Assembly (NCBI RefSeq): GCF_011745625.1 | Contig: NW_027191475.1 | Coordinates: forward strand, 1 to 64,000 | Direction: 5' to 3' | Length of the DNA: 64,000 nt | Source of the DNA: Cladosporium halotolerans | Lineage: Eukaryota | Position numbers and translations under genes: made by a program | The notes under the pieces: model-generated | Databases searched by the model: none | What the model saw: only the letters and a program-made list of their open reading frames with translations | Told to the model about the DNA's origin: nothing | Part shown: positions 1 to 64,000 of the stretch, piece after piece | Position numbering within the stretch: position 1 is the stretch's first letter | Layout of the letters: each line of letters opens with the position of its first letter

Positions 1-299
1 CTGATTGCTGATTGATTTCTGATTGAGCGCCCACCTGACTGATTTGATTCCTGATTGAGCTTCACCTGATTCTGAATATTCAAGATTCAAGATCTATGTT
101 TCAACCATGAGCCCGTCAATCTCTAGCCCTTAGACTCATCCCAAAGCCCAAGGATATAGGCCATCACGCATCGAGACCTCATATCAACAAGTCAGTGAAA
201 GACCACCGTAAACATCGTAGTCACACTTCACTACCACCAAACCACTTTACTGGCCCGCACCCTCCCGGCGCTAGCTGCGGGCCTTTTGGGGACTCGACA
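1..299. mobile_element. Truncated LTR-like (solo LTR) remnant running off the window start
   Basis: No ORF. CTGATTGA reiterations at 1-70; ends ...GGGGACTCGACA (TG..CA-type terminus). Shares blocks with 52215-52847 (ctgattga..gcccacct; gaccaccg..atcgtag) and with the 41647-42170 repeats (CCGGCGCTAGCTGCGGGC at 265-282). Confidence 0.45.
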
Positions 300-1189
300 T
301 CTGATTTACAATTTATTTTTGCTATTCTTTGGAAATCTGCCTAGGCCAGTGCATCGAACCCAGTAAAACTACGTAGACTGCCGAGTGCAAGACGGCATGA
401 ATACACCTCTACTAGCCGCAAGCAACTGAAAATAGCCAGAGAGAAGGGCTCTTACACGCAAAGGGTGTCGTACGAAAGGCCACTACTTTGACTCAGCCAC
501 CAATCGCTCATCTCGACGAACGATGCATCCTCCCACCGAGCCAAAGCTCAACGTTGACTCACTGCGCTCCCGGCCAATCTCACAGACAAAGCAATCGATC
601 ACGACAGCCGCGATCAGAAGCAGAAGGAAGACAGCGAATCAATACAAGCGAAGAATCACACATACTATCTAGCAAAGTGGGTATCGATATCGTCCTCGTC
701 CTGTCCTGTCCTGTTCGGTCCTCTTTTTTTTTTTCCCATCATGGCGATCATCGATCGTGGTGATCTCTGTAGTGATACGTAATTCGGGCTGGTGAAAAGT
801 TGACGAATCCCGACGAGTCTTGGTCGGGAGGAAAAGAGAAAGAGAAAAGAAATCCAAAGCCCGTTCATTGGTTCAGGTCTTCTGTCCTTGCGCCGTGATC
901 GCCCGGTTTTCGTTTTTGAGGTTCCGTTTCCGTTTCCGTCTCCGTTTTGCGTAAGGTCGTAGAATGCTGGTTCTGTGGTTTTGTTAGGTGGTGGTGTTCA
1001 TGAGATGTCGTGTCGTGGTGTTGATGAGAATATGGTGGTGTAGTGGTATAGGTCGTAGTAGTAATCCATGTAATCGTCGAAGTCAGATGTAGAGAAGCGA
1101 GAAGAAGGGCAAGGTAGGCTTGCTGAGCCTACGAGGCGGTGTTGACCGCGTCACAATCACAGACGCTGCGACAGCGACCCCCAAGGCCC

Positions 1190-4002
1190 TCAGCGAAGAC
1201 CAACCTCGCACCCCCCCTCAACCCCCCTGCACGCCGCGCCCTCCACCGCATCGCCATTGATAGACGGAATAGCGCTGCTCTGCAGACTCTGCGTGTCGGC
1301 TGTGAGAGGCGGCGGGGTGTTCGCGACGGAAGCGTAGTGGCTTGCGAACGGCGTGGGGAGAGCGAGGGAGAAGGACGCGGGCTGGTGTTGTTGGTGGGGC
1401 GGGACGCCGAAGCGGCGCATGCGGCTTTCGATCTGGGGGAGTGTCAGTAATGGGTTACGGGGATGCAAGGAGTGGGCTGGCTTACTGCGGCGATTTGTTT
1501 GCCGCATCCGTGGCGTTTGGCGTGGGCGATTGCGACGGCGAGGTGACTGGTGAAGAAGAGGTAGTCTTGGTAGCAGAGCTTGTCGAGGAGCTTTTCTGTG
1601 ACGGTGGGTCAGTATTTACGAATGAAAGAGATTCATGGAAAGACTTACGAATCACGTAATTGCCGAAGTTGTCCTTGATCATAGACACAAGGGTTGTATC
1701 ACCCTCCGAGCGGCGTTGATCAGCCGCCGTCAGGTCGTTGACAACGTTACGCCTCCAGGTATCATCCGAGTATTCAATGCACTTCTCAACGACGTTGCTG
1801 GCGAATTTGTGCTTGCTGTAACCCTCCAGACCTTGAAGTACGATCCGGAAGACGTGGTTCTTGTCCATGGGACTGCCTTTCTGGACCACGTGCTGGACAA
1901 CGTAGTTTCCGTATTGGTCCGCGATCATGCCTTGCTGCATACTGTCATGTAGCTCAGACAGAATTCTCGGTTTCGAGGGAAACCACTCCGGCCGTTCGAG
2001 ACAGCGTTGTATGACTCGGCAGCCGTACGGGTGTAGGCTGAGATGTTGGACCTGACCAAGGAATGCCTGGTAGATGAAGCCGATGGTCTCGGGCGCGCAT
2101 CGCTCGATAGCCTTTTGGATGACGTGGTTGCCGTTCTGATCCTTGACGCACTTCAAGACATGGTTCTCGAGCTCACCGACCAGAGCGGCTTGCTGTTCGA
2201 CCAGGATGTGCTCCAGCGCTTTCTGCACGACTCGGCAGCCGTACATTTGCAAGCTCAGACACAGCACCTGGCCACGCATCTTGTTCGCCAGCATCTTTTT
2301 GTGGTCCTGATGACCATGATCGAAGAACTTCTGGATCACATAGTTTCCGAACACGTCTTGCATCAGCGGAATGGCATTCGGTTCAATCTCGCGAAAGACA
2401 CGTTCCTTCTCGTCCGAGTTGGCGGTCTCAAGCTTGGTCTGAATGAAGCGTGACCCATACTGGTCACCGGCAAATTCTGCGATGTGGTCGAAAATGTCGC
2501 TGAGCTCCCAGCGCTTGTTGTTCTTCCCGGCATTTTTGAAGTCGTATAGCTTTGTGCTCTGAACGCCGTCGCTCACAAAGTCTTCGCGGCTAGACATTCC
2601 GTTTTCTAGCCCGCCGATTCCCATAGGATACATCGACAGATATGACGCCGGAAGACCAGGTTGAATGCCGTTTGGAAGTGCGTATGGGTTGAGGAGCGCT
2701 GCAGGATACGCCGACCTCAAAGCCAGCATATGCTGCACACGCGGGTCCAGAAGAGCTTGCTGTTCAGACAATCCGCCCAACTCCCTTGATAGTGCGATCT
2801 CGTCGGCGTACGCTGGCCATTCGTTTTGCGACTTCACGCCATTTGGGAAATCGTAAGCTCTCGGAGACGCTCCACTAGTCGTGAATTGTTGTGTCGGACG
2901 AAAATCGGCGGTCGCAGGAGACTGGCCAAATCGTATGGTTGAGAAGCGAGGAAAAGCAGGCGGTTGTGTTGATCCGTAATCGTCTGAGGCCAGATAGCTC
3001 AAGCTCAGTGTATCGTTCTCTTCGAGGTTTTGCTTTTCATTTGATGGCAAAGAGTTGAACCTGGAGGCAACTTGGGCCGTCCTTTGACTCATCTGACCAG
3101 ACCAAGGCTCGGATGCCTTCCGTAGCGCGGCCGCATGGCCATCTTGGCCTAGACTCATCTGTCCAAATTGGGGTAGTAGCTGATCAACCCCATTGTGGAA
3201 TGAATTTGCGTTGCGCTGAGAAGAGAGCGAGTGTGTGCGAGTGCTGCTGGGAGTGAATCGCGTGTTTGATGTTGGCTCCGGGAAGGTGGGCTCCTGGTTG
3301 GAGTGTCTGGAAGGCGGCTGACTGGGGTCCCGGGAAGTCGCAGCGCTCATCGACCAGATCGATTTTCTCGTCTCAGTTGGCGAGACCGAAGCGCGTGGGC
3401 TATCAACAGGAGGTGCAGTTGCATTGAACTTTGTGTAGAGTGTAGGCGGGTCGCTCTCGTGGCCTGGGAATGCGCTTGATGCCATCCGGGATTTGAAGTC
3501 GTTGCTTGTCAGGTTGATGACCGGCGGGCGTGCTGATGTGGGCGAGATACTCTCGGTCGGAGATATGCCAGGCTGTTGCGAGCCAACCGTGGCATTTGGT
3601 CGAGTATGCGCCAGGTCGGAGTAACGATTGCTGGAGAACGACCTGTTGTTAGACTCTGCTCGAAAGCCCCAAGTCGAATTTGTTGGGTGAGAGCCCTCCA
3701 ACAGCACGCCCGATCCTGACTTCTTGTCTTCAGTTAGCTGTCTGGCGGAACCATGTGCGCCAAAGTCGCGCAGCTTGCTGGCATCGGTCTTGGTGTCTCC
3801 GTTGCCCAAGCCACTGTTAAAGGCCCAGATGTTCTTCTCCCACGGCGATGTCAGAGAGCTCGTGGTGCTGTTCTTGGATGTATCGGGAAAGGCTGCGCTG
3901 GAGACGTTGGTGAAAGAGTGTGACTGGGAGAAGGGAGGGATGTCAGCGAACGAGGTGTCAGACGATAAGCGCACACGGACGTACATTGCTGGAGAAAGCC
4001 AT
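1190..4002 (-). CDS. PUF3: Pumilio-family RNA-binding protein Puf3; exons 4002-3985, 3923-1649, 1595-1486, 1432-1190
   Basis: Eight PUF repeats with recognition motifs SRFIQ, NYVIQ, CRVVQ, NHVIQ, CRVIQ, NYVVQ, SNVVE, NYVIQ. Long S/P-rich N-terminus. Three GT-AG introns with CTGAC branch sites keep the frame. The start codon is inferred. Confidence 0.92.
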
Positions 4003-7000
4003 GACTGTAGGTTTGGAGGCACCGTGCAACATTAAGCAAAGATTATGTAGGGATCGTGAAATATGAACGTCGCGTCGTCAAGGTCGTGAGGCGATGGGTT
4101 TAGTGTACAGGTGGGGTCGTCCGATGCCAGGATGTCTCGGTAGATGAACGAGACGAGACCCAGGCTTCAGCAGTGAGGCAGAAGCGGAAAGTGAGTAATC
4201 GCAAACGTGGAATCTGCAGAGCCGTCAGCAGAGGGGCGAGGATGCATTAGAGTTCATGAGGCTGACGGACTTTTGGTGGAGCAGCGGGCAGGTGTTGTGT
4301 GGAGGGGATGGGTGGATGCGGAGGCGACTATACACTGGATGGTGGTGGTGGTGATGTGTACACTGCATGTACAGCGAGGCTTGCGACGGGAGGTATGAGA
4401 GGCCTTCCAGGTGCCGGCCGGCGAAGGAGGAAGAAAGAGTAAGCAGGCGGGCAGCAGGCGGCGTGGTTATGTACGAGGCGGCAAGCCAGGCGGGCGGTGG
4501 GCCCTGTGCAAGGTCAAGCCAGGCAGCGCCGACAGGCTCCTGTGCTCGAGGGCGAGCGAGCAGAAATGAGGTGCGCGCCAGAGGATGGCATGGACGAGCG
4601 GCGAGGGGCGCGCGATCTGGCGGACTGCTATGGAGGAGGAGAGTTTGGAGGTGAGGGCGGCAGCGGAGGGCATGCAAGGGACGCGGCAGCCGAGATGGCG
4701 TGGAATGGAGGAGCGGCGCGCACGCATGTACATACAAAGACGAGCCTGGGGCGGTGGTGCGGTCGCGTGCGCGCGGGAATGGAGGGGCGAAGGGAGAGAC
4801 AAGACGAGACGATACGAGACAGGACACGGCGGCGGCGGCGGGCAGGCCTGCAGACGTGCACGACTACATAAGTGACGGGTGCCGTGGACGTCGGCGCAGG
4901 CGTGGCCGTGGGCGTGCTGTGCTAGGGATGTGTGTATGTGTGTACCTCCTGTATGTATGCGTGTGCTGCCGCCCTACATGCCATATCGCTGCTCCACCGC
5001 CGCTCGACATCTGCTCATCTGCTGCTGCTTCACCCGGCGAGCCATCCTCCACGCCACTCTCTACTCCCGCCAGGCCATGTCATCTCATGGCAATTCCAGA
5101 AGTGCAGGACGGGCGGCGGCGGATGGGCACAGGGTGCAGCAAACGGAGCGGTGCGCCGGCAGCCCCAGACCGGGCAGGGCGCTTGCCGTGAGCCTAAGCC
5201 CAACAGGCACTGTCAAGCGTGCTGCTGTCGAAGGCTATACCGCACTACACCACCCAAGCGCCCGTTCGCCCTCCGGCAAGGCGTCTCTAGCGTGCGCCTA
5301 ATCCGGCGTGAAACGCGCCTCGCCCGCCCGTCCAAGGTACAGACACCACCTCAGCCTCTTGGCCGCTGACCACTCCACGCCCGCCTCTGCCAGCGCTCGT
5401 CGGGCACCACGCCCATGCCCACGCCCACGCCCACCGCGCTCTCACGTGTCGCCCCCAACACTGCTTGCTTGCTCACCGGCCGCTGCAGCACTGCACTCTG
5501 CACACATGCAGTCGCAGTCTGGCACCCGCGCAACGGCCGCCTGCTGGACTTCGGTCGGACCTGTCTGCACACGCCCGACCAGGTACTGCCAATGACTATC
5601 TCGACTCGCACTCCCGCCCGCCAGCTCCACCGCCGCCCTCCAGCACACACGCCCACACGCCCCCATGTCCCTCCGTCCAGCCCAGGCCCGCGCAAGATCC
5701 GGCTGCCACTTCATCCTTCGCTTGACCGCTCTTTCCCGCGCCGCAAGGCTGATGCGCTTCCGTCGCCCGGCGCATCGCCCTCGTCCAACGACTTCGCCCC
5801 GCCACGCAGCCCGTCGCATGGGCGCTGCTCGCCCTCGTCGCACAGCGTCGCCCGCCGCCGCAGCAGCAGCAGCACACAGCTTCCTCCTTGTCAGTCGAGC
5901 AGCGCGAGTGCGGAGTCTGGCGCGTCATCGTCATGCTCCGTCCGAGAGTCCTGCAGCCAGCCAGCCAGCCAGGCAGCCCCGCGAACCTACCCGTCGCGAG
6001 AAGTACTGTGAGGTAGGCCCACCGATATCTCAGACGCCCGCGCCAGCAATCCCGTCAGCGCGAAGCAATCACCGCCGCGCGCGTCGTTTGCTCTCGCGTC
6101 GCGGACGCAGGGCAAGGGCTATCTCGGTTCCGTCGCCCGGCCGCGTCGCGGCGTCTGCCTTCCCCAAAATCAGCCCCCCATGCAACCCGACCCGCAGCCA
6201 CCCGCTCATTCCGAACCACTGGGAAGCCCGGGGGCCCTCATGACTTCTTTCCCCTCGTGTTGCGATGACGATCGGGGCTGGTTTTCGGTTCCGCTGCTGC
6301 TGCTGCTGTTGCCAGCCGCATGGCGTTTTTGGTGGTCGCTTGCTCTTTGCCGCTACGTAGTGACGTGCAGTGCGGTGCGGCCTGGGGCAGGCTTTCTTGG
6401 GGTGCAGGCGGGTGATGCGTGCATTTTGAGTAGGAACCTTGCCTCGAGTAGGCTGTGAGGCGTAAGAGCTTGAAGATCCGTGGAGGATCAGGGCCCTGCT
6501 CCAATGCGCTGCGTAGGTGGTAAGTGGTGACATGCGTCGCTCTAACTTGTATCTCAGGCTTTGCAAGCAAGACAGATGTGACTCGCGGAGTTTGATGTCA
6601 AAAGCAGTAAGTTCGTTCTCAGACGTGCCTTTACGATTCAATGATTTTTGTGAAGGTCAAGTTGCTGGCCTACCATAGGGCAATGGAACGTTCATGTGCG
6701 GTAGGGCCTTGTTAGACTTGCCTCACGCTCGACATGTTTCGTCTCATCGAGCGGGGTCCTGCATGCATGGGTACTTCGAAATTGCCTCTTCGATTTCACG
6801 CCTATGACGACGATTCGGAAGGATACACTCAAGAGAGAGTTGGGTTGTACCTTCAGGAAATCAACATTCCATTCTGGAGGGTAGATGGTGAAACTCGGGG
6901 AAGACTCCGACGCTTCGCACCGCGTTCGATGTCAAGCACCAGTGACCTCGGGCTGCATCTAGTGATCACAAAGTGTTTACATGAAAGACGTTTCTCAGTG

Positions 7001-7504
7001 GTATTAAGTATGACATGACTGGCAAACCCTCCATCGATCTAGATGGGTCACCCATGATGCCTACTTGAGGGCAGTATCATCGCAGGAGATGTGTGTCGTT
7101 GACTTGCAGTGCACTTGCAGTGAATCATTCTCGTTTGGCACTCCTTAGTCTGATCAGTGTTGATTGAGAATCTCAATTATAGGCTTCACCACAAACTAAT
7201 TAGCACGCAAAACGGACCGTCCCATCACCGCGCATGAGTAACGAGTGCTCATCCTCCATGCACCCAGAAGTTCGAGTCACACCTCGGCGGCAAGGGTCCC
7301 GAGCACCCACCAACGCCGCTCTAACCACATCCGACGCCCGGTGCGAGAGAATTCCGTGACGCAATTCCAGTACAAAACCTCCACCACAGTCCAGACTCCA
7401 AGCACTGCGATCCAGCACGCTCAAACCCCTCCGAACGACCAAACACCCACTTCCACAAAATAATACCCGACACAGCGACCACACCCCTCCCCACCACCGC
7501 AATC

Positions 7505-8417
7505 ATGGCTGTCCGCGCAGCTTTCGAAAACTCCAACGAGTGAGCAAACCCACCTGCCCCACCTCGAGGTGAGGTCTTCAAAGAGAATACCATCCACTGA
7601 CACCGCGCGCGCTCCCAGAGTCGGCGTCTTCTCGACCCTCACCAACTCCTACGCGCTCGTCGCCGTCGGCGCCTCAGAGAACTTCTACAGGTAAGAGCCG
7701 CCCGCCGTCCGCAGAAAAAGACGAACCCCGCGCATGCGCCAGCGTACACACCGGCACAATCAGCTAACACCCCTCCCCCACAGCGTCTTCGAAGCCGAAC
7801 TCCAAGACGTAATCCCCATCTGCCACACGACCATCGCCGGCACGCGCATCGTCGGCCGCCTGACAGCCGGCAACCGCAAAGGCCTCCTCGTCCCCACCAG
7901 CACGACGGACCAAGAACTCCAGCACCTGCGCAACAGCATCCCCGACAGCGTCAAGATCCAGCGCATCGAAGAGCGGCTCTCGGCGCTCGGCAACGTCATC
8001 TGCGCCAACGACCACGTCGCCCTCGTGCACCCGGACCTCGAGCGCGAGAGCGAGGAGATCATCGCCGACGCGCTCGGCGTCGAGGTCTTCCGGCAGACGA
8101 TCGCGGACAACGTGCTGACGGGCAGCTACATGGCGCTGTCCAACGCGGGCGGCATCGTGCACCCCAAGACCAGCATCCAGGACCAGGACGAGCTGAGCAG
8201 CCTGCTGCAGGTGCCGCTCGTCGCCGGCAGCGTCAACCGCGGCAGCCCCGTCGTCGGCGCGGGCATGGTCGTCAACGACTGGATGGCCGTCACGGGCCTG
8301 GACACGACGGCGACGGAGCTGAGCGTCATGGAGAGCGTCTTCAAGCTGGGCGAGGGCATGGCGCCCGGCGCGATCAACACCACGCACAAGGAGGCCATGG
8401 TCGAGTCCTTCTACTAG
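7505..8417 (+). CDS. TIF6: Eukaryotic translation initiation factor 6; introns 7540-7618 and 7691-7783
   Basis: Spliced product [42 protein letters not shown]...[21 protein letters not shown]...AGSVNRGS is the eIF6 signature. Confidence 0.97.
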
Positions 8418-8596
8418 ATGTCTTCATGGAGGGTTCCCGATACGAACGCCTCTCTTTCGGCCGATCACGCGAAATCTTTTTCAAGTCTTTTCTTTTTGCT
8501 TGCGTGGGATCCTTACGCCCACCACTTTTCTTTACCGGCATTGAGCGCGGCGTTAGGCTGGGTCTGAGCGCGTGGCGGAGGGAGCAACGATGGTGG

Positions 8597-8624
8597 AGGC
8601 AGAGGCAGAGGCAGAGGCAGAGGC
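8597..8624. repeat. (GGCAGA)n microsatellite downstream of TIF6
   Basis: ggcagaggcagaggcagaggcagaggc seen directly. Confidence 0.8.
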
Positions 8625-9311
8625 GGGAGAGGACAGCGAAGCGAATGCATCTCACCAACACGGCGGCTATGGAGACGATCTCGGCTGGAAAAAACGAAGT
8701 CTACGCGCACGTCTCGTCGTCACAGATTTTCCGATCGAGTGAGCGATGAAGCCCCGGCGACTCGGAATCGGATCTAGAAGGCGCTTGAAAGAAAGAAAAT
8801 CGCAGCTTGAAAAAATTCCTAAACTCCTCGCCGTGGTTTCACGGCGTGACGTCGGGTAGTCGGGTAGTAAGTAAGTATGTAGTCACTTAATGAGTCGCTA
8901 CGAGAAGTGTGTAGAGAAGAAAGGGAAAGAAACAGCCAGACAAGAAGAAAAGCAAAAAAAGCACCCAAGTTATAAACAGCAACCCAGCCGTCGCCTGCCC
9001 GATGTAGGGCGTCGGAATCTCGATCAAACGCCCAACACCAGTCGCCTTGTCCGGCTAGAAAGTCAAGTGAAAGTCTCGTCCTGTGTACGTTTCCGGGGGA
9101 TCGTGTCGACGTGAAGTGAGAATTATTGGTGGGGAATTGAAGTCAAGGGGTCGTTGCGGGTTGGTCGGGGGCGCGGGCTGGAGGGATGCCTGGGCCGGTG
9201 AAGTGCTTTCGACAAGATCATGGTGGCGAGAGGGTAGGACAAGAGCCTCGACGTCGCAGGTGATGTGATGGCAGTGGGACGGACAATCGCGGCTCACGGC
9301 GCCCAAGAGCC

Positions 9312-10324
9312 CTACTCAGTGTCGCCCGCCCCGCCACTGCCATTGCCACTGCCACTGCCACCAGCCCCGCCCGCCGCCGCCGCCTTCGCCTCGCCCTCGA
9401 CCCCCGTGACACCCGCCTTCTGCGCCGCCTTCTTCCACAGCTCGACCTCGCCCCAGGCGCGCTGGCACTCGCTCTTGAGCTTGTCGCAGCTGGAGCTCAG
9501 CTCGGCGATGGCCTGCTCCGTCAGCAGCTTCTCCAGCGTCCACTTCTCGATGTTCTGCGTCTCGTTCTCCTTCAGCTGCGTGATGAACTGCACGGCGCGC
9601 GCCAGGATGCTGCCTTTGTTCTTCTCGCACCCGGGCACGATTTTGGCGAGCTCGTTGATGCCTTCGTTGATCGTTTCGCGGCGGCGGCGTTCGACTGGGA
9701 GGGGTTGTTAGTGGGGGTTTCTGGGGAGGGGGTGCTTGAGGCGGCAAACTTACCTTCCTTGTGATTGTCTCTGCGGACCTTGTGCCACTCGTCAGAGCCT
9801 ACTGTGGGTTTGCTGCCACCGGGCGTGGCTTGAGCGCCTGAAGGCGAGGATGCATCGCCGTTTGGTGCGTTTACTTCCATGTCACCGAAGCTAGCGGATC
9901 GCTGGACGGGAGTTTGATCGACAGGTGTGCCCGAGACGCGGTCACCGCCCTCAGTAGGTTGGTGCATGAAAGTGTTCTCTGTAGGCTGCGGGACCGTCAT
10001 GGTGTGATACTGCGCCAGGGCTGCAGTCGCCGTGTCGCTCGCGCTCGACACCACGCCCTGGGTATGTGAATGTGACCGCTGGTGGCTCGAGTTCTGCTGA
10101 TCTGAGTGCTCGTGCTGTGGTGCTGGCTGGTCGTCTGCGATCGCATTGTCGTTGTGTGAGTGCGAGAGGACGGTGGAGAAGTCGATTTGGTTGTCGTCGT
10201 CTTCCGTGTGGTGCAGGTACTGCTGCTCGAACTCCGATGTGTCCTGGCCCAGCCCGGGCGCGGCGCGCATGTCGGGCATGTCTTGCGAGTCTCTTTTGCG
10301 CTTTTGGGGTGATGCGACGGACAT
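9312..10324 (-). CDS. CBF1: bHLH-zipper transcription factor, centromere-binding factor 1 family; intron 9695-9753
   Basis: GSDEWHKVRRDNHKE|VERRRRETINEGINELAKIVPGCEKNKGSILARAVQFITQLKENETQNIEKWTLEKLLTEQAIAELS is the Cbf1 bHLH-ZIP. GTAAGT...CTAAC...CAG intron. Confidence 0.92.
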
Positions 10325-10913
10325 GGTGATGGCTACTTGTCTAACAGAGTATGGTATCGGCTCTGGTGGGCTCTCGAGTGTGACCCTGGCGAAAAGTGTA
10401 TGACAGGAGAAGAAGTGTTACAGTAGATTGACAAGGTGTGGCGTGGTCTAATGTACTGGTCAGTCCGTATCGGTATCAATGGCTTAGCATGTCAACGGGA
10501 TATGTAGCAAGCGACGAGATCACAAGAAGGCTAGGACCGACGTCGACCGCTTGCGACCGCACGCAGGCGTAGCTACCGGCGAGCACTCGTCGCAGGGACA
10601 CGCGCAAGACCGTGACAAGGCGCTCGCACATGCTCCTCGACAGCGCATACACTGGTCACCAGCGCGCATACTGCTTGAGCATGCGCCGTCGACGACACAG
10701 GCCTGCGCAGGACAGCGAGGTGTATGCGACGACGAGCATGCCCTCGCGCGCCTCGGTCGCACGCGACGGTGCACGCAGCAATCGCCCGGTCGCCGGCGTG
10801 GTGTCGTGGCAGCGCGACGCCGATGCGTGGTCGGCCGTTCCGCGGAAGTCAAGGAGACGGATGGATGTTGCGTACCTGAGGTTGGATTTGCTGAGCGCGT
10901 CAGGTGATTCCTG

Positions 10914-11176
10914 GTCACGTTGTAGTCACGTTGATGGGCCTCGAGCTGGACCGCGGGCTGGAGCGCGAGCGGGTTCGGGTCCGCGGGCGCGCGCGGGCGG
11001 CAAGGCGTCAAGGCGTCAAGGCGTCGAGAGCGGGTCAGCGTGCGAAGTTCGCCGGGCTCGCGGCGCGTCGAGCAGAGGAGGGCAGAATCGAGTTTCTCTC
11101 GCGCTCCCAGGAGGCGGCAGAGCGTCGTCGCTATCAAGGCGCGGCGGTGCTGGGCCTCGACGGCGGAGGTCACATG
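10914..11176. promoter_or_regulatory. Cluster of CDEI/E-box-like sites upstream of CBF1
   Basis: GTCACGTT at 10914 and 10925; GTCACATG (matches RTCACRTG) at 11169. Confidence 0.3.
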
Positions 11177-12160
11177 TCCGCCCTGCGCTCGTGACCCGGG
11201 ACCTCCCACCTGCCGTCCGCCGCCATGCCGCTTCGGGCGGGCACGTGTTGGCCTCGGCGCTGGTCGACGGCGCGATGGTGGCAGCGCGGCGTCTGATAGG
11301 GCGGCGCAGGGAGAGCCTGAGCGGCCGTGGGCGACGAGGTGTGCCACCACCACCACCTCGCCCCTTCATGCTGCTGCTGCTGCTGCTGCTGCTGACCGGC
11401 GCGTCGACGTGCCATCACGCGCCGCGCGCCGGCTGTATCCATGTATCTCGATGTTCGGCGCGCGTGGGATGGGCGGTGAGGAGCAGCAGCCTTGGGGCCT
11501 TGGGGTCGGCCGGAGTGCAAGGATCGAAGGCGAGGCTAAGGTATCCGGAGGGCTTTGTTGATCGATATGTCTGAGGAAAGCTTGGGTCATGCGGCCGAAA
11601 ATACATGGAAATCCGTCGGCGAGGCGGGTCATCTGCGCCATTCTATGCATCTGCAGCAGGACTCGCGAGGCTGGAAATGCCGGTCCGCATGTGTTCCCCG
11701 ACGCCTGCCTGTGTTAGGCAGGTAGGATTGGCATTTTCCACTGAAATCTGGCTCAAGGCTGGGTGGTGTTCCAGTATGGTAGCCTATTAGTCACTGAGAT
11801 GTGTTTGAGGAAGGTGCCCTGAAGACAAGAACGCATTTTCATCTAGGTGCGGTTTGTAGACGCGATGCCAGGGGCGGTTCGCTCAGCCCTCACAATTGGA
11901 AGCTATACCTTTCCACCTCACGCCCAGCACCGGGCGGCTTCAAGAATCATATCGAATTGATTTGCGAGCCTGCAATGCTGATACCCTTTGGTTCCACGAC
12001 GATCGACAGTGATGGAGACGTTGAACCGATCGATGAAATCAAAGCATCTTCACCAATGTGATAAAAAGCATTCCATCAAGGAACATCTATCATTTATGTA
12101 TACGAAGATCAACTTCACAACCACAACCCAAACCCCCACCATCTAACCTCCCCTCCCCAC

Positions 12161-13576
12161 CTAATCACACTGGTCTTTGTACTTCCTATCATTCAACTGC
12201 TTCCCAACAACCCCCTCCCTGATCAAATTCTCCATCCCCCACCCACCAGGCCCCTTCCAAGACCACACAAACCACCCTTGCGCGCCCTGATCGAACGCCT
12301 CTAGCTCCGCCTCAAAGAACATCCGCGTCGCCTCCTTCAGCGGCTTCTGCCAATCCCCGATATCGACATTGTTCGCGCACTGGCAGCCATCAATGTAGCA
12401 CGCCGAGCCCGCCAGCGTGCTGCCGTCCGGGTTCGCGCACACGTCCGTCGCCGCGCTGAACTCGCCCACGATGACCGGCATCGCCGCCAGCGAGCTAGAG
12501 TTCTGCGGCAGCAGGTCGGTGCGGCGCCACGCGCACGCTTTCGCGATGTGCTCGCGCTGCGTCAGCTGCTTGTCCTCCTGCGCTTGGTTCTGGTACAGGT
12601 GGGTGTCGAGCACGAAGCGCGCGGGGCCCCTGTTGCCGCGCGGGGACGAGGCCAGCGCGCGCCCGACGCCCGTCCACTGCGAGGGGCCCATGAAGCCGTC
12701 GTGCATCACGATCGAGAGCTGCTTGTTCTCGGCGGCGGCGCGGACGGCGGGGTACGCTCGCTCCGTCCAGGACTGCGTGGTGTTGAGGTTGTTGCTGTCC
12801 CACGAGATGGGCTCGTTGACCATCTGCAGGCCCCACACGACGTCCGCGTACTTCATCGCGCCGTACTTGGCCGCCATGGCGCGGAGCACGCGCGTGCTGC
12901 GGGCGAGGTTGTCGTCGGTCTGCCAGTGGGCTTCGCCGGCGTGGCCGCTGTTGTCGAAGCCGTTCTGCGAGCCCGGCGAGCCGTGGCAGTCGAAGAGCAC
13001 CCAGAGCCCGAGCTCGCGGCACCACTCGATCATGCGCTCGAGGTGGGCGTCCGCGCCCTGGATGTACGGCGTGCCGGCGTTGTCGTAGGCCCAGAAGCCG
13101 ATGGGGATGCGCACGGCGTTGAGACCCCACTGCCGCATCGCGACGAAGTCGTCGCGCGTGTAGTAGGACTCCCAGTGCTTCTTGAGCTTGGCGGTGGCGC
13201 CGTCGGTCTGGTCGAAGGTGTACTGGTCTGTGGCGTTGGTGCCTTCGAAGATGTCGGGCGTCATCCACTTCTCGAGGATCAGGTGGCCGCCGGCGTTGGT
13301 GCCGTAGAGATAGTTGGGGCGGCGGCGGATGGGGGACGCGGTGCCAGTTGGGCCGTAGGGGACGGCGCCAGTGGGGTTGGGATATTTCGGGTGTTCGTAT
13401 CCGTACGGCTGGGGCATGCCTGAGGGCGAGTTGTGGGTGCTCGACGGAATTTTCTGGTAGTGACCGTCATGGTCCGAGGCGTATCCAGGTGGTCCTTGTT
13501 GGTATGGCAGTCTAGCCTGGACCGAGCAGCTAAGAAGAGTGGCAGCTACGATAGCAGCCGAACGAAGACCGTACAT
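12161..13576 (-). CDS. Secreted glycoside hydrolase family 5 exo-beta-1,3-glucanase
   Basis: Signal peptide; GTNAGGHLILEKWMTP, VRIPIGFW, DCHGSPGSQNGFDNSG, catalytic NEP, LDTHLYQ, VGEFS, GWFVWSWK. Intronless. Confidence 0.93.
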   Translation of the reverse strand: MYGLRSAAIVAATLLSCSVQARLPYQQGPPGYASDHDGHYQKIPSSTHNSPSGMPQPYGYEHPKYPNPTGAVPYGPTGTASPIRRRPNYLYGTNAGGHLILEKWMTPDIFEGTNATDQYTFDQTDGATAKLKKHWESYYTRDDFVAMRQWGLNAVRIPIGFWAYDNAGTPYIQGADAHLERMIEWCRELGLWVLFDCHGSPGSQNGFDNSGHAGEAHWQTDDNLARSTRVLRAMAAKYGAMKYADVVWGLQMVNEPISWDSNNLNTTQSWTERAYPAVRAAAENKQLSIVMHDGFMGPSQWTGVGRALASSPRGNRGPARFVLDTHLYQNQAQEDKQLTQREHIAKACAWRRTDLLPQNSSSLAAMPVIVGEFSAATDVCANPDGSTLAGSACYIDGCQCANNVDIGDWQKPLKEATRMFFEAELEAFDQGAQGWFVWSWKGPGGWGMENLIREGVVGKQLNDRKYKDQCD

Positions 13577-14891
13577 GTTGTGAAAAATGTGTTGAAAGGT
13601 CCTAAAAATCGTATATCGAGATGGAGTCTGGTCGTGCTGTATGTGACAAAAGACAAGTAAGAAATGTTGTGCCTGACTCGATCAACGTATGAGGCGCGCA
13701 GCACTCTCAAGCAATCGTATGGCAACGATGAAGTTTCTAGCAAAAGGTCTGCGATTCCAAGCGAATGTCAAAGGGGTATAACGAAGCGTATCCCCAGGAG
13801 CTACCAGAAGTCCGAGAAAGTGAAGTCCGGAAATCCAGCAGACAAAGGAGTGAGAGACCTCAGACAAAGTGACCTGATCCTGCAGCGAGGCCGTAATAAA
13901 CGAATGGGGGAGAACAATAAAGACTGTGACAATGGAATCCCGGCAGCGAGTTCACATGAAAGGACGGCCTCGAGCTCCACCAGAAAGCAAGGCTAGGAAT
14001 AGAAAATATCGAATGGGTGACCTACCTCCTACGTGGAATACTCGCTCGTGGAGTCTTGCAGTGCTGCTCGGACCACTGCGTTGGGAAATGGGCCGTCTTC
14101 AGCTTGAAACACACTGTCGAAAGCCTCTGGTTTGTTACGCGCGGCTGACAGAGAGCGACGGCGTTGACACTGGAGCGGGAAGTAGGCATGGCACGGGTCA
14201 TGGTTTCGTCAGGCCATTCGGTCATGCCGGTCTGCCGCGGTGTGTTCCGCGGCGAGGTAGAATTTTCGAGGCTGGAGATGTTGTCTAGACCAAAGTGCCG
14301 TGGGAGCCCTCCGCGGCTGTGCTGGAACAATACGCGTCCTCGCCATGGGGAGCTGACTGGGGATGCGATCGTCTCCAGGCCGTGCGACAAGATCGCTGTC
14401 ACACACAGCCTTGCGCCCGCCATGTGTGGTGGAGCCTGAGATTCAACGCATGGCCGCGCAAGCACGTAAGTCGTCAGAGATGATTGTAGTCTAGAACCAG
14501 GGGTAGGACGGCCCGTGGCCTTCCAGGTACCCGGAAGCTTAGCACTGCCTGTGGCATCCTTGATTCTGAGCATGTGAAGGCTGAGGTCCAACACGACGTC
14601 ACGTGAGATTGTGTACAACGATGCTCGATAGTGTTGCTCTGTTTTTTGTTCTGTGATCTCTGTCCAGAGGTGCAAGAAACTCGTGGACCTTTTCTGTAGA
14701 CTGTGCTCGTCAGATTTTGGTCGGCCGCGAACTCGACAGCGCATCTCCGATTAAGTCCGGCCCGCGCAGCATCGACATCGACGTGACGTTATGGCGAAGA
14801 AAAGTCGCGGTGTCGCGCACGCGAGTGCGAGCTGTAGAGAGCGGCTTGTAGACTCATTTCTAGCATATTGTAATTCCATTTTTCTTTATAC

Positions 14892-16081
14892 ATGGCCATG
14901 AACGCCTTTAGACTGGGCGGCAGGCGCGCCTTCGAGCTTTCGCGATCGTCAGGCGCAAGGTCAACAAGGTCACTTCGCCGAGGCTACGCATCACGTATCG
15001 ACATTCCTTTTGCGCCCCCGCCCGTACCTACAATCGAGCGATGCCCGGCACCAACATGCCAATGCAGAGAAACGCCTCCTGGCCTGGACATTGAGCGCGA
15101 GCAGGGCATCAATGGATCCATGGCCAGCTACGCCGAGCAGGTCCTTATCTCCACTGGAAAGGAGGACTGGACAAGCCGCATAGAAGATGAGGAGGATGGC
15201 GCATTCTTGCGCCAATTGAAAGGCTTCTTGGGCAGAAACGGGAAATACAGCAATGTTCGTAGGCCGTCACACTTCCCAACCGCAACTTGCTAACAACCAC
15301 CCAGCCCTACCACAACGTAATGCTCACCAACTCCTCCTTCCCGCCCACCCCCAACGCCCCTCACCAAACCGACCGCTCAACCCAAGCACACGCAAGCTCC
15401 ATCCCCACCGGCGGCCCAGGCAAAGACCCCAGCATCGTGCCCCAGAGCGCGCCCCCCGGCCCTCCAGCATCCGCCTTCCTCCTCCCCAGCTTCCACTACG
15501 TCCCCAACATTCCCACCGAATCGACCGCCGTCGAAGCCTTCCTGAAAGGCTTCGTACTCCCCTCGCGCCTGCACCAGTCGCACGACCGCCTCACGCGCGA
15601 GCAGAAGAACATCCTGCTGCGCTCGCCGGAGATCCAGCGCCAGTTCCCCGGCGCGCGCAAAGTGGACGAGATCCTGATCCTGATCTGTGGACACGGGGGC
15701 CGCGACGAGCGGTGCGGAAAGCTGGGTCCTGTGCTGAGGGACGAGTTTGAGGAGAAGCTGCAGAGGCAGAACGTGCCTTTGCTGAAGGATACGCCGGTCG
15801 TCGAGGCGGAGGAGGTCAAGACGGAGGTTGAGGGGTACACGCCTACGGCGAGGGTGGGGCTGATTTCGCATATTGGTGGGCACAAGTGGGCGGGCAATGT
15901 GATTGTGTATATTCCGCCTTCGTTTGGTGATAATGCGCTGGCTGGGAAGGGTATTTGGTATGGAAGGGTTGGCCCGGAGCATGTGGAGGGTATTGTTGCG
16001 AAGACGGTTTTGGAGGGCAAGGTCATCAAAGAGCTGTTCAGGGGCGGTGTTGGACAAGAAGGCGAGATTCTCAGGTTCTAG
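14892..16081 (+). CDS. AIM32: Mitochondrial thioredoxin-like [2Fe-2S] ferredoxin (sucrase/ferredoxin-like, Aim32/Apd1 family); intron 15255-15304
   Basis: R/S-rich presequence; ILICGHGGRDERCG and ISHIGGHKWAGNVIVY, GIWYGRVGP motifs. GTTCGT...CTAAC...CAG intron joins the two ORFs in frame. Confidence 0.85.
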
Positions 16082-16384
16082 AGAGAACGGGATAGAAGGT
16101 TTGTAAGATAAAGCATAGATGCGTTTCGTACTGTAATGTGCATCGCTGTATTCTACAAGCCCGATCATTCTGGACATACTTCAGTGGCTGCAGCTTGTCG
16201 CTGCTTCAGATACTCACCAGGCACACGGTCACGTTCTCACTGATGCTAGAGCCACGGCGGGAGCGAAAGGTTGAGCTCAAGCAGTTCCATTCAAATTAAT
16301 CGTACGTTGCTGCCTCACTGAAGTCACGTCAACATCGCTTTTCCCAAGAGCGATGCATGTCGGGGTTCGCGGTAATGGCGGTGC

Positions 16385-17682
16385 TCAGTCCCCAGCACCA
16401 GTGTTGTAGTCAAGCTCACGAAAAACAAGCCTCCCGTCGACCACCCTTGTGCTGTGAACGACCACGCTACCTTTGGGTGATTCGGCTGTCTCATCTTCAT
16501 AGACGTCCCATGCTGAATCTTCCCGAGGCCTCCTGGACGATTTGACTGATTGCTCGTCAGCGGGGCCATCGCTCGCCGTCACGACGACCCCAGGCCCGTG
16601 CTCCTTGGTTTTCCTCAGAGCTTCTTCTCTCTTGTCCTTTGCTTCCTTCTTGACACGTTTATACTCTTTATAGTCTTCGATTTCCTCCGTCCACGGCCGC
16701 TGCAACACGTCTTCCATGCTGGACTCGCTGGGCAGTCGTTTGAACGTGATGTCGTACGACATGTGATCCGTCGACGAATCGCGAATGATGCTCCATGATG
16801 CTACCTTGTATCTGTGCAACTGGATTAGCACCACAGGAGCACCTAGAAGGTCTTTCAAAGTTCGTACAAGCCTTCGTATCGAATCCCTGCGCGTGGCGCC
16901 CAGAAGCTCCGTAGTGTGTGGCTGCGCAGGATGCGAACCGGATGACGTGAGTCGATCGTTGCAGCGGTCAGGCGGTACCTCCCCTTGTCGCCGTTACGAG
17001 CGCGGTAGACGAATTTCTCCGCCGAGGAAGCCGATATCTCATCATCGTCGGTCAAAAAGACGGCATAAGCCCCCTTTGAATCCGATACAATACCGCCTTG
17101 GGGGGTGCAAGAGTCTATCATGCCAGCATAGAAGGCGAAAAGGGGGCCAATCCACCAGCTATCCAAGTTTTAGATCCTCGAAATCGCTCTCACACCAAGC
17201 GAAGGTGCTCTCACTTACTCTCCGGGCTTGAATCCAAGGTCACCAAGCCTTCTTGCCCGCCCTGAGTCCGCTTCCCTGATCACGACACTCTCCCTCTTTC
17301 CCATGATATCATTCCAGCCATCCGCTTTGATATCCCACCCAATACTCGCAAGAGGCCCATAGCGGCTTTCCCAAACCGCACCGACCGCCTCTGCTCGCTC
17401 GATGACTTTCAGGGGCCACCTTGTCGCTCGTCCGCAGATGTCCAGAATCGCCAAGTGAATCCTGGAGCTTCGCAATGTCGCCAAAGACACCCCTGAAGCA
17501 AAAGACAGTAGGCTGCGCAGGAACGAATCGACGTCGAGCAGGTCGTTGGCCTGGAGGGCTTCAGGACCGGACTGCGCGATCTGGAGATCGAGAGTGTTGC
17601 GGATCCAGTGTGCTTGCGAAGTCAGATGGTCAGAAGTCGTGATGAGGGCAATGTTTGTGACGTTACGCGGTGTTTCGAGCAT
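16385..17682 (-). CDS. SRA/YDG-like domain protein; introns 17159-17218 and 16812-16867
   Basis: Spliced product GDLGFKPGDWW...FAFYAGMID...GAYAVFL...PVRILRSHTLRSFWAPRAGIRYEGLYKVASW...ITFKRLP matches the SRA C-terminal signature (PVRVxR..AP..GxRYDGLY). Exon phases are consistent. Confidence 0.8.
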
Positions 17683-18031
17683 CCTGTAGTGTATCAATCT
17701 ATTTTACTTTGGTGGTGTTGGTGTATGTCGGAGGACTTGGCTGCCTTGACAGTTTTTGTTCACTCATGTGACTGAGGTGTGGAAGGCCCCTGAAGCCAGC
17801 AATGGAGTTTGGGTGGCAAGCACAGTGGCTGTGGCGTTTGGTTGCTGCTGCGTGCAATTCATGTGCCAAACGATCGTGCTTTCCGTCAATGACTCTTCCG
17901 TCAACATACATTGAGAGTACAAGGTATGGCTGTACCTATCTCTATCGCATTGAACATGATTCGGTAGACGCTCTAAACGATCAGAGCAGATAAGCCAAAC
18001 TTTCTATTCGATCAGTACCGATATTGACAAC

Positions 18032-18725
18032 ATGGCCAACTGCAATGCTGAAAACATTGAGGGCGAGTGTACAGAGAAGCGCAGCAACAGTCCGTAACTT
18101 GAAGGGACACCCAGTGGGTACTGTGCGATCTTGTCAATTTAGCTCGCTAATGCCCTCATCTATGTAGGCACATCCTGCGCGCTCTGGTCTCCGAGGAAGA
18201 CTGGTGGAAAGAGGGCGCTCAGGCGATTGCGGAGTTCTTTGAGTCTGGCGACGAGCGCGTACGTTGAGCCAAACATGATTCGACATTGTTGACAATCATT
18301 CGTTGAAACAGAGCCAGCATGGCGCCAACGACGCCAACAATTCCGCTACTGACGTGGCCTCGTTGAGGAAGAAGCTGAGAGACGTATTGGCACGCTCGCT
18401 GCACCATATCGAGAGAGAGACGGAGATGGAAAAGAAGCTCCTGGAAGCTCGGGGGGAGAGCAATGCCCTTTTGACCAAGATCGTAGCACTCAACGAAGAC
18501 CTGGTATCCGGCAGCGAAGAGATCCAGGGGTTGCGGGTCGCGGTACTGATATACCTGATCGAATCACGCGGCAAAGATCGACGTGACTGGTTTCGAAAGT
18601 ATCCGGAGGGTAGCAGCATATTCGGAAGGATGCCGAAGGGAGACGAGAGGATATCGGGGTTGGCAGTCTCTGAAATCATGCGCTCAAGGAGCCACGTTGT
18701 TCAAACCACCAACGTGAAAACGTAA
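18032..18725 (+). CDS. Small hypothetical coiled-coil protein; putative introns 18094-18167 and 18259-18311
   Basis: GTAACT..GCTAAT..TAG and GTACGT..TTGAC..CAG introns give an open frame MANCNAENIEG...PHILRALVSEEDWWKE...SQHGAND...LRKKLRDVLARS. No recognised domain. Confidence 0.45.
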
Positions 18726-18796
18726 ACCGTGACTCTCAAAAGTCGTAGTCGCATACAATAGAGATCGTTCTTTGCCGCTCAATCGCAAAGATATAC

Positions 18797-19387
18797 TCAT
18801 CCACTCAGCGCCCTTTCCACAAGCGCCTTACAATCGTCTGTCATGGCAAGCTGCAACGCCATGTCTTGTCCTTCTTTCGACATTTTGACCCAAGTCTTCT
18901 TCAAAATAGTCACGATCTTCTCCGCATCGTGATGGTTCTTGAAATCGTCAAACTGATCGTCCAAAAACACCAGGCATGCCACATCTTCTAGCACCTGCAC
19001 CTCATCCTCGCCTTGCTTCAATCCCTCCTTCTCGATCAAAGCCCGGCACCTCTTCCACTCTGCTTCCGAGTATCCATTCTGTTCAAGAATCTCCGCAACA
19101 AGCTGACCTTGCCTTTTCTTGAGGAACGTTCGCCAGGAATGATAGCCTACTTTTGTCCGAGGATAGCTGTCTCTAGGAACCTCCCACCGGCGGAAGTGCT
19201 GGCCACAGATGGCAAGCTTCAACACGTCCGATGAATCAGGAGCGCGCTTGTGCAGGAAGTTTTCCATTTTCTTCGAGTAATGTGTCTCGTAGGGTACTTC
19301 TTGCCCGTCTTCGGTGGTGTGCTTGTTGGGGTCCTCATCGTGGGCAGCGTATATCAAGCGCCTGGCTTCTTCGTAGTTTGCAGGCAT
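18797..19387 (-). CDS. DUF4202-family protein (often auto-annotated as glutamyl-tRNA synthetase-like)
   Basis: IYAAHDEDPN, AICGQHFRRWEVPRDSYP...GYHSWR, QVLEDVACLVFL, ILKKTWVKMS motifs. Intronless. Confidence 0.82.
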   Translation of the reverse strand: MPANYEEARRLIYAAHDEDPNKHTTEDGQEVPYETHYSKKMENFLHKRAPDSSDVLKLAICGQHFRRWEVPRDSYPRTKVGYHSWRTFLKKRQGQLVAEILEQNGYSEAEWKRCRALIEKEGLKQGEDEVQVLEDVACLVFLDDQFDDFKNHHDAEKIVTILKKTWVKMSKEGQDMALQLAMTDDCKALVERALSG

Positions 19388-20006
19388 GATACACGGGGTG
19401 TTTGGTTTTACACAGACGTCCGAAGTTCGAGTATTGGTCTCACTCCTTACAGCGACCAGATTGCTTTTGGTCGACCGAATGCACGACTCGCGATAAGATT
19501 AGCTACGCTTACCTACATCTTGCCAAGCAGCTTTACCCCGGCAGCCGTTGGCTCGGTCGCCGCGGGCGCCGACGTCGCTTGAATGGAGGTGGGTCTCCAA
19601 GTCTTGAACTTTTCTCCATGTACCAAGACGCGGACAGATGTCAAGCCTTTGGAAAGGCTTGTCGGGTGGAAAAGACATGATTGAATACGTCAGAGTAGTC
19701 AAACGAACCATGAAACTCGACTCTGCCGTACAAAAGCATTGTAGATGGTTGAATACAACCAAAAGCCCACGAAAAATCCATAATACCATTGTCCTATTTG
19801 ACATGCTGCCGCGTTAGCCGCTTCGCTCTAAGAGGAAAGCAACGGGTCACGCATCTCATGACGGGACGCTAAGGTTTACCCTCTCTCCATCGCCTCCTCT
19901 CTGACACCCTTGTTCTAGCCTTCGGTCGTCTGTATATATTCCTCATGTGTCCTTTCCCCTTTTCGTGCATCTGCATGTCTTCCTTGTCTCTCTCGTTTCA
20001 TGCAGT

Positions 20007-21605
20007 ATGAGCGCGATTGGTCCATTGAACCATGCCGGTGACCAAGCCGAAACTGCGGATGCTCGTCATGAAAGTAACCCACACCAACTCCATGACGTGG
20101 AAAGCTCGAGCGTCATTCCACCTGCGAACCAAGGAGAGAAACCAGACCTACAGACCTTGACCTGGGACGGCCCAGACGACCCTACCAACCCTGTGAATTG
20201 GAGTAAACGCCGGAAATGGATCGTTACTGGAGCAGCACTGTTCGCCACTCTCATGGCATGCTGGAATGGCACTTCTATCACTGTTGCTGCCGGCGACATC
20301 AATGAGCAGTTCGGCATCAGCGATGCAACTTTCCCTCACAGTTACTGGCCTGTTACTAGCTGGAGCGTCGGTGGAGCTATCTTCATCATCTTATTTTTAC
20401 CCTTGATGGAGGATCTGGGAGTTCGATGGGGCTTCATGATCACTTACGCTTTCTTCATCATTATGATCATCCCTCAAGCCGTGGCACAAAACTATGCGAC
20501 TTTGATCGTGACGCGGTTTTTCTCAGGCGGTTGCGCATCGCTGTTAGCCAATACAATTGCGAGCGTAATTCCCGACGTCTGGGAAACGGAAGAGGAAAGG
20601 AGCATTCCCGTGGGTCTTTACATCTTGCTCTACCTGATGGGAAGCACCCTTGGTCCACCGGTATTTGGAGGTGTCACCCAATTCTTGGATACTTGGCGAT
20701 GGATTTTCTACATCCAGATCATTATCTACGTTGCACTATTCCCTATCTTCATTTATACAGTTGAAGAGACCCGTGGCACAGTCATACTCCGCCGAAGGGC
20801 GAAGAAGCTTCGAAAGACGACAGGAAAGAAGATTTATACGGACACCGAGCTGAACGCGCCGCCGATTCACAGCCGTCTCGCACGCTCTGCTACGAGACCA
20901 ATCATGCTATTGTTCACTGAACCTGTTCTCTTTGCCAGCACGCTTTGGTCTGCATTTAGCTTCGGAACGGTCTTCCTCTTCACTCAATCAGTCGCGCAAG
21001 TCTTCCGTGATCTTTATGGCTGGGAGGAGTACAGCATCAGCTACGTCCAAGGAGCGGTGGTCATTGGTGAGATCCTTGGCTGGTTCGCAACTCTCTACGG
21101 CACGCATCTGTTCTTGAAATCAGCGAGCCGCAACACGGAATGCCCTGGCCGCCCCATTCCCGAAGCACGACTTTACGTCAGCATTTTCGGCTCCTTTTTC
21201 GGTATCGTCGGAGGCATGTTTATCTACGCCTGGACTTCCTACCCGGACCTGCCCTGGATCGCGCCCTCCATCGGCCTGGCTATGGTCGGCTTCGGTATCA
21301 TGACCGTCGTCTCCGCTGTGGCGGACTACATTACAGATGCTTATGCTGCATCCGATTATGCTGGATCAGCCATCAGCGCCGTGGCGTTTGGCGAGAATAA
21401 CGTCGCTGGGTTCCTGCCCCTTGCGGCGCAGAGCATGTACACTAATCTAGGGTTCCAGTGGGCAAGCACTCTTCTTGCATTCCTGGCGTTGTTGCTTGGC
21501 ATTGCTCCCTTGGTTTTTGTGTGGAAGGGGAGATGGTTTAGGGAGAAAAGTCCGTTCATGCAGAGCGGCGGAGAGGTTATGAAAGGTCAATCCGAAAAGT
21601 CGTAA
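20007..21605 (+). CDS. Major facilitator superfamily transporter, DHA1 (drug:H+ antiporter-1) type
   Basis: WDGPDDPTNPVNWSKRRKW, WRWIFYIQ, EETRG, LFTEP, PEARL, LGFQWASTLLAFL motifs; about 12 hydrophobic segments. Intronless. Confidence 0.93.
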   Translation: MSAIGPLNHAGDQAETADARHESNPHQLHDVESSSVIPPANQGEKPDLQTLTWDGPDDPTNPVNWSKRRKWIVTGAALFATLMACWNGTSITVAAGDINEQFGISDATFPHSYWPVTSWSVGGAIFIILFLPLMEDLGVRWGFMITYAFFIIMIIPQAVAQNYATLIVTRFFSGGCASLLANTIASVIPDVWETEEERSIPVGLYILLYLMGSTLGPPVFGGVTQFLDTWRWIFYIQIIIYVALFPIFIYTVEETRGTVILRRRAKKLRKTTGKKIYTDTELNAPPIHSRLARSATRPIMLLFTEPVLFASTLWSAFSFGTVFLFTQSVAQVFRDLYGWEEYSISYVQGAVVIGEILGWFATLYGTHLFLKSASRNTECPGRPIPEARLYVSIFGSFFGIVGGMFIYAWTSYPDLPWIAPSIGLAMVGFGIMTVVSAVADYITDAYAASDYAGSAISAVAFGENNVAGFLPLAAQSMYTNLGFQWASTLLAFLALLLGIAPLVFVWKGRWFREKSPFMQSGGEVMKGQSEKS

Positions 21606-21964
21606 GGAAACATGTCGCAAAAGTTCTGGTCGTTGAAATGGATTCGCGGGATTTCCGAGAAGCAAAAACGGGTTATGGCATTCAGAGTTCAAGCATAGTA
21701 TATCTGTACAAAGTGCGGGTTTGAAGATGCAGAGTCTGTCGTGAACCATCGTGTTTGCAAGTAGTGAGAAAGACCATCAAGCTGATAAAAAGCAAGGTAT
21801 GCGGTAACAATCTGACTTGAGATTCCCAGGACTTAGTTAAATAATACAGTCGCTATCTTGAAGCCATTCCTGTGTACGCTGCTCAACGATCAGCGCCATG
21901 TTTCGTACACGCTTCCACGATGCGACTCACGATTGCATGCTTTTATTCCAGCTCAGAGCGAATC

Positions 21965-23020
21965 TTACACGGCACTGTAGCCACCTCTAGAATCTCCGCC
22001 GACCTTGATCCTGCCCGCCACGCTGCTACCGAAATCCTTGACAATGTAGGGCAGGTCGCGAATGGTGTCGCCGTGAGGGATCAGGTCCCAACCGCGAGCG
22101 CCGTAGCGGTTGTAGTTGAGCCATGATCCGAAGATGATGTAGGCGGCAGCAAGCAGGAAGACACTGTGCGATTGTTAGTGACCATCCGCGAAGATGTATT
22201 GCATGTTCCGGCTAACTTACATGATCAGGAACCAAGTAAAGAATCCCCAAGAGTTGCCCTTCTTCGCAGGCGGAGCAGAGTCCGCGGCGCCTTCGCAAGC
22301 ATACTTGGTCTTCCAGCGAAGGCGGAGAACCTTGGTCTGATCCTCGCCCTCGGACTTGAAGCTTACGAATTCGATGCTCTTGCCCTTGTCCAGGTCTGGC
22401 AGCTGGACCTCGTCATCTCCACCCTCATCCTCTTCCGGCTCCGGCTCGGCTCTCTCGGTGATTTCCTTCTCTTTCGCATCCTCAAAGCCCTCGTTTCCAG
22501 TCAACTCTGCGTCGCAGAGGAACTCTACGATCGCCTTGTGAGGCTTGCCCTCTTTATTCTCCGGGTACTTGCCGCCGTTCAGCTCCAACCGCAGGCCCTC
22601 CCTTTCTGCGTCTTCATTGCTCGCGCTCCCCTTCAGCCTCGTCCATCTGGGATCCAGCGCCCGTCCGTGGCTGGCAGTGAATTCGCCCGCGATGGGCTGC
22701 ACCTTGAACGTCGAATGCGAGCCATCGCGCATGTAGATTTCCTCGACGCCGCACACCTGCGTGCCCATAGGGCACTGCTTCTCCTTGCCGATCTCCGGGT
22801 CGCGCTTTAGTCGGTTGCAGATGTCGATCGTGAAAGTCGTGTTTGCGATCGAAGGCGGATCATACTCTTGCAGGTGGACCGTCTTGGGGCCACCGATGGG
22901 CGAGAGGTTGAAATCCTGCTTGTCCACACGGATCTTCTCACAGTCGAGCGTAGATGCTGTGATGGCGGCGGGAAGAGCGAGAAGAATCGCAAGGTAAGAA
23001 GGCATAGTTGGGGGGAGCAT
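21965..23020 (-). CDS. ATG27: Autophagy-related protein 27; intron 22164-22220
   Basis: Signal peptide; MRH-like Cys domain (FTIDIC, AIVEFLCD, LRLRWKTKYACE); TM segment SWGFFTWFLIIVFLLAAAYIIFGSWLNYNRYGARGWDLIPHGDTIRDLPY; C-terminal YSAV sorting motif. Confidence 0.93.
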
Positions 23021-23658
23021 CGTGGTCGCCAGAGCTCGTCGCGTCCAAGATTATTGAAGAATGGGGAGGTCGATGGACCAGTGAATGAGACCGCTAAAAA
23101 GGCAAAATCGAAGAAGAGCAATGAGAGTAGGAAAGGCGTGTCGTTGCGCGCTCGTGGTACCCGCCGTCAAGCAGCTGAGGATCATCCAGTCGTTGTAGGG
23201 TGACCTGTGTCTCGAAATAGCCTAGTCCGGGAACGGAAGGAGGACCGCCGAACAGCCCCTCGACTTCTCGGACGTCTGCTCCGCTCTTCATGCTCATACC
23301 ATCCCATGCGAGGCAATGGTTTGTATGCCAAAATTACATGATATTAATGGACAAGTGACAATCAAGTATCATAGAACCCCGTTTGTCAGGGTCAACATGT
23401 GCACACAGAACTGCTGAACAGCTTTCCTCGGCATCTGGAGCTACGGTCTAATGCATGTTGCCAACTATCGTAAAAGTCTCTCGATACCTCCATCCAAAGA
23501 GAAAAAAAAAAGATTCTGGCTCACATCTTTCGACCTCAGAGCACTCAAAGCATCTGTTTGCTTTCTCGACTGACTGATGAAACCCCCCCTTTCGAGCTGT
23601 GATTTCCTTCACCACCTGTCCCATCTGGCCGTTTTCTGAGCAGCCATCAATTCCGACA

Positions 23659-24309
23659 TCACTCATCCATTTCATCTTTATCCGACGGGAGCGCAGAGAG
23701 AACGACACTCGGACCATCGTCTAAGCCCGTCGATTGGTGAAGATTCTTCGAAATGCCATCAAGATCATGCTTGCTGTCAGCACTCGCGTTGGCTTGCTTC
23801 TCGCTTTCGCCACGTCCTTGAGAAGCCAGGGTGGCGGTATCCAAGGACTCGCGCTGCATTGCATGTTCCTGATGGTAATCTGTGCCAGGTTCCGGCTTCT
23901 CGTCAAGGCTGCCATCGACTTCGTCCAATGAAGCATGCTGGAGAGCTCTTGATATTTGCTCGAATTCCTCGTTCTCGGCACTGGCCCCAATCTTCACACG
24001 AAGGTCTGTCCCTACATCAATCTGCTTTTGCTGTCGAGAGGTTCGTGATGAAGTGTGACCGGATGACTCGTGATCAGCGCTATTGTTCAGATATTCTTCA
24101 AGGATCCAGTCAAATCGATTTGGGTCAACAGCAGGGGCCTTGGTAAGATGTTTAGAGATGATATGGTACTGGGTTCGTTGGACGCGTCGAAGTGGTCGGT
24201 ATCGCAGGCGACGCCTGAACGGCACATGGTTCAGGGCCTCGCTTGTGCTCCCAGCGCCTTTGTTTTCAGCTCGACTTTTGTTCGACAGAGGTGGACTGTC
24301 TTTAGCCAT
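23659..24309 (-). CDS. Hypothetical low-complexity protein (5' exons uncertain)
   Basis: 216-codon ATG-started ORF with hydrophilic composition. No recognisable domain. Confidence 0.4.
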   Translation of the reverse strand: MAKDSPPLSNKSRAENKGAGSTSEALNHVPFRRRLRYRPLRRVQRTQYHIISKHLTKAPAVDPNRFDWILEEYLNNSADHESSGHTSSRTSRQQKQIDVGTDLRVKIGASAENEEFEQISRALQHASLDEVDGSLDEKPEPGTDYHQEHAMQRESLDTATLASQGRGESEKQANASADSKHDLDGISKNLHQSTGLDDGPSVVLSALPSDKDEMDE

Positions 24310-25241
24310 GCTTTCATGTAGATGCCAGTGGCTAATGGCTGGTCAATTCTTCCGCTTTGGCACTTCTTTCGGCGATGTAGCAGCTGGTCTGATGGGGAGC
24401 AAGCTATTGTTGCTGGCTTGCAGTAGGTTGGTGCAAGAGGAAATCACTGATGATCGAATACCGAGCAAAAGGCGCAACTGCAGCCTGGCTGGCGTTGTGC
24501 TGTGAATACGCTCGCGTGCACGTGTCTTGTCGCGTTTGACCGTGATGAACACTAGAAGTAAATTCACTGGAAGTTGGTAGGCTTGCGTACAAGCAGGTGA
24601 ATGACTAGGTAATTACCAGATTTGGCCATGTCGCCTCATCGCTGCTGCCTCCGTCTTGACAGGGAATGTAGTAGCAATACAGTTGCTAAAAGCAACATAC
24701 CGGAGCTACCCTGAAATTTGACACTTGCCAGGGACAATTTGATGAAATGAGAGCAGAGGCTTTTGACATTGTTGGAAGGTTAAGCACGAATGATCACCGA
24801 CTCAGTCATTGACTAATAGACAAGCCATCAGGTAGTAGCATTGCTCGTCGTCTCAACATGTGCCTTCGAAAGTCCAGTCCAGTAAAGGGTAGCCACTCAC
24901 GTGCGAGCAGACCCTTTTCTAGGGTGTAAAAGAAATGGTTTACAGTTCACTGATGCGGTGATGTCAAAGGCAGCCGTTGACGCCGTTTTGCAGTCCCGGA
25001 AACCGGGAAAGGAGAGGCTTGGCCCAGCGTCAGGAATTTGGGCAATCATCGTCATCAATGTTTACGAGCTCGAACATCAAGACTTAACGCGTTGACGCTC
25101 GCTCTATAATAGCAGAACTCCGCAGTGTATACGCCGCACGGTGAGAACTGCAGTACCTGACTTTGCGTGGTCCGCCCTATCACGAGTCTGCACTTTTCTG
25201 ACACCATCGACCCCGACACTCACTTTCACACCAACATCACC

Positions 25242-26032
25242 ATGAGCACAATGGATATTCCACTGGACATTGCAAAAAATGCATCGGACCTTCTCACCAA
25301 TCCGCCGCAGCCTTACTATCCTCTGGGCGCTACCGTTCCTGGCTATCTCGCGAATGTGACAAGCGTACCCATCCTCCTCAGCGCTTTCTTCGGAGCCTGC
25401 ACCGTCCTTTTCACCGCCACTCACGTGGTCTCCAAGCGTTATCAACCAACCCTTTCCAATATCGAGCTCCTCACTGTCATGTGGTTCGTGCTCTCCGGCG
25501 CAATCCATATTTTCTTCGAAGGCTACTACGTCGTCAATTTCCTGGACATCGGCGCACACCAGACATACATTGGGCAAATGTGGAAAGAATATGCGTTCTC
25601 GGACAGCCGCTACTTGACCCAGAACGCTTTCGTGCTGTGCATGGAGAGCATCACCGCAGCTGCTTGGGGCCCTGGCTGCCTGCTCGTAGCCGCGCTGGTT
25701 GTGCTGCGTCACCCCATGAGGTTTCCTCTCCAGTTGCTGGTGAGCATGGGCCAGTTCTACGGCGATGTCCTGTACTATGGTACTGCGGCTTTCGAGCATA
25801 TCGTCAACGGCATCAGTTACTCTAGACCGGAGGCATTCTATTTCTATTTCTACTTCGTCTTTATGAACGCCATTTGGATCATCATCCCCGGTGGTGCGTA
25901 AATCTTCTCTAACCAAGGAACGAATTGGTGTGCTAACGTTTGTCTCTAGCATTGATTTACCAGAGCATTATGCGATCAGCAGACGCCGTGGCACTTTCGC
26001 AGCGTCTGGAATCCTCTAAGAAGTCGAAATAG
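25242..26032 (+). CDS. EBP: Emopamil-binding protein (EBP/EXPERA) sterol delta8-delta7 isomerase-like; intron 25894-25949
   Basis: WFVLSGAIHIFFEGYY, GQMWKEYAFSDSRYL, CMESITA, GQFYGDVLYY, YFVFMNAIWIIIPG. The spliced end KKSK* is a KKxx ER-retrieval signal. Confidence 0.9.
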
Positions 26033-26608
26033 AACATCGGCAAGGATTACAGGAGCGTGGGCTGGCTTGTGTCTGATGGCAAAATCTGTCTTTAATGCTG
26101 TTGGCGTGAGAAAGCAAAATGGACTGCATAAATGGTAGCAAGGAGTTTCTAGAGAAGCCTACACCAAGACATTGTTAGGGTCAGTGGGAGACCCAATACA
26201 CTGTAGACTTAATCATAATACACGTAATTGAACATGGCTTCAACGCCGGTCGTACTGCACGAGTGAATACGTGCGCCTCTCACCTTCTGGCATCGCGAAT
26301 CGTCCTGCAAGTGGCAATGGCGAGTGATATAATTTGCAGGATTCTCATTGATTTGTTCTACAAAGACTACAGTAACGTACTTGTCCTCCATACATAGACC
26401 ATTGGCCTGTTGCGTTCATTTTCCGATTTCCGATTTTCGATTCTCATATTTCCGTTTCCGTTAATGATCGTGATGTCGTCGAGACTTGTTAACTAACGCT
26501 CGGGCTGCCCTTCATGGTCATTACAAGGTCCTAATTTCGTAAGGCATCTGTCCATCCAGAAGAAGATTATTCACAGCCTCGGGAGCCTTCGCTGGCGTTC
26601 GTACATGT

Positions 26609-26634
26609 AAAAAAAAAAAAAAAAAAAAAAAAAA
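26609..26634. repeat. Poly(A)26 homopolymer
   Basis: 26 consecutive A between the convergent EBP and wall-protein genes. Confidence 0.9.
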
Positions 26635-26704
26635 GGTCAAGTTGTTGCCATGGCATACAGCAAATCCGAATCTGTCACGCTTCTTTGTCGACTAGGTGAT
26701 CAGT

Positions 26705-28291
26705 CTAGAAGAAAGCGGCCATGCCGATGGCACAGACAATGAGCGCGATCGGAGCGGACTTGGCCACACCAGCGTTGACAGTCTGCTCTGCGGGTGCAGC
26801 AGGAGTGGTACCACTCGGACCCACGGGTGAGGTCTCGTTGCCAGCTGGGAAGGGAGCCTCAGGGGTGGCTGCGGGAGCGCTCGGGACAGGACTGGACGCC
26901 ATGGTCGTCGGGACGGGAGCGACAGGAGTGGCATAAGAGGACTGCTCAGGAGCCGGCGGTGCCTCGGGAGAAACAGGGGTTGACGGTGCAGGCGGAGCTG
27001 CAGTCGGGGCCTCCGGCGCAGGAGGGGCGGCAGGGGGGGCTTCTGGCGCAGGAGGGGCTTCCGGCGACTTGGGAGTCTCGGGCGCAGGAGGGGCGGCAGG
27101 GGGGGCTTCTGGCGCGGGAGGGGCTTCCGGCGACTTGGGAGTCTCGGGCGCAGGAGGAGCAGCAGGCGGGGCCTCGGGAGATTTGGGAGTCTCCGGGGCG
27201 GGAGGAGCCTCAGGCGCAGGAGGGTAGACGGGAGGCGCTTCAGGAGCGGGAGGAGCCTGGGTCGGGGCCTCGGGCATGACAGGCGCTACCGGCGTAGTCT
27301 CCTCGGGCTTGGTCTTGGTGACACTGACAGCAGTGGAGTAGGTCGAGGTGAGAGTGGAGTAGGTCATGTATGTCGAGGTTTTCTCCTCAGTGCCGGATGT
27401 GATGACCGAGGTGGCCGGGCAGTAGGTCGTGTACACAGTAGTGTCGATAGTGACGGTGGTGTGCTCAGGAGGGCTAGTTGGTGCCACTGGGATGGGAGTG
27501 GTGCTATTTGGGCTTGGGTAAGGCACCGGGTGAGTAGGCTCGACGGGCTTGGTAGGCTTGACGGGCTTGGTAGGCTTGACGGGCTTGGTAGGCTCGACGG
27601 GTTTTGTAGGCTCGACGGGCTTCGTAGGCTCGACAGGCTTGGTTGGGTACTCGGTCGGCTTCTCAGGCTCGACGGGCTTGGTGGGCTCGACAGGCTTGGT
27701 GGGCTCGACAGGCTTGGAAGGCTTGCTGGGGTACTCGGTCGGCTTCTCAGGCTCGACGGGCTTGGTGGGCTCACTCGGGTACTCAGAGGGCTTCCATGGC
27801 TTGCTAGGGTACTCGGTCGGCTTCTCAGGCTCGACGGGCTTGGTGGGCTCGACAGGCTTGGAAGGCTTGCTGGGGTACTCGGTCGGCTTCTCAGGCTCGA
27901 CGGGCTTGGTGGGCTCGCTCGGGTACTCAGAGGGCTTCCATGGCTTGCTGGGGTACTCGGTCGGCTTCTCAGGCTCAACAGGCACGCTGATCGAGGACGA
28001 GGTGGTCGGCTCGATCGGGTGGGTGTAAATCACCGGAGTGGTAGAGGTATAAGGAACGGGAGCGGTTGGCTCGACGGGGAGCGAAGGCTCGTAGCCATCC
28101 TTGGAGGAGTACTTCGGAGGTTCGACGGAGGTAGTCTTTTCACCGTAGCCTTGCGGTTTCTCTCCCCAAGAGTTCCCACCGCCGTAACCAGCAGGCTTAT
28201 CATCGTAGGAAGGCGGCGCACCGTGGTCGTCACCGGCAATTGCAACGGCCACCGCCGCCAGGCTGAGGATGGCAACCTTTGAAAGCATCAT
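26705..28291 (-). CDS. Secreted repetitive Pro-rich, probably GPI-anchored, cell wall protein
   Basis: Signal peptide MMLSKVAILSLAAVAVA; PTKPVE/PEKPTEYPSKP repeats; TTVYTTYCP flocculin-type motif; APEAPP repeats; C-terminal NAG + hydrophobic GPI signal. Confidence 0.88.
   Translation of the reverse strand: MMLSKVAILSLAAVAVAIAGDDHGAPPSYDDKPAGYGGGNSWGEKPQGYGEKTTSVEPPKYSSKDGYEPSLPVEPTAPVPYTSTTPVIYTHPIEPTTSSSISVPVEPEKPTEYPSKPWKPSEYPSEPTKPVEPEKPTEYPSKPSKPVEPTKPVEPEKPTEYPSKPWKPSEYPSEPTKPVEPEKPTEYPSKPSKPVEPTKPVEPTKPVEPEKPTEYPTKPVEPTKPVEPTKPVEPTKPVKPTKPVKPTKPVEPTHPVPYPSPNSTTPIPVAPTSPPEHTTVTIDTTVYTTYCPATSVITSGTEEKTSTYMTYSTLTSTYSTAVSVTKTKPEETTPVAPVMPEAPTQAPPAPEAPPVYPPAPEAPPAPETPKSPEAPPAAPPAPETPKSPEAPPAPEAPPAAPPAPETPKSPEAPPAPEAPPAAPPAPEAPTAAPPAPSTPVSPEAPPAPEQSSYATPVAPVPTTMASSPVPSAPAATPEAPFPAGNETSPVGPSGTTPAAPAEQTVNAGVAKSAPIALIVCAIGMAAFF
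26995..27250 (-). repeat. Coding minisatellite: 66-bp (PETPKSPEAPPAPEAPPAAPPA) units
   Basis: ccggcgacttgggagtctcgggcgcaggagg at 27061 and 27127. Confidence 0.9.
27540..27980 (-). repeat. Coding minisatellite: 18-bp PTKPVE units nested in a 144-bp (48 aa) duplication
   Basis: gggtactcagagggcttccatggcttgct recurs 144 bp apart (~27777 and ~27921); many gggcttggt(g/a)ggctcgac units. Confidence 0.9.
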
Positions 28292-30975
28292 ATGCTTATG
28301 CGTAAGTGTCGGGCACGTGATCGTTTTGGATCAAGTCCCACGATGATTCAGAAGAGCGAGAGTAAATGAGACCGTAACGAAAGAGTCTCGAATCAAAGTG
28401 AGGCGGGTAATTTCTCACTGACCAACCTGCCTTGCAGGCGACCTTGATATATCTTTCGAGAGCTTCCCTCTCGAACACCATCACGTCAAGCTAATGCACG
28501 TCCCAGCCCGCGTGTACAACAATGCAACGTATAGGCGGGAAGGCAAAGGTACCTAGAAACGTGACGTGGTAGGCTGTAGGGTTCAATAGCGAGAAACGCT
28601 GCTGCATTGGTCGAGCCAATCGCTTTGTCAGGAATGAAGTTAGGTCAACAACTAAGGCCACCCAGGAAGCTATCCCGGTCAAGCGGCCCAGCGGGACGAG
28701 AGAACAGGGTTCGAAAGCCATCGTTCCACAAACGGGCAGGCTGTTGCTTGGGGGCTGGTGCTTGGGAGACGGGCGCAGGTCAAGGCCACCAGCCAGGAAC
28801 AGGAAAGGTCTGGCTTCGATGGTCGCCATGAGAGACCATGCAATGGAAGGATTTACAGCTCGAAAAAAGGTTTGTTGTCCAGCGAATTCGCCGTTACTCT
28901 GTCACGGTGGCTGGCAAGAGCACGGTGTAGGCGCCTCGCCCCTAGACACGCGCGCTCGTGTGACCTGATCGCCCAGCATCTCGTTTCCGAAAGAAGAGAA
29001 AGCGCAAAGTGGAGGCCGACGTTTTCTCGCCAGAGCCGAAGGCACAAGGCCCGCCGGGGCATCCGCAAAACCCGCAAAACCCCAGAAACTAGCGCGTTGA
29101 ATCGAGCGGAGAGGTGGTCAGGAATAGTAATCGGACAGCTCCGCAGATCGCAGTGGACCGTTCACCTTCTGGCGCCGACCGATACATAGACGCCGTTGGC
29201 CTTCGCCTTGTGGGTGAAGACTACTGTACAACGCTCAGCACCCGTCTCTGAGGACGTTGTCACTTCATGCTAGATGCTTGCCATCCGAGAGCTGGCAAAG
29301 GTTGTCAAAGTGCTTACCAGCGAGCCGCCCTTGCGCGTCGCTCACGCAAACCTAGGAAGCGGTTGCCGAGAGTAACTGCTCGCAAGGTTCCCTGGCAGCT
29401 GCAGGTCCCGGGGTTGGTCGGTTGTTCGCCCGCTCGTCTGGCTGCAGGAACACGAGACCAAGGAAGCCAATCACGCTAGTTGTCGCGAGGAAGCCATCGG
29501 TGCGTTTCCCCAGACTACCAGAATAATATCCGGATGCAACCGATCAGGCCCGCGGCTTGCGATCCGGCATGGCATTCCAAATCCGTATTTTGCAATGAAC
29601 TCGTGAAGGTTCGCTATGATCCAACAATTCGCGTCGAATTCTTGGGTGATTTTCGCAGCTGCAAATTGAACCTGCCTGCTATGGGAAGGTAAGCTGTCCC
29701 AGAGCTCGGAGCTGTTACTGTATGTGCTTATGTGGTTGAAGAGCTTGCATCGCAGCCCCGCACGATGGGCAGGGGACAGAAACTCTAACACACTTCAATG
29801 GCCCTCGGTGCCAATCGCCAGCACAATTTAGCGAGTCGTGGTACTTTCTAGACGTGGGGACATCGGCGATGGTACAGTTCTGATCCCGACCCAGAGAGTA
29901 ATGCCCAATGAGGCGATCGCTTCCCCCTAGGCAAGAACAATTAATATGTTGAGAACTCCAAGCAATAGCGATGGCGCGATGTGCAAATGCAATGGCGCAT
30001 GGTAATCTTCGTTCGAACGGCTTGCTTGTAAGCAGACCGCAAAGCAGCATAGTCCCGACTGCTCACGATTCGCTATCAGACGCAACAACCCATCAGCTTT
30101 AGACTCAGCTTCACTGGCTGAGTGTCATAAGCATCTACAATTCCGTTGAGCACACTGCTTACGTCAAGTTTCAAGCCGCAGCTGCCAGGCTTCTTCCCAT
30201 GGTCATCATGAAGTCAAAAGGTGCCTCGCCGTTTCAGATCATGAGCTTACTGCGTACGAACAGCGAAAGCTTCACTGTCAGCCGCGATCCGCCCAACAGC
30301 CAACTCATGCCTCTTGTTGGCCACTGAACGTGTGTTTTGTCCGGATGCCTGCTTCGGATCGACGAATGGCAACCGCGAACAACATGACGCATAGATGGAT
30401 GTCTGTGAGATCCTGATCTTGCCGAGTCCATAGCACGTGCAGCCATCTTGTAGTGGCTGTACCCTCGTCGCAACCAATGGCGTATCCTCTATCTATTTCT
30501 TTGGCTTGGATTGTAACAATACCGCCCTGCGCAAAGACATTCATTGAATTCGCTGCATTGATCGAATTGACGGAGATGTGACCCAAGCCCAGAAGTTGCG
30601 GCGGTTCTCCCAGTGAGTGTGCGGGTACGAGGATTAGCTTACAGTAGTCTGGGTGGCACTGGACGGATGCCTCGGCGCAATAGTATTTGCGAGTCACAGT
30701 ATGATGAAGCCAGATGTTCCTAGTGATATGGGTTGTATTCGTCAAAGTGTTGGACGTGATAGTTGTGAGTGACTGTGAAGGAAGCTGAAGGTCGGCCACT
30801 GGTGCAATTTTTCCGAACTTCGAGAAACAGCGCGTCGCTGGACCTCACGCTTTGACATCAAGACATCACGACCTCGCTAACCATCATATCACCGTTTCAA
30901 CAGGATGAACAATGGTCCACAGAGTTCTGCATGATTAATGAACATCCGTAACTTTGGAAAAAAGGCCTTTTGAGA

Positions 30976-32538
30976 ATGCATGAAATCATCACACTCCAGT
31001 TCGGCCAGCAGGCCAATTACCTTGGCACTCACTACTGGAACACCCAGGAATCCTATTTCACTTACTCCGACGATCCTTCAGCAGAGGCGTCTCCCATCAA
31101 CCACGATATTTCATTCCGCCCTGGGCTAGCACCCGATGGTTCCGATACGTACACCCCACGCACTCTGCTCTACGACCTCAAGGGAGCTTTCGGTACTTTG
31201 CGCCGCGAAAATGCGCTCTACGAGATTCAGCAAGAAGGCGACCCATTACAGCAAAACACATGGGGAAGAACTGCGACACAGATGCGTTTGCCGAGGATTG
31301 AGCCCAGCCCCTATCAGCAAGCACTGGACGCCGGCTCAGAACTACCGAGTCTCACAACGGAGAGTGTAAGATTCTGGTCCGACTACAACCACGTCTTTTA
31401 TCACCCAAAGAGTATCGTTCAACTGCATGAGTATGAAGTCAACAGCTCATTAATGCCTTTTGAGCGATTTGCCACCGGCGAAGAACTCTTCGCCAGCCTG
31501 GATCGTGAGCACGATCTGCTGGACCGAGACCTTCGCCTATTTCTGGAAGAATGCGATCAATTTCAAGGCTTGCAGATCTTTTCAAGCACAGATGATGCGT
31601 GGGGAGGCTTCACTGCGCGGTACATGGAGCGCGTGGCAGACGAACTGGGCAAATGTCCGCGGTGGGTGTTTGGTTTGGAAGAGGGCAAGAGCACAACGAG
31701 GGACAGAAGGATGCTCCAAGTATCGAACGCTGCGCAATCGATGCATTCCGTCGTACCACACTCCAGCCTCTACATACCGGTGTCGACCTTGCCAGATCGC
31801 CTCCCGTCCACTTTGACGGTGGATGCTAGCAGTCGCTGGCATACATCGGCCTTACAAGCAGCGGTTGTGGAGACCCTGACGCTACCAGCTCGCCTAAAAG
31901 ACGATGAGCAGGGTCAGGCTCGCTTGGATGAGCTCGAGATGACACTCGGGGGCGACGGGAGGCGCCCGATCGTTGACGCTACGCTATCATTCGACAACCC
32001 AGCAAACCTGAGCGGCGGCGCCGCCGCAGATACAGCGCATGATGTGCGTCTGGCAAATGGCTCGGCGCGTGGTGCATCGGAGGAGGACAAGAGTCCAGTG
32101 ATCGATTTCCTCCCCGAAGTCCCCCGGCCTGTGGGTAGACAAGCGCCTTCCAGCCGCCCCAAAATCTTCACGAAATTTGAGTCCGCTCGAGGTCCTTGGA
32201 ATTCATCACTCGAGATACAGGAAGCGAATCTCACATCCCGCGACCGTTTTGCTCCGGGTGCCCGACGTACTATTCGTCAAACATCACTACTCTATCCCAT
32301 CCTATCATCTTCACCAAAGATCTTCCAATTACCTGGGAATCTGGATAAGATTGCTGTGACTGCATCTCTTGCCACATCTACTAAGGTTGCAAAACACGTA
32401 CGGGACATGGCTGGTTTCGCAAGAGTCGCATACGGAGTTGATGAGAGGGAGGCGGTCTACGATGGCCTGTCGGGGGTAGCGGAGGAGTACGAAGAGGGGT
32501 TCAGTGACCTAAGTAGTGAGGAAAGCGATGGTGAGTAG
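30976..32538 (+). CDS. DML1: Dml1/Misato tubulin/FtsZ-like mitochondrial inheritance protein
   Basis: MHEIITLQFGQQANYLGTHYWNTQESYFTY, TYTPRTLLYDLKGAFGTLR, VRFWSDYNHVFYHPKS, EECDQFQG, DDAWGGF, WHTSAL. Confidence 0.95.
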   Translation: MHEIITLQFGQQANYLGTHYWNTQESYFTYSDDPSAEASPINHDISFRPGLAPDGSDTYTPRTLLYDLKGAFGTLRRENALYEIQQEGDPLQQNTWGRTATQMRLPRIEPSPYQQALDAGSELPSLTTESVRFWSDYNHVFYHPKSIVQLHEYEVNSSLMPFERFATGEELFASLDREHDLLDRDLRLFLEECDQFQGLQIFSSTDDAWGGFTARYMERVADELGKCPRWVFGLEEGKSTTRDRRMLQVSNAAQSMHSVVPHSSLYIPVSTLPDRLPSTLTVDASSRWHTSALQAAVVETLTLPARLKDDEQGQARLDELEMTLGGDGRRPIVDATLSFDNPANLSGGAAADTAHDVRLANGSARGASEEDKSPVIDFLPEVPRPVGRQAPSSRPKIFTKFESARGPWNSSLEIQEANLTSRDRFAPGARRTIRQTSLLYPILSSSPKIFQLPGNLDKIAVTASLATSTKVAKHVRDMAGFARVAYGVDEREAVYDGLSGVAEEYEEGFSDLSSEESDGE

Positions 32539-32662
32539 ACGGCAAACATGAGAATATGATTCAATGACCATCTCGCCGGGCACACTTCACTTTGTAACTA
32601 TGATCCCTTTGGCAGCTGCTCATCGCCATGGCCCTCCCACCGAAGACAAGCCTATTCAAGCC

Positions 32663-33298
32663 CTACCATTCATCATCCTCAGTCCGCAAAACAGGCTTCA
32701 TATCGATCCCGAAATCATCCATCTTCGTCGCGAGATCCACGACCTGCTCCTTGCTCCAATGCTCCATGATTCTGTCGGAGGTTGTGTCCAGCAAAGCTTC
32801 CATCGATTCTGTCCTCTCGTCCTCCATCGCGGATAGCGTGCGCTCGAGCTCCATGAAGATCTGATTGGCCGGTTCTTCGATGGCTTGATTGAGGGGCACC
32901 CCGCCATAGGTGCCAGTGGTGTGGTTGAAGAGTCGCCCGCTGTTAGAGAGGTTGTTGATGCTCTCGTGTACCCTGTCACGGCTTTGACTCTGGTACATCT
33001 CGTTGAGCACTTCCATGCGGGTGCGAGTGGTCACCTCGATGTGGTTAACTGCTCTGAAAACGAGCGCTTCGATATCGGCGTCCTCCTGGGTGGCGTCGTG
33101 GAGGATGGCGGAGTAGGAGTCGGCCTGCGCGTCTGTGAGGTACTCCTTCCAGGCCTCGAGCTCCTCAGCCAGGAGGTCGCGGAGGCGAGGGACGAGAGCG
33201 ACGGCCTGGGGTCCGTCCATGGCCACGATGCGCTCCAGGGTGGTCGCCAACCACAACTCCTCGGGCTGGATAGTGGTGATAACGTCGAGGGAAGACAT
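32663..33298 (-). CDS. Hypothetical acidic helical protein
   Basis: Open frame MSSLDVITTIQPEELWL...RTEDDEW with a coding-like GC3 bias, preceded by a pyrimidine-rich leader. No domain recognised. Confidence 0.6.
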   Translation of the reverse strand: MSSLDVITTIQPEELWLATTLERIVAMDGPQAVALVPRLRDLLAEELEAWKEYLTDAQADSYSAILHDATQEDADIEALVFRAVNHIEVTTRTRMEVLNEMYQSQSRDRVHESINNLSNSGRLFNHTTGTYGGVPLNQAIEEPANQIFMELERTLSAMEDERTESMEALLDTTSDRIMEHWSKEQVVDLATKMDDFGIDMKPVLRTEDDEW

Positions 33299-34022
33299 TG
33301 TTGTTGATGGTATGAGCTTGAGGAGAAAAGGTGTGATGAGAGATAGTGGTGCGGTTGAGAAAGTCAGGAGCCGGCATTTGAAAGATATGACTTTGCCACA
33401 ACGCGACACTGTCACGTCCACGCAGTGAAGAAGGAAGGAGCGCGTGGAGTTCAATACACGTGAAGGTCAAGTGTGTCTTCACTCGCAATCCAGCTGTCCC
33501 GGCTTTTGCGTGAACGACAGCAGTGAAGTGCTGCTCCCTTTCTCGTCCAACACTGCCTTCGATGTTATACCATTTCAATGACTTCACCATCGATCGTATC
33601 GACGACTCTTTATATTTCTCGCAAGTTTATCAACGCTGTTGGCTTGACGATGGCGGTCAAATGAGCGGTATTCGACTGAGAAGCTCGATGTAGACTATTA
33701 AAGGTGGAAACCTAGATATCATGACAGTCACATTGATCGCAGAACGTATGACCATTTGACGACTATCATGCGAGCCTCACACTGTAAGCGATGTATCGCG
33801 ATCTCTGCTGACGCCCTCAAGGGATAAAACTCAGATGAACAACTTCCCGCAGGCCCGGACTCCTTGTGTAGACAAAATACCATTGATGAAGAACAGACGT
33901 ACACGAGCGATGGCAAGACAATATAAACATACAAGGGAATCCATTGGGTCATATACATGCAACTAAACAACTAAGATTCATCTATCCATAGGACAAACAA
34001 TCCCATCCCCTGCAATGCAGAA

Positions 34023-37022
34023 CTACAATTCATCGTGCCCCCCCTGCTCACCCATTGCCTCCTTGACCTTTCTCAGAATCTCCTCCTCGCTCGGCATCTC
34101 GCCGTCCTCGCCGGGCTCCATCTTCACGATCTTCGGCCCGCTCTGCTCCGCCTCAGGCGCAGGCGTCTCCGCTTCATCGGCGGAAGAGGTCGAGGTGGAC
34201 TTGCCCTTCTTGCCGGCCTTGCTTGTTTTGCTCTTAGCCTTCTTGCTGCTCGACGAGGACTTGGGCTGACGGATCTTCTTCTGGACCAGCTCGAGCATCG
34301 CGTCGCTGAGTCGCGAAGCCTTGGCCTCGAGGTCCTTGATGGTGAGGACGGGGTCCTCGTGGGGCCTAAGCTTGTTCTGCGCGGTGGTCTTCTCGTCGAG
34401 CCAGGCGGAGACTTCGGAGTGGATTTTGCTGATGGAAGTAAGATCTTCGTTCGTGTAGGGGCTGAAGGCGGCCGGGGTGGTGGATGCCTTCGCGGATGAG
34501 GTTGTGGAGGTTTCCTCCTCGTCTTCGAGACCGTCCGAGTCGGGAGAGGCGGTGGTGGCAGAGGCCGCTGAGGACGCACTCTTGGATGCCTCCTCTTCGG
34601 CCTTCTGGACTTGCTCGCGGACGGTTTCCATGAGCTTGTTAGTCTGCTCCAGAGATTCCCTGAGAGCGCTGACCTTGCCTTCTCGGCCTTCGTTCTCGCT
34701 TCTACGCTGCTTGATGGGCTCGACGAGCTTCTTCAGAGCGCTCAGGCGGTCCTTGAAGACCTTCTCGGTGGCCTTGGCCATCTCCTTCGGCTCCTCCATC
34801 CAATCCCTAGTCTCAGTCAAGAGCTTAGAGACTTCTTCACGCTGCGCAGCAGTGCTGACAGGGCTGTAGTCGGAGTTGTCGAGGAAGTCGCGCACGTAGT
34901 AAGTGAAGCTCTCGAGGACATTGAGAGCCTCCTCGCGGGCGAAGCGAGCCTTGTCGCTCTTGTCGAAAGCAGCGAGGCGGTCACGCATACGCTTGGTCTC
35001 TTCAGGTGCGGGCTGGGGAAGGCCCTGAGTCGCGGTGGTGAAAGCGACGTTGATCGATTCGGTGCGCTTCTTCGGCTTCTCCGGGGCTGCCGACGAGGAT
35101 GCAGAAGCAGAAGACGAGGCTGACTCCGTTGTGGTCGAGGTCGCGCTGCTAGCCTCGACTTCCTCGGTGGTCTCGGTGCCATCCTCGCCCTGGAGCGGCT
35201 CCTGTTCGTTCTTCTTGCCGAACCCGAGCCAGCCCTTGACGCTGTCGCCGACGCTGCCACCCTTGGCGGCTTGATCAGTCTCACAGCTAACGCTACCCTG
35301 GACGACCTCAGGGATTCCATCAATGGCGCTAAGCCTTACGCTGAACTTGGTGCTCACGTCGTCCTTCTCGCAGCCGAAGCGGTCCTTAAGCGCGGCAACA
35401 GATGCGGTCAGGTTCGTGGTCTGAATTTTAGCGATAGCCTGGTCAAGCTCGCCGATATGCTGGTACAGGCCGAAATCGAAGTCGTCCTTGTTCTTGAAGC
35501 TGACCTGCTTAGTGCTCGCGCCGTTGCCCACAGGGCTGGTGGCAGTGAACAGACTCTGCCTCCTATCCTTGCCAGCATCCTTGAAAGTGATGCCTGCAGG
35601 GTAGCCGGCGACATCAGAATCGCGGATCTCCTTGACCTTAAAGCTGGGAGAGAGACCGGCGGCCTTGAAAGCCGCACCAAAGACGGCACTCTCATCAGCG
35701 TTGACATTGCTGCGGAGCTTCTCGCCCTTGCCGATGTACTCTTCGAGCTTACGCTGCACAAACGGGGTGCGAACGGCACCGCCGTGGAGGATGACGCTGT
35801 CGATGTCATCGATGGTCAGCTTAGCGGCGGCGAGAGCGTCCTTGAGCGGAGTAGCAACGCGGTCGGCGTAGTCAGACGCGAGAGCCTCGAAGTCCGCGCG
35901 AGTAAGCTTGGTCTTGAAGTCGATTTCGGGCAGCAGCTCCTCGAAGAAGCTGTGGGTGTCGGAGTTGGCGCTCAAGACGTGCCTAGCCTTCTCAGCGTCC
36001 TTCCAAACGCGGCCCATCAGACGTCCATTCTTGCCAATCTCCTCAGCCTGGATACCGCGGCTCTTCATGACCGGCTTGGTCAGGAACTTGTGAATGTAGT
36101 CATCCACAATCAGCTGGTTGAAGCTGTCACCTCCCATAGTCCTGTCCCAGCCCGTGCCCAGTACAGCCACCTCCTGTACAGTCTTGTTGTACTTGCCAAC
36201 GTCCTTGACTTTCCTTGATTGGAACCTCAGAACAGTCGCTGTGGTCGAGCCAGCGCCCATGTCAAAGACGACGTGCTGCTCAGGCTTGCCTCCATCGTTC
36301 ACAGTGGGGAAAGTCCTGCTCTTCGCGTAGTCCAATCCAACAGCGAGACCATCCGAAATCAGACCCATGACGTTCAATCCAGCGAGCTCCGCCGCCTTCT
36401 CGACGGCCCTCTTCTCGTCCGCCGTGTAGAAAGCAGGGACAGTAATCACGGCATCCTCAACCGCGTTACCCGCCATGCCCTCCGCGTTGCCTTTGACATT
36501 GCTCAGCTCCATCGCGAGCAACTCCTCCACGCTCCAAGGCTCTTCCTTCTCGTTGAACGCGCCGCTCTTGAAAACCGTCGTTCCCAGCTTTCCATCCTGC
36601 GTGACCTGCACAGCGGGATACCGGCTCTTGTAGCCCTGGACGGTCTCGCTCTGCTCTCCGTTCCAAGGCAGACCGAGAAGGGGCTTCAGGTTCGGGAAGA
36701 CCTCGCCGGGCATCCTGCCCTGCAGCGCCAGCGCGTCGCCTCCATATGCGCGCTCAGGGAAAGTTCCGAGCTCGGCGATGACATTGTTGGATGAGTCGCG
36801 GGTGGGCTTGAAGGCTACCGCGGCAGCTTCTTTGCGCTTCGAGTCTTTCGTGAGGACAATTTCAAGGGGAATGCCGGGTTTGACCAGGGATGCTTTGAGG
36901 TTGAGAGTTCCGAAGTCGAGACCGAGCACGGCGGCTGATGCGGAGGATGTGAAGAAGAACAGTAATGCGAGGACGATGTTCCAGGGTGACATCGTCCGCT
37001 GGCGGCCCGTGACCGGCGCCAT
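34023..37022 (-). CDS. LHS1: ER lumenal Hsp70-family nucleotide exchange factor (Lhs1/Grp170/HYOU1)
   Basis: Signal peptide; VLGLDFG..KASLVKPGIPLEIVLTKDSKRKE, VFDMGAGSTTA, LHGGAVRTPFVQ, NVNADESAVFGA; C-terminal HDEL. Confidence 0.96.
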   Translation of the reverse strand: MAPVTGRQRTMSPWNIVLALLFFFTSSASAAVLGLDFGTLNLKASLVKPGIPLEIVLTKDSKRKEAAAVAFKPTRDSSNNVIAELGTFPERAYGGDALALQGRMPGEVFPNLKPLLGLPWNGEQSETVQGYKSRYPAVQVTQDGKLGTTVFKSGAFNEKEEPWSVEELLAMELSNVKGNAEGMAGNAVEDAVITVPAFYTADEKRAVEKAAELAGLNVMGLISDGLAVGLDYAKSRTFPTVNDGGKPEQHVVFDMGAGSTTATVLRFQSRKVKDVGKYNKTVQEVAVLGTGWDRTMGGDSFNQLIVDDYIHKFLTKPVMKSRGIQAEEIGKNGRLMGRVWKDAEKARHVLSANSDTHSFFEELLPEIDFKTKLTRADFEALASDYADRVATPLKDALAAAKLTIDDIDSVILHGGAVRTPFVQRKLEEYIGKGEKLRSNVNADESAVFGAAFKAAGLSPSFKVKEIRDSDVAGYPAGITFKDAGKDRRQSLFTATSPVGNGASTKQVSFKNKDDFDFGLYQHIGELDQAIAKIQTTNLTASVAALKDRFGCEKDDVSTKFSVRLSAIDGIPEVVQGSVSCETDQAAKGGSVGDSVKGWLGFGKKNEQEPLQGEDGTETTEEVEASSATSTTTESASSSASASSSAAPEKPKKRTESINVAFTTATQGLPQPAPEETKRMRDRLAAFDKSDKARFAREEALNVLESFTYYVRDFLDNSDYSPVSTAAQREEVSKLLTETRDWMEEPKEMAKATEKVFKDRLSALKKLVEPIKQRRSENEGREGKVSALRESLEQTNKLMETVREQVQKAEEEASKSASSAASATTASPDSDGLEDEEETSTTSSAKASTTPAAFSPYTNEDLTSISKIHSEVSAWLDEKTTAQNKLRPHEDPVLTIKDLEAKASRLSDAMLELVQKKIRQPKSSSSSKKAKSKTSKAGKKGKSTSTSSADEAETPAPEAEQSGPKIVKMEPGEDGEMPSEEEILRKVKEAMGEQGGHDEL

Positions 37023-38702
37023 GATGTGGTGTGTAGTGTGCTGATCCTTTGGAAGTAAGTGTAGGGTCGGCGGTGTAGCGCTTCGCGGAAGGCTTTGGGG
37101 CGGATTCTAGTGCAGCATTGAGTCCCTTAGAGACTTTGCTTCAACTGTGGGTAAAAGAAAAAGGTCGCGACCTGACAGCCCAAGGCAGCAATCTGTGAGT
37201 CGTTTCACCAGGGGCGGTGGCAGTGATGTTGCAATGTGTCTTCTTGCCCACGGGCTGAGAGCTTTGAAGCGTTGGACCACCGATGCGGACTTTCTCGAGG
37301 GACATGACGCAGGCCAGCTGTCCGCTTTCAGGTAAATTCACTCCCTCCCCCACCAAACCAGCAAAGGGGAAGACAAATGTTATCAAAGGGGCAATGACCT
37401 TCCATGACGACTTGAAAAGTCGCGTACTCGTTTGGATTATCGAGTCCGAATGTCTACGGACGCGTTTCCATGAGGATGTCTGTTTTATGCCTTTCAAATG
37501 AATCGTACCTTGAATTCAATGAAGGCAAAGGCTGCAACGAAATTCGAACTGCAGTGCATTCACGATTCCATCGGCAACATACACACCCGGATGTGCATTT
37601 TCGGTTATTTTCTTCTTTGATCAGTTACACAAACCACCTCACGTGCCTGTTCAATCGGTGAAGCAGCGGCACATGCGCCGCCAAAGAAACATGACTTTCC
37701 GAGCGATCAGCGCATTCGGAGGCAGCGATCATTGCTAGTCCCGAGCACACGTACATAGAAGAACCTCTACGACGTCTTGGAAACCATGTCAAAGCAGCGC
37801 ACCAACCACGGTGCAGGCTCCAAATTTGTATCGAAGTCTCGAAACGGCATAGTTTCTGTTGCATCGGCCGCGGGCGGTTCGATTCAACGTCGATGGACGC
37901 GACCGTTTCGTAGCTCGAGACGACCGAGTGCACGTCAGACGGACGATTTCGTACTGCAGACGATGGCGGCCTCTTACAGTCATCCTTACGAGGAGAGAGC
38001 GCTTAATGTCACGGAGTACATGTACGAAGGTTCACGGGCGCTCCAGACCTTCAGGGATGAAATTCGAACTTGGCGAACTGATCTCGCGCCTTGTACCTGC
38101 AGATCGGGGTCGAGGGCTATTCCTGGCATCCCGGCGGAGCATCCCGTGTTGCTTTTGGAAGGCCGAAGACGGGGACGGTGGTGACCACGAAAGCGGGTTG
38201 GAACATATTGGATGTCTGTAGCTATTGAATGAATACAGGAACTGTTCAGAAATATAGTAATAGCCACGTCTATACCATGTTCTTTCTGTAAGGCAACCTG
38301 CGATGTCCTCGGCTTCGCCTCAAGCGGCGGCAAAGAGGTTTGGGCTAAGCTCCACAAAGCCACGCAACGAGCGAGCGACAGCGCGTGCGCGCCCGTCGCC
38401 GTTGATTATCTATCCCTGGCTGGCCCGTCGCGACCACGTCTCATGCCATTTCCCACTCAACACTACCCCGAACCGTGCGCAACTCCCCGCGCGACTATCC
38501 TCCTCATCTCCGCCACGCTCTTTCTCGCCGCCGGCGCCATCATCTGATTCCCAGCAGCCCCCCGAGTATGACAAGCCCTCAATAGCGCCGGCCGCTCAAC
38601 ATCCAACTCCCCGTCTGACCTCGAACATCCTCGACCCTCGGACTGGGACGCCTCGCGCGTGATAGACTCCGTTGCGCGGAAATCACATAGCACACGTGCG
38701 CC

Positions 38703-40050
38703 ATGGAGGACAAATACATCGGCCTCCTGCTCGCCGTCTGCTCGACGATCGGCATCGGCGCCAGCTTCGTTATCACAAAGAAGGGCCTCAACTCGGCCGC
38801 CGAACACCATGGCTTCGAAGGCGACGGCTTCGCCTACCTCAAGAACCCCATCTGGTGGCTTGGAATTGTCACTATGGTCATCGGCGAGATCTGCAACTTC
38901 AGCGCTTACGCCTTCGCGCCTGCAATCCTGGTCACGCCTTTAGGCGCGCTGAGCGTGCTTATTGGCGCGGTGCTAGGCAGCTATTTCTTGGGAGAGCAGC
39001 TGGGTATATTAGGAAGAGTTGGTTGCGCAATCTGCTTGATCGGCAGTGTGGTCATTGTGCTGCATGCGCCTCCGGATGACCCATTGGAGAACATCGACGA
39101 GCTGCTTGCTCACGCTCTGAATCCTGGTATGGCGGCTGCAATAGCTGGAGCATGAGGGACAATTGCTGACTACAAGCCAGGTTTTATGATCTACTGCGCG
39201 CTTGTCGCCATCTTCGCATTTGTGATGATCTACAAGATCTCGCCAGTGTACGGCAAGCGCAATCCTATGGTTTACCTCTCCATCTGTTCGACCGTCGGCA
39301 GCATTTCCATCATGGCGATCAAAGGCTTCGGCATTGCGCTCAAGCTCACCCTCGCCGGAAACAATCAATTCTCGCACCCGAGTACTTACGTCTTCGCGAT
39401 CGTAGTCGTCGTCTGCATTCTCACTCAGATGAACTACTTCAACAAAGCGCTCAGTCAATTCTCCACAAATATGTTAGTTGAAGAGCGAGCGTCGCACGCA
39501 AAATCAAAAACTGACAGTTCCTCCCAGCGTCAACCCCCTCTACTACGTAACCTTCACCACCTTCACCCTCGTCGCCTCCTTCATCCTCTTCCAAGGCTTC
39601 AACACCGTCGACACAAGCAACACGATCTCCCTCCTCTGCGGCTTCCTGACCATCTTCGCCGGCGTCTACCTGCTCAACCTGTCGCGCGAGGACCCCGATG
39701 GCGAAAAGCTCGGCATCCGCCAGGGCAACGGCTCCGGCGACGAGGCGCGTGGCCGCTACAGCGAGGTCGACGGCATACCCACGGACGGGCTGACGGGCCT
39801 CCAGACGCGCCTGAGCATGCAGAGCCGGCGCAGCGGCGACGAGGGCCACAGGCGCAGTTTGAGCTGGGGCCTGAGAAGTCCGGCTACGAGGGGCCCGCGC
39901 GCGACGTCCGGGGAGCATATGATGCATAGCTATGATGTTGAGGCGAACAACTTGGGCGATTTGGCGGAGGATTCGGATGAGGAGGATGGGAACGGCCGGC
40001 AGGGTCAGAAGGGCCTGATGAATGGCGGCAATGGGAAGGTGAGGATGTAG
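38703..40050 (+). CDS. NIPA-family (DUF803) magnesium transporter; introns 39127-39180 and 39473-39527
   Basis: MEDKYIGLLLA...GEICNFSAYAFAPAILVTPLGALSV...QMNYFNKALSQFSTN|IVNPLYYVTFTT. Canonical introns restore the frame. Confidence 0.94.
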
Positions 40051-41646
40051 ACGATCTGGGGAGATCAGATCTGGAATTGCGAGAGAGCGGGCTCTCGTCG
40101 AGGCGCTCTGGATGACTTCGCGGATACAACATCGTCGACGTCGCCAGCGCAACGCCGAAGAACGCTTTGCCATTTTACGGGTTGCGATCCGTGGCGCCGC
40201 AGAATACCACACTGGCCACAGCAGGCGCAGCGCCACCTGCCGAGCATCCGGTATGGAAATCATGTCCACCATCGGATACACAGCATCACGATGGAAGACG
40301 GCACGAGCAGAGAGAGCAGCTCAAAGCAACAACGCGAAGGAAAGAAAGAAGGAATCTTTTGTACATACATTGTCAGGTTTGGCACGGCGTTTACGGCAGC
40401 GCTCGACACGACCAGGGAAAAGAAACGGAGGGCATGGTGTCCGACGATCCTGCAGTGACGCATGATATTTCTAAAATCGCGAGGAGGAAGAGGACGTGGG
40501 GACAGGATTACCGTTGGGTTTGGTTTTTTCCACTCAGGAGCGGCCGAAAGGCTCACGCATGGCGCAAGACATCGGGTTGTTTTTATGGGCTGCTCTGTTT
40601 TGTTTTTATGCTTATTCGACATCATGTCGTCTCACGAGGCGATGTGCTCACAGCAGAGAATTCAAGGATTCCGCTGAAACTCCCTTGCGCGCTGTCTGAT
40701 TTCTTTCCTCCGTGATGCTAAGGTGCCTGTTCTTCAAGACCGGCTCCTGCGTTCGACCGCAATGCCGCTTCAAACTCGTCACGGCAGCGATCTAGTGAAA
40801 AACATCAACACGCATGCATTAAATCCGGTCCCGGACGCGCGCTGCAACGTTTCATCAGTGGAAAGAGCATGGCATGCGACGTACCCATCTCGTTCATATC
40901 CATCGGCTGGGTGGGTGAGGTACGGACTTGCCACGCAGAAACAGGTCTTCCTTTAAGAGGCCGGAGAGGCGTACCACTGGTCCGGCGGTGAATATCACAA
41001 TGGTAGATCATCCCTCCTTCCGGCACTACCCCCAAACTACGCACGCCCTTTCGCATATAATTACGAACAGCTTGCGGAGTTGTACCGCTTGGCACGGGAG
41101 ACTCTCGCTCCAGCGATCCGTTGACGGAAGTGCTTTCATTCGTGCTGAGATCAGGCACACTTAATGATCTTGCGAGACCGAGTATGAAGTCTGACGTGAA
41201 GCTCCGCTGATGGATAGAAAATCGTATCGAGATCCCTCCGTCGCAGATCGTCAAGCAGTCTCAAGAGAGATATTGCTTCGAGCGGCGTTTTGCGTTCTGC
41301 TCTTGTTCTCTCTGCATCCTACATTGCTCTCAGAAAATACTGTGGAAGCCGCAAAGCATGTCCTGTAGTACCTGCATCCAACCTGCAGCGATACGGTGGC
41401 ACGGGTCACGAACTCAGTATCGTGAGATGTGGCCGCTCGAAGGTCATCCTGTGCTCATCGATCCATGTGTGCCCTCTTTATCTATTCGACCCGGCCATCG
41501 GGTCGTCACAAATAGCTGAGACGGTCACATGTTGCATGCATTGAGAAGAAGACATGAGAGTTCCTGAAAATTCAATATCACGAACCAGAATAATCGCACA
41601 GGCTTTGGGTGAAAAGGTGCTGTCCAGTCAGCTGACTCTGAGCGCT

Positions 41647-42170
41647 GATTCGCTCGGATAGACCCGGCGCTAGCTCCGGGCTGTGTCAGTGAATTGTTCA
41701 ACATCACGTGACAAACGCCGATGCTTCTGTATCTGCCCATCTACTTCAACTCTGAAGCGCCATTGAATTACCTATTACTGGCTCAGCGACGTACGCCACT
41801 AGCGGTAGTCTCATCTCTCGTGAGATTTATGTCCCAGAGCGTATCATGTGTCTCCGTGAAGCGAATACAGACGTACATAAAAGTGCACAGCAGCCATTGC
41901 CCTCGGATTCTGCTACCGTGTCAAAACAGCATGATCGTGAGATGCAAATGCCCAGCTTCGATTGGCTCGGCTGAATCCGCCGCTAGCTACGGGCGGTGTC
42001 AGTGAATTCTAGATAGGAGCTCTCTCTCCAAACCGACGCAGGCGAGCGCAGCTAGGTACCGTCAACGTCGGAGTTCGCTATCTGAAAGTCGTCTGAGTGA
42101 GAAACATCAAAACAGAGTGCTGATTAGTCCGGCTGAAGCCGCCGCTAGCTGCGGGCGTGTTTGTGAACAG
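41647..42170. repeat. Three dispersed ~50-bp direct repeats, probably TE/LTR-terminus derived
   Basis: Copies at ~41647-41696, 41960-42009 and 42122-42170; consensus GATT.GCTCGGCTGAA.CCG.CGCTAGCT.CGGGC.GTGTCAGTGAA. Inverted partial CGCAGCTAG at 42046. Confidence 0.7.
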
Positions 42171-43457
42171 TGAAGTTTCGCTCTTGTGTCACGTGATGTT
42201 GCTTTTGAGCGATATATCATTTTCGCATGACGAGCGTCGTCCGCTATAGTCCAGGGCGCTGTTGTGCCAATGCCAGAGTACCGTTTATTCCCGTGCGAAC
42301 AACCATTTTTGCGATGATAACGCACCTGACCGAGAGTACTTGGTCACTACGTTGTCACCTAGTAATCAAAGGCACGAACGAGCCTCGACCATCGCCAGTA
42401 ATCACACGACGTCCAATGCCAGGAATGTTGCGATCCACGATACCTATACACAAGCAGAAGTCCCCTTCCTCACTTCCCTTCCAAACACAAATCCTCCACA
42501 CCCACCCACCCAACCTCCCGTCCCTCGAAACCGCCCCCTCGACTATCCCAAGAGCATAAGGTAGCAAACCCAGCTCCATCAAAGCCACAACCCTCATCCC
42601 CACCCCACCATCGCATGCCGTCGCCGCCGTCAGAGCATGATCAGAAACAATACCTTAGCGAACGGCAAGAAATCAAAGAGCGACAAATCATAAGCCACCG
42701 CGCGCAACCCGCGGAGCGAGCAAGCAAGCAGCACTGCACTGCCTCATCACTCCACTCCACTCCACTCCGCTTCGCATCCGCGGGACAGACCTTAACTCTG
42801 CTTGCTTGCTTGCCGGCAGCGCAGTGCCGTACAAGTAAAGTTGCGAGCGAACGCGCTAGGGATTTGGAATGAAAGCGTAGCTAGCTAAGGTAGATAGCGA
42901 GAGTTTCGAGCGTGGGCGAGCGGAGATGGCGTGATCGAAAAACGAGAGCGCAGCGGCAGCCTACAGAGACGGGTTTCGTGGAGTGAAGAAGGGTGTTGAC
43001 GAGTCGGGAGCGTGGTCGCCTGGTCACAGTTGAGGAAATACTATTAGGGTCCGAAGTAAAACCTGGTGAACAGAACGGAACGGAATGACATTGGTGCAAG
43101 CAAGTAGTACCGTAGCAAAGATTGAACACATATAAAGGGCAAGTAAATAAAAAAAAAACAAAACAATGCAATCCGTTATCTCTAGTTCTCACAACGCCTC
43201 GATGCCTAATGAGAAACAGAAGAAGCAAAAGCTTTCCGTCAACAAAAAACGCCCTTTCCCAGTTGTTCCTTCAAGATGTGATGGGGAGAATGGAAAGAGG
43301 AAATGGTTGCCGTATCCGTGGTGCCGATTTTGCTCGCGCTGAGCGTAGTATCCCAAACATGTGAAACAAGGTCCCTTTCAAAACAAAGCAGAGGCGCAAG
43401 TGTGGTTTTGGTGACAAGAGGAAGGAGAGGGTGAGAGCCACTGCACGCTCGGCTCGA

Positions 43458-45154
43458 TCATGCGTTCACTCGCCTGGCGGAGCTGTCGAGCTTGGAGAGC
43501 AGGACGTTCAGGTCGGAGGAGCAGTTGAATGAGGCAGGCGAGGCGGAGTAGTTCGAGGCAAGCAGGTCGGTTGGGCTGGGTCCCGTGGGCAGATCAGTGA
43601 CGGCGAAGGCGTTGACGCTTTGGTAGTTGAAGTTCATGGGTTGCTGCATGCCGTTGATGTTGAGTTTGCTGAAGTCGCCTTCAGGGATCATGGCGAGGCC
43701 AACGCGCTCGTTGTTCTGCGGCTGGGCGTTTGGGGTCGGGGTTGCCTGGGACTGCTGCTGGGGGATCTGAAGTTGGGAGGCGTCGAAGTTGAGGAACTCG
43801 GGCTTCACATCCTCCTGAGGGGCCTGAGGAGCTTGGTGCTGCTGAGGCTGGGGTTGCTGCTGTTGAGGGGTGGGCTGCTGAGGTGCGGGTGTAGGCTGGA
43901 CCTTCTGCTGGAGTTGAGAAAGACCGAGAGAAGACGGGTCGGCGCTGAGATCATTGAGGAAAGGGGTGAAGGCCGGGTGGCGAAGGAGAGTCTCAATGAG
44001 GCCACGGTAACGCTCGTTCTCCTGAAGGAGAGCGTTGTTCTCGTTGCGGAGGTTGTTGGCATCCTGGGTCTTGAGAGCAATCTCGCCTTCAAGCTGACCA
44101 ATGTATTCTACGAAAAGTTAGTATGTGGTCGGGAAAATGTGATACACAGTAAAGACATACCCTTTCTCCTAGAGCGGAAGGCACGAGCAGAGACCTTGTT
44201 TCTGAGCTGGCGACGTTCCTTGCTGGAGAGCTTCTTGCCCTCTTCGGAAGCGAGCAGGCGCTCGTCCTCGTCCATCTCCTCCTCGTCCTTCCTCATCCTA
44301 GCGATCTGGGGAAGGAGGTTGTCGGGCGAACCAGCATCGTCAGAAGCAGCGGTGCTGTTGTTGCGCATCTGGTTGAGAAGACGCGAGATGGACTCCTCGA
44401 CATGCGGTTCGGTGGCGTGCGAAGGTCGCTTGCCATTGCCATGGCTTTGCTGCTGAGCGGACGAGCCTTGGCTCTGGCTTTGGGCTGCATTGGCGGCTTG
44501 GCGGTACTGCTGTTGCTGCGCCTGCAGCTTCATCTGACGCTGTTGCATAGCCTGGGTTTGGGCTGCCTTTTGCATGGCAAGCTGCTGCGCCTGCTGAGAG
44601 TGCATGCCAGGCCAAAGGCGTCCAACGTTGCTAGGAGGCTCTTCTTGGCCACCGAGGGTGGTCGGGTTGACAAAGTTGGCAGAGGAAGCGTCGTTACCGT
44701 TGGCCGGGAAAAACATGGGCGGCGGCATGGCGGTCTGCTGGGGCTGGTTGAAGTCCATGCCCATCTCAGAGTCGATGTCGATGCCAGAAGACCAGCCATT
44801 GCCGAAGCCAGCCTCCATGTTCATGTCGATTCCAGAGTTGAAGCCATCCATCATCTGGGGCTGCATGGGCATGCTCTGGATGCTTCCGAGAGGGAGGCCG
44901 ACCTGCTGCTTGTACTGGGTGTAGTCGTGGCTAGGTCCGTTGAAGTGCTGGCGCTCCTCGGGCTGGTCGAAGGGCGAGAGGGAGTTCCAGTCCTGGTTTG
45001 CGGCCTGGGGAGTAGCATCGGGGCGAGAGGATGACGGGTTGATGGGCGAGGGCTGGGTGCCGCCCTGGTTGAAGTCGAAGAAGGAGTCCATGTCGAAGTT
45101 CTCGGTCTTGAGGGTAGGCCTGCTACCCATTGCACCGTACTGCTGAGCGGCCAT
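43458..45154 (-). CDS. bZIP transcription factor (LziP/ADA-1-like); intron 44108-44160
   Basis: EDERLLASEEGKKLSSKERRQLRNKVSARAFRSRRK|EYIGQLEGEIALKTQDANNLRNENNALLQENERYRGLIETLL (basic region + zipper); Q-rich activation segments. Confidence 0.92.
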
Positions 45155-45795
45155 GGAACGCGCGAGCGAGCTGTGAAGTGTGTCTTCGCTGTCGGAAGAT
45201 GCGACGGCGAGAGTTGTCAGGCGCTGGGAGCGTCACTGACGGCGGGTCGAGTCGTGGTCGTGACACCAAGCGTGGGCGGCCGCGGGAGAGCGATCGGTCG
45301 GGCGGTCGGGGGTGGTTCTTCCTCAGAGCCGGGCGTCGAGATGTCGGTAGCGAGCGACGGTCGTGATCTGGGTGCGATGATGGGTGTTGTGCGGGAGGTG
45401 TATGAGGCGGGTGTGGAGTGGGTGGTGGATGTTTGGAGATGCGAGGCAGCGAGAATGCGGAGGGTGCGACGGCGGCGGCCTGAGCGTGCTGGCTGCTGGC
45501 TGCCACACAGCGCGGCACAGTCGCTGGGGTGCTGCTGCCAAGGCCAGGGGGCGCAGCGGGCGAGTGAGGCCCACAGCGTCATCCACGGCTGCTCGGGGTG
45601 TCCTGCGCGCTGCTGCTGCTGCCCTCGCCGCTGCCCGAGCACGCCGCTGTTTCACCCGTGCAGCAAGCCGCCAATCGCGCGCCGCCGCGGCAAGGGAAGC
45701 GTCGGCCGGTCGGCGTTAGCGGGCCCGACGCTCACCGTCGCGCGGCGCCTGCCGTCATTCGCTCACTGACCTCGCGCTTCTTTTCTGCCTCGCAC

Positions 45796-45803
45796 GTCAC
45801 GTG
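45796..45803. promoter_or_regulatory. Perfect CDEI/E-box GTCACGTG upstream of the bZIP gene
   Basis: Exact 8-mer ~640 bp upstream of the ATG. A second exact GTCACGTG lies at 14598-14605 in the GH5/AIM32 divergent region. Confidence 0.3.
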
Positions 45804-48091
45804 TTCCACTTGCTGCCGGCCTGCCCTGCTGGGACGGCGGTCGCATTCAGCCCTGCTCCACCGCCAGCGCCAGCACTACACTACACGGTAACCACCTTGG
45901 GTACCCACCCACGCACTGTTTCACTCTGCAGGACATCGAGGGGTGCGCCGCGATGATCTTTGTTTGTTGTGGATTGGGCCTTTTTTCGCGCTGCTCTGCT
46001 TGGAAGTGATATCCTCTTCTGATGCTTGCGCCATCCATCGTCTGCCCTCTGCCATCTTCAATCGCGGCGTCTACCCGCGGCCTGACAGGTGTGCTATTCC
46101 TGGCCCTCACTCGCCACTGAGCAAGTATCACCGCGCCGTTACGACCGGCCCTGAACTCACTCGCCCGCCGCGGTCCGCGCGGCCGCACCGGTCGGCCACA
46201 TCGCAATTTGTCTCCCTCAAAAACCCTCGGCCTCAACTCGGCTCTCCAATCTCCCCATGCCGGTCTTCAGCCGCGTGCGCGGTGGAGGGAGGAAGAACGC
46301 ACTGCCGGCCTGCTGGCTCCTGGAGAGTGCCGTCCGTGTGCCTCGCTCGTGCAGTCTGCGGTCGCTGCGGCTTCTGGCCAGAACAAGGCAGGGCAGGCCA
46401 GGGTTGACGATCACGATGTTGTGCCAGCCTCACGGGCCAATCGACCTTGAAATCTCACGTGCAAGGGTTTTTCTTTCTCGTCGCAGGGCAGGTTTGGATT
46501 CGCCGTTTGCAGGGACTTTCTGACGCGATGCCGGAGGCCTGAAACGAGCATGCAGCTCAACACCGTTGGCTCATCGATGATCGTCAGCTTAGGATGAGTG
46601 TCTTATGTATCATTTGCGAGGCTGTGGGAGGTGCGAAATTTTGCTTCCCTCCTGTGTCACTTTGATCGCCAATCCGATCTCGTCAATCTTCGTGATCGTC
46701 TTGGGATGCATTCGTGCTGCGCTTATAGGCGATTGCCTTTTTCGTTGTGTACAAGTAGGACGTTGGATATAGATGCCTATATTTTCATCCATTATCCTTC
46801 ATTTCAAGCTGGCGCCTGTATCACATCACCAACCAAAAAAATCATCACACTCGCACCCACCCCCAGCCGCACCTGAGGCCATCGTATAGCACATCACATC
46901 ATGACGTGAAGCGCCCCGGTGGCATGTACTTGTGTGTACCTTGGTAATTGTCGCAGTGCTCAACGTCGGACAGTCGGCCTTTCCGGACAACGACCTTCCA
47001 CCCCGCTCTCCCTTCCGATTAGACAACCCCAAACAGCCCCCCGAGATAAATTCTTGGTATGATGCCACGACATCTCACCACCCACTCTTCACGCGGAAAA
47101 TCCCACGACTGTTGTCGCGGTGCTGTCTTCACGCGCCGCTACCCACTGGCGCAGCACGCTATAATAACAAAGACAACACCGCCAGCGAAGCGCCTAGCTG
47201 AGGTCAGGTCAGGTAAGATTTCCGACCGACGCTGTCTGCACAGCAGCATGTCTACGTACTCCTCGCCGCAGCGGGAAACCCCCGGCCTCGTCCGGCACAA
47301 ATTCCTACAGGTATTTCCACGAAACACGCATTGGCATGCTCCCTCCCAAACCCCCCAAACCTAGGTACCGAAAAAAGAGAAACAGGAAGAACTCACTCCC
47401 AGCCCTAAACACCACCACTCCATTTCTCCTACTCCTTCTTCTACCTACAGTGCAGTAAATACATACGTACGCCACGCAGAGTGCAAAGCACAACGCCTCC
47501 GATCTCGGCCTGCGCTTTTTCCTCGGCTCGCGCGCCCGCCGTGCCCTAAGTTCTGTTGCGCAGCCAGCAAGCCACCACCGCCTGACGTACCACGCACCAC
47601 GGTATTGCTATTCTTGGGTTGCGTTTGCGGGAAGGTAAGGTGCTGAGGGTACGTACTGCGAAATGCTGGTGGAGTCTTTTTTCTTTTCGTGGCGCTGCGC
47701 GAGGCTGGTAGGGGGGAGCGGTGTGTACGTACGTACGCGTGCGACTGGTGTAGAGGGTGAGATGCGCTGCGCTGCGTTGCGCTCGTGGGTGGGGTGCCGG
47801 GGCGTATGGCTTTCTGGTTGATGGAGAGGTTGGCTTTTGGTACCGGGGGGTCTCGTGAGGAACGTGACCTGGCGTGGTCGGCGGTGAGCTGGTTTGGGGT
47901 CGCTGGAGGATTGCTGGTTTTCGGTCGGCGTGGGAGGAGTGCTGGATGCAGCGATGCGATCGCGCTGTTGCATTTCCCTGGCGGCCATCTTGGGCTCATG
48001 CAACCAACCAACCGGCGCATGGCAATTCACCTCTTTGGGTTGTTGTGCTCGTGGCTCGTTGATCAGTCACCCTCTAAACCTCCCCATTCAC

Positions 48092-49786
48092 TCATCCACA
48101 AACCATTCCCTCCTTAGGCACTTCCACCTTCTCAGCCTCCTTCCTCTCCCCCTCCCCAACCTTCACCTCCTCCGCCCTCCCCCCAGGCGGCAACCCCACC
48201 TCCCTCGCCTGCTCCTTCCCCGCCTGCTCCTTGCCCGCCTCCAACTTCGCCAAATCCCTCTTACTCAACTGAATGCTCCCCTTCTCCATCGCCTCCCTCG
48301 GCAACGGCCGCACCTTCGCCTGACACACCCAAAACGGCCTCCGGCACCTCTTCACCGCCCCATCGCTGCTCAGCGCCTCCTCCTCAAGCCCCACGCCCGC
48401 CAGCGCCTCCGCCTCCGCGACCTCGTACGCCTCAGGGTGCGCGGCGTAGTGCTGCAGCCCGGCCCGCACGGCGCCCTCGACGAGCGAGAGCACGTGCTCG
48501 TACGCGCCCATGTCCCCGCCTTTGCAGCGCGCCAGCGCGTCGCGCACGTCGGTGTGCTCGGTCACGAGCGCGCGCAGCATGTGGAAGAGGTGCGCTTGCA
48601 TGGCGCTGAAGTTGGCGTCGCGCCCCCGCTGGGGGGCGGAGGGGCCGCGTTTTTGCTTCTTGGGGGCGGGCGCGGTGTCGGTTTCGGGCGCTTTGCGCTT
48701 GCTGGGGTCTTGGAGGGTTTCTGTCGCTGTTTCTGTTCGTGTTTCTGCTTGTGTGGAGGGAGCGGGTGTTGGTTCGGGCGCGGGGTCTGAAGGGAGGTAG
48801 AGCGGTGCGCGGGCCGGCGGCGTCTGGCTCAGGACGTGCTCGTAGATGATGTCGAGGTAGCGGCGGAGGACTGCGTCGGCACGGTAGCCGCCCTGGCCGC
48901 TGCGGCCGCGCCAGTACTCTCTGCCTTCTTCGCCGACGGGCGGCGGCGGCGCGAAGATGGACGGGTCGTAGAGGTTGCCTTCGGCGCTCATGATGCCGTC
49001 GACGCCCGTGGCGTCCATGCACTTCTGCAGGTCGCCGTGCTGCAGCACGTTGCCGTTCGCGAACATGACCGTTTCCGCCGGCAGGTTGTCGCGCAGGTAC
49101 CGGATCACGCTCCAGTCCGCCAGCCCCGTCCAGTGGCCCTTCTGCTCCCGCTGTCGTCCGTGGACGGTGAGGATGCTCGCGCCGGCGCTGAGCACCATCT
49201 TCGCGTACTCCAGCGTCTTCTCCCGCGTCTCCAGCACGCGGATCTTCGCCGTCACGGGGATGTCCAGGTTCAGGTGCAGCTTGTTGATCAGCCGGTAGAT
49301 CAGGTCCCAGTCTTCTTGCAGGAAGGCGCCGTAGTTCCCTCGCTTCGCGATGCCTTGGGGGCAGCCCAAGTTCAAGTCCACAGCGTCGCAGTGGGGCTGT
49401 ACGATTTTGGCAGCCGCCAGCAGCGCATCCGGGTCGTTCGCGCAGAACTGCATGAACAGCGGCCTGTCGATCTTGGGGTTTCCGTCCAGATGCGGCTCCG
49501 CCCCTTCGCTCAGCGCTTTCTCTTTCTCTGCGTCCGCGGGCTGCGGTTGTCCGTCGGGGCCCTTCATGGGCTTGAAGTGCTCGTTGCGGTAGGCGGGCTT
49601 TTCTGAGAATAGTTTGGCGTGCATCATGGGCGAGTAGGCTAGGACTGATGTTCGCTGCTCGGCGGGCATGAATGAGCGTGTGAGGAGCCGCCAGGCGAAC
49701 TCGCTTTGGTCGACCATGGGCGCGACAATGTATTTGGGCGAGCCGATCGACTCGTAGAATGCGCGGCCGCGCAGTTTGGGCGCCAT
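48092..49786 (-). CDS. DUS1: tRNA-dihydrouridine(16/17) synthase
   Basis: YIVAPMVDQSEFAWRLL, DRPLFMQFCANDP, AVDLNLGCPQGIAKRGNYGAFL, VTAKIR, LTVHGR, FANGNV, GIMSAEGNLYDP. The start is taken at MAPKLRG. Confidence 0.96.
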   Translation of the reverse strand: MAPKLRGRAFYESIGSPKYIVAPMVDQSEFAWRLLTRSFMPAEQRTSVLAYSPMMHAKLFSEKPAYRNEHFKPMKGPDGQPQPADAEKEKALSEGAEPHLDGNPKIDRPLFMQFCANDPDALLAAAKIVQPHCDAVDLNLGCPQGIAKRGNYGAFLQEDWDLIYRLINKLHLNLDIPVTAKIRVLETREKTLEYAKMVLSAGASILTVHGRQREQKGHWTGLADWSVIRYLRDNLPAETVMFANGNVLQHGDLQKCMDATGVDGIMSAEGNLYDPSIFAPPPPVGEEGREYWRGRSGQGGYRADAVLRRYLDIIYEHVLSQTPPARAPLYLPSDPAPEPTPAPSTQAETRTETATETLQDPSKRKAPETDTAPAPKKQKRGPSAPQRGRDANFSAMQAHLFHMLRALVTEHTDVRDALARCKGGDMGAYEHVLSLVEGAVRAGLQHYAAHPEAYEVAEAEALAGVGLEEEALSSDGAVKRCRRPFWVCQAKVRPLPREAMEKGSIQLSKRDLAKLEAGKEQAGKEQAREVGLPPGGRAEEVKVGEGERKEAEKVEVPKEGMVCG

Positions 49787-50559
49787 GGTCGATTGGAGGC
49801 GCGTGGCAGTCCGGGTGGGTTGGTTGGCTTGGAAGTTGGTGAGAGGATTTTTCTGCCGTGTGCAAGCGCTCCAATGGTATAGCTGGCGCAGCATATGGTG
49901 TGGAGATCGGTTTTGCAGGGAAGGACTGAATGGATCTTGGATGGTGGATTCAAAGTTCACAAGAAAGTCCAAAAGATCGGCAACGGACATGCAGCGCGAG
50001 TCATGCGGCGGCATCCTCGATCCTTCATCCCAATCACGCCCCTACTTTCGAAGCCACAGCAATGCTAATAAGTACGGTCGCTTGCCTTCTTGCAGGGCAG
50101 TTTCAGCGTTACCTCCGCCATTGGTACATTCGCGCCAAAACATGTTGACGAAAAGCGCTGCATCATGCTGGAGCTCCTGAATGGGACTTATGCCTATCAC
50201 ATCGATCAAAAACGCGATCCTTTGGCTGTTCCTATCCGTCCATTTCTCTATTCGCACAACTGATACTGGGCTGTAGAATTGTACCACAATGGGACTACCA
50301 GAGACTGGTCATCAAGTGCACCGACTCCCGTCGGGTCGAATCAAGAATCTACCTTTTGATTGCAGTCTGTGAAATGGCCCTGGCATCTAGGTCAACAGTA
50401 GTTCTGGATCATGAAACACGCATCCAACAAGGCAACGCTTGGATGAACTGGAATCTCAGCGGGTACGCTACACTCACAAGCCCCGCTCCCTTCGCCATCG
50501 CCCCTAAGCCCCCTACATCTCGTCCTCTTCCTCGCTCTCGGCGGGCACAGGCCGACGAA

Positions 50560-51320
50560 CACGACCTTCTAAGGTAACCGTGCCATGTATGACAAAGGAT
50601 GACAAGGGTCAAGATGATAACCCTGTCGGCTGTAGTGAGCTCGCGGTGTCGGGGCGACCAAGAGTTGGAATGCCTGATGCCTGATATCATGACGCCGGTG
50701 TCTGGAACTGCTTCAAAGTCCGAAGTCGACGACAGCGGATAACAAAACAGGTGTTTGCAGCCAATCCTGCCGTGAAGGCGCTCAGCTTCTGTGAAAAGAC
50801 GCGCTTGACCCCGGTCATAGCCACATCCTCGCCAAATATCCGCGACGGCTACATCGACTCCCTAAAACCAAATATCGCCCACTGAGGCAATTCTCGATTT
50901 CTCTCCATTGCTCGCTCTCCCACCCGCCCGACACTCTTGTTTGTGAACGAACAGCTGTACCGCCGAACGGCAGTCCTGGCGCAAATAATCCTGGAGTTCG
51001 TTGCGCGATGAAAATTCGCAGCTGCAGCTCGTGCAGGTAACGGCTGGTGAGACTGCCTGGCTGTCGATTCCTGGGATGTTGACGTGGAAGCTACAGTCGT
51101 CTTCGGTGGGCTCCTCCGCCTCTGCAGCATCGTCGTGGTCCCGCGGATTCAAGGTCCCCAACAGCAAACACGACGACACGATTATCTGCCAGGCCGGCAT
51201 ATTCTGGCTTACAGCTACCAAAGTTCCGAAACCAGTGACTGCAACTACGCCTCCGACCAAGACGTCGGCCGACAAATTCACAAGAGCTGCTTAGCGCTTC
51301 GACTTCGATTGAACCTATGA
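50560..51320 (-). pseudogene. Decayed relic with a C2H2/C2HC-like zinc knuckle, possibly Ty3/Gypsy gag-pol derived
   Basis: CTSCSCEFSSRNELQDYLRQDC at 50970-51035 after an acidic stretch. The frame is broken by stops on both sides. Confidence 0.35.
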
Positions 51321-52214
51321 AGTCTAGCCACGACTACTAATGAAATTTGGTGTTTCTCTATATATAGGATTAGCCAGGTCGTCATGGCCAGGACTCTCTG
51401 TCGTCGTTGAACTTCCTCCGCGTACCGCGCACCTTGGCTGCTGGGCCGCGAGGCGACGGTACGCCCGTCACATCCTCAGGTTGCCTGGTTCCAAATGCAA
51501 CACCAGTGCGCTACGAGTAGCTCTGCTAGCTCCGCGGTCGCCGAGTCGACCTTCGTTTGCGGGAGTGCGTACCGGACCCCTAAGTCGGTTTCTAATCGAC
51601 TACGTTCCCTAGGCCATTACTTCCGGCAGCATGACTCGACAGTGGCTCGGTCCCGGCCTCGTTCTTTTGCACGCGACGCTACACCGCACCCGTCGTCGCA
51701 CTCCTCGCCGTTGTGCCCCTTTCTGACCCCAACGCCGACTTAATCGACGACTTCGATGCGTATGAGGACGAGGAGGTCGACGAGAACGAGCCGCGGCGAA
51801 TACGAGTCTGCGAAGCTGCCTCGTCAGTGCCTGCAGTCGCCGCCGACTACGCATGTCGAACCCCAGTCCTGCCGAGATCTCACTTCTGGCCAGCCTCCTG
51901 ACTCACAATGAGCCCGCCCTGACCCTACGCCTAGACCGCGCTCCTAGGTCGAACCACCAGCCGCCTTCAGCTATGGAGATGGAAGATCTGGAGGGACCTC
52001 AGGATAACGTGATGTCGCCGTCCGAGATGGCGCACCGCCGTCGCGCTGGCCTGACCCCGGCTTCACTTCTGGCCCCGCCCGTCTCCCGCGGCACGTGTCC
52101 GGAGAGACTTCGTCCGATGCTAGATATGGCTTAGGAGGTTTTGATTCTGGGACTTGAAGATGGTTCCGATGAGTTGCCATGAGAGCACAAAGCTTCTTCA
52201 AGGAGTGCGGCACC

Positions 52215-52847
52215 TGTTACGGAACGTTCTAGCTTGGCAGCTTAGCTTGCTAGATAGCCGCGCCCTCTGGTAGCCACTTACAGATAGGTGGAGCGAAATT
52301 TGGGCCAGGATCGATTGACGATTGATAGGCTGATTGATTATGCCCACCTCCGACCAGAGGATCTGGCGTAGTACGAGAGTCCTAGCACTTACATGATGGA
52401 CGAGCCGAGCTCGAAGAGGCCTATAGGTTAACGGTAGTCGCTAATCAGGCTAGCAATTCCTTAGAGACTAGGATTGGTAGCATCTTTGTCAAAGACAAGA
52501 CGCTATCCTATTCAACGTCCCCTTTGTGGCTCAGTCGCACACTCTATAAGTTGATCGGCAATTCATTCATGGACTGTTGCGAAACAACTCTATTATGTAG
52601 CCTACCTCACCTTAGCCTCCGCCTTAACTAAGCTAACCTTTCTTGGGACCCATTCGCAGACCACCGCGCTTTAAGATCGTAGACCCAAAGGCACTTATTC
52701 ACTTGTGACGCCTGGATACTAGCATTACCATCAATCTCCGGCTTCATCTTGTAAATGTAGTTTCTGACCAGGCAATCTCTCCATCACGACACACGACACT
52801 TCAAGTTGTGTGCTTGAGGCTTTCTTTTCTTACTGATTATGGTAACA
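52215..52847. mobile_element. Solo-LTR-like element
   Basis: Begins TGTTAC (52215) and ends GTAACA (52847), a perfect 6-bp inverted terminus. No ORFs; TpA-rich. Shares motifs with 1-299. An alternative right end is ACGACA at 52791/52798. Confidence 0.5.
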
Positions 52848-52909
52848 ACCAATCGACCAATGAATCGTCAACTCTTGCAAATCTGAACTACTAGTCTACA
52901 AACCTGTAC

Positions 52910-53090
52910 CAATCAATCGAACAATGGCCAAAACCCTTTGACTGGTTGATTGTGTCAATCTTGGCCTCCGGAGGCCTTCGATGTCATACCAATAGTCATC
53001 GCACTAGAAACAAGTGATCTCCACTGAGATACTTCTTGGTCTCTCTCAGTGGCACTTGTCCTACTCAATAGGCCAAGGTTGATGGTATGA
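52910..53090 (+). ncRNA. Candidate structured RNA / fold-back block
   Basis: Stems 52910-18/52944-52, 52955-67/53070-82, 53010-16/53053-59, 53021-29/53044-52, and crossing stem 52984-91/53083-90. Confidence 0.35.
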
Positions 53091-53236
53091 GCTTCATGAA
53101 CATTCAGACGGCGTCTTCTGGATCGGACTTAGAATCTATGGGAAGATCTGGTGCCTTCTCTCGCCCCGCAGTGCTGCTACCATCGAGTTCCGTGACAGAA
53201 AGCGGAGGGCACCCATTGAGTCAGTTTCAAGAGCCC

Positions 53237-54492
53237 CTCAATGGTAGCACTCCATTGTCTGAGACCGGTAGCAATGGGAGCAGCTTGAGGGGAGCGGAGA
53301 CGATGTCAGATCTACCGGAATTTCTCTGAGTCCAAACGAGCTGGATCGCTCTCTCTCGATGAATGCACCCCGTTTTCTCTTACTAGCAGCGACGGGAGCA
53401 CCTCCACGGAGACATAGATGCTCTCGAATCCACTGGGTTTTCTCTAAAGCTGCTGAACCAGATCATGATCTCTCGTCGGCGCTAATACGGCTTCTGTAAA
53501 TGGCAACGATGGAAGCACCTCCACGGGAATAGAGATGCTGTCATATTCCAATGAAATCTCTAAGTCCAACAAGCCAAATCGCTATCTCTCGATGGGTCCT
53601 ACACGCTTTCTGTAAATGGCAGCGATGGGAACACCTCCGAAGGGTACGGAGATACCGTCAAATCTGTTGAGATTTGGCTAAGTCGAATGAGCTGGACCGC
53701 TATCTCTCGATGGACCGAACACGATTTGTGTAACTGACAGCGATGGGAGCACCTCCGAAGGGAACGGAGATGCCGCCAAATCTGTTGAGATTTGGCTAAG
53801 TCGAACGAACTTCACCGTTATATCTCGATGGGAGCACCCTATATTCTGAGACCGTGAGCGATGATAGCACCGCCACGGGGATAGAGATACTGTCAGAATG
53901 CACCAGAATTCCTCTAAGTCAACGAATGAAATCGCCGTTCCTCAATGGGACCAGACCGGTTTCTGGGATTACAATACATGGTAGCACCTCCAAGGGCGGA
54001 AGAGAAAGCAGTTATCACATGCTGCGATGACTGAGATTTGAGATATTCTTTGGAGTATCTCGGCGGAGGCACCCCATTCTCTGAATTTGACAGCGATGTT
54101 AGCACCACCAAAGGGAGGGAGAGACCAAGTTTCACGTGGTAAATTGCCCTAAGAAAGGGAAATCTTGGAGCCTATCTCAAAGGAAGCACCCCAGTTTCTA
54201 AGACCGGCGGTGAGGGTAGCACCTCCAAAGCGCAGGGGAGTGTGCGTTTCACATGAAAAATGGCCATATTACAGAGGAAATATTGAGCATACCCAAAGAC
54301 AAGCACCTCGTTTTCTGGGACGGGCGCTGACGGTAGCACCTCCAGGGCGCGGGAGAGATGGATTATCACATGACAAAGCGTACAATACATTGAGTCTTTT
54401 TGAAGATTTCCTCCATGAGAGCACCCTGTTTTTTGAGACGGATGCCGATGGTAGCACCTCCAAGGAGAAAGAGAAGTCGGGTTTCACATGGA
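53237..54492. repeat. Tandem array of 11 diverged 116-118 bp units, each with two GATGG(T/G)AGCAC boxes
   Basis: Box-2 AGCAC(C)TCC-like cores at 53279, 53397, 53514, 53630, 53748, 53866, 53983, 54101, 54218, 54335, 54453. Confidence 0.9.
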
Positions 54493-54601
54493 AAACACAG
54501 GTGCACATGTCAAATTCAGAGAAACAGAAGGCTTCCCTGCCTTCACTTTATTAATCGCGAGCATATCTACGTGCTCGCTCGTCACATGCCTATCTACGCC
54601 C

Positions 54602-56862
54602 TCACTCGTCACGTTCATCTCCATCGTCTTCTCCGTCCTCACTCTCCTCGTCGTCATCCCTCGCCTTGCGCTTCTGGCCAGGCCGACCCAGCAACACCTG
54701 AGAGCGCACCCTCTGCGCCCACCCGCGACCCCTGCGCGTCGCCAGACCTTGCCCGCCGGTCTCGTGCCACTCCTTCCGCAGACGATCGACCAGGGATTGC
54801 ATCCCTGTCTCGCTGCGGGTGGCACCGAAGACGCGGTTGAACTCGAGCAGCAGGTCTGGGATCTGCTGCAGGGGCCGCTCCCCCTGGGTCTCGTTGACCC
54901 TCTCCATCACCCACTCCCTCTGCTCGCGCGTGTAATCCTCACGCGCGGTGGTGCGGAGCGCCGGCCACTTCCCGCGCTGGTGCGTCTGCTCTCTGTGCTT
55001 GTTGAGAGCAGCGACCTTGTTCGCGTCGCCCCAGTTCATGGTGGCGGCGTGCGTCCACTTCTTCCAGCCGCGCGCGCCGTAGCACCAGAACTTGTGCGGC
55101 TCGACCACATTGACGTGGCAACGAGAACGGTCGATGGTGATGCGCCGGGTGCCTTCGACGCGCGTCGCGTAGTTGGCGTTCTCGCCGCCGGTCTGGTCGT
55201 GTGGTCCACCAGGCTGCCCGTTGGTGGGGTCGTGTTGAAGGCCGCCCGTTGACTGGGCGGATGGAGGAGTGGGCGCGTCAAGCGCGCGAGGGCCAGCGGG
55301 CGTCGGCGTCGCAGGCTGGGGGGAGGAGACAACAACCATCTCGAAGAGTTGCTGTTGCGTTGCCGTTGTCATGAACGGCTGGTTCGGATCCATATCTCCA
55401 GGGATCCAGACAAGATCGATCTCTGCAGTGAGATCTTCGCGTCCCTCCGAGACGAACGACTCGCGAAGACGGTAGATCTGCTCAGCCGTCGGGTGCTCAG
55501 GCAGATCGCGACTGCCGCCAAAATTGATGGCGGCGAGACCCTCGTCGGAGTCTTCTCCTCCCTCGGTCAAGAACCGCCAGGTGCCATGTCCCTGCGGTTG
55601 TTCGATCGGGTTGCGGAACCTTCTATCGGGCCAGAACACAACGAAGGGGCCAGCGTTGGTGCCGAACCCGTGTGGAAGATCGCCTCGCATGCGTGCATTG
55701 TTGACCTCGTTGGGCGTGTTGAAGCCCAACTCAACGGCGCTTTGGTGATCGTAGGTCGGGTCGAGGAATGTAAGTCTCCCAAGGCCCCAAACATTGCGCG
55801 ACGGATTAACGATACCGCCATGCTCCCTCGCCTCTTCAACCTCGTCGGTGCGATCTCTAGGAACGCGACGGGGTGGTGAAGCCATCGGTGTCTGTTGAGG
55901 GAGAGGCAGCGCGTTAAGGTCCCCGATCACGGCTCTCGGGAGGTGAGTTTCACGCTGCGGGTGATTGCTTTCCCAGCGGTAAGACGCCAGCATTCTCTGC
56001 GGCGTGAACGAACCGGCGACCGATCCGTCGAATTCTTCCATCCATTCAATCTCCATCGCATCGGTCGTTGGGAGGTCCAGGCCGTTGATGTCGCGTCTCA
56101 GCTGTATATGGCCGCTTGGCAACACGACGATGACAGACTCCATGCCTTCGACGTTCGTAGCTGGAAAGCGACGTGCTAGATGCGGCTGCCTCTGCTCGAC
56201 ATTGCCCAACGTATACGCGCCGTCGTGGCCCGAGTTAGGGATTGGGTACGCAGGTGGAAAGGGATACATGTGGTCCAGATAGCCAGGGACTGGAACCACG
56301 GTACTGCTTGCCTGATTATCCAACCCAAGTACGCGAGATTCCGCGTCGTCCTCGAGCATCATAATATGACTCGGGCGTAGGAACCAGCAGGGAAGGCCAG
56401 AGTGACGAAGGTACTCTTGGTACCAGTCCTCGGTGTAAGGCGGCGGGTCGTTCGCATCTCCGTCGCGCCGAAATTGCCGAGTCCAGGTCCCGTCTGCGTG
56501 ACGAACGGCGACCATATCGGGCGGCGTGAGGAGGACAAACGACCTTTCGTGGCCGTTTTCGTCGCGGTATCGGCTCACGTAGCCCTCCGGGCGCCTACTT
56601 AGCTCCGCTAGATTACGGCGGTTTTGAAAGCGGCGGGCGTAAGCAACTAGCACCTCAGGGCTCTCGGTAAATCGCACTGTATCTGTTAGCGTTGATGACT
56701 ATCGAGGGGCCTTTGACACATACCCTCGAGGCCTTCAAGAAGATAGCCGAATGTTGCTTCCGGCGTAGCAGGCGGGCTGTCGTTAGCATTGCCTTGATTG
56801 TTATTGTCATTGTCGACTTGATCCCCGGTCGCACGGCTGGGTTGATCGTTCGGCGCCGCCAT
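54602..56862 (-). CDS. Orphan nuclear protein with C-terminal Myb/SANT- or HTH-like domain; intron 56677-56723
   Basis: Exon 1 MAAPNDQPS...YLLEGLE joins the 691-codon ORF via GTATGT...CTAAC...CAG. The C-terminus is MNWGDANKVAALNKHREQ...YTREQREWV...LLLEFNRVFGATRSETGMQSLVDRL, then KRKAR (NLS-like) and an acidic tail. Minus-strand AATAAA at 54547-54552. The domain call is by eye. Confidence 0.75.
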
Positions 56863-59800
56863 CTCAGCGCTGTCGCGGTTGCTGGTGTTTGTTGTACCGC
56901 ACAGGTTGCCGAGAGGGAGTCGAGGATCGTACATGCGCTGTCGGCACGACTACGTTGACAACAAAAGTGCAGCCACAGGGAGGGTGGACGTGACTGTGCG
57001 ATGTTGGCAAAGTATGTGGAGGTCGTGGTGCAGGCAGAGGAAAGTAGGCGGACGGAGGGTCGGTTGGGAGGTTGAACAACAAACGGACGCAGTTGGAAAG
57101 CACAGGACTCCTTGAGCACGATCGCGTGCTAGTGAATGACAACGGGAAAGCATCTGACTTCGGCTTGACAAGGTTCCGGACGGGTGAAGCGTTTGCCTCG
57201 TGAAAATTGTGAGTGAAGTCTGGCGCGTCCAGAGGACTTTATTCACTGTAACTCTAACCCTCAATCCACACGCGCTGTCAGCTGTAACAAGGTTGAACGA
57301 CGAAGCAGACTTACACGTATCGACTAGTTAATCGAATGCTGCTCAAGTTATAGCTAGCTTGCACATTTTTCAGGATACTGCAAGTGTAATAGACGGCTTG
57401 TACGTGTTGCAGGACACCACACATGATATAGCCAACTTGTATGTGTTGCTAGATGCTACACATGTTTGTCGCTAACTTGGAGATGTTAAGAACATCTTGT
57501 GGGTCTTCCAAGATGCTTTGGGACCGAATCTGACGTATAGGGATCTTCCATACATGCCTCAAGCAAATAGCATACACTTCCATGAGATGAAGTGGCGATG
57601 GCGGACTTAGACAAAGGGGCAAGCTGCGCTGAAACAAAGATCAAGAATGGGCTGCATTAGGACTTTCATGATTCACACCTCATGGAAGAGCGGTCTCGCG
57701 GCAAGTGCGAAATAGATGACAAACGCTTCACTACGGACTGTCAGCCAAATGGCGGATTGGGCGAACATAACTGAATAGTGGGGATGGGGCAAGTGTCAAC
57801 GCTACAACAAGCAATTTTGGCAGAATTGAGAAGTGAATATGTCCGCAGATACGCAGGCTTCCGCTCCAATTTGTGTGCCTTTCAGCTCGCAGTCAAGTGC
57901 TGAATCCATTACATGGTGAACAACAGCCTAGTTGGCCGCGAATGTGCGAAGGACGCCTCTCCCGGTGGTAGAGTGGATTGACGAACGTCCCATCTGTTCG
58001 AAGAGGTAGGGATTTGATAAACTCAAGCTTTGGGGCCGCATTTCAGATTGAGAAGGCGGTTTGCACAGTGTTTGTGATATAACAGCGTATTGTTCGTAGA
58101 TGTGAAGTCGAAATCCTCGGGGGAAGCTGAGAGCGATTGCCGAGCACTGACCGAGCGCGCGCGGACAACAACACCATCGTTGTCCCTAGCACCAGACCCC
58201 GCCCATGCCAGGAAAGCTACCAATATCCCCTGCTTCTGATGCATACATTAGGGCGGGGACCTCTTTGCAAATGCTCTTCCGAGCCAAAGACTGACGCGGA
58301 AGAGCTAGACGCGCTGGAATGTGAATTGAGTTTACTGTTGACAGTATGATCACAATGCAGGGAGGTTTTTCTCGGATTCCAAGACCTTGACGCTATGCAG
58401 CACGCGGTTTGCCGTTCCGATGCTGGCTCATCGCCATGAACCACGCTCAACCCTCAGCTTGCGACTGCCGTGGAAAGCCAGCGACAATGGAGAAAGACGC
58501 CCACATCAAAGCCACCGGTCCATCCGATAATGGATGCCCGTTCACGCTCAAGATACCAACAATTGTGTCAAGCCCCCTGATACATGCGAGCTGGGCTTCT
58601 ACGGCACCTCGTGAAGTGCTGAGCTGTAAGAAGAGCCTGGGAAACATTAAAGAGACGTATGAGCGTCGGAACATGCGGAACAATGGCCTGAGAGGACAAA
58701 GGTTATATTGAAGACGTTTTTGGCGACTCCAAGGTTCCTTCGTCCGCCCAAAGCAATCGCGTTTCGAGGCGCTGGGTTGGTATAACAAAGGCACAGTACG
58801 TTTCTTCCCCGCTGTGATGGTGGGACTTGATGTTTCAGCAAGATAGTCTCAAAGGTATCAGCTGTCTGTTGGTGAGGAAGGTGGAGGAAGAGCTTTGTAG
58901 TGGACGTGATTAACGTGCAGCCGCCTTTCACAGAGGCTTTAGAGATTGGAGCATAGCCGTACAGTTGTTGGAGCACAGATGTGTAGTTATTGGAGCTAAG
59001 AATCTGGGTGGTCATTCCGTGCTGAAGAGCCTCATATTGCTGAATGGCGTTGCAGAATCTACAAAATCGTAGGCATTCACAGCAAATTCATTCTGAACTC
59101 CTCGGATCGGCCGCAAACTCTGCGACGGCAGTTCAAGCTCAGTTTCACCGTTTTCAGGAGGTTACAGAGACTCAGGTTGCATACCAATATTACTTCCATC
59201 CGTTCCTGGCGGGTTTGGCCAGATCTTCCTCGGGTTCTAGCCGCCAAAGGTCGAAGGGCCCTCTCTGCGCCTTCTTTCCAGGCATTTGGGCAGCTTCTCG
59301 CTCGACCCCTCTTCTCCAAACCTCGTTCACAGCAATTGCGGTGCCAGAACACCGTGTATCAACACAGAGAACATGGAGGCTTAGCCAGCAGTTCATGCCT
59401 TCAAGGGGCTGTAAAATAGGTCACTGGCGAGCATTGCCTCTGAACCTCCCAAAGAAGAAACGAGGAAATTGATACTGACAAGTCAGTCACTCGACCTTTC
59501 TGCTCTCTGGCTACATTTACAGCCTTCTTGGCGTTGAACCACATGTAAGAGGTAAGGGTTTTCCAAGCGGCCGCAGTGGCTCTCATCACCGTACATCCGT
59601 CTCTCGACTCCACACCTATAGTGCGAACGAAGAGATCCAACCGAGAGCATTGCTCTGACCAATTTCGCTTCCCAGCGGCCCAGAATGCTGCTCCAATCAC
59701 CGGTCAGAGCGCTATCTATGCGTTGACAACGAAACTTCATTGCCACGGAGCTGCGGAAGCAAGGGAGCAAGTGGTACTACCGGCAAAAGCGAAACGAGGA

Positions 59801-61804
59801 AGCAGTACAAGGCATTTCCTACAGAGAACACCATGACCGAATGTTGCTCGCATCGATAGAAGGCACCGCTCGAGCTTTTAAGAGGCGTAGACAAAGGTAC
59901 AATATGTCAGAGACAATTAGGGCAGAATACACAGCAGTAATCGGCAAATGATCATTCCATCGCAATATTGAGTGAGTACCTCATTGGTCGCTAAAGAGGC
60001 CGCGGGGTTCAGACATTAGAGCTCTGAATCTTATTGATCATCTGGCGAGGTGATGCACATTCAACAAGGGAAAGCTCTTCTCCAGCGACAGACTTCGGCC
60101 AGAGCTCCCCTATTTCGAAAGTGAACCATCTCAACGAAACGCCCTTCTTTACGTTCGTCGGCAAAAGACCATCACGCCCTCAAACCGACATTAAACCCGC
60201 ACAGGAGTGCCCTCAGCCAACAACCCAGGTCCCTTCGATCCATCTCCACTGGCCAAACTCTTCCTCCGTAGTTCGTTTATCAAGGCAGCACCATGCGCCA
60301 CGCGTTCACAAATGCCGCCTTCTCAGAAGCTTCCTCCTGTTCGCCGCACACAGGCCTTGCAAGCAAATTCCTGCTTTCCACTGTTGAGAGTCCACATGTG
60401 GCAACGGTCCGAAGATCAAAGAACACAAGAGCTAGACAATGAAGATAGGACGGAGAAAGAGGATGGGGGAGTACAGACTACGGCGCCGGGAGGCTAAAAG
60501 CACCAGGTGGCACTGTGGCGAGAAGGCAAGCCCTCTAGATGATTCCGTGATAAAACAAGGTTGAGGCTTCTGCTTCTCTTGAGCCGCAAGGGCTCTGTCG
60601 AGGCGCTCATGGCCACCACCAAATACCAATCGGTGGATCAGGCGTGGGGGAAGAAAGGCCCTCAAGGCATTACAAGATGCAATTCACTGTGAACAATATC
60701 TGCTCGCGGTCCGCAACCCATTCGCCTGCCGTGGCGAAAGTGCATCATCCTCATGCTCGATCTTCCGGCAACCATGAATCCAGTCCACGCGCGAGGGCAA
60801 CAGCAGACTTTTTCGATGGAACACGATTCACAGGTCGCGCTTCTCCCTCATACCCTTGAAAAGTTTCGTTTCGAACGACAAAGACCCTCGGCTGTTGGCC
60901 CGCGAAGAAGACACCAGTATCCGCAGGGACCTCTTCCTCATATGCCCTGCGAGCGCACTCTGTCTTCGTTGGCGGAGAGTTCAGGATTAAGAACTTCGAA
61001 TAGACCGCCGCTGGAAACACATTCTGGCCATACTTGCTAGCCTCACAGCTGAAACCAGCAACGCTAGGATCCCCTTCCCGATCCATGTTCTTGAACTTTC
61101 GGAAAGATTGAAGAAGTGAGGACGCAGCGAGCCTCCACAATTTAGGGGCACTACAAAGCTTTATCAGAAGTGCAGAGGCCAGACCAGTAGAAACCAGACC
61201 ACAATATTACAAGATATCTCTGAGCAAGCTCTTACCTCTGAGCACTTGCGAGCTGCCGGCGTTCCCGGTGGTATTGTCCAGCCCATCGATCTGCACATGC
61301 TGGGCAACCTTTGCTCCACCTGACTGGCTATGGAACAAGCGAGAATACCGAAGCCCAAAGAGAATCCTTGGGTAAGGGTGGCGGGGCCCTGGGCAAGAGA
61401 CGCAATGTCGAGGCGGACACCTTTGAGGAGGCGGAACAAGGCGGCGTCCCAATTCGCCTGGTGCTGGCAAGGAGATTCACTCCAGTCGATATCCGTTTTG
61501 GAACGTGCGTTGCGCATTTTCATTTGCTTGAGGAACCCCTGGCAAATGCCGCGCGGCTGGGAGGAAAGGGCAAGGATGGGAAAGCGAGAGGTCGGCGCGG
61601 ACCTGCTGGGCAGACAGTGTGGCAAACACTGCTGCTGCGTTGTAATTCTAAACGGGGAAAGGGGCATTGAGAATGTCAAAGGTAGGAGTGCTTTTTCTTT
61701 TATTCGTACATCGCCGGGGGCATTCTGCTGCCCAGCTCTCTTGTAATCTGTACAGGTCTAAATACACAATTCAAGGGCCATGATAATCAAGCTCAAGAGC
61801 TCCT

Positions 61805-63386
61805 CTACTCCTCGCCCTTGGCCCTGTAGTTATCAGCCTCGTACCTCTTTCCTCTGAACGCCCACACGCCAAAGTTGCCACAGCTGACATCACCCGGATC
61901 CAAATCGTTCAGGTCCCACCTCAGACTCCTGAAGCGGTTCTCGCCAGGCTCAAGCAGCAGGTCCATCTCGCCGCCGGCCTGCGTCTTGACCCAGTCGATG
62001 TCGCGCTTCATGTCAAAGTCCGTGTAGCCCGTGCAGATGACGGGGACCTTCATGTCGAGCAGCTTCGGCAGCGTCTGCTGCCACTCGTGCGAGCTGGCCG
62101 GGTGACCGAGGCCCGGGTGGAAGCAGACGACAGCGTCGAAGTACGGGTCGAAGGGGCCGAAGTGTTGCGCCTCGTGCAGCGTGTGGAAGTAGTCGACGTA
62201 GGTGCTGATTTTCATCTGGCCGCCCAGGCGGTCTTCGACGATCGCGCCGAAGGGGTTGGACGGCGTGCGCTCTGGCAGAGGGAATTCGTGGTCGCGGTTC
62301 GCCATGCTCTCGGGGCCGATGAAGATGAGGTGGAAGGAGATGCGGGGGAAGAGGTGCGAGAGCTGCAGCCATACTTCGCGGGGGAGAGAAGATTCTGCGC
62401 GAGCGCCGAGTATGAAGATGCGAACCGGTGGCGGGTTTGGTCGGAGACCCTTGACGGTAATATCGGCACCGGAGCGCGGGGGATGCAGGGTGTAGCGGAG
62501 TGCTGGGAGCATGCATTAGTATCAGTTGGATGGAAGATGGGGCGCGCGTCGACTTACCACTCATAGACCTCAGGCCCTCTGACGTTAACCTTCCGCTTTT
62601 TGAGATATTATACGGGCTCAATTCGTGCAGCACGCTGCCCACAGTGATAGGGTAGGTCAACAACCTTGTAACCTGTCTCATTGCCCTCTCGTCGTTGACA
62701 GCATTGAACTCTCGCGAGTACATGAGGGTATCCCAGTTCGTCAAGTTGACTTGCGCCTCGTCCATTGTGGCCGCTGGATATTCGAATTCGGGAAAGAAGC
62801 GCCCCGAGACCAGGTCGTGATCATCCTCGTTGATTTCCCTGAGCTGGTCGCAAATCTCAAGATGTGCTTCGTAGTCGTCGGCAAAATGCTCTTCGGAGCA
62901 AGAAACAGGAATGCCACAGTCGGGGCATTCATAACGAACATGGGCCGGGGGGAGAGAGCCTGTCTTTCGCGATTCCAAGTCATTGGGGGAGGTTGGTGTG
63001 CGCGTCGCCTGGTGCTCTGGATGGGGACAGTATGCGTTCTGCTTCATGACAGCCGCCCTTTGGCGAATGGCTGGAGACGGCGAGTTGGAAAATGAGTGGA
63101 ATAGATTGTTCGGCTGCAGCATGACCTGGCTCCCGTCTCTTTGCTTGTCCGTAGTCCTCCCCCGAGGCGTCGAGTACGGCGGTGCCTCATTTGCGGGTTG
63201 GTGCAGCGAGTCTACGCCAGGAGCTGCGCTTTGCCGGGCAGAGTGGTGAATCTGGCGTTGCTTCGAAGATTGTACAGCGGCGGAAGATGCAAAAGTACGG
63301 CGATTCGCGGCATGCCGGGCGGCAGGACGGGCAGCAGGCACTGCGGCCATGCGCAGGCATCTTGTGCAGATGTTCTTGGACGCCAT
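61805..63386 (-). CDS. MSS51: Mitochondrial Cox1 translational activator Mss51; intron 62503-62557
   Basis: Presequence; LQPNNLFHSFSNSP, YECPDCGIP..CSEEH, LREINEDDHDL.SGRFFPEF, NWDTLMYSREF, LTYPITVGSVLHELSPY|ALRYTLHP, IFILGARAESSLP, FHPGLGHP, NFGVWAFRGK. An alternative ATG lies at 63407. Confidence 0.96.
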
Positions 63387-64000
63387 AGCCGAGATTGTTG
63401 CTTGCATCCGACGCAGTCTCGCAATGGACGAGGCTCGTTGACGTCGATCGAAGCGTGGGAGGGCCCGAAGGAGATGGACAAGCCGGCGCCGGCTCGGCGA
63501 GCGATGATGGCTGGCCGCAGCTCCCCGCGTGTCGGTGGTTGCTGGCGGCCTCGCTAAGATTTGAGCGACTATCGACTTCAAGGGCGAGGATCCTTGTTGC
63601 TGCTGCTCCGCGCATTGCACCGCAACGTCTGTCGCTTCACTTACGCCGGGCGCGAACAGAAGGAAGAGCGATACTTCGGGAGGGGACACACGATTTTGCG
63701 CGCAACATACGGGCCCGGCGCGTACTTGAAGAAAGAGCGCGGGATAAACCACCAGGACACCGGACACGAGAAGGAACCGGCGTGCTTGCTTGGATCCACG
63801 ATTACAGGCTACGGGCTTCCAATTCTCACGCGGCCGGAAATCCACAGCTGTGCTGTCACTGTCGTTGCTTGAGCCGACTGCGACTTTGGGGTCCTGAGGC
63901 GCCGACTGAGTCTACGTCGCCGCCTGCGTTTTCCCTGCGAGCCACCGCCCACCGCCCACCACCCACCGGTCGCAACACCGACATCGTCTTCCTTCCGCCT

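Follow-up and report, generated by a model that had tools for sequence, protein, structure and literature searches.

A diverged intergenic tandem array with recurring boxes behind an orphan gene at a fungal rearrangement breakpoint

Introduction

The locus described here raises the question of whether a tandem array ending 112 nt from the stop codon of an intact gene works together with that gene, gives rise to small RNAs, or is simply the residue of local duplication. The window (the whole stretch of 64 kb that was analysed) had been described in an initial annotation as holding four contiguous elements: a multi-stem block, an inverted box read as a separate anti-repeat, an array of 11 units of ~117.5 bp with conserved boxes and variable spacers, and an intact gene for a Myb/HTH-like protein. 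These had been interpreted as a gene-array cassette or, by analogy, as a repeat-spacer guide system. All four elements are present; from the overall interpretation their contiguity, the constraint on the boxes and a weak HTH likeness of the protein survive, while the cassette and the guide analogy do not.

The answer that we put forward, tentatively and with a little less than even confidence, is that the array arose by tandem duplication in intergenic DNA, is old and specific to its lineage, and belongs to the minisatellite type, with boxes kept as putative phased protein-binding sites. Its site is a rearrangement breakpoint, and the adjoining orphan gene evolves much faster than the genes around it. 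Should the boxes prove to be genuine binding sites, a filamentous fungus would here offer a small, naturally occurring and young array of phased sites, useful for studying the origin of cis-arrays and of lineage-specific DNA-binding proteins; if it is a neutral scar, the array is ordinary.

Organisation of the locus

The features of the locus are collected in Table 1. Searched with a profile of the repeat unit (nhmmer), the stretch 53198-54490 yields 11 direct units with E values from 1.3e-27 to 3.6e-20; the next-best match in the 64-kb window has E = 1.7, and neither the unit profile nor a repeat search found a second array or further units elsewhere in it. Tandem Repeats Finder detects just the central 2.1-2.5 copies, at 78-86% matches. 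No such array appears among the matches listed for the literature on Cladosporium intergenic tandem repeats and minisatellites.

Table 1. Positions of the features of the locus within the window
Feature	Position	Strand	Basis
Block of nested inverted repeats ("multi-stem block")	52910..53090	.	folding of both strands
Outer stem, 14 bp, of the inverted-repeat block	52954-52967 paired with 53070-53083		
Twelfth repeat unit, inverted	53141..53258	-	unit-profile match and full-length alignment
Direct units, n = 11, 116-118 bp each	53198..54490	+	unit profile, alignment, box counts
AATAAA hexamer, poly(A)-signal-like (putative)	54547..54552	-	read from sequence
Exon 2 of the family gene, including stop codon	54602..56676	-	open frame; 737-aa spliced model; homologues
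Intron, 47 nt, GTATGT...CTAAC...AG	56677..56723	-	sequence; exon 1 aligns with homologue N-termini
Exon 1, begins at ATG	56724..56862	-	spliced model

Each unit carries two related boxes of ~11-17 nt, box 1 (CTCRATGGNAGCACCCC) and box 2 (GCGATGGNAGCACCTCC), which lie 33 nt apart, so that gaps of 33 and ~84 nt alternate along the array; the boxes are oriented antisense to the adjoining gene. Successive units place their boxes 118, 117, 116, 118, 118, 117, 118, 117, 117 and 118 nt apart. With at most one mismatch ATGGNAGCACC occurs 17 times in the window, of which 16 fall inside 53173-54458, against an expectation of 4.59 +/- 2.29 in shuffled sequence (none of 100 shuffles reaches 17). We know of no transcription-factor motif that the boxes match.

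The stretches between the boxes, although they had been taken for variable spacers, are diverged copies of one another. Their mean pairwise identity is 0.44 (0.53 between adjacent units), and 500 shuffles gave 0.25 +/- 0.008 with a maximum of 0.277; because the observed identity is so far above the shuffled value, the "spacers" are mutually homologous. Mean identity rises to 0.62 in a core of 62 columns. The central units are the most similar (core identity 0.84 between units 4 and 5), while units 1 and 11 and the inverted unit resemble one another, at 0.54-0.60 in the variable part.

The inverted box at 53175-53187 exists (13 nt, 92%; inverted pair I3) but is no separate anti-repeat, since it belongs to a complete unit in inverted orientation. 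A match of the unit profile places that unit at 53246..53145 on the minus strand (E = 8e-11), and it can be aligned with the direct units along its full length. It overlaps unit 1 in a head-to-head palindromic junction centred near 53228, and the sequence from 53135 to 53322 is predicted to fold back on itself as a single long, imperfect hairpin (-76.9 kcal/mol, z = -3.64).

Beside the junction lies the multi-stem block. Over 52900-53100 the plus strand folds at -65.8 kcal/mol (z = -3.96, none of 200 shuffles as good) and the minus strand at z = -2.45 (2 of 200 as good); since folding beats the shuffles on both strands, the nested inverted repeats are real, as the initial annotation had it. 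Six strain variants are displayed within the block (52957, 53014, 53047, 53062, 53063 and 53077), and mapped by hand on the predicted plus-strand structure all six hit stems, each breaking a pair. For strains X2 and X3 all 14 differences are displayed, and there is no compensatory change among them. Transposon termini were ruled out for the locus, as within 49.5-62.5 kb neither gene nor array is flanked by long terminal inverted repeats, and only two weak pairs of 72-76% occur.

RNA and coding readings of the array

The array might be transcribed and cut into unit-length RNAs, whether as analogues of CRISPR or TIGR guides or as a polycistronic snoRNA-type cluster, with the block at 52.9-53.1 kb as a leader or structured RNA. 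The two related boxes per unit recall a dual-repeat layout, block and junction fold stably, and the unit size is compatible with small nucleolar RNAs. Against this, the units have no consensus structure (RNAalifold, 0 pairs on either strand), the "spacers" are homologous among themselves, and the variants of close strains break the stems of the block uncompensated. No Rfam family is found at E <= 1 over 50-58 kb, nor at the gathering score in the whole window; the lone weak match near the block (snoR64a, 53082-53154, E = 4.5, 18.9 bits against a gathering score of 45) is at chance level. Neither the gene nor 91 island ORFs hold a Nop, Cas or nuclease domain. We regard such a transcribed origin of function as very improbable.

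The comparison with guide systems leads in the same direction. With CRISPR and its tracrRNA anti-repeat the locus shares regularly spaced conserved boxes and an inverted copy beside the array, but its host is eukaryotic, there are no cas genes and the inverted copy is a full unit. CRISPR direct repeats are near-identical, with a size range of ~25-36 nt (PMC12045711), whereas the boxes here measure 11-17 nt in a core that is ~62% conserved, and the array's "spacers" are homologous (0.44) rather than unrelated. TIGR arrays, as the same paper describes them, have 36-nt units with two alternating repeats of 8-12 nt and spacers of 9-12 nt, occur in prokaryotes and their viruses, and adjoin a Nop-domain Tas protein (PMC12045711). 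Two related short repeats per unit and a single adjoining gene are common to both; units of 117.5 nt, the lack of a Nop domain and a fungal host set the present array apart from TIGR-Tas as portrayed there (PMC12045711). With homologous "spacers", no consensus fold, an "anti-repeat" that is an inverted unit and no Pfam domain, the array is very probably not a CRISPR-like repeat-spacer guide system, and RNA evidence would be a prerequisite to pursuing that idea. That the ~118-nt unit derives from 5S rRNA or a snoRNA, as a resemblance had suggested, was rejected: no Rfam family matches in the array at E <= 10.

Equally little credence is given to a decayed coding repeat, namely a pseudogene of a Ser/Thr/Gly-rich protein of 39-residue repeats on the plus strand, in which boxes 1 and 2 would each read DGST, 11 codons apart. 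Its attractions are arithmetic (117 nt make 39 codons and the 33-nt box gap is in frame), together with a core of ~29 codons that, read in the box frame, has no stop in 10 of the 11 units, and an ATG-led frame of 85 codons running from 53072 into unit 1. Stops nevertheless occur in 7-10 of the 11 units in every unit-relative frame, near the ~9 expected by chance on our own arithmetic; the frame is lost wherever a unit measures 116 or 118 nt; conservation with period 3 is not significant (p = 0.065); and the array ORFs have no Pfam match. For a 76-residue ORF spanning two cores, no homologue turned up among proteins of comparable or larger size, which by the tool's own note is weak evidence. 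The array thus probably acts, if it acts, at the level of DNA, neither as RNA nor as coding sequence.

Divergence and constraint

The array is old: whole units share a mean pairwise identity of 0.53, so that ~47% of positions differ, and the transition/transversion ratio among them is 0.78. RIP was ruled out as the cause of this divergence (TpA/ApT 0.57; (CpA+TpG)/(ApC+GpT) 1.34). Indels are nearly absent, and unit spacing has stayed at 116-118 nt.

Conservation is unevenly distributed. There are 13 invariant columns where simulation gives 4.7 +/- 2.1, and the best window of 15 columns scores 0.889 against 0.770 +/- 0.026; in neither case does any of 1000 simulations, run under a uniform-rate F81 model on a tree built from these 12 short sequences themselves, reach the observed value. 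By this measure a neutral model with uniform rates does not account for the degree to which the boxes are conserved, and together with the fixed unit length their conservation argues against pure neutral decay. Rate heterogeneity could also be inflated by a misaligned variable part or by short-tract gene conversion centred on the boxes.

These results bear on the possibility, which we hold to be real if rather doubtful, that the array is a functionless minisatellite scar, produced by slippage, unequal crossing-over and fold-back at a fragile 3' flank. On that account uneven mutation, gene-conversion tracts or alignment artefacts would have to explain the box conservation; the excess of clustered invariant columns and the scarcity of indels in units so diverged speak against it. 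What speaks for it is the position of the array, considered below.

The neighbouring gene and its protein

The gene on the minus strand (54602-56862) encodes 737 aa in a spliced model with one intron (GT..CTAAC..AG) and no internal stop. Its stop codon (54602-54604) and its poly(A)-like hexamer were correctly placed near the array by the initial annotation: the AATAAA lies 50 nt past the stop and ~57 nt ahead of the array. Nineteen homologues were found at E <= 1e-78, the named ones from Cladosporium and Oleoguttula; since the gene has a spliceosomal intron and homologues named in these genera, the locus is fungal. Relatives at syntenic positions are ~40% identical in protein, against 77-95% for the neighbouring genes, and judged by these sequences the family is uncharacterised, Cladosporium-centred and fast-evolving.

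The protein had been called Myb/HTH-like. Residues 582-652 (AF2, pLDDT block means mostly 81-91) align over 50-70 residues to homeodomain, Myb and small-terminase DNA-binding domains at Z 5.0-6.3 (VIA; rmsd 2.1-3.5), in a range (Z < 8) that by the tool's own statement is common for such models. The likeness of the C-terminus to a three-helix domain is weak, within the noise range, and no known family was matched: Pfam-A gave no match at E <= 1 in the gene's 698-aa ORF, Myb/SANT and homeodomain-like models included, nor in the 91 island ORFs. Foldseek on the protein model returned nothing at E <= 0.001, whole-model structure searches nothing at Z >= 5 outside residues 561-659, and a PDB profile search HMGB1 as its best match (E = 0.2). 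Residues 10-440, modelled separately from 7 sequences, reach a pLDDT of 50.9, and the ESM Atlas had no usable match for the N-terminal and middle parts. The models thus weakly support an HTH-like three-helix domain at the C-terminus.

In the cassette as originally conceived, this protein would bind its own downstream array as a partition, centromere-box or terminal-binding module. The closeness of the array to the poly(A) signal, the alignment of residues 582-652 to DNA-binding domains, the apparent constraint on the boxes and the tandem duplications found near the stop codon in several related loci are in its favour. We nonetheless consider it improbable, given that the HTH match falls in a range called common and Pfam offers no DNA-binding family, that the ATGGNAGCACC box is absent from the gene's own promoter region, and that the homologues, described next, lack the array.

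Homologous loci and the breakpoint

The cassette proposal implied a neighbouring array at the homologues, and the unit family was found at 0 of 13 homologue loci (unit profile, with no locus at E < 1). Nor is the DNA downstream of the homologues enriched in matches to the window's box matrix, and in positional relatives the stop is followed directly by other sequence or by another gene. Loci L002 and L004 keep a zf-Mss51 gene upstream and have unrelated DNA downstream, whereas in L001, L006 and L007 an HSP70-like gene (at 34-37 kb in the window) is convergent just 320-460 nt past the stop, with no repeat between. The gene's 3' flank is thus a rearrangement breakpoint between lineages. Since none of the more distantly related loci has the array, whatever function it may serve must be young or dispensable.

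The same flank has been duplicated elsewhere: L002 and L003 carry a duplication of 91-96 nt and L011 an array with an ~87-nt unit. A locus's own tandem duplication lies within 600 nt past the stop in 3 of the 7 distinct loci with at least 800 nt downstream (at most two independent events), against ~3 such repeats in the remaining ~55 kb of those loci by our own count, without a formal test. In the window itself a 26/27-nt duplication spans the gene's stop codon. For an array without function, its restriction to one lineage, its place at a breakpoint and beside palindromes, and these other small duplications in the flank are what one would expect.

No common element links the flanks. A profile of the conserved 3' element of the other clade misses the array (best window match E = 4.9, elsewhere), which dismisses homology between the two. 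A box shared with the L011 array on the same strand was likewise rejected, its Smith-Waterman score being reached by 167 of 200 shuffles; on the opposite strand the score of 16 is reached by 4 of 200 and was judged insufficient, and the box matrix has 2-3 weak matches in L011.

A speculative variant, which we also think unlikely, would have gene and array evolve together as a pair: the HTH-like protein, itself fast-evolving, would bind the phased ATGGNAGCACC boxes behind its own gene as a self-regulating terminator, barrier or silencing platform, and lineages would have amplified different pieces of the 3' flank independently (a 65-nt hairpin twice, an 87-nt unit ~5 times, the 118-nt unit twelve times). 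Joint turnover of protein and cis-array would then account for 40% protein identity beside neighbours at 77-95%.

Discussion

Contiguity, box conservation and the weak HTH likeness of the C-terminus together make a DNA-level binding platform the best functional reading. Under our preferred explanation, a minisatellite-type duplication with retained binding sites, a ~118-bp piece of the gene's 3' flank would already have held a ~15-nt box in two copies. Amplification of this piece, at a site that is a breakpoint of rearrangement among related species, would have given 11 head-to-tail units, and one unit would have been copied in inverted orientation at the far end. The units would then have diverged almost to saturation while retaining two boxes each and their length. 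The result may be a phased cluster of ~24 candidate sites to which a sequence-specific DNA-binding factor would attach, lying immediately past the gene's putative poly(A) signal, with terminator, barrier or chromatin-organising element as candidate roles; binding to the boxes, and whatever effect it has, are what we infer.

Protein-binding boxes carried by repeats are familiar: alpha-satellite monomers bear the CENP-B box, and Sal-box/Reb1-type terminators are repeated behind rRNA genes and bound by a Myb-like protein. The present array resembles satellites and rDNA-spacer subrepeats, as a functional analogy only, in having diverged monomers that repeat a short conserved box at the period of the unit, and rDNA-spacer subrepeats also in lying directly downstream of a transcription unit. 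It differs from them as a single array of 1.35 kb behind an ordinary protein-coding gene, neither centromeric nor in rDNA, with candidate boxes only and with related species that lack it.

The closest parallel is with minisatellites or VNTRs, which share the ~100-bp homologous head-to-tail units at a single locus, the greater likeness of central units than of diverged edges, and the small duplications in the flank; unit number, too, may differ among relatives. The array departs from them in being near-saturated (0.53) yet fixed in unit length at 116-118 nt with two invariant or near-invariant boxes per unit, and in having one end unit inverted.

Strains bear on the same comparison. Strains X2 and X3 are collinear with the window through the array, with 14 differences in 6 kb and equal unit number, and X6, ~3.5% different, shows no unit-sized indel and again the same number. 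An array also persists in a contig of the mixed run X18 that is ~15% divergent. Such persistence, with collinearity in strains up to ~4% divergent, counts against a functionless scar, and possible unit-number variants in X18 count for one. These are contig joints with a net loss of 117 nt (one "skips 156" with 39 letters between, another "skips 124" with 7 between), where register in repeats is unreliable; on their showing unit number may be free to vary. The X18 run behaves as mixed DNA contigs, covering genes and intergenic DNA alike.

The repeat array and its inverted unit

Within the 64-kb window, the unit profile matches 11 direct copies (E = 1.3e-27 to 3.6e-20 each) and one additional copy on the opposite strand (E = 8e-11), with no further match below E = 1.7 anywhere in the 64 kb. 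The array reported in the initial annotation is real, and larger than described. The 13-nt inverted box taken there for an anti-repeat is present as well, but belongs to a whole inverted unit, which aligns over its full length with the direct units. Since it also overlaps unit 1, the array ends with the two units head to head; this junction, whose centre is near 53228, folds into a single long hairpin with imperfect pairing (z = -3.64).

Two related boxes, separated by 33 nt, occur in every unit, and box-to-box spacing is 116-118 nt across the whole array. The box ATGGNAGCACC, allowing at most one mismatch, has 17 matches in the window, 16 of them within 53173-54458 (shuffle expectation 4.6 +/- 2.3). 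The stretches between boxes are not the variable spacers originally described but are homologous across units, with a mean identity of 0.44 between units and 0.53 for neighbours, against 0.25 +/- 0.008 when shuffled. Full-length similarity among units 4-6 is 75-84%, and u1, u11 and the inverted unit (the ends of the array) most closely resemble one another, as expected of a tandem repeat that has grown or been homogenised in its centre.

Coordinates of features in the window and in metagenome loci (L numbers) that encode relatives of the family protein
Feature	Position	Strand	Remark
HSP70-like protein gene	34.0-37.1 kb		more distant neighbour
Dus dihydrouridine synthase gene	48.1-50.0 kb		neighbour
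Structured block	52900-53100
Inverted unit	53246..53145	opposite to direct units
Direct units, 11	53198-54490	plus
Longest ORF of candidate region	54602-56698	minus
Intron, GT..CTAAC..AG	56677-56723	minus	47 nt; joins ORF to ATG exon
Exon 1 with ATG	56724-56862	minus	spliced model
zf-Mss51 protein gene	62.0-63.9 kb		neighbour
~65-nt element, tandem double	L002:4632-4700 and 4728-4796
~65-nt element, tandem double	L003:1391-1459 and 1482-1550
~65-nt element, single	L004:9941-10009
~65-nt element, single	L009:1212-1280
~65-nt element, single	L011:786-854
~87-nt degenerate tandem array	L011:955-1400		four to five units; ~180 nt past homologue's stop

Age and constraint

The units have a mean pairwise identity of 0.53, have lost transition dominance (ratio 0.78) and lack a RIP signature; it is striking that indels are nearly absent among them though ~47% of positions differ. 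Sequences were simulated 1000 times along the inferred tree, with a single rate for all sites and scaling to the observed identity. Invariant columns number 13 (simulated 4.7 +/- 2.1) and the best 15-column window scores 0.889 (simulated 0.770 +/- 0.026), values that 0/1000 simulations reach, although the tree is drawn from the same short alignment and the apparent constraint could come from misalignment or from box-centred gene conversion. The array is old but appears not to decay freely. The most likely account, held tentatively, is an old, lineage-specific tandem duplication that would have arisen in a 3' flank prone to rearrangement; boxes and phasing would be kept through DNA-level action as putative protein-binding sites. 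A scar without function has almost the same probability and is a real possibility.

Close strains are collinear with the window throughout this stretch, and the array is no exception. Contigs of sequencing runs X2 and X3 carry 14 differences over 6 kb, those of X6 are about 3.5% divergent without a unit-sized indel, and one ~15% divergent contig of the mixed run X18 is still made up of array units. X6 and X18 share an insertion of 36 nt, placed between positions 51915 and 51916; in X6 the 415 nt to its left (51500-51915) are ~11% divergent, against ~3.5% over the remaining stretch, and this point marks a local divergence boundary within the island.

RNA and coding readings

That the array is processed into RNAs, like a repeat-spacer guide system, is very improbable. 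We rejected a repeat-spacer array given the homologous inter-box stretches, the absence of a unit fold (RNAalifold on aligned units gives zero base pairs on both strands) and the empty Rfam search, which returned no family reaching the gathering score anywhere in the window, none at E <= 1 in 50-58 kb, and a single chance-level snoRNA match adjoining the array (E = 4.5). Regular spacing is the sole support of the analogy. TIGR arrays are built of 36-nt units in which repeats measure 8-12 nt and spacers 9-12 nt, adjoin a Nop-domain protein and are hosted by prokaryotes and their viruses (PMC12045711), whereas the window's units measure 116-118 nt and lie in a fungus.

Nor is the array recognisably coding on its sequence. 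In the frame in which both boxes read DGST the core is stop-free in 10/11 units, as a dead coding repeat might be; yet, whichever unit-relative frame is read on either strand, 7-10/11 units contain stops, unit lengths of 116 and 118 nt disrupt the frame, conservation with period 3 does not reach significance (p = 0.065) and, as weak evidence, a homologue search with the longest two-core ORF yields nothing among proteins of comparable length or longer. We consider such an origin highly unlikely.

On the plus strand, the structured block folds better than 200/200 shuffles (z = -3.96). All six displayed strain variants inside it, mapped by hand, hit predicted stems and each breaks a pair; in X2 and X3, for which the display covers all 14 differences, the broken pairs show no partner change. 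We read the block as nested inverted repeats in DNA rather than conserved RNA.

The family gene and its protein

The window is fungal, and its candidate region holds no second long ORF. The spliced gene product has 737 aa without internal stop, and its named relatives, all hypothetical proteins, come from Cladosporium fusiforme, Cladosporium sp. NU13 and Oleoguttula mirabilis. Because 0/91 stop-to-stop ORFs (>=55 codons, Dus to Mss51, family gene excluded) match Pfam, the description of a gene-poor island is fair. Some 8 kb of island DNA (50100-53100, 56900-61800) has neither a Pfam match nor DNA similarity to the relatives' loci. Reading the sequence, we also noted a hairpin with a 7-bp stem at 54557-54578, between AATAAA and the stop, and a 26/27-nt tandem duplication across the stop codon (54560-54612, 22/26 positions alike).

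The family protein has no Pfam match at E <= 1. Searched with a profile built from 20 members, 1.84 billion representatives yield 222 clusters at E <= 0.001, and the profile resolves into three separable parts (about positions 1-230, 230-420 and 440-680). The middle part (profile positions ~235-420) recurs in much longer gene models (P0136, P0144, P0140, P0131, P0139) with C2H2 fingers, SAP, copia Gag/Pol plus Zn2Cys6, or a sub-threshold Ulp1-protease match (20.6 vs cut-off 20.7 bits); such models may be artefacts of fused prediction or reflect genuine domain shuffling. In the AlphaFold model (mean pLDDT 72), residues 582-652 align to homeodomain, Myb and small-terminase DNA-binding domains at Z 5.0-6.3 in a search against representatives, a level the structure-search tool describes as common, and Foldseek against the PDB gives nothing at E <= 0.001. 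The Myb/HTH-like label thus retains a weak fold resemblance and, with Pfam empty too, is a reasonable lead rather than a finding. A near-invariant motif, HDPTN..G.PGG.HDQTG (P0001, the window protein, residues ~489-505; about 55184-55234, minus strand; invariant P491, Q502, T503, G504), ends a stretch with pLDDT under 50; its conservation in predicted disorder suggests an interaction or catalytic motif.

Relatives' loci and the 3' flank

Across 13 metagenome loci encoding relatives, the unit profile matches 0/13 at E < 1, homologues show no enrichment of the box matrix in their downstream DNA and island DNA outside coding regions has no similarity. The proposed gene-array cassette is not supported by these results, and binding of the array by the neighbouring protein, putative in any case, is improbable.

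The zf-Mss51 gene lies upstream in the same orientation in L002 and L004 (87-89% protein identity; the spacer is 4.9 kb in the window vs 1.8 kb in L004), and an HSP70-like gene (77-79%) is convergent, 320-460 nt past the stop, in L001 and the L006/L007 pair, consistent with inversion of the window's 34-54.5 kb there. Between the family protein and these syntenic relatives identity is only ~40%, while flanking genes reach 77-95%, so the gene appears to evolve much more rapidly than those around it; very fast evolution or old divergent alleles would account for the gap. Since the downstream neighbour differs in three lineages, the 3' flank (block, palindromic junction and array in the window) is a breakpoint between lineages.

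Relatives' 3' flanks also carry small tandem duplications. In one clade of the gene family, a conserved ~65-nt element (E between 2e-21 and 5e-25 per copy against the element profile) lies 6-60 nt past the stop codon and folds into a 22-pair hairpin (-19.95 kcal/mol, one compensatory pair); it is absent from the window's gene. By our count, a duplication lies <=600 nt from the stop in 3/7 distinct loci with >=800 nt of downstream DNA, representing at most two independent events, against about three in the remaining ~55 kb of those loci. A fragile flank and recurrent selection for repeated cis elements would each account for this. On the gene strand, the L011 array has by eye an ATG-led frame of ~124 codons with 29-residue repeats, and parts of it are apparently homologous to single-copy DNA in L002, L003 and L004.

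Follow-up and report, generated by a model that had tools for sequence, protein, structure and literature searches.

Satellite DNA offers familiar examples of tandem units that vary except for a short conserved box (PMC3694981). The nematode satellites of that study carry CENP-B-box-like motifs of this kind, and the identity between satellites is 32-64%. The locus described here resembles them in that low-identity tandem non-coding units (here 42-86%) keep short motifs, in that there is more than one unit type, and in that rearrangements are found at unit junctions. Unlike those satellites, the array consists of only 12 units at one locus within the 64-kb window (the whole stretch of 64,000 nucleotides of Cladosporium halotolerans DNA that was analysed) and lies in gene-rich DNA. 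It is not a large centromeric array, and the likeness meant here is one of layout.

Among fungi, a tandem 126-bp enhancer from the cyp51 promoter of Penicillium digitatum was described by Hamamoto et al. (cited in PMC4336317). The array likewise has a fungal non-coding head-to-tail unit of ~120 bp, and the enhancer is thought to use repeated transcription-factor sites. Duplications of the cyp51 type are recent, near-identical and few; the promoter that holds them is known, and their influence on expression has been measured (PMC4336317). The array, by contrast, is old, with units 42-86% alike, and lies 3' of the nearest clear gene.

In a cursory survey of the Cladosporium literature on minisatellites and intergenic tandem repeats, and of the box 9-mers, no such array was found. 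Fungal Ser/Thr-rich surface proteins carry intragenic coding tandem repeats. Like these, the array has a unit length close to a multiple of three (117), and its translation in one frame is Ser/Thr/Gly-rich, but none of its frames remains open, stops are not avoided in its tails, and neither a codon signal nor a related protein was found.

The array is an old, non-coding tandem array that is confined to one lineage. Two explanations of it run through this paper. The one that we tentatively prefer, at somewhat less than even confidence, is a DNA-level row of phased docking motifs under length constraint. Its close rival, which we regard as a serious possibility, is an old minisatellite that was built by unit duplication, is neutral and functionless, and whose contrast between boxes and tails would be historical.

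Anatomy of the array

The array is ~1.4 kb long and is made up of 12 diverged units of ~117 bp, 11 of them direct and one inverted. The direct units span 53227-54518, and the inverted unit adjoins them on the left at ~53120-53230. With its head-to-tail units, it is a tandem repeat array of the minisatellite class. The direct units were anchored on the AGCA of box 2 (AACA once among the 11), which is found at 53279, 53397, 53514, 53630, 53748 and 53866 in units 1-6 and at 53983, 54101, 54218, 54335 and 54453 in units 7-11, and were aligned with MAFFT; a few gaps of 1-2 bp suffice for the alignment. These anchors reproduce exactly the periods given in the preliminary description of this DNA (118, 117, 116, 118, 118, 117, 118, 117, 117 and 118), six of the ten being, as it said, no multiples of 3.

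The motif CGATGG.AGCACC (13-15 bp) occurs twice per unit at a distance of 33 bp, or about three helical turns, with TTTCT between the two box copies and GAGA after both. The distance had been put forward for five named AGCA pairs, and each of these is exactly 33 bp apart; the accompanying claim that the length variation falls outside the box pair is borne out by the MAFFT alignment, which is gap-free between the boxes in 11 of the 11 units. In the 11-unit alignment, 12 columns are invariant and 13 nearly so, and 24 of these 25 lie in a core of ~68 bp that is followed by a tail of ~50 bp. The near-universal columns spell CTC, TTTCT, GA.GG.AGCACC.CC and GAGA. Box 1 has decayed in four of the 11 units (u3, u4, u5 and u7), which weakens the docking reading and is what a neutral array might show. 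Unit-to-unit identity ranges from 42 to 86%, the closest pair being units 4 and 5 (0.86).

When the window was searched with the 15-nt box-2 motif, allowing up to 3 mismatches, 11 matches were obtained, all of them within or abutting the array; shuffled sequences gave a mean of 1.74, and 0 of 100 shuffles reached 11. The nhmmer profile of the core recovered 11 forward copies with E values from 1e-18 to 1.3e-14 and, apart from the inverted unit, nothing below E 3.9 in the rest of the 64-kb window. Tandem Repeats Finder alone reports only 53492-53871, which is the best-preserved part. Since the box motif is absent elsewhere in the 64-kb window, there is no sign of a regulon there, and this counts against the docking reading.

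Two subfamilies with different tails

Alignment, profiles and tree divide the direct units into two subfamilies on the plus strand. Subfamily A comprises units 1-6 (53227-53930), located at 53227-53344, 53345-53461, 53462-53579, 53580-53695, 53696-53813 and 53814-53930. The order of elements in an A unit is CTC-GATGG-box 1, TTTCTG, box 2 (GATGG.AGCACCTCC), GAGA, and a tail with CTAAGTC. Subfamily B comprises units 7-11 (53931-54518), at 53931-54048, 54049-54165, 54166-54282, 54283-54400 and 54401-54518, and has the same core with another tail, which opens with TCAC[A/G]TG. The split is supported at 92/94 in the tree, where the inverted unit falls in A, and the terminal branches measure 0.06-0.55 changes per site. 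The tail motif CTAAGTC is present in at least six of the seven A-type units, if the inverted unit is counted, and TCAC[A/G]TG in five of the five B units; we take the latter to resemble an E-box half-site. Judged by their sequences, the A and B tails are unrelated to each other.

Averaged over alignment columns, pairwise identity among the 11 units reaches 0.615 for the core but 0.381 for the tail. Uniform divergence, which the preliminary description had named as a refutation, is thus not what the per-column comparison shows. Tail identity is 0.575 within units 1-6, 0.479 within units 7-11 and 0.30 between the subfamilies. The core values are nearly equal within (0.647 in units 1-6, 0.629 in units 7-11) and between them (0.603). 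About half of the contrast between core and tail thus arises because there are two subfamilies with unrelated tails. As a description, the claim that boxes and spacing persist while spacers diverge stands, but the contrast is much smaller within the subfamilies, and the "highly divergent spacer" needs qualifying: the tails are not structureless, being of two types, each with a conserved motif of its own.

These numbers bear on both explanations. That the contrast lies largely between subfamilies is in favour of the neutral one, according to which one unit would have gained a different tail and then been amplified into units 7-11, while in-register gene conversion would maintain only those parts that are still similar, namely the core. 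On such an account it would be a coincidence that the replacement tail of ~50 bp has the same length as the old one. The contrast itself, with 24 of the 25 conserved columns in the core, favours the docking reading, and the fact that each subfamily keeps its own tail motif speaks for constraint. A model of constrained plus neutral sites returned a constrained core fraction of 0.17 from the within-subfamily comparisons and 0.43 from those between subfamilies; the two values are inconsistent, which weakens the docking reading.

An inverted twelfth unit

A twelfth unit with an A-type tail lies on the minus strand at ~53120-53230, outside the stretch covered by the preliminary description, and stands head-to-head with unit 1. 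It is detected by nhmmer with the core profile at 53220-53156 (-) (E 7.6e-10) and with the unit profile at 53220-53146 (-) (E 6.4e-11), and it can be aligned to the direct units along its full length. Its tail matches those of units 1-6 at an identity of 0.39-0.50 and those of units 7-11 at 0.24-0.34. The inverted unit and unit 1 make up the two arms, ~100 bp each, of an imperfect palindrome. The 221 nt from 53120 to 53340 are predicted to form one long imperfect DNA hairpin (z -2.95), and 0 of 200 shuffles were equally stable.

At the right edge of the array there is a perfect 16-nt inverted repeat: its left arm (54077-54092, +) lies in the core of unit 8, its right arm (54508-54523, +) at the edge itself, the two are 100% complementary, and 415 nt separate them. 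Inverted pieces are thus found at both edges of the array, which is a point for the neutral explanation, under which template switching would have produced the inverted unit and the 16-nt fragment by accident. A further pair of 30 nt, 53019-53048 and 54039-54068, is 70% complementary; this was judged too weak for interpretation.

Neighbouring genes and syntenic loci

To the right of the array, at 54602-56698 (-), lies an open frame of 698 codons without a Pfam domain. Between the stop codon of this gene and the array's right end there are 84 bp, so that the array is 3' of the gene. Nineteen homologues were found; those that bear a name are hypothetical proteins from Cladosporium and Oleoguttula. 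Across 20 sequences the protein has 59 invariant columns. Two tandem 27-nt copies, 81% alike, span the gene's stop codon at 54561-54614.

To the left, a dihydrouridine synthase gene is located at 48092-50041 (-). The ~4.5 kb that reach leftward to this gene have little coding periodicity and are without a long frame; in the ~3 kb between the gene and the array (50100-53100) coding periodicity is almost nil. The stretch bordering the array that is free of clear genes is put at 1.5-4 kb. A possible small gene at 50862-51290 (-) has a GC content by codon position of 0.57/0.47/0.63; its two sub-threshold zinc-finger hints are the only Pfam signals in the 17 short frames left of the array, and the same frame continues after one stop in 50409-50861. 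Elsewhere in the window, 26984-27258 and 27534-27983 are occupied by strong tandem repeats, whose periods (18-144 bp) are without exception multiples of 3. The long frame at 26705-28330 (-) that holds them probably encodes a repeat protein.

Homologues of the 698-codon gene are encoded at 13 metagenome loci, two of which (L002 and L004) share the gene's upstream neighbours too and are the only ones shown to be syntenic. Neither blastn nor a motif scan, Tandem Repeats Finder or the profiles revealed an array downstream of the homologues at the 13 loci. At L002 and L004 its place, directly after the homologue, is taken by a small gene in convergent orientation on the minus strand (L002:5158-5652; L004:8652-9149, with a second copy at L004 ~9928-10212), and L009 has a relative of it at ~1779-2161 (-). 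The N-terminal part of the convergent gene is Ser/Thr/Asp-rich and partly repeated, and its conserved C-terminal part has a C2H2-like Cys/His pattern. Of this gene no trace was found in the window (best tblastn E 0.2). A resemblance by eye between the array and the 60-bp repeat, rich in Ser/Thr/Asp, of the L004 convergent gene was rejected as homology, the DNA and peptide profiles being negative. The absence of the array from the two syntenic distant loci is as expected of a neutral repeat and weakens the docking reading.

Unit number and indels in relatives

The array is present in relatives, for which the evidence consists of contigs, not reads, with indels judged in aligned pieces. X3 has 4 differences from the window and keeps the 11 units; X8 has 71 differences, contains the whole stretch in one contig and also keeps the 11 units. 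Relatives at ~3% divergence thus have all eleven, without small indels in the direct units. Records 2 and 4 of X13, with 33 and 18 differences, are gap-free. Record 3 of X13, which differs at 71 positions over 487 bp and at 42 over 421 bp (~12% diverged), is unalignable over 53191-53290 and 53358-53485, and two whole units are missing from it (net -117 twice). The comparison of unit number, which had been proposed as a check between strains, hence gives 11 units in the X3 and X8 contigs and a loss of two whole units in the X13 contig. This variation in unit number is in line with neutrality and weakens the docking reading.

In the X3, X8 and X13 contigs, as far as their pieces aligned, the 11 direct units are free of small indels. 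The small indels listed are at 52733, 52902 and 53019 in the left flank and at 53131, 53147 and 53225, all three within the inverted unit; a further one lies right of the array at 54567. That the direct units are without small indels while the inverted unit and the left flank carry six favours constraint and is difficult for the neutral explanation, but the argument is limited because the events are few and because they come from contigs rather than reads and from aligned pieces only.

The substitutions in X8 point the other way. At least 12 differences fall in 53227-53483 (among 40 of the 246 difference rows). Nine of these 12 listed differences are in the core, compared with 7.0 expected from core length, and 2 of the 12 strike columns that are conserved in 10-11 of the 11 units. 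Recent substitutions in X8 do not visibly spare the core. Differences that are not depleted there and that hit conserved columns are expected under neutrality, and they weaken the docking reading.

Possible length constraint or neutral array

Two further observations favour constraint. The unit length stays at 116-118 bp in spite of branches of 0.06-0.55 changes per site; at 0.2-0.55 changes per site the period of a neutral minisatellite should be lost, but 11 of the 11 direct units have kept it. In addition, three box positions of the degenerate type are invariant in 11 of the 11 units, which the neutral explanation does not lead one to expect. In the sole stop-free frame they are the last bases of the codons AGC, ACC and TCT, whereas second positions vary. 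Conservation is accordingly at the level of nucleotides, not of amino acids. The docking reading is also favoured because coding, structured RNA and RIP, which are treated below, were tested and are unsupported.

If the docking reading is right, the array would act as double-stranded DNA that presents phased sites for one or more sequence-specific DNA-binding proteins. Each unit would be a small module, in which short DNA motifs are held at fixed distances and joined to a subfamily-specific tail motif. Selection would then act on the motifs and their spacing and not on the remaining sequence, and the array may serve a neighbouring gene as an enhancer-, insulator- or terminator-like element. 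Anatomy, non-coding nature and constant length are shown here, as are the presence of the array and its varying unit number in relatives; protein binding, the gene affected and the existence of selection are inferred.

The preliminary description had gone further and taken the persistence of boxes and spacing as an indication of selection rather than a neutral minisatellite. On this point the evidence is divided. The fixed length, the invariant box positions and the indel-free direct units agree with it; the core of X8, which is not spared, and the variable unit number do not.

Possible mobile element or RNA

We consider it improbable that the array is part of a mobile element, as subterminal transposase-binding repeats or a foldback end, or that it is an RNA element in the 3' UTR of the neighbouring gene or in a long non-coding RNA. 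The subterminal regions of some DNA transposons contain short motifs in direct and inverted orientation, and the array, with motifs in both orientations, bears some likeness to them. The inverted unit at one edge and the 16-nt inverted fragment at the other also fit a foldback structure in outline, but these two pieces are direct relative to each other. No terminal inverted repeats bound the array, no transposase-like frame was found among the frames checked near it, and the profile finds no second copy within the 64-kb window. The adjacent 698-codon gene, moreover, has syntenic homologues in L002 and L004, which is not in favour of a mobile element.

The preliminary description had also suggested a search of the spacers against viral sequences. 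The idea of a foreign origin gained nothing from it: exact-match scans with three stretches gave 0 matches in IMG/VR, which is not a mycovirus library. The two-box pattern produced 52 single chance matches and no array in IMG/VR, where the best E value of the unit profile was 0.26. Compared with the rest of the 64-kb window, the tails gave only chance matches of 11-12 nt. A RIP signature was not seen in the array (TpA/ApT 0.57; (CpA+TpG)/(ApC+GpT) 1.35), and the transition/transversion ratio of the core is ~1.0, that of the tail 0.67.

In favour of an RNA element, 84 bp separate the array from the stop of the 698-codon gene, so that the last unit may be part of the 3' UTR. In X16, whose RNA origin is only a guess, 12 of 30 bins are covered, and two contigs of 151 nt are colinear with 53560-53834. 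Against an RNA element, there is no spliced joint in the contigs, and Rfam gave 0 matches at E <=1 in 50000-58000. A conserved fold was not found for the plus-strand units, on which the RNAalifold consensus amounts to -0.01 kcal/mol and 4 pairs; the minus strand was folded only as a whole.

Coding potential

The array might also be the relic of a coding repeat, but this we regard as quite improbable. On this view the plus strand would be what remains of a gene for a Ser/Thr/Gly-rich protein, built of 39-residue repeats with a core peptide L-D-G-S-T-P-F-S-E-T-G-S-D-G-S-T-S, containing a sub-repeat of 11 residues, and the gene would have died through 1-bp indels and stops. Several features make such a history conceivable. 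In one plus-strand frame the core of every unit is stop-free across 20 tested codons (220 codons in the 11 units), and in five units each of the 39 codons is open. The distances of 117 and 33 bp correspond to 39 and 11 codons, and an ATG frame begins at 53087. The strand is convergent with the 698-codon gene, and at the same place in L002 and L004 lies the convergent small gene with its Ser/Thr/Asp-rich N-terminal part.

The tests do not agree with this history. The absence of stops from the core frame is explained by column composition and goes no further than that (shuffle mean 0.12, P = 0.89), and the register of the frame shifts at six of the ten unit junctions. In the unit-wise frame the tails have 10 stops in 187 codons, compared with 7 and 6 in the other two frames. 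The core frame has a pN/pS of 0.70, the same as that of two antisense frames (0.70 and 0.72), and its identity by codon position, 0.73/0.58/0.59, is not a coding pattern. Three-base GC periodicity is present in the flanking genes and absent from the array. Across 53120-54518, 11-21 stops interrupt each of the six frames, as the preliminary description had noted in general terms, and its view of the array as non-coding is backed by stops, codon signal, GC periodicity and protein searches alike. It also argues against a coding relic that one unit is inverted, that the window lacks the conserved C-terminal domain of the convergent gene (best E 0.2), and that the array profiles do not match the convergent gene of L002 and L004. 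Units composed of an exon plus an intron can be dismissed, as no consistent set of GT..AG and branch site was seen by eye on either strand and the contigs of relatives have no intron-size joint inside units.

A profile of the 11 unit peptides was compared with 1.84 billion proteins and gave 10 matches at E <=1e-3. Two of these (P0020 and P0021) are the array's own frames in Logan contigs of close relatives, that is, open reading frames called at the same locus and not support for a coding relic. Among the remaining eight, three were inspected (P0022, P0025 and P0026), and all three are unrelated repeat proteins.

P0021 (80 aa) corresponds to the 80-codon ATG frame at 53087-53329 (+), which crosses the inverted unit and unit 1. 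It occurs in close relatives, in Logan contigs only, with 5 amino-acid differences in 80. The frame has no Pfam match and no codon periodicity, and is probably a chance frame. P0020 (129 aa), which comes from a relative and likewise from Logan contigs only, corresponds to the 133-codon frame at 54153-54554 (+) in units 9-11. This frame involves a change of register relative to the core peptide, is without a Pfam match, has a GC content by codon position of 0.54/0.46/0.46, and probably arose by chance as well. P0020 and P0021 illustrate how non-coding arrays can seed spurious protein entries in large databases.

Conclusions

Beyond the docking reading as such, the array might be a working cis-element of a kind undescribed in filamentous fungi, with modules of ~117 bp held in register; we consider this rather unlikely. 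In such an element, each module would contain two docking motifs of 13-15 bp three helical turns apart, and a third motif would differ between the two halves of the array. Substitutions and the gain or loss of whole units would be tolerated and small indels would not. The element would shape chromatin or transcription, as a boundary, terminator or long-range enhancer, between the 698-codon gene and the gene-poor stretch on its left.

If the array is neutral, it carries a caution, namely that a strong contrast between boxes and spacers can stem from two mixed unit types. If the constraint is real, the locus would offer a compact and testable array of phased docking sites in a common airborne mould.
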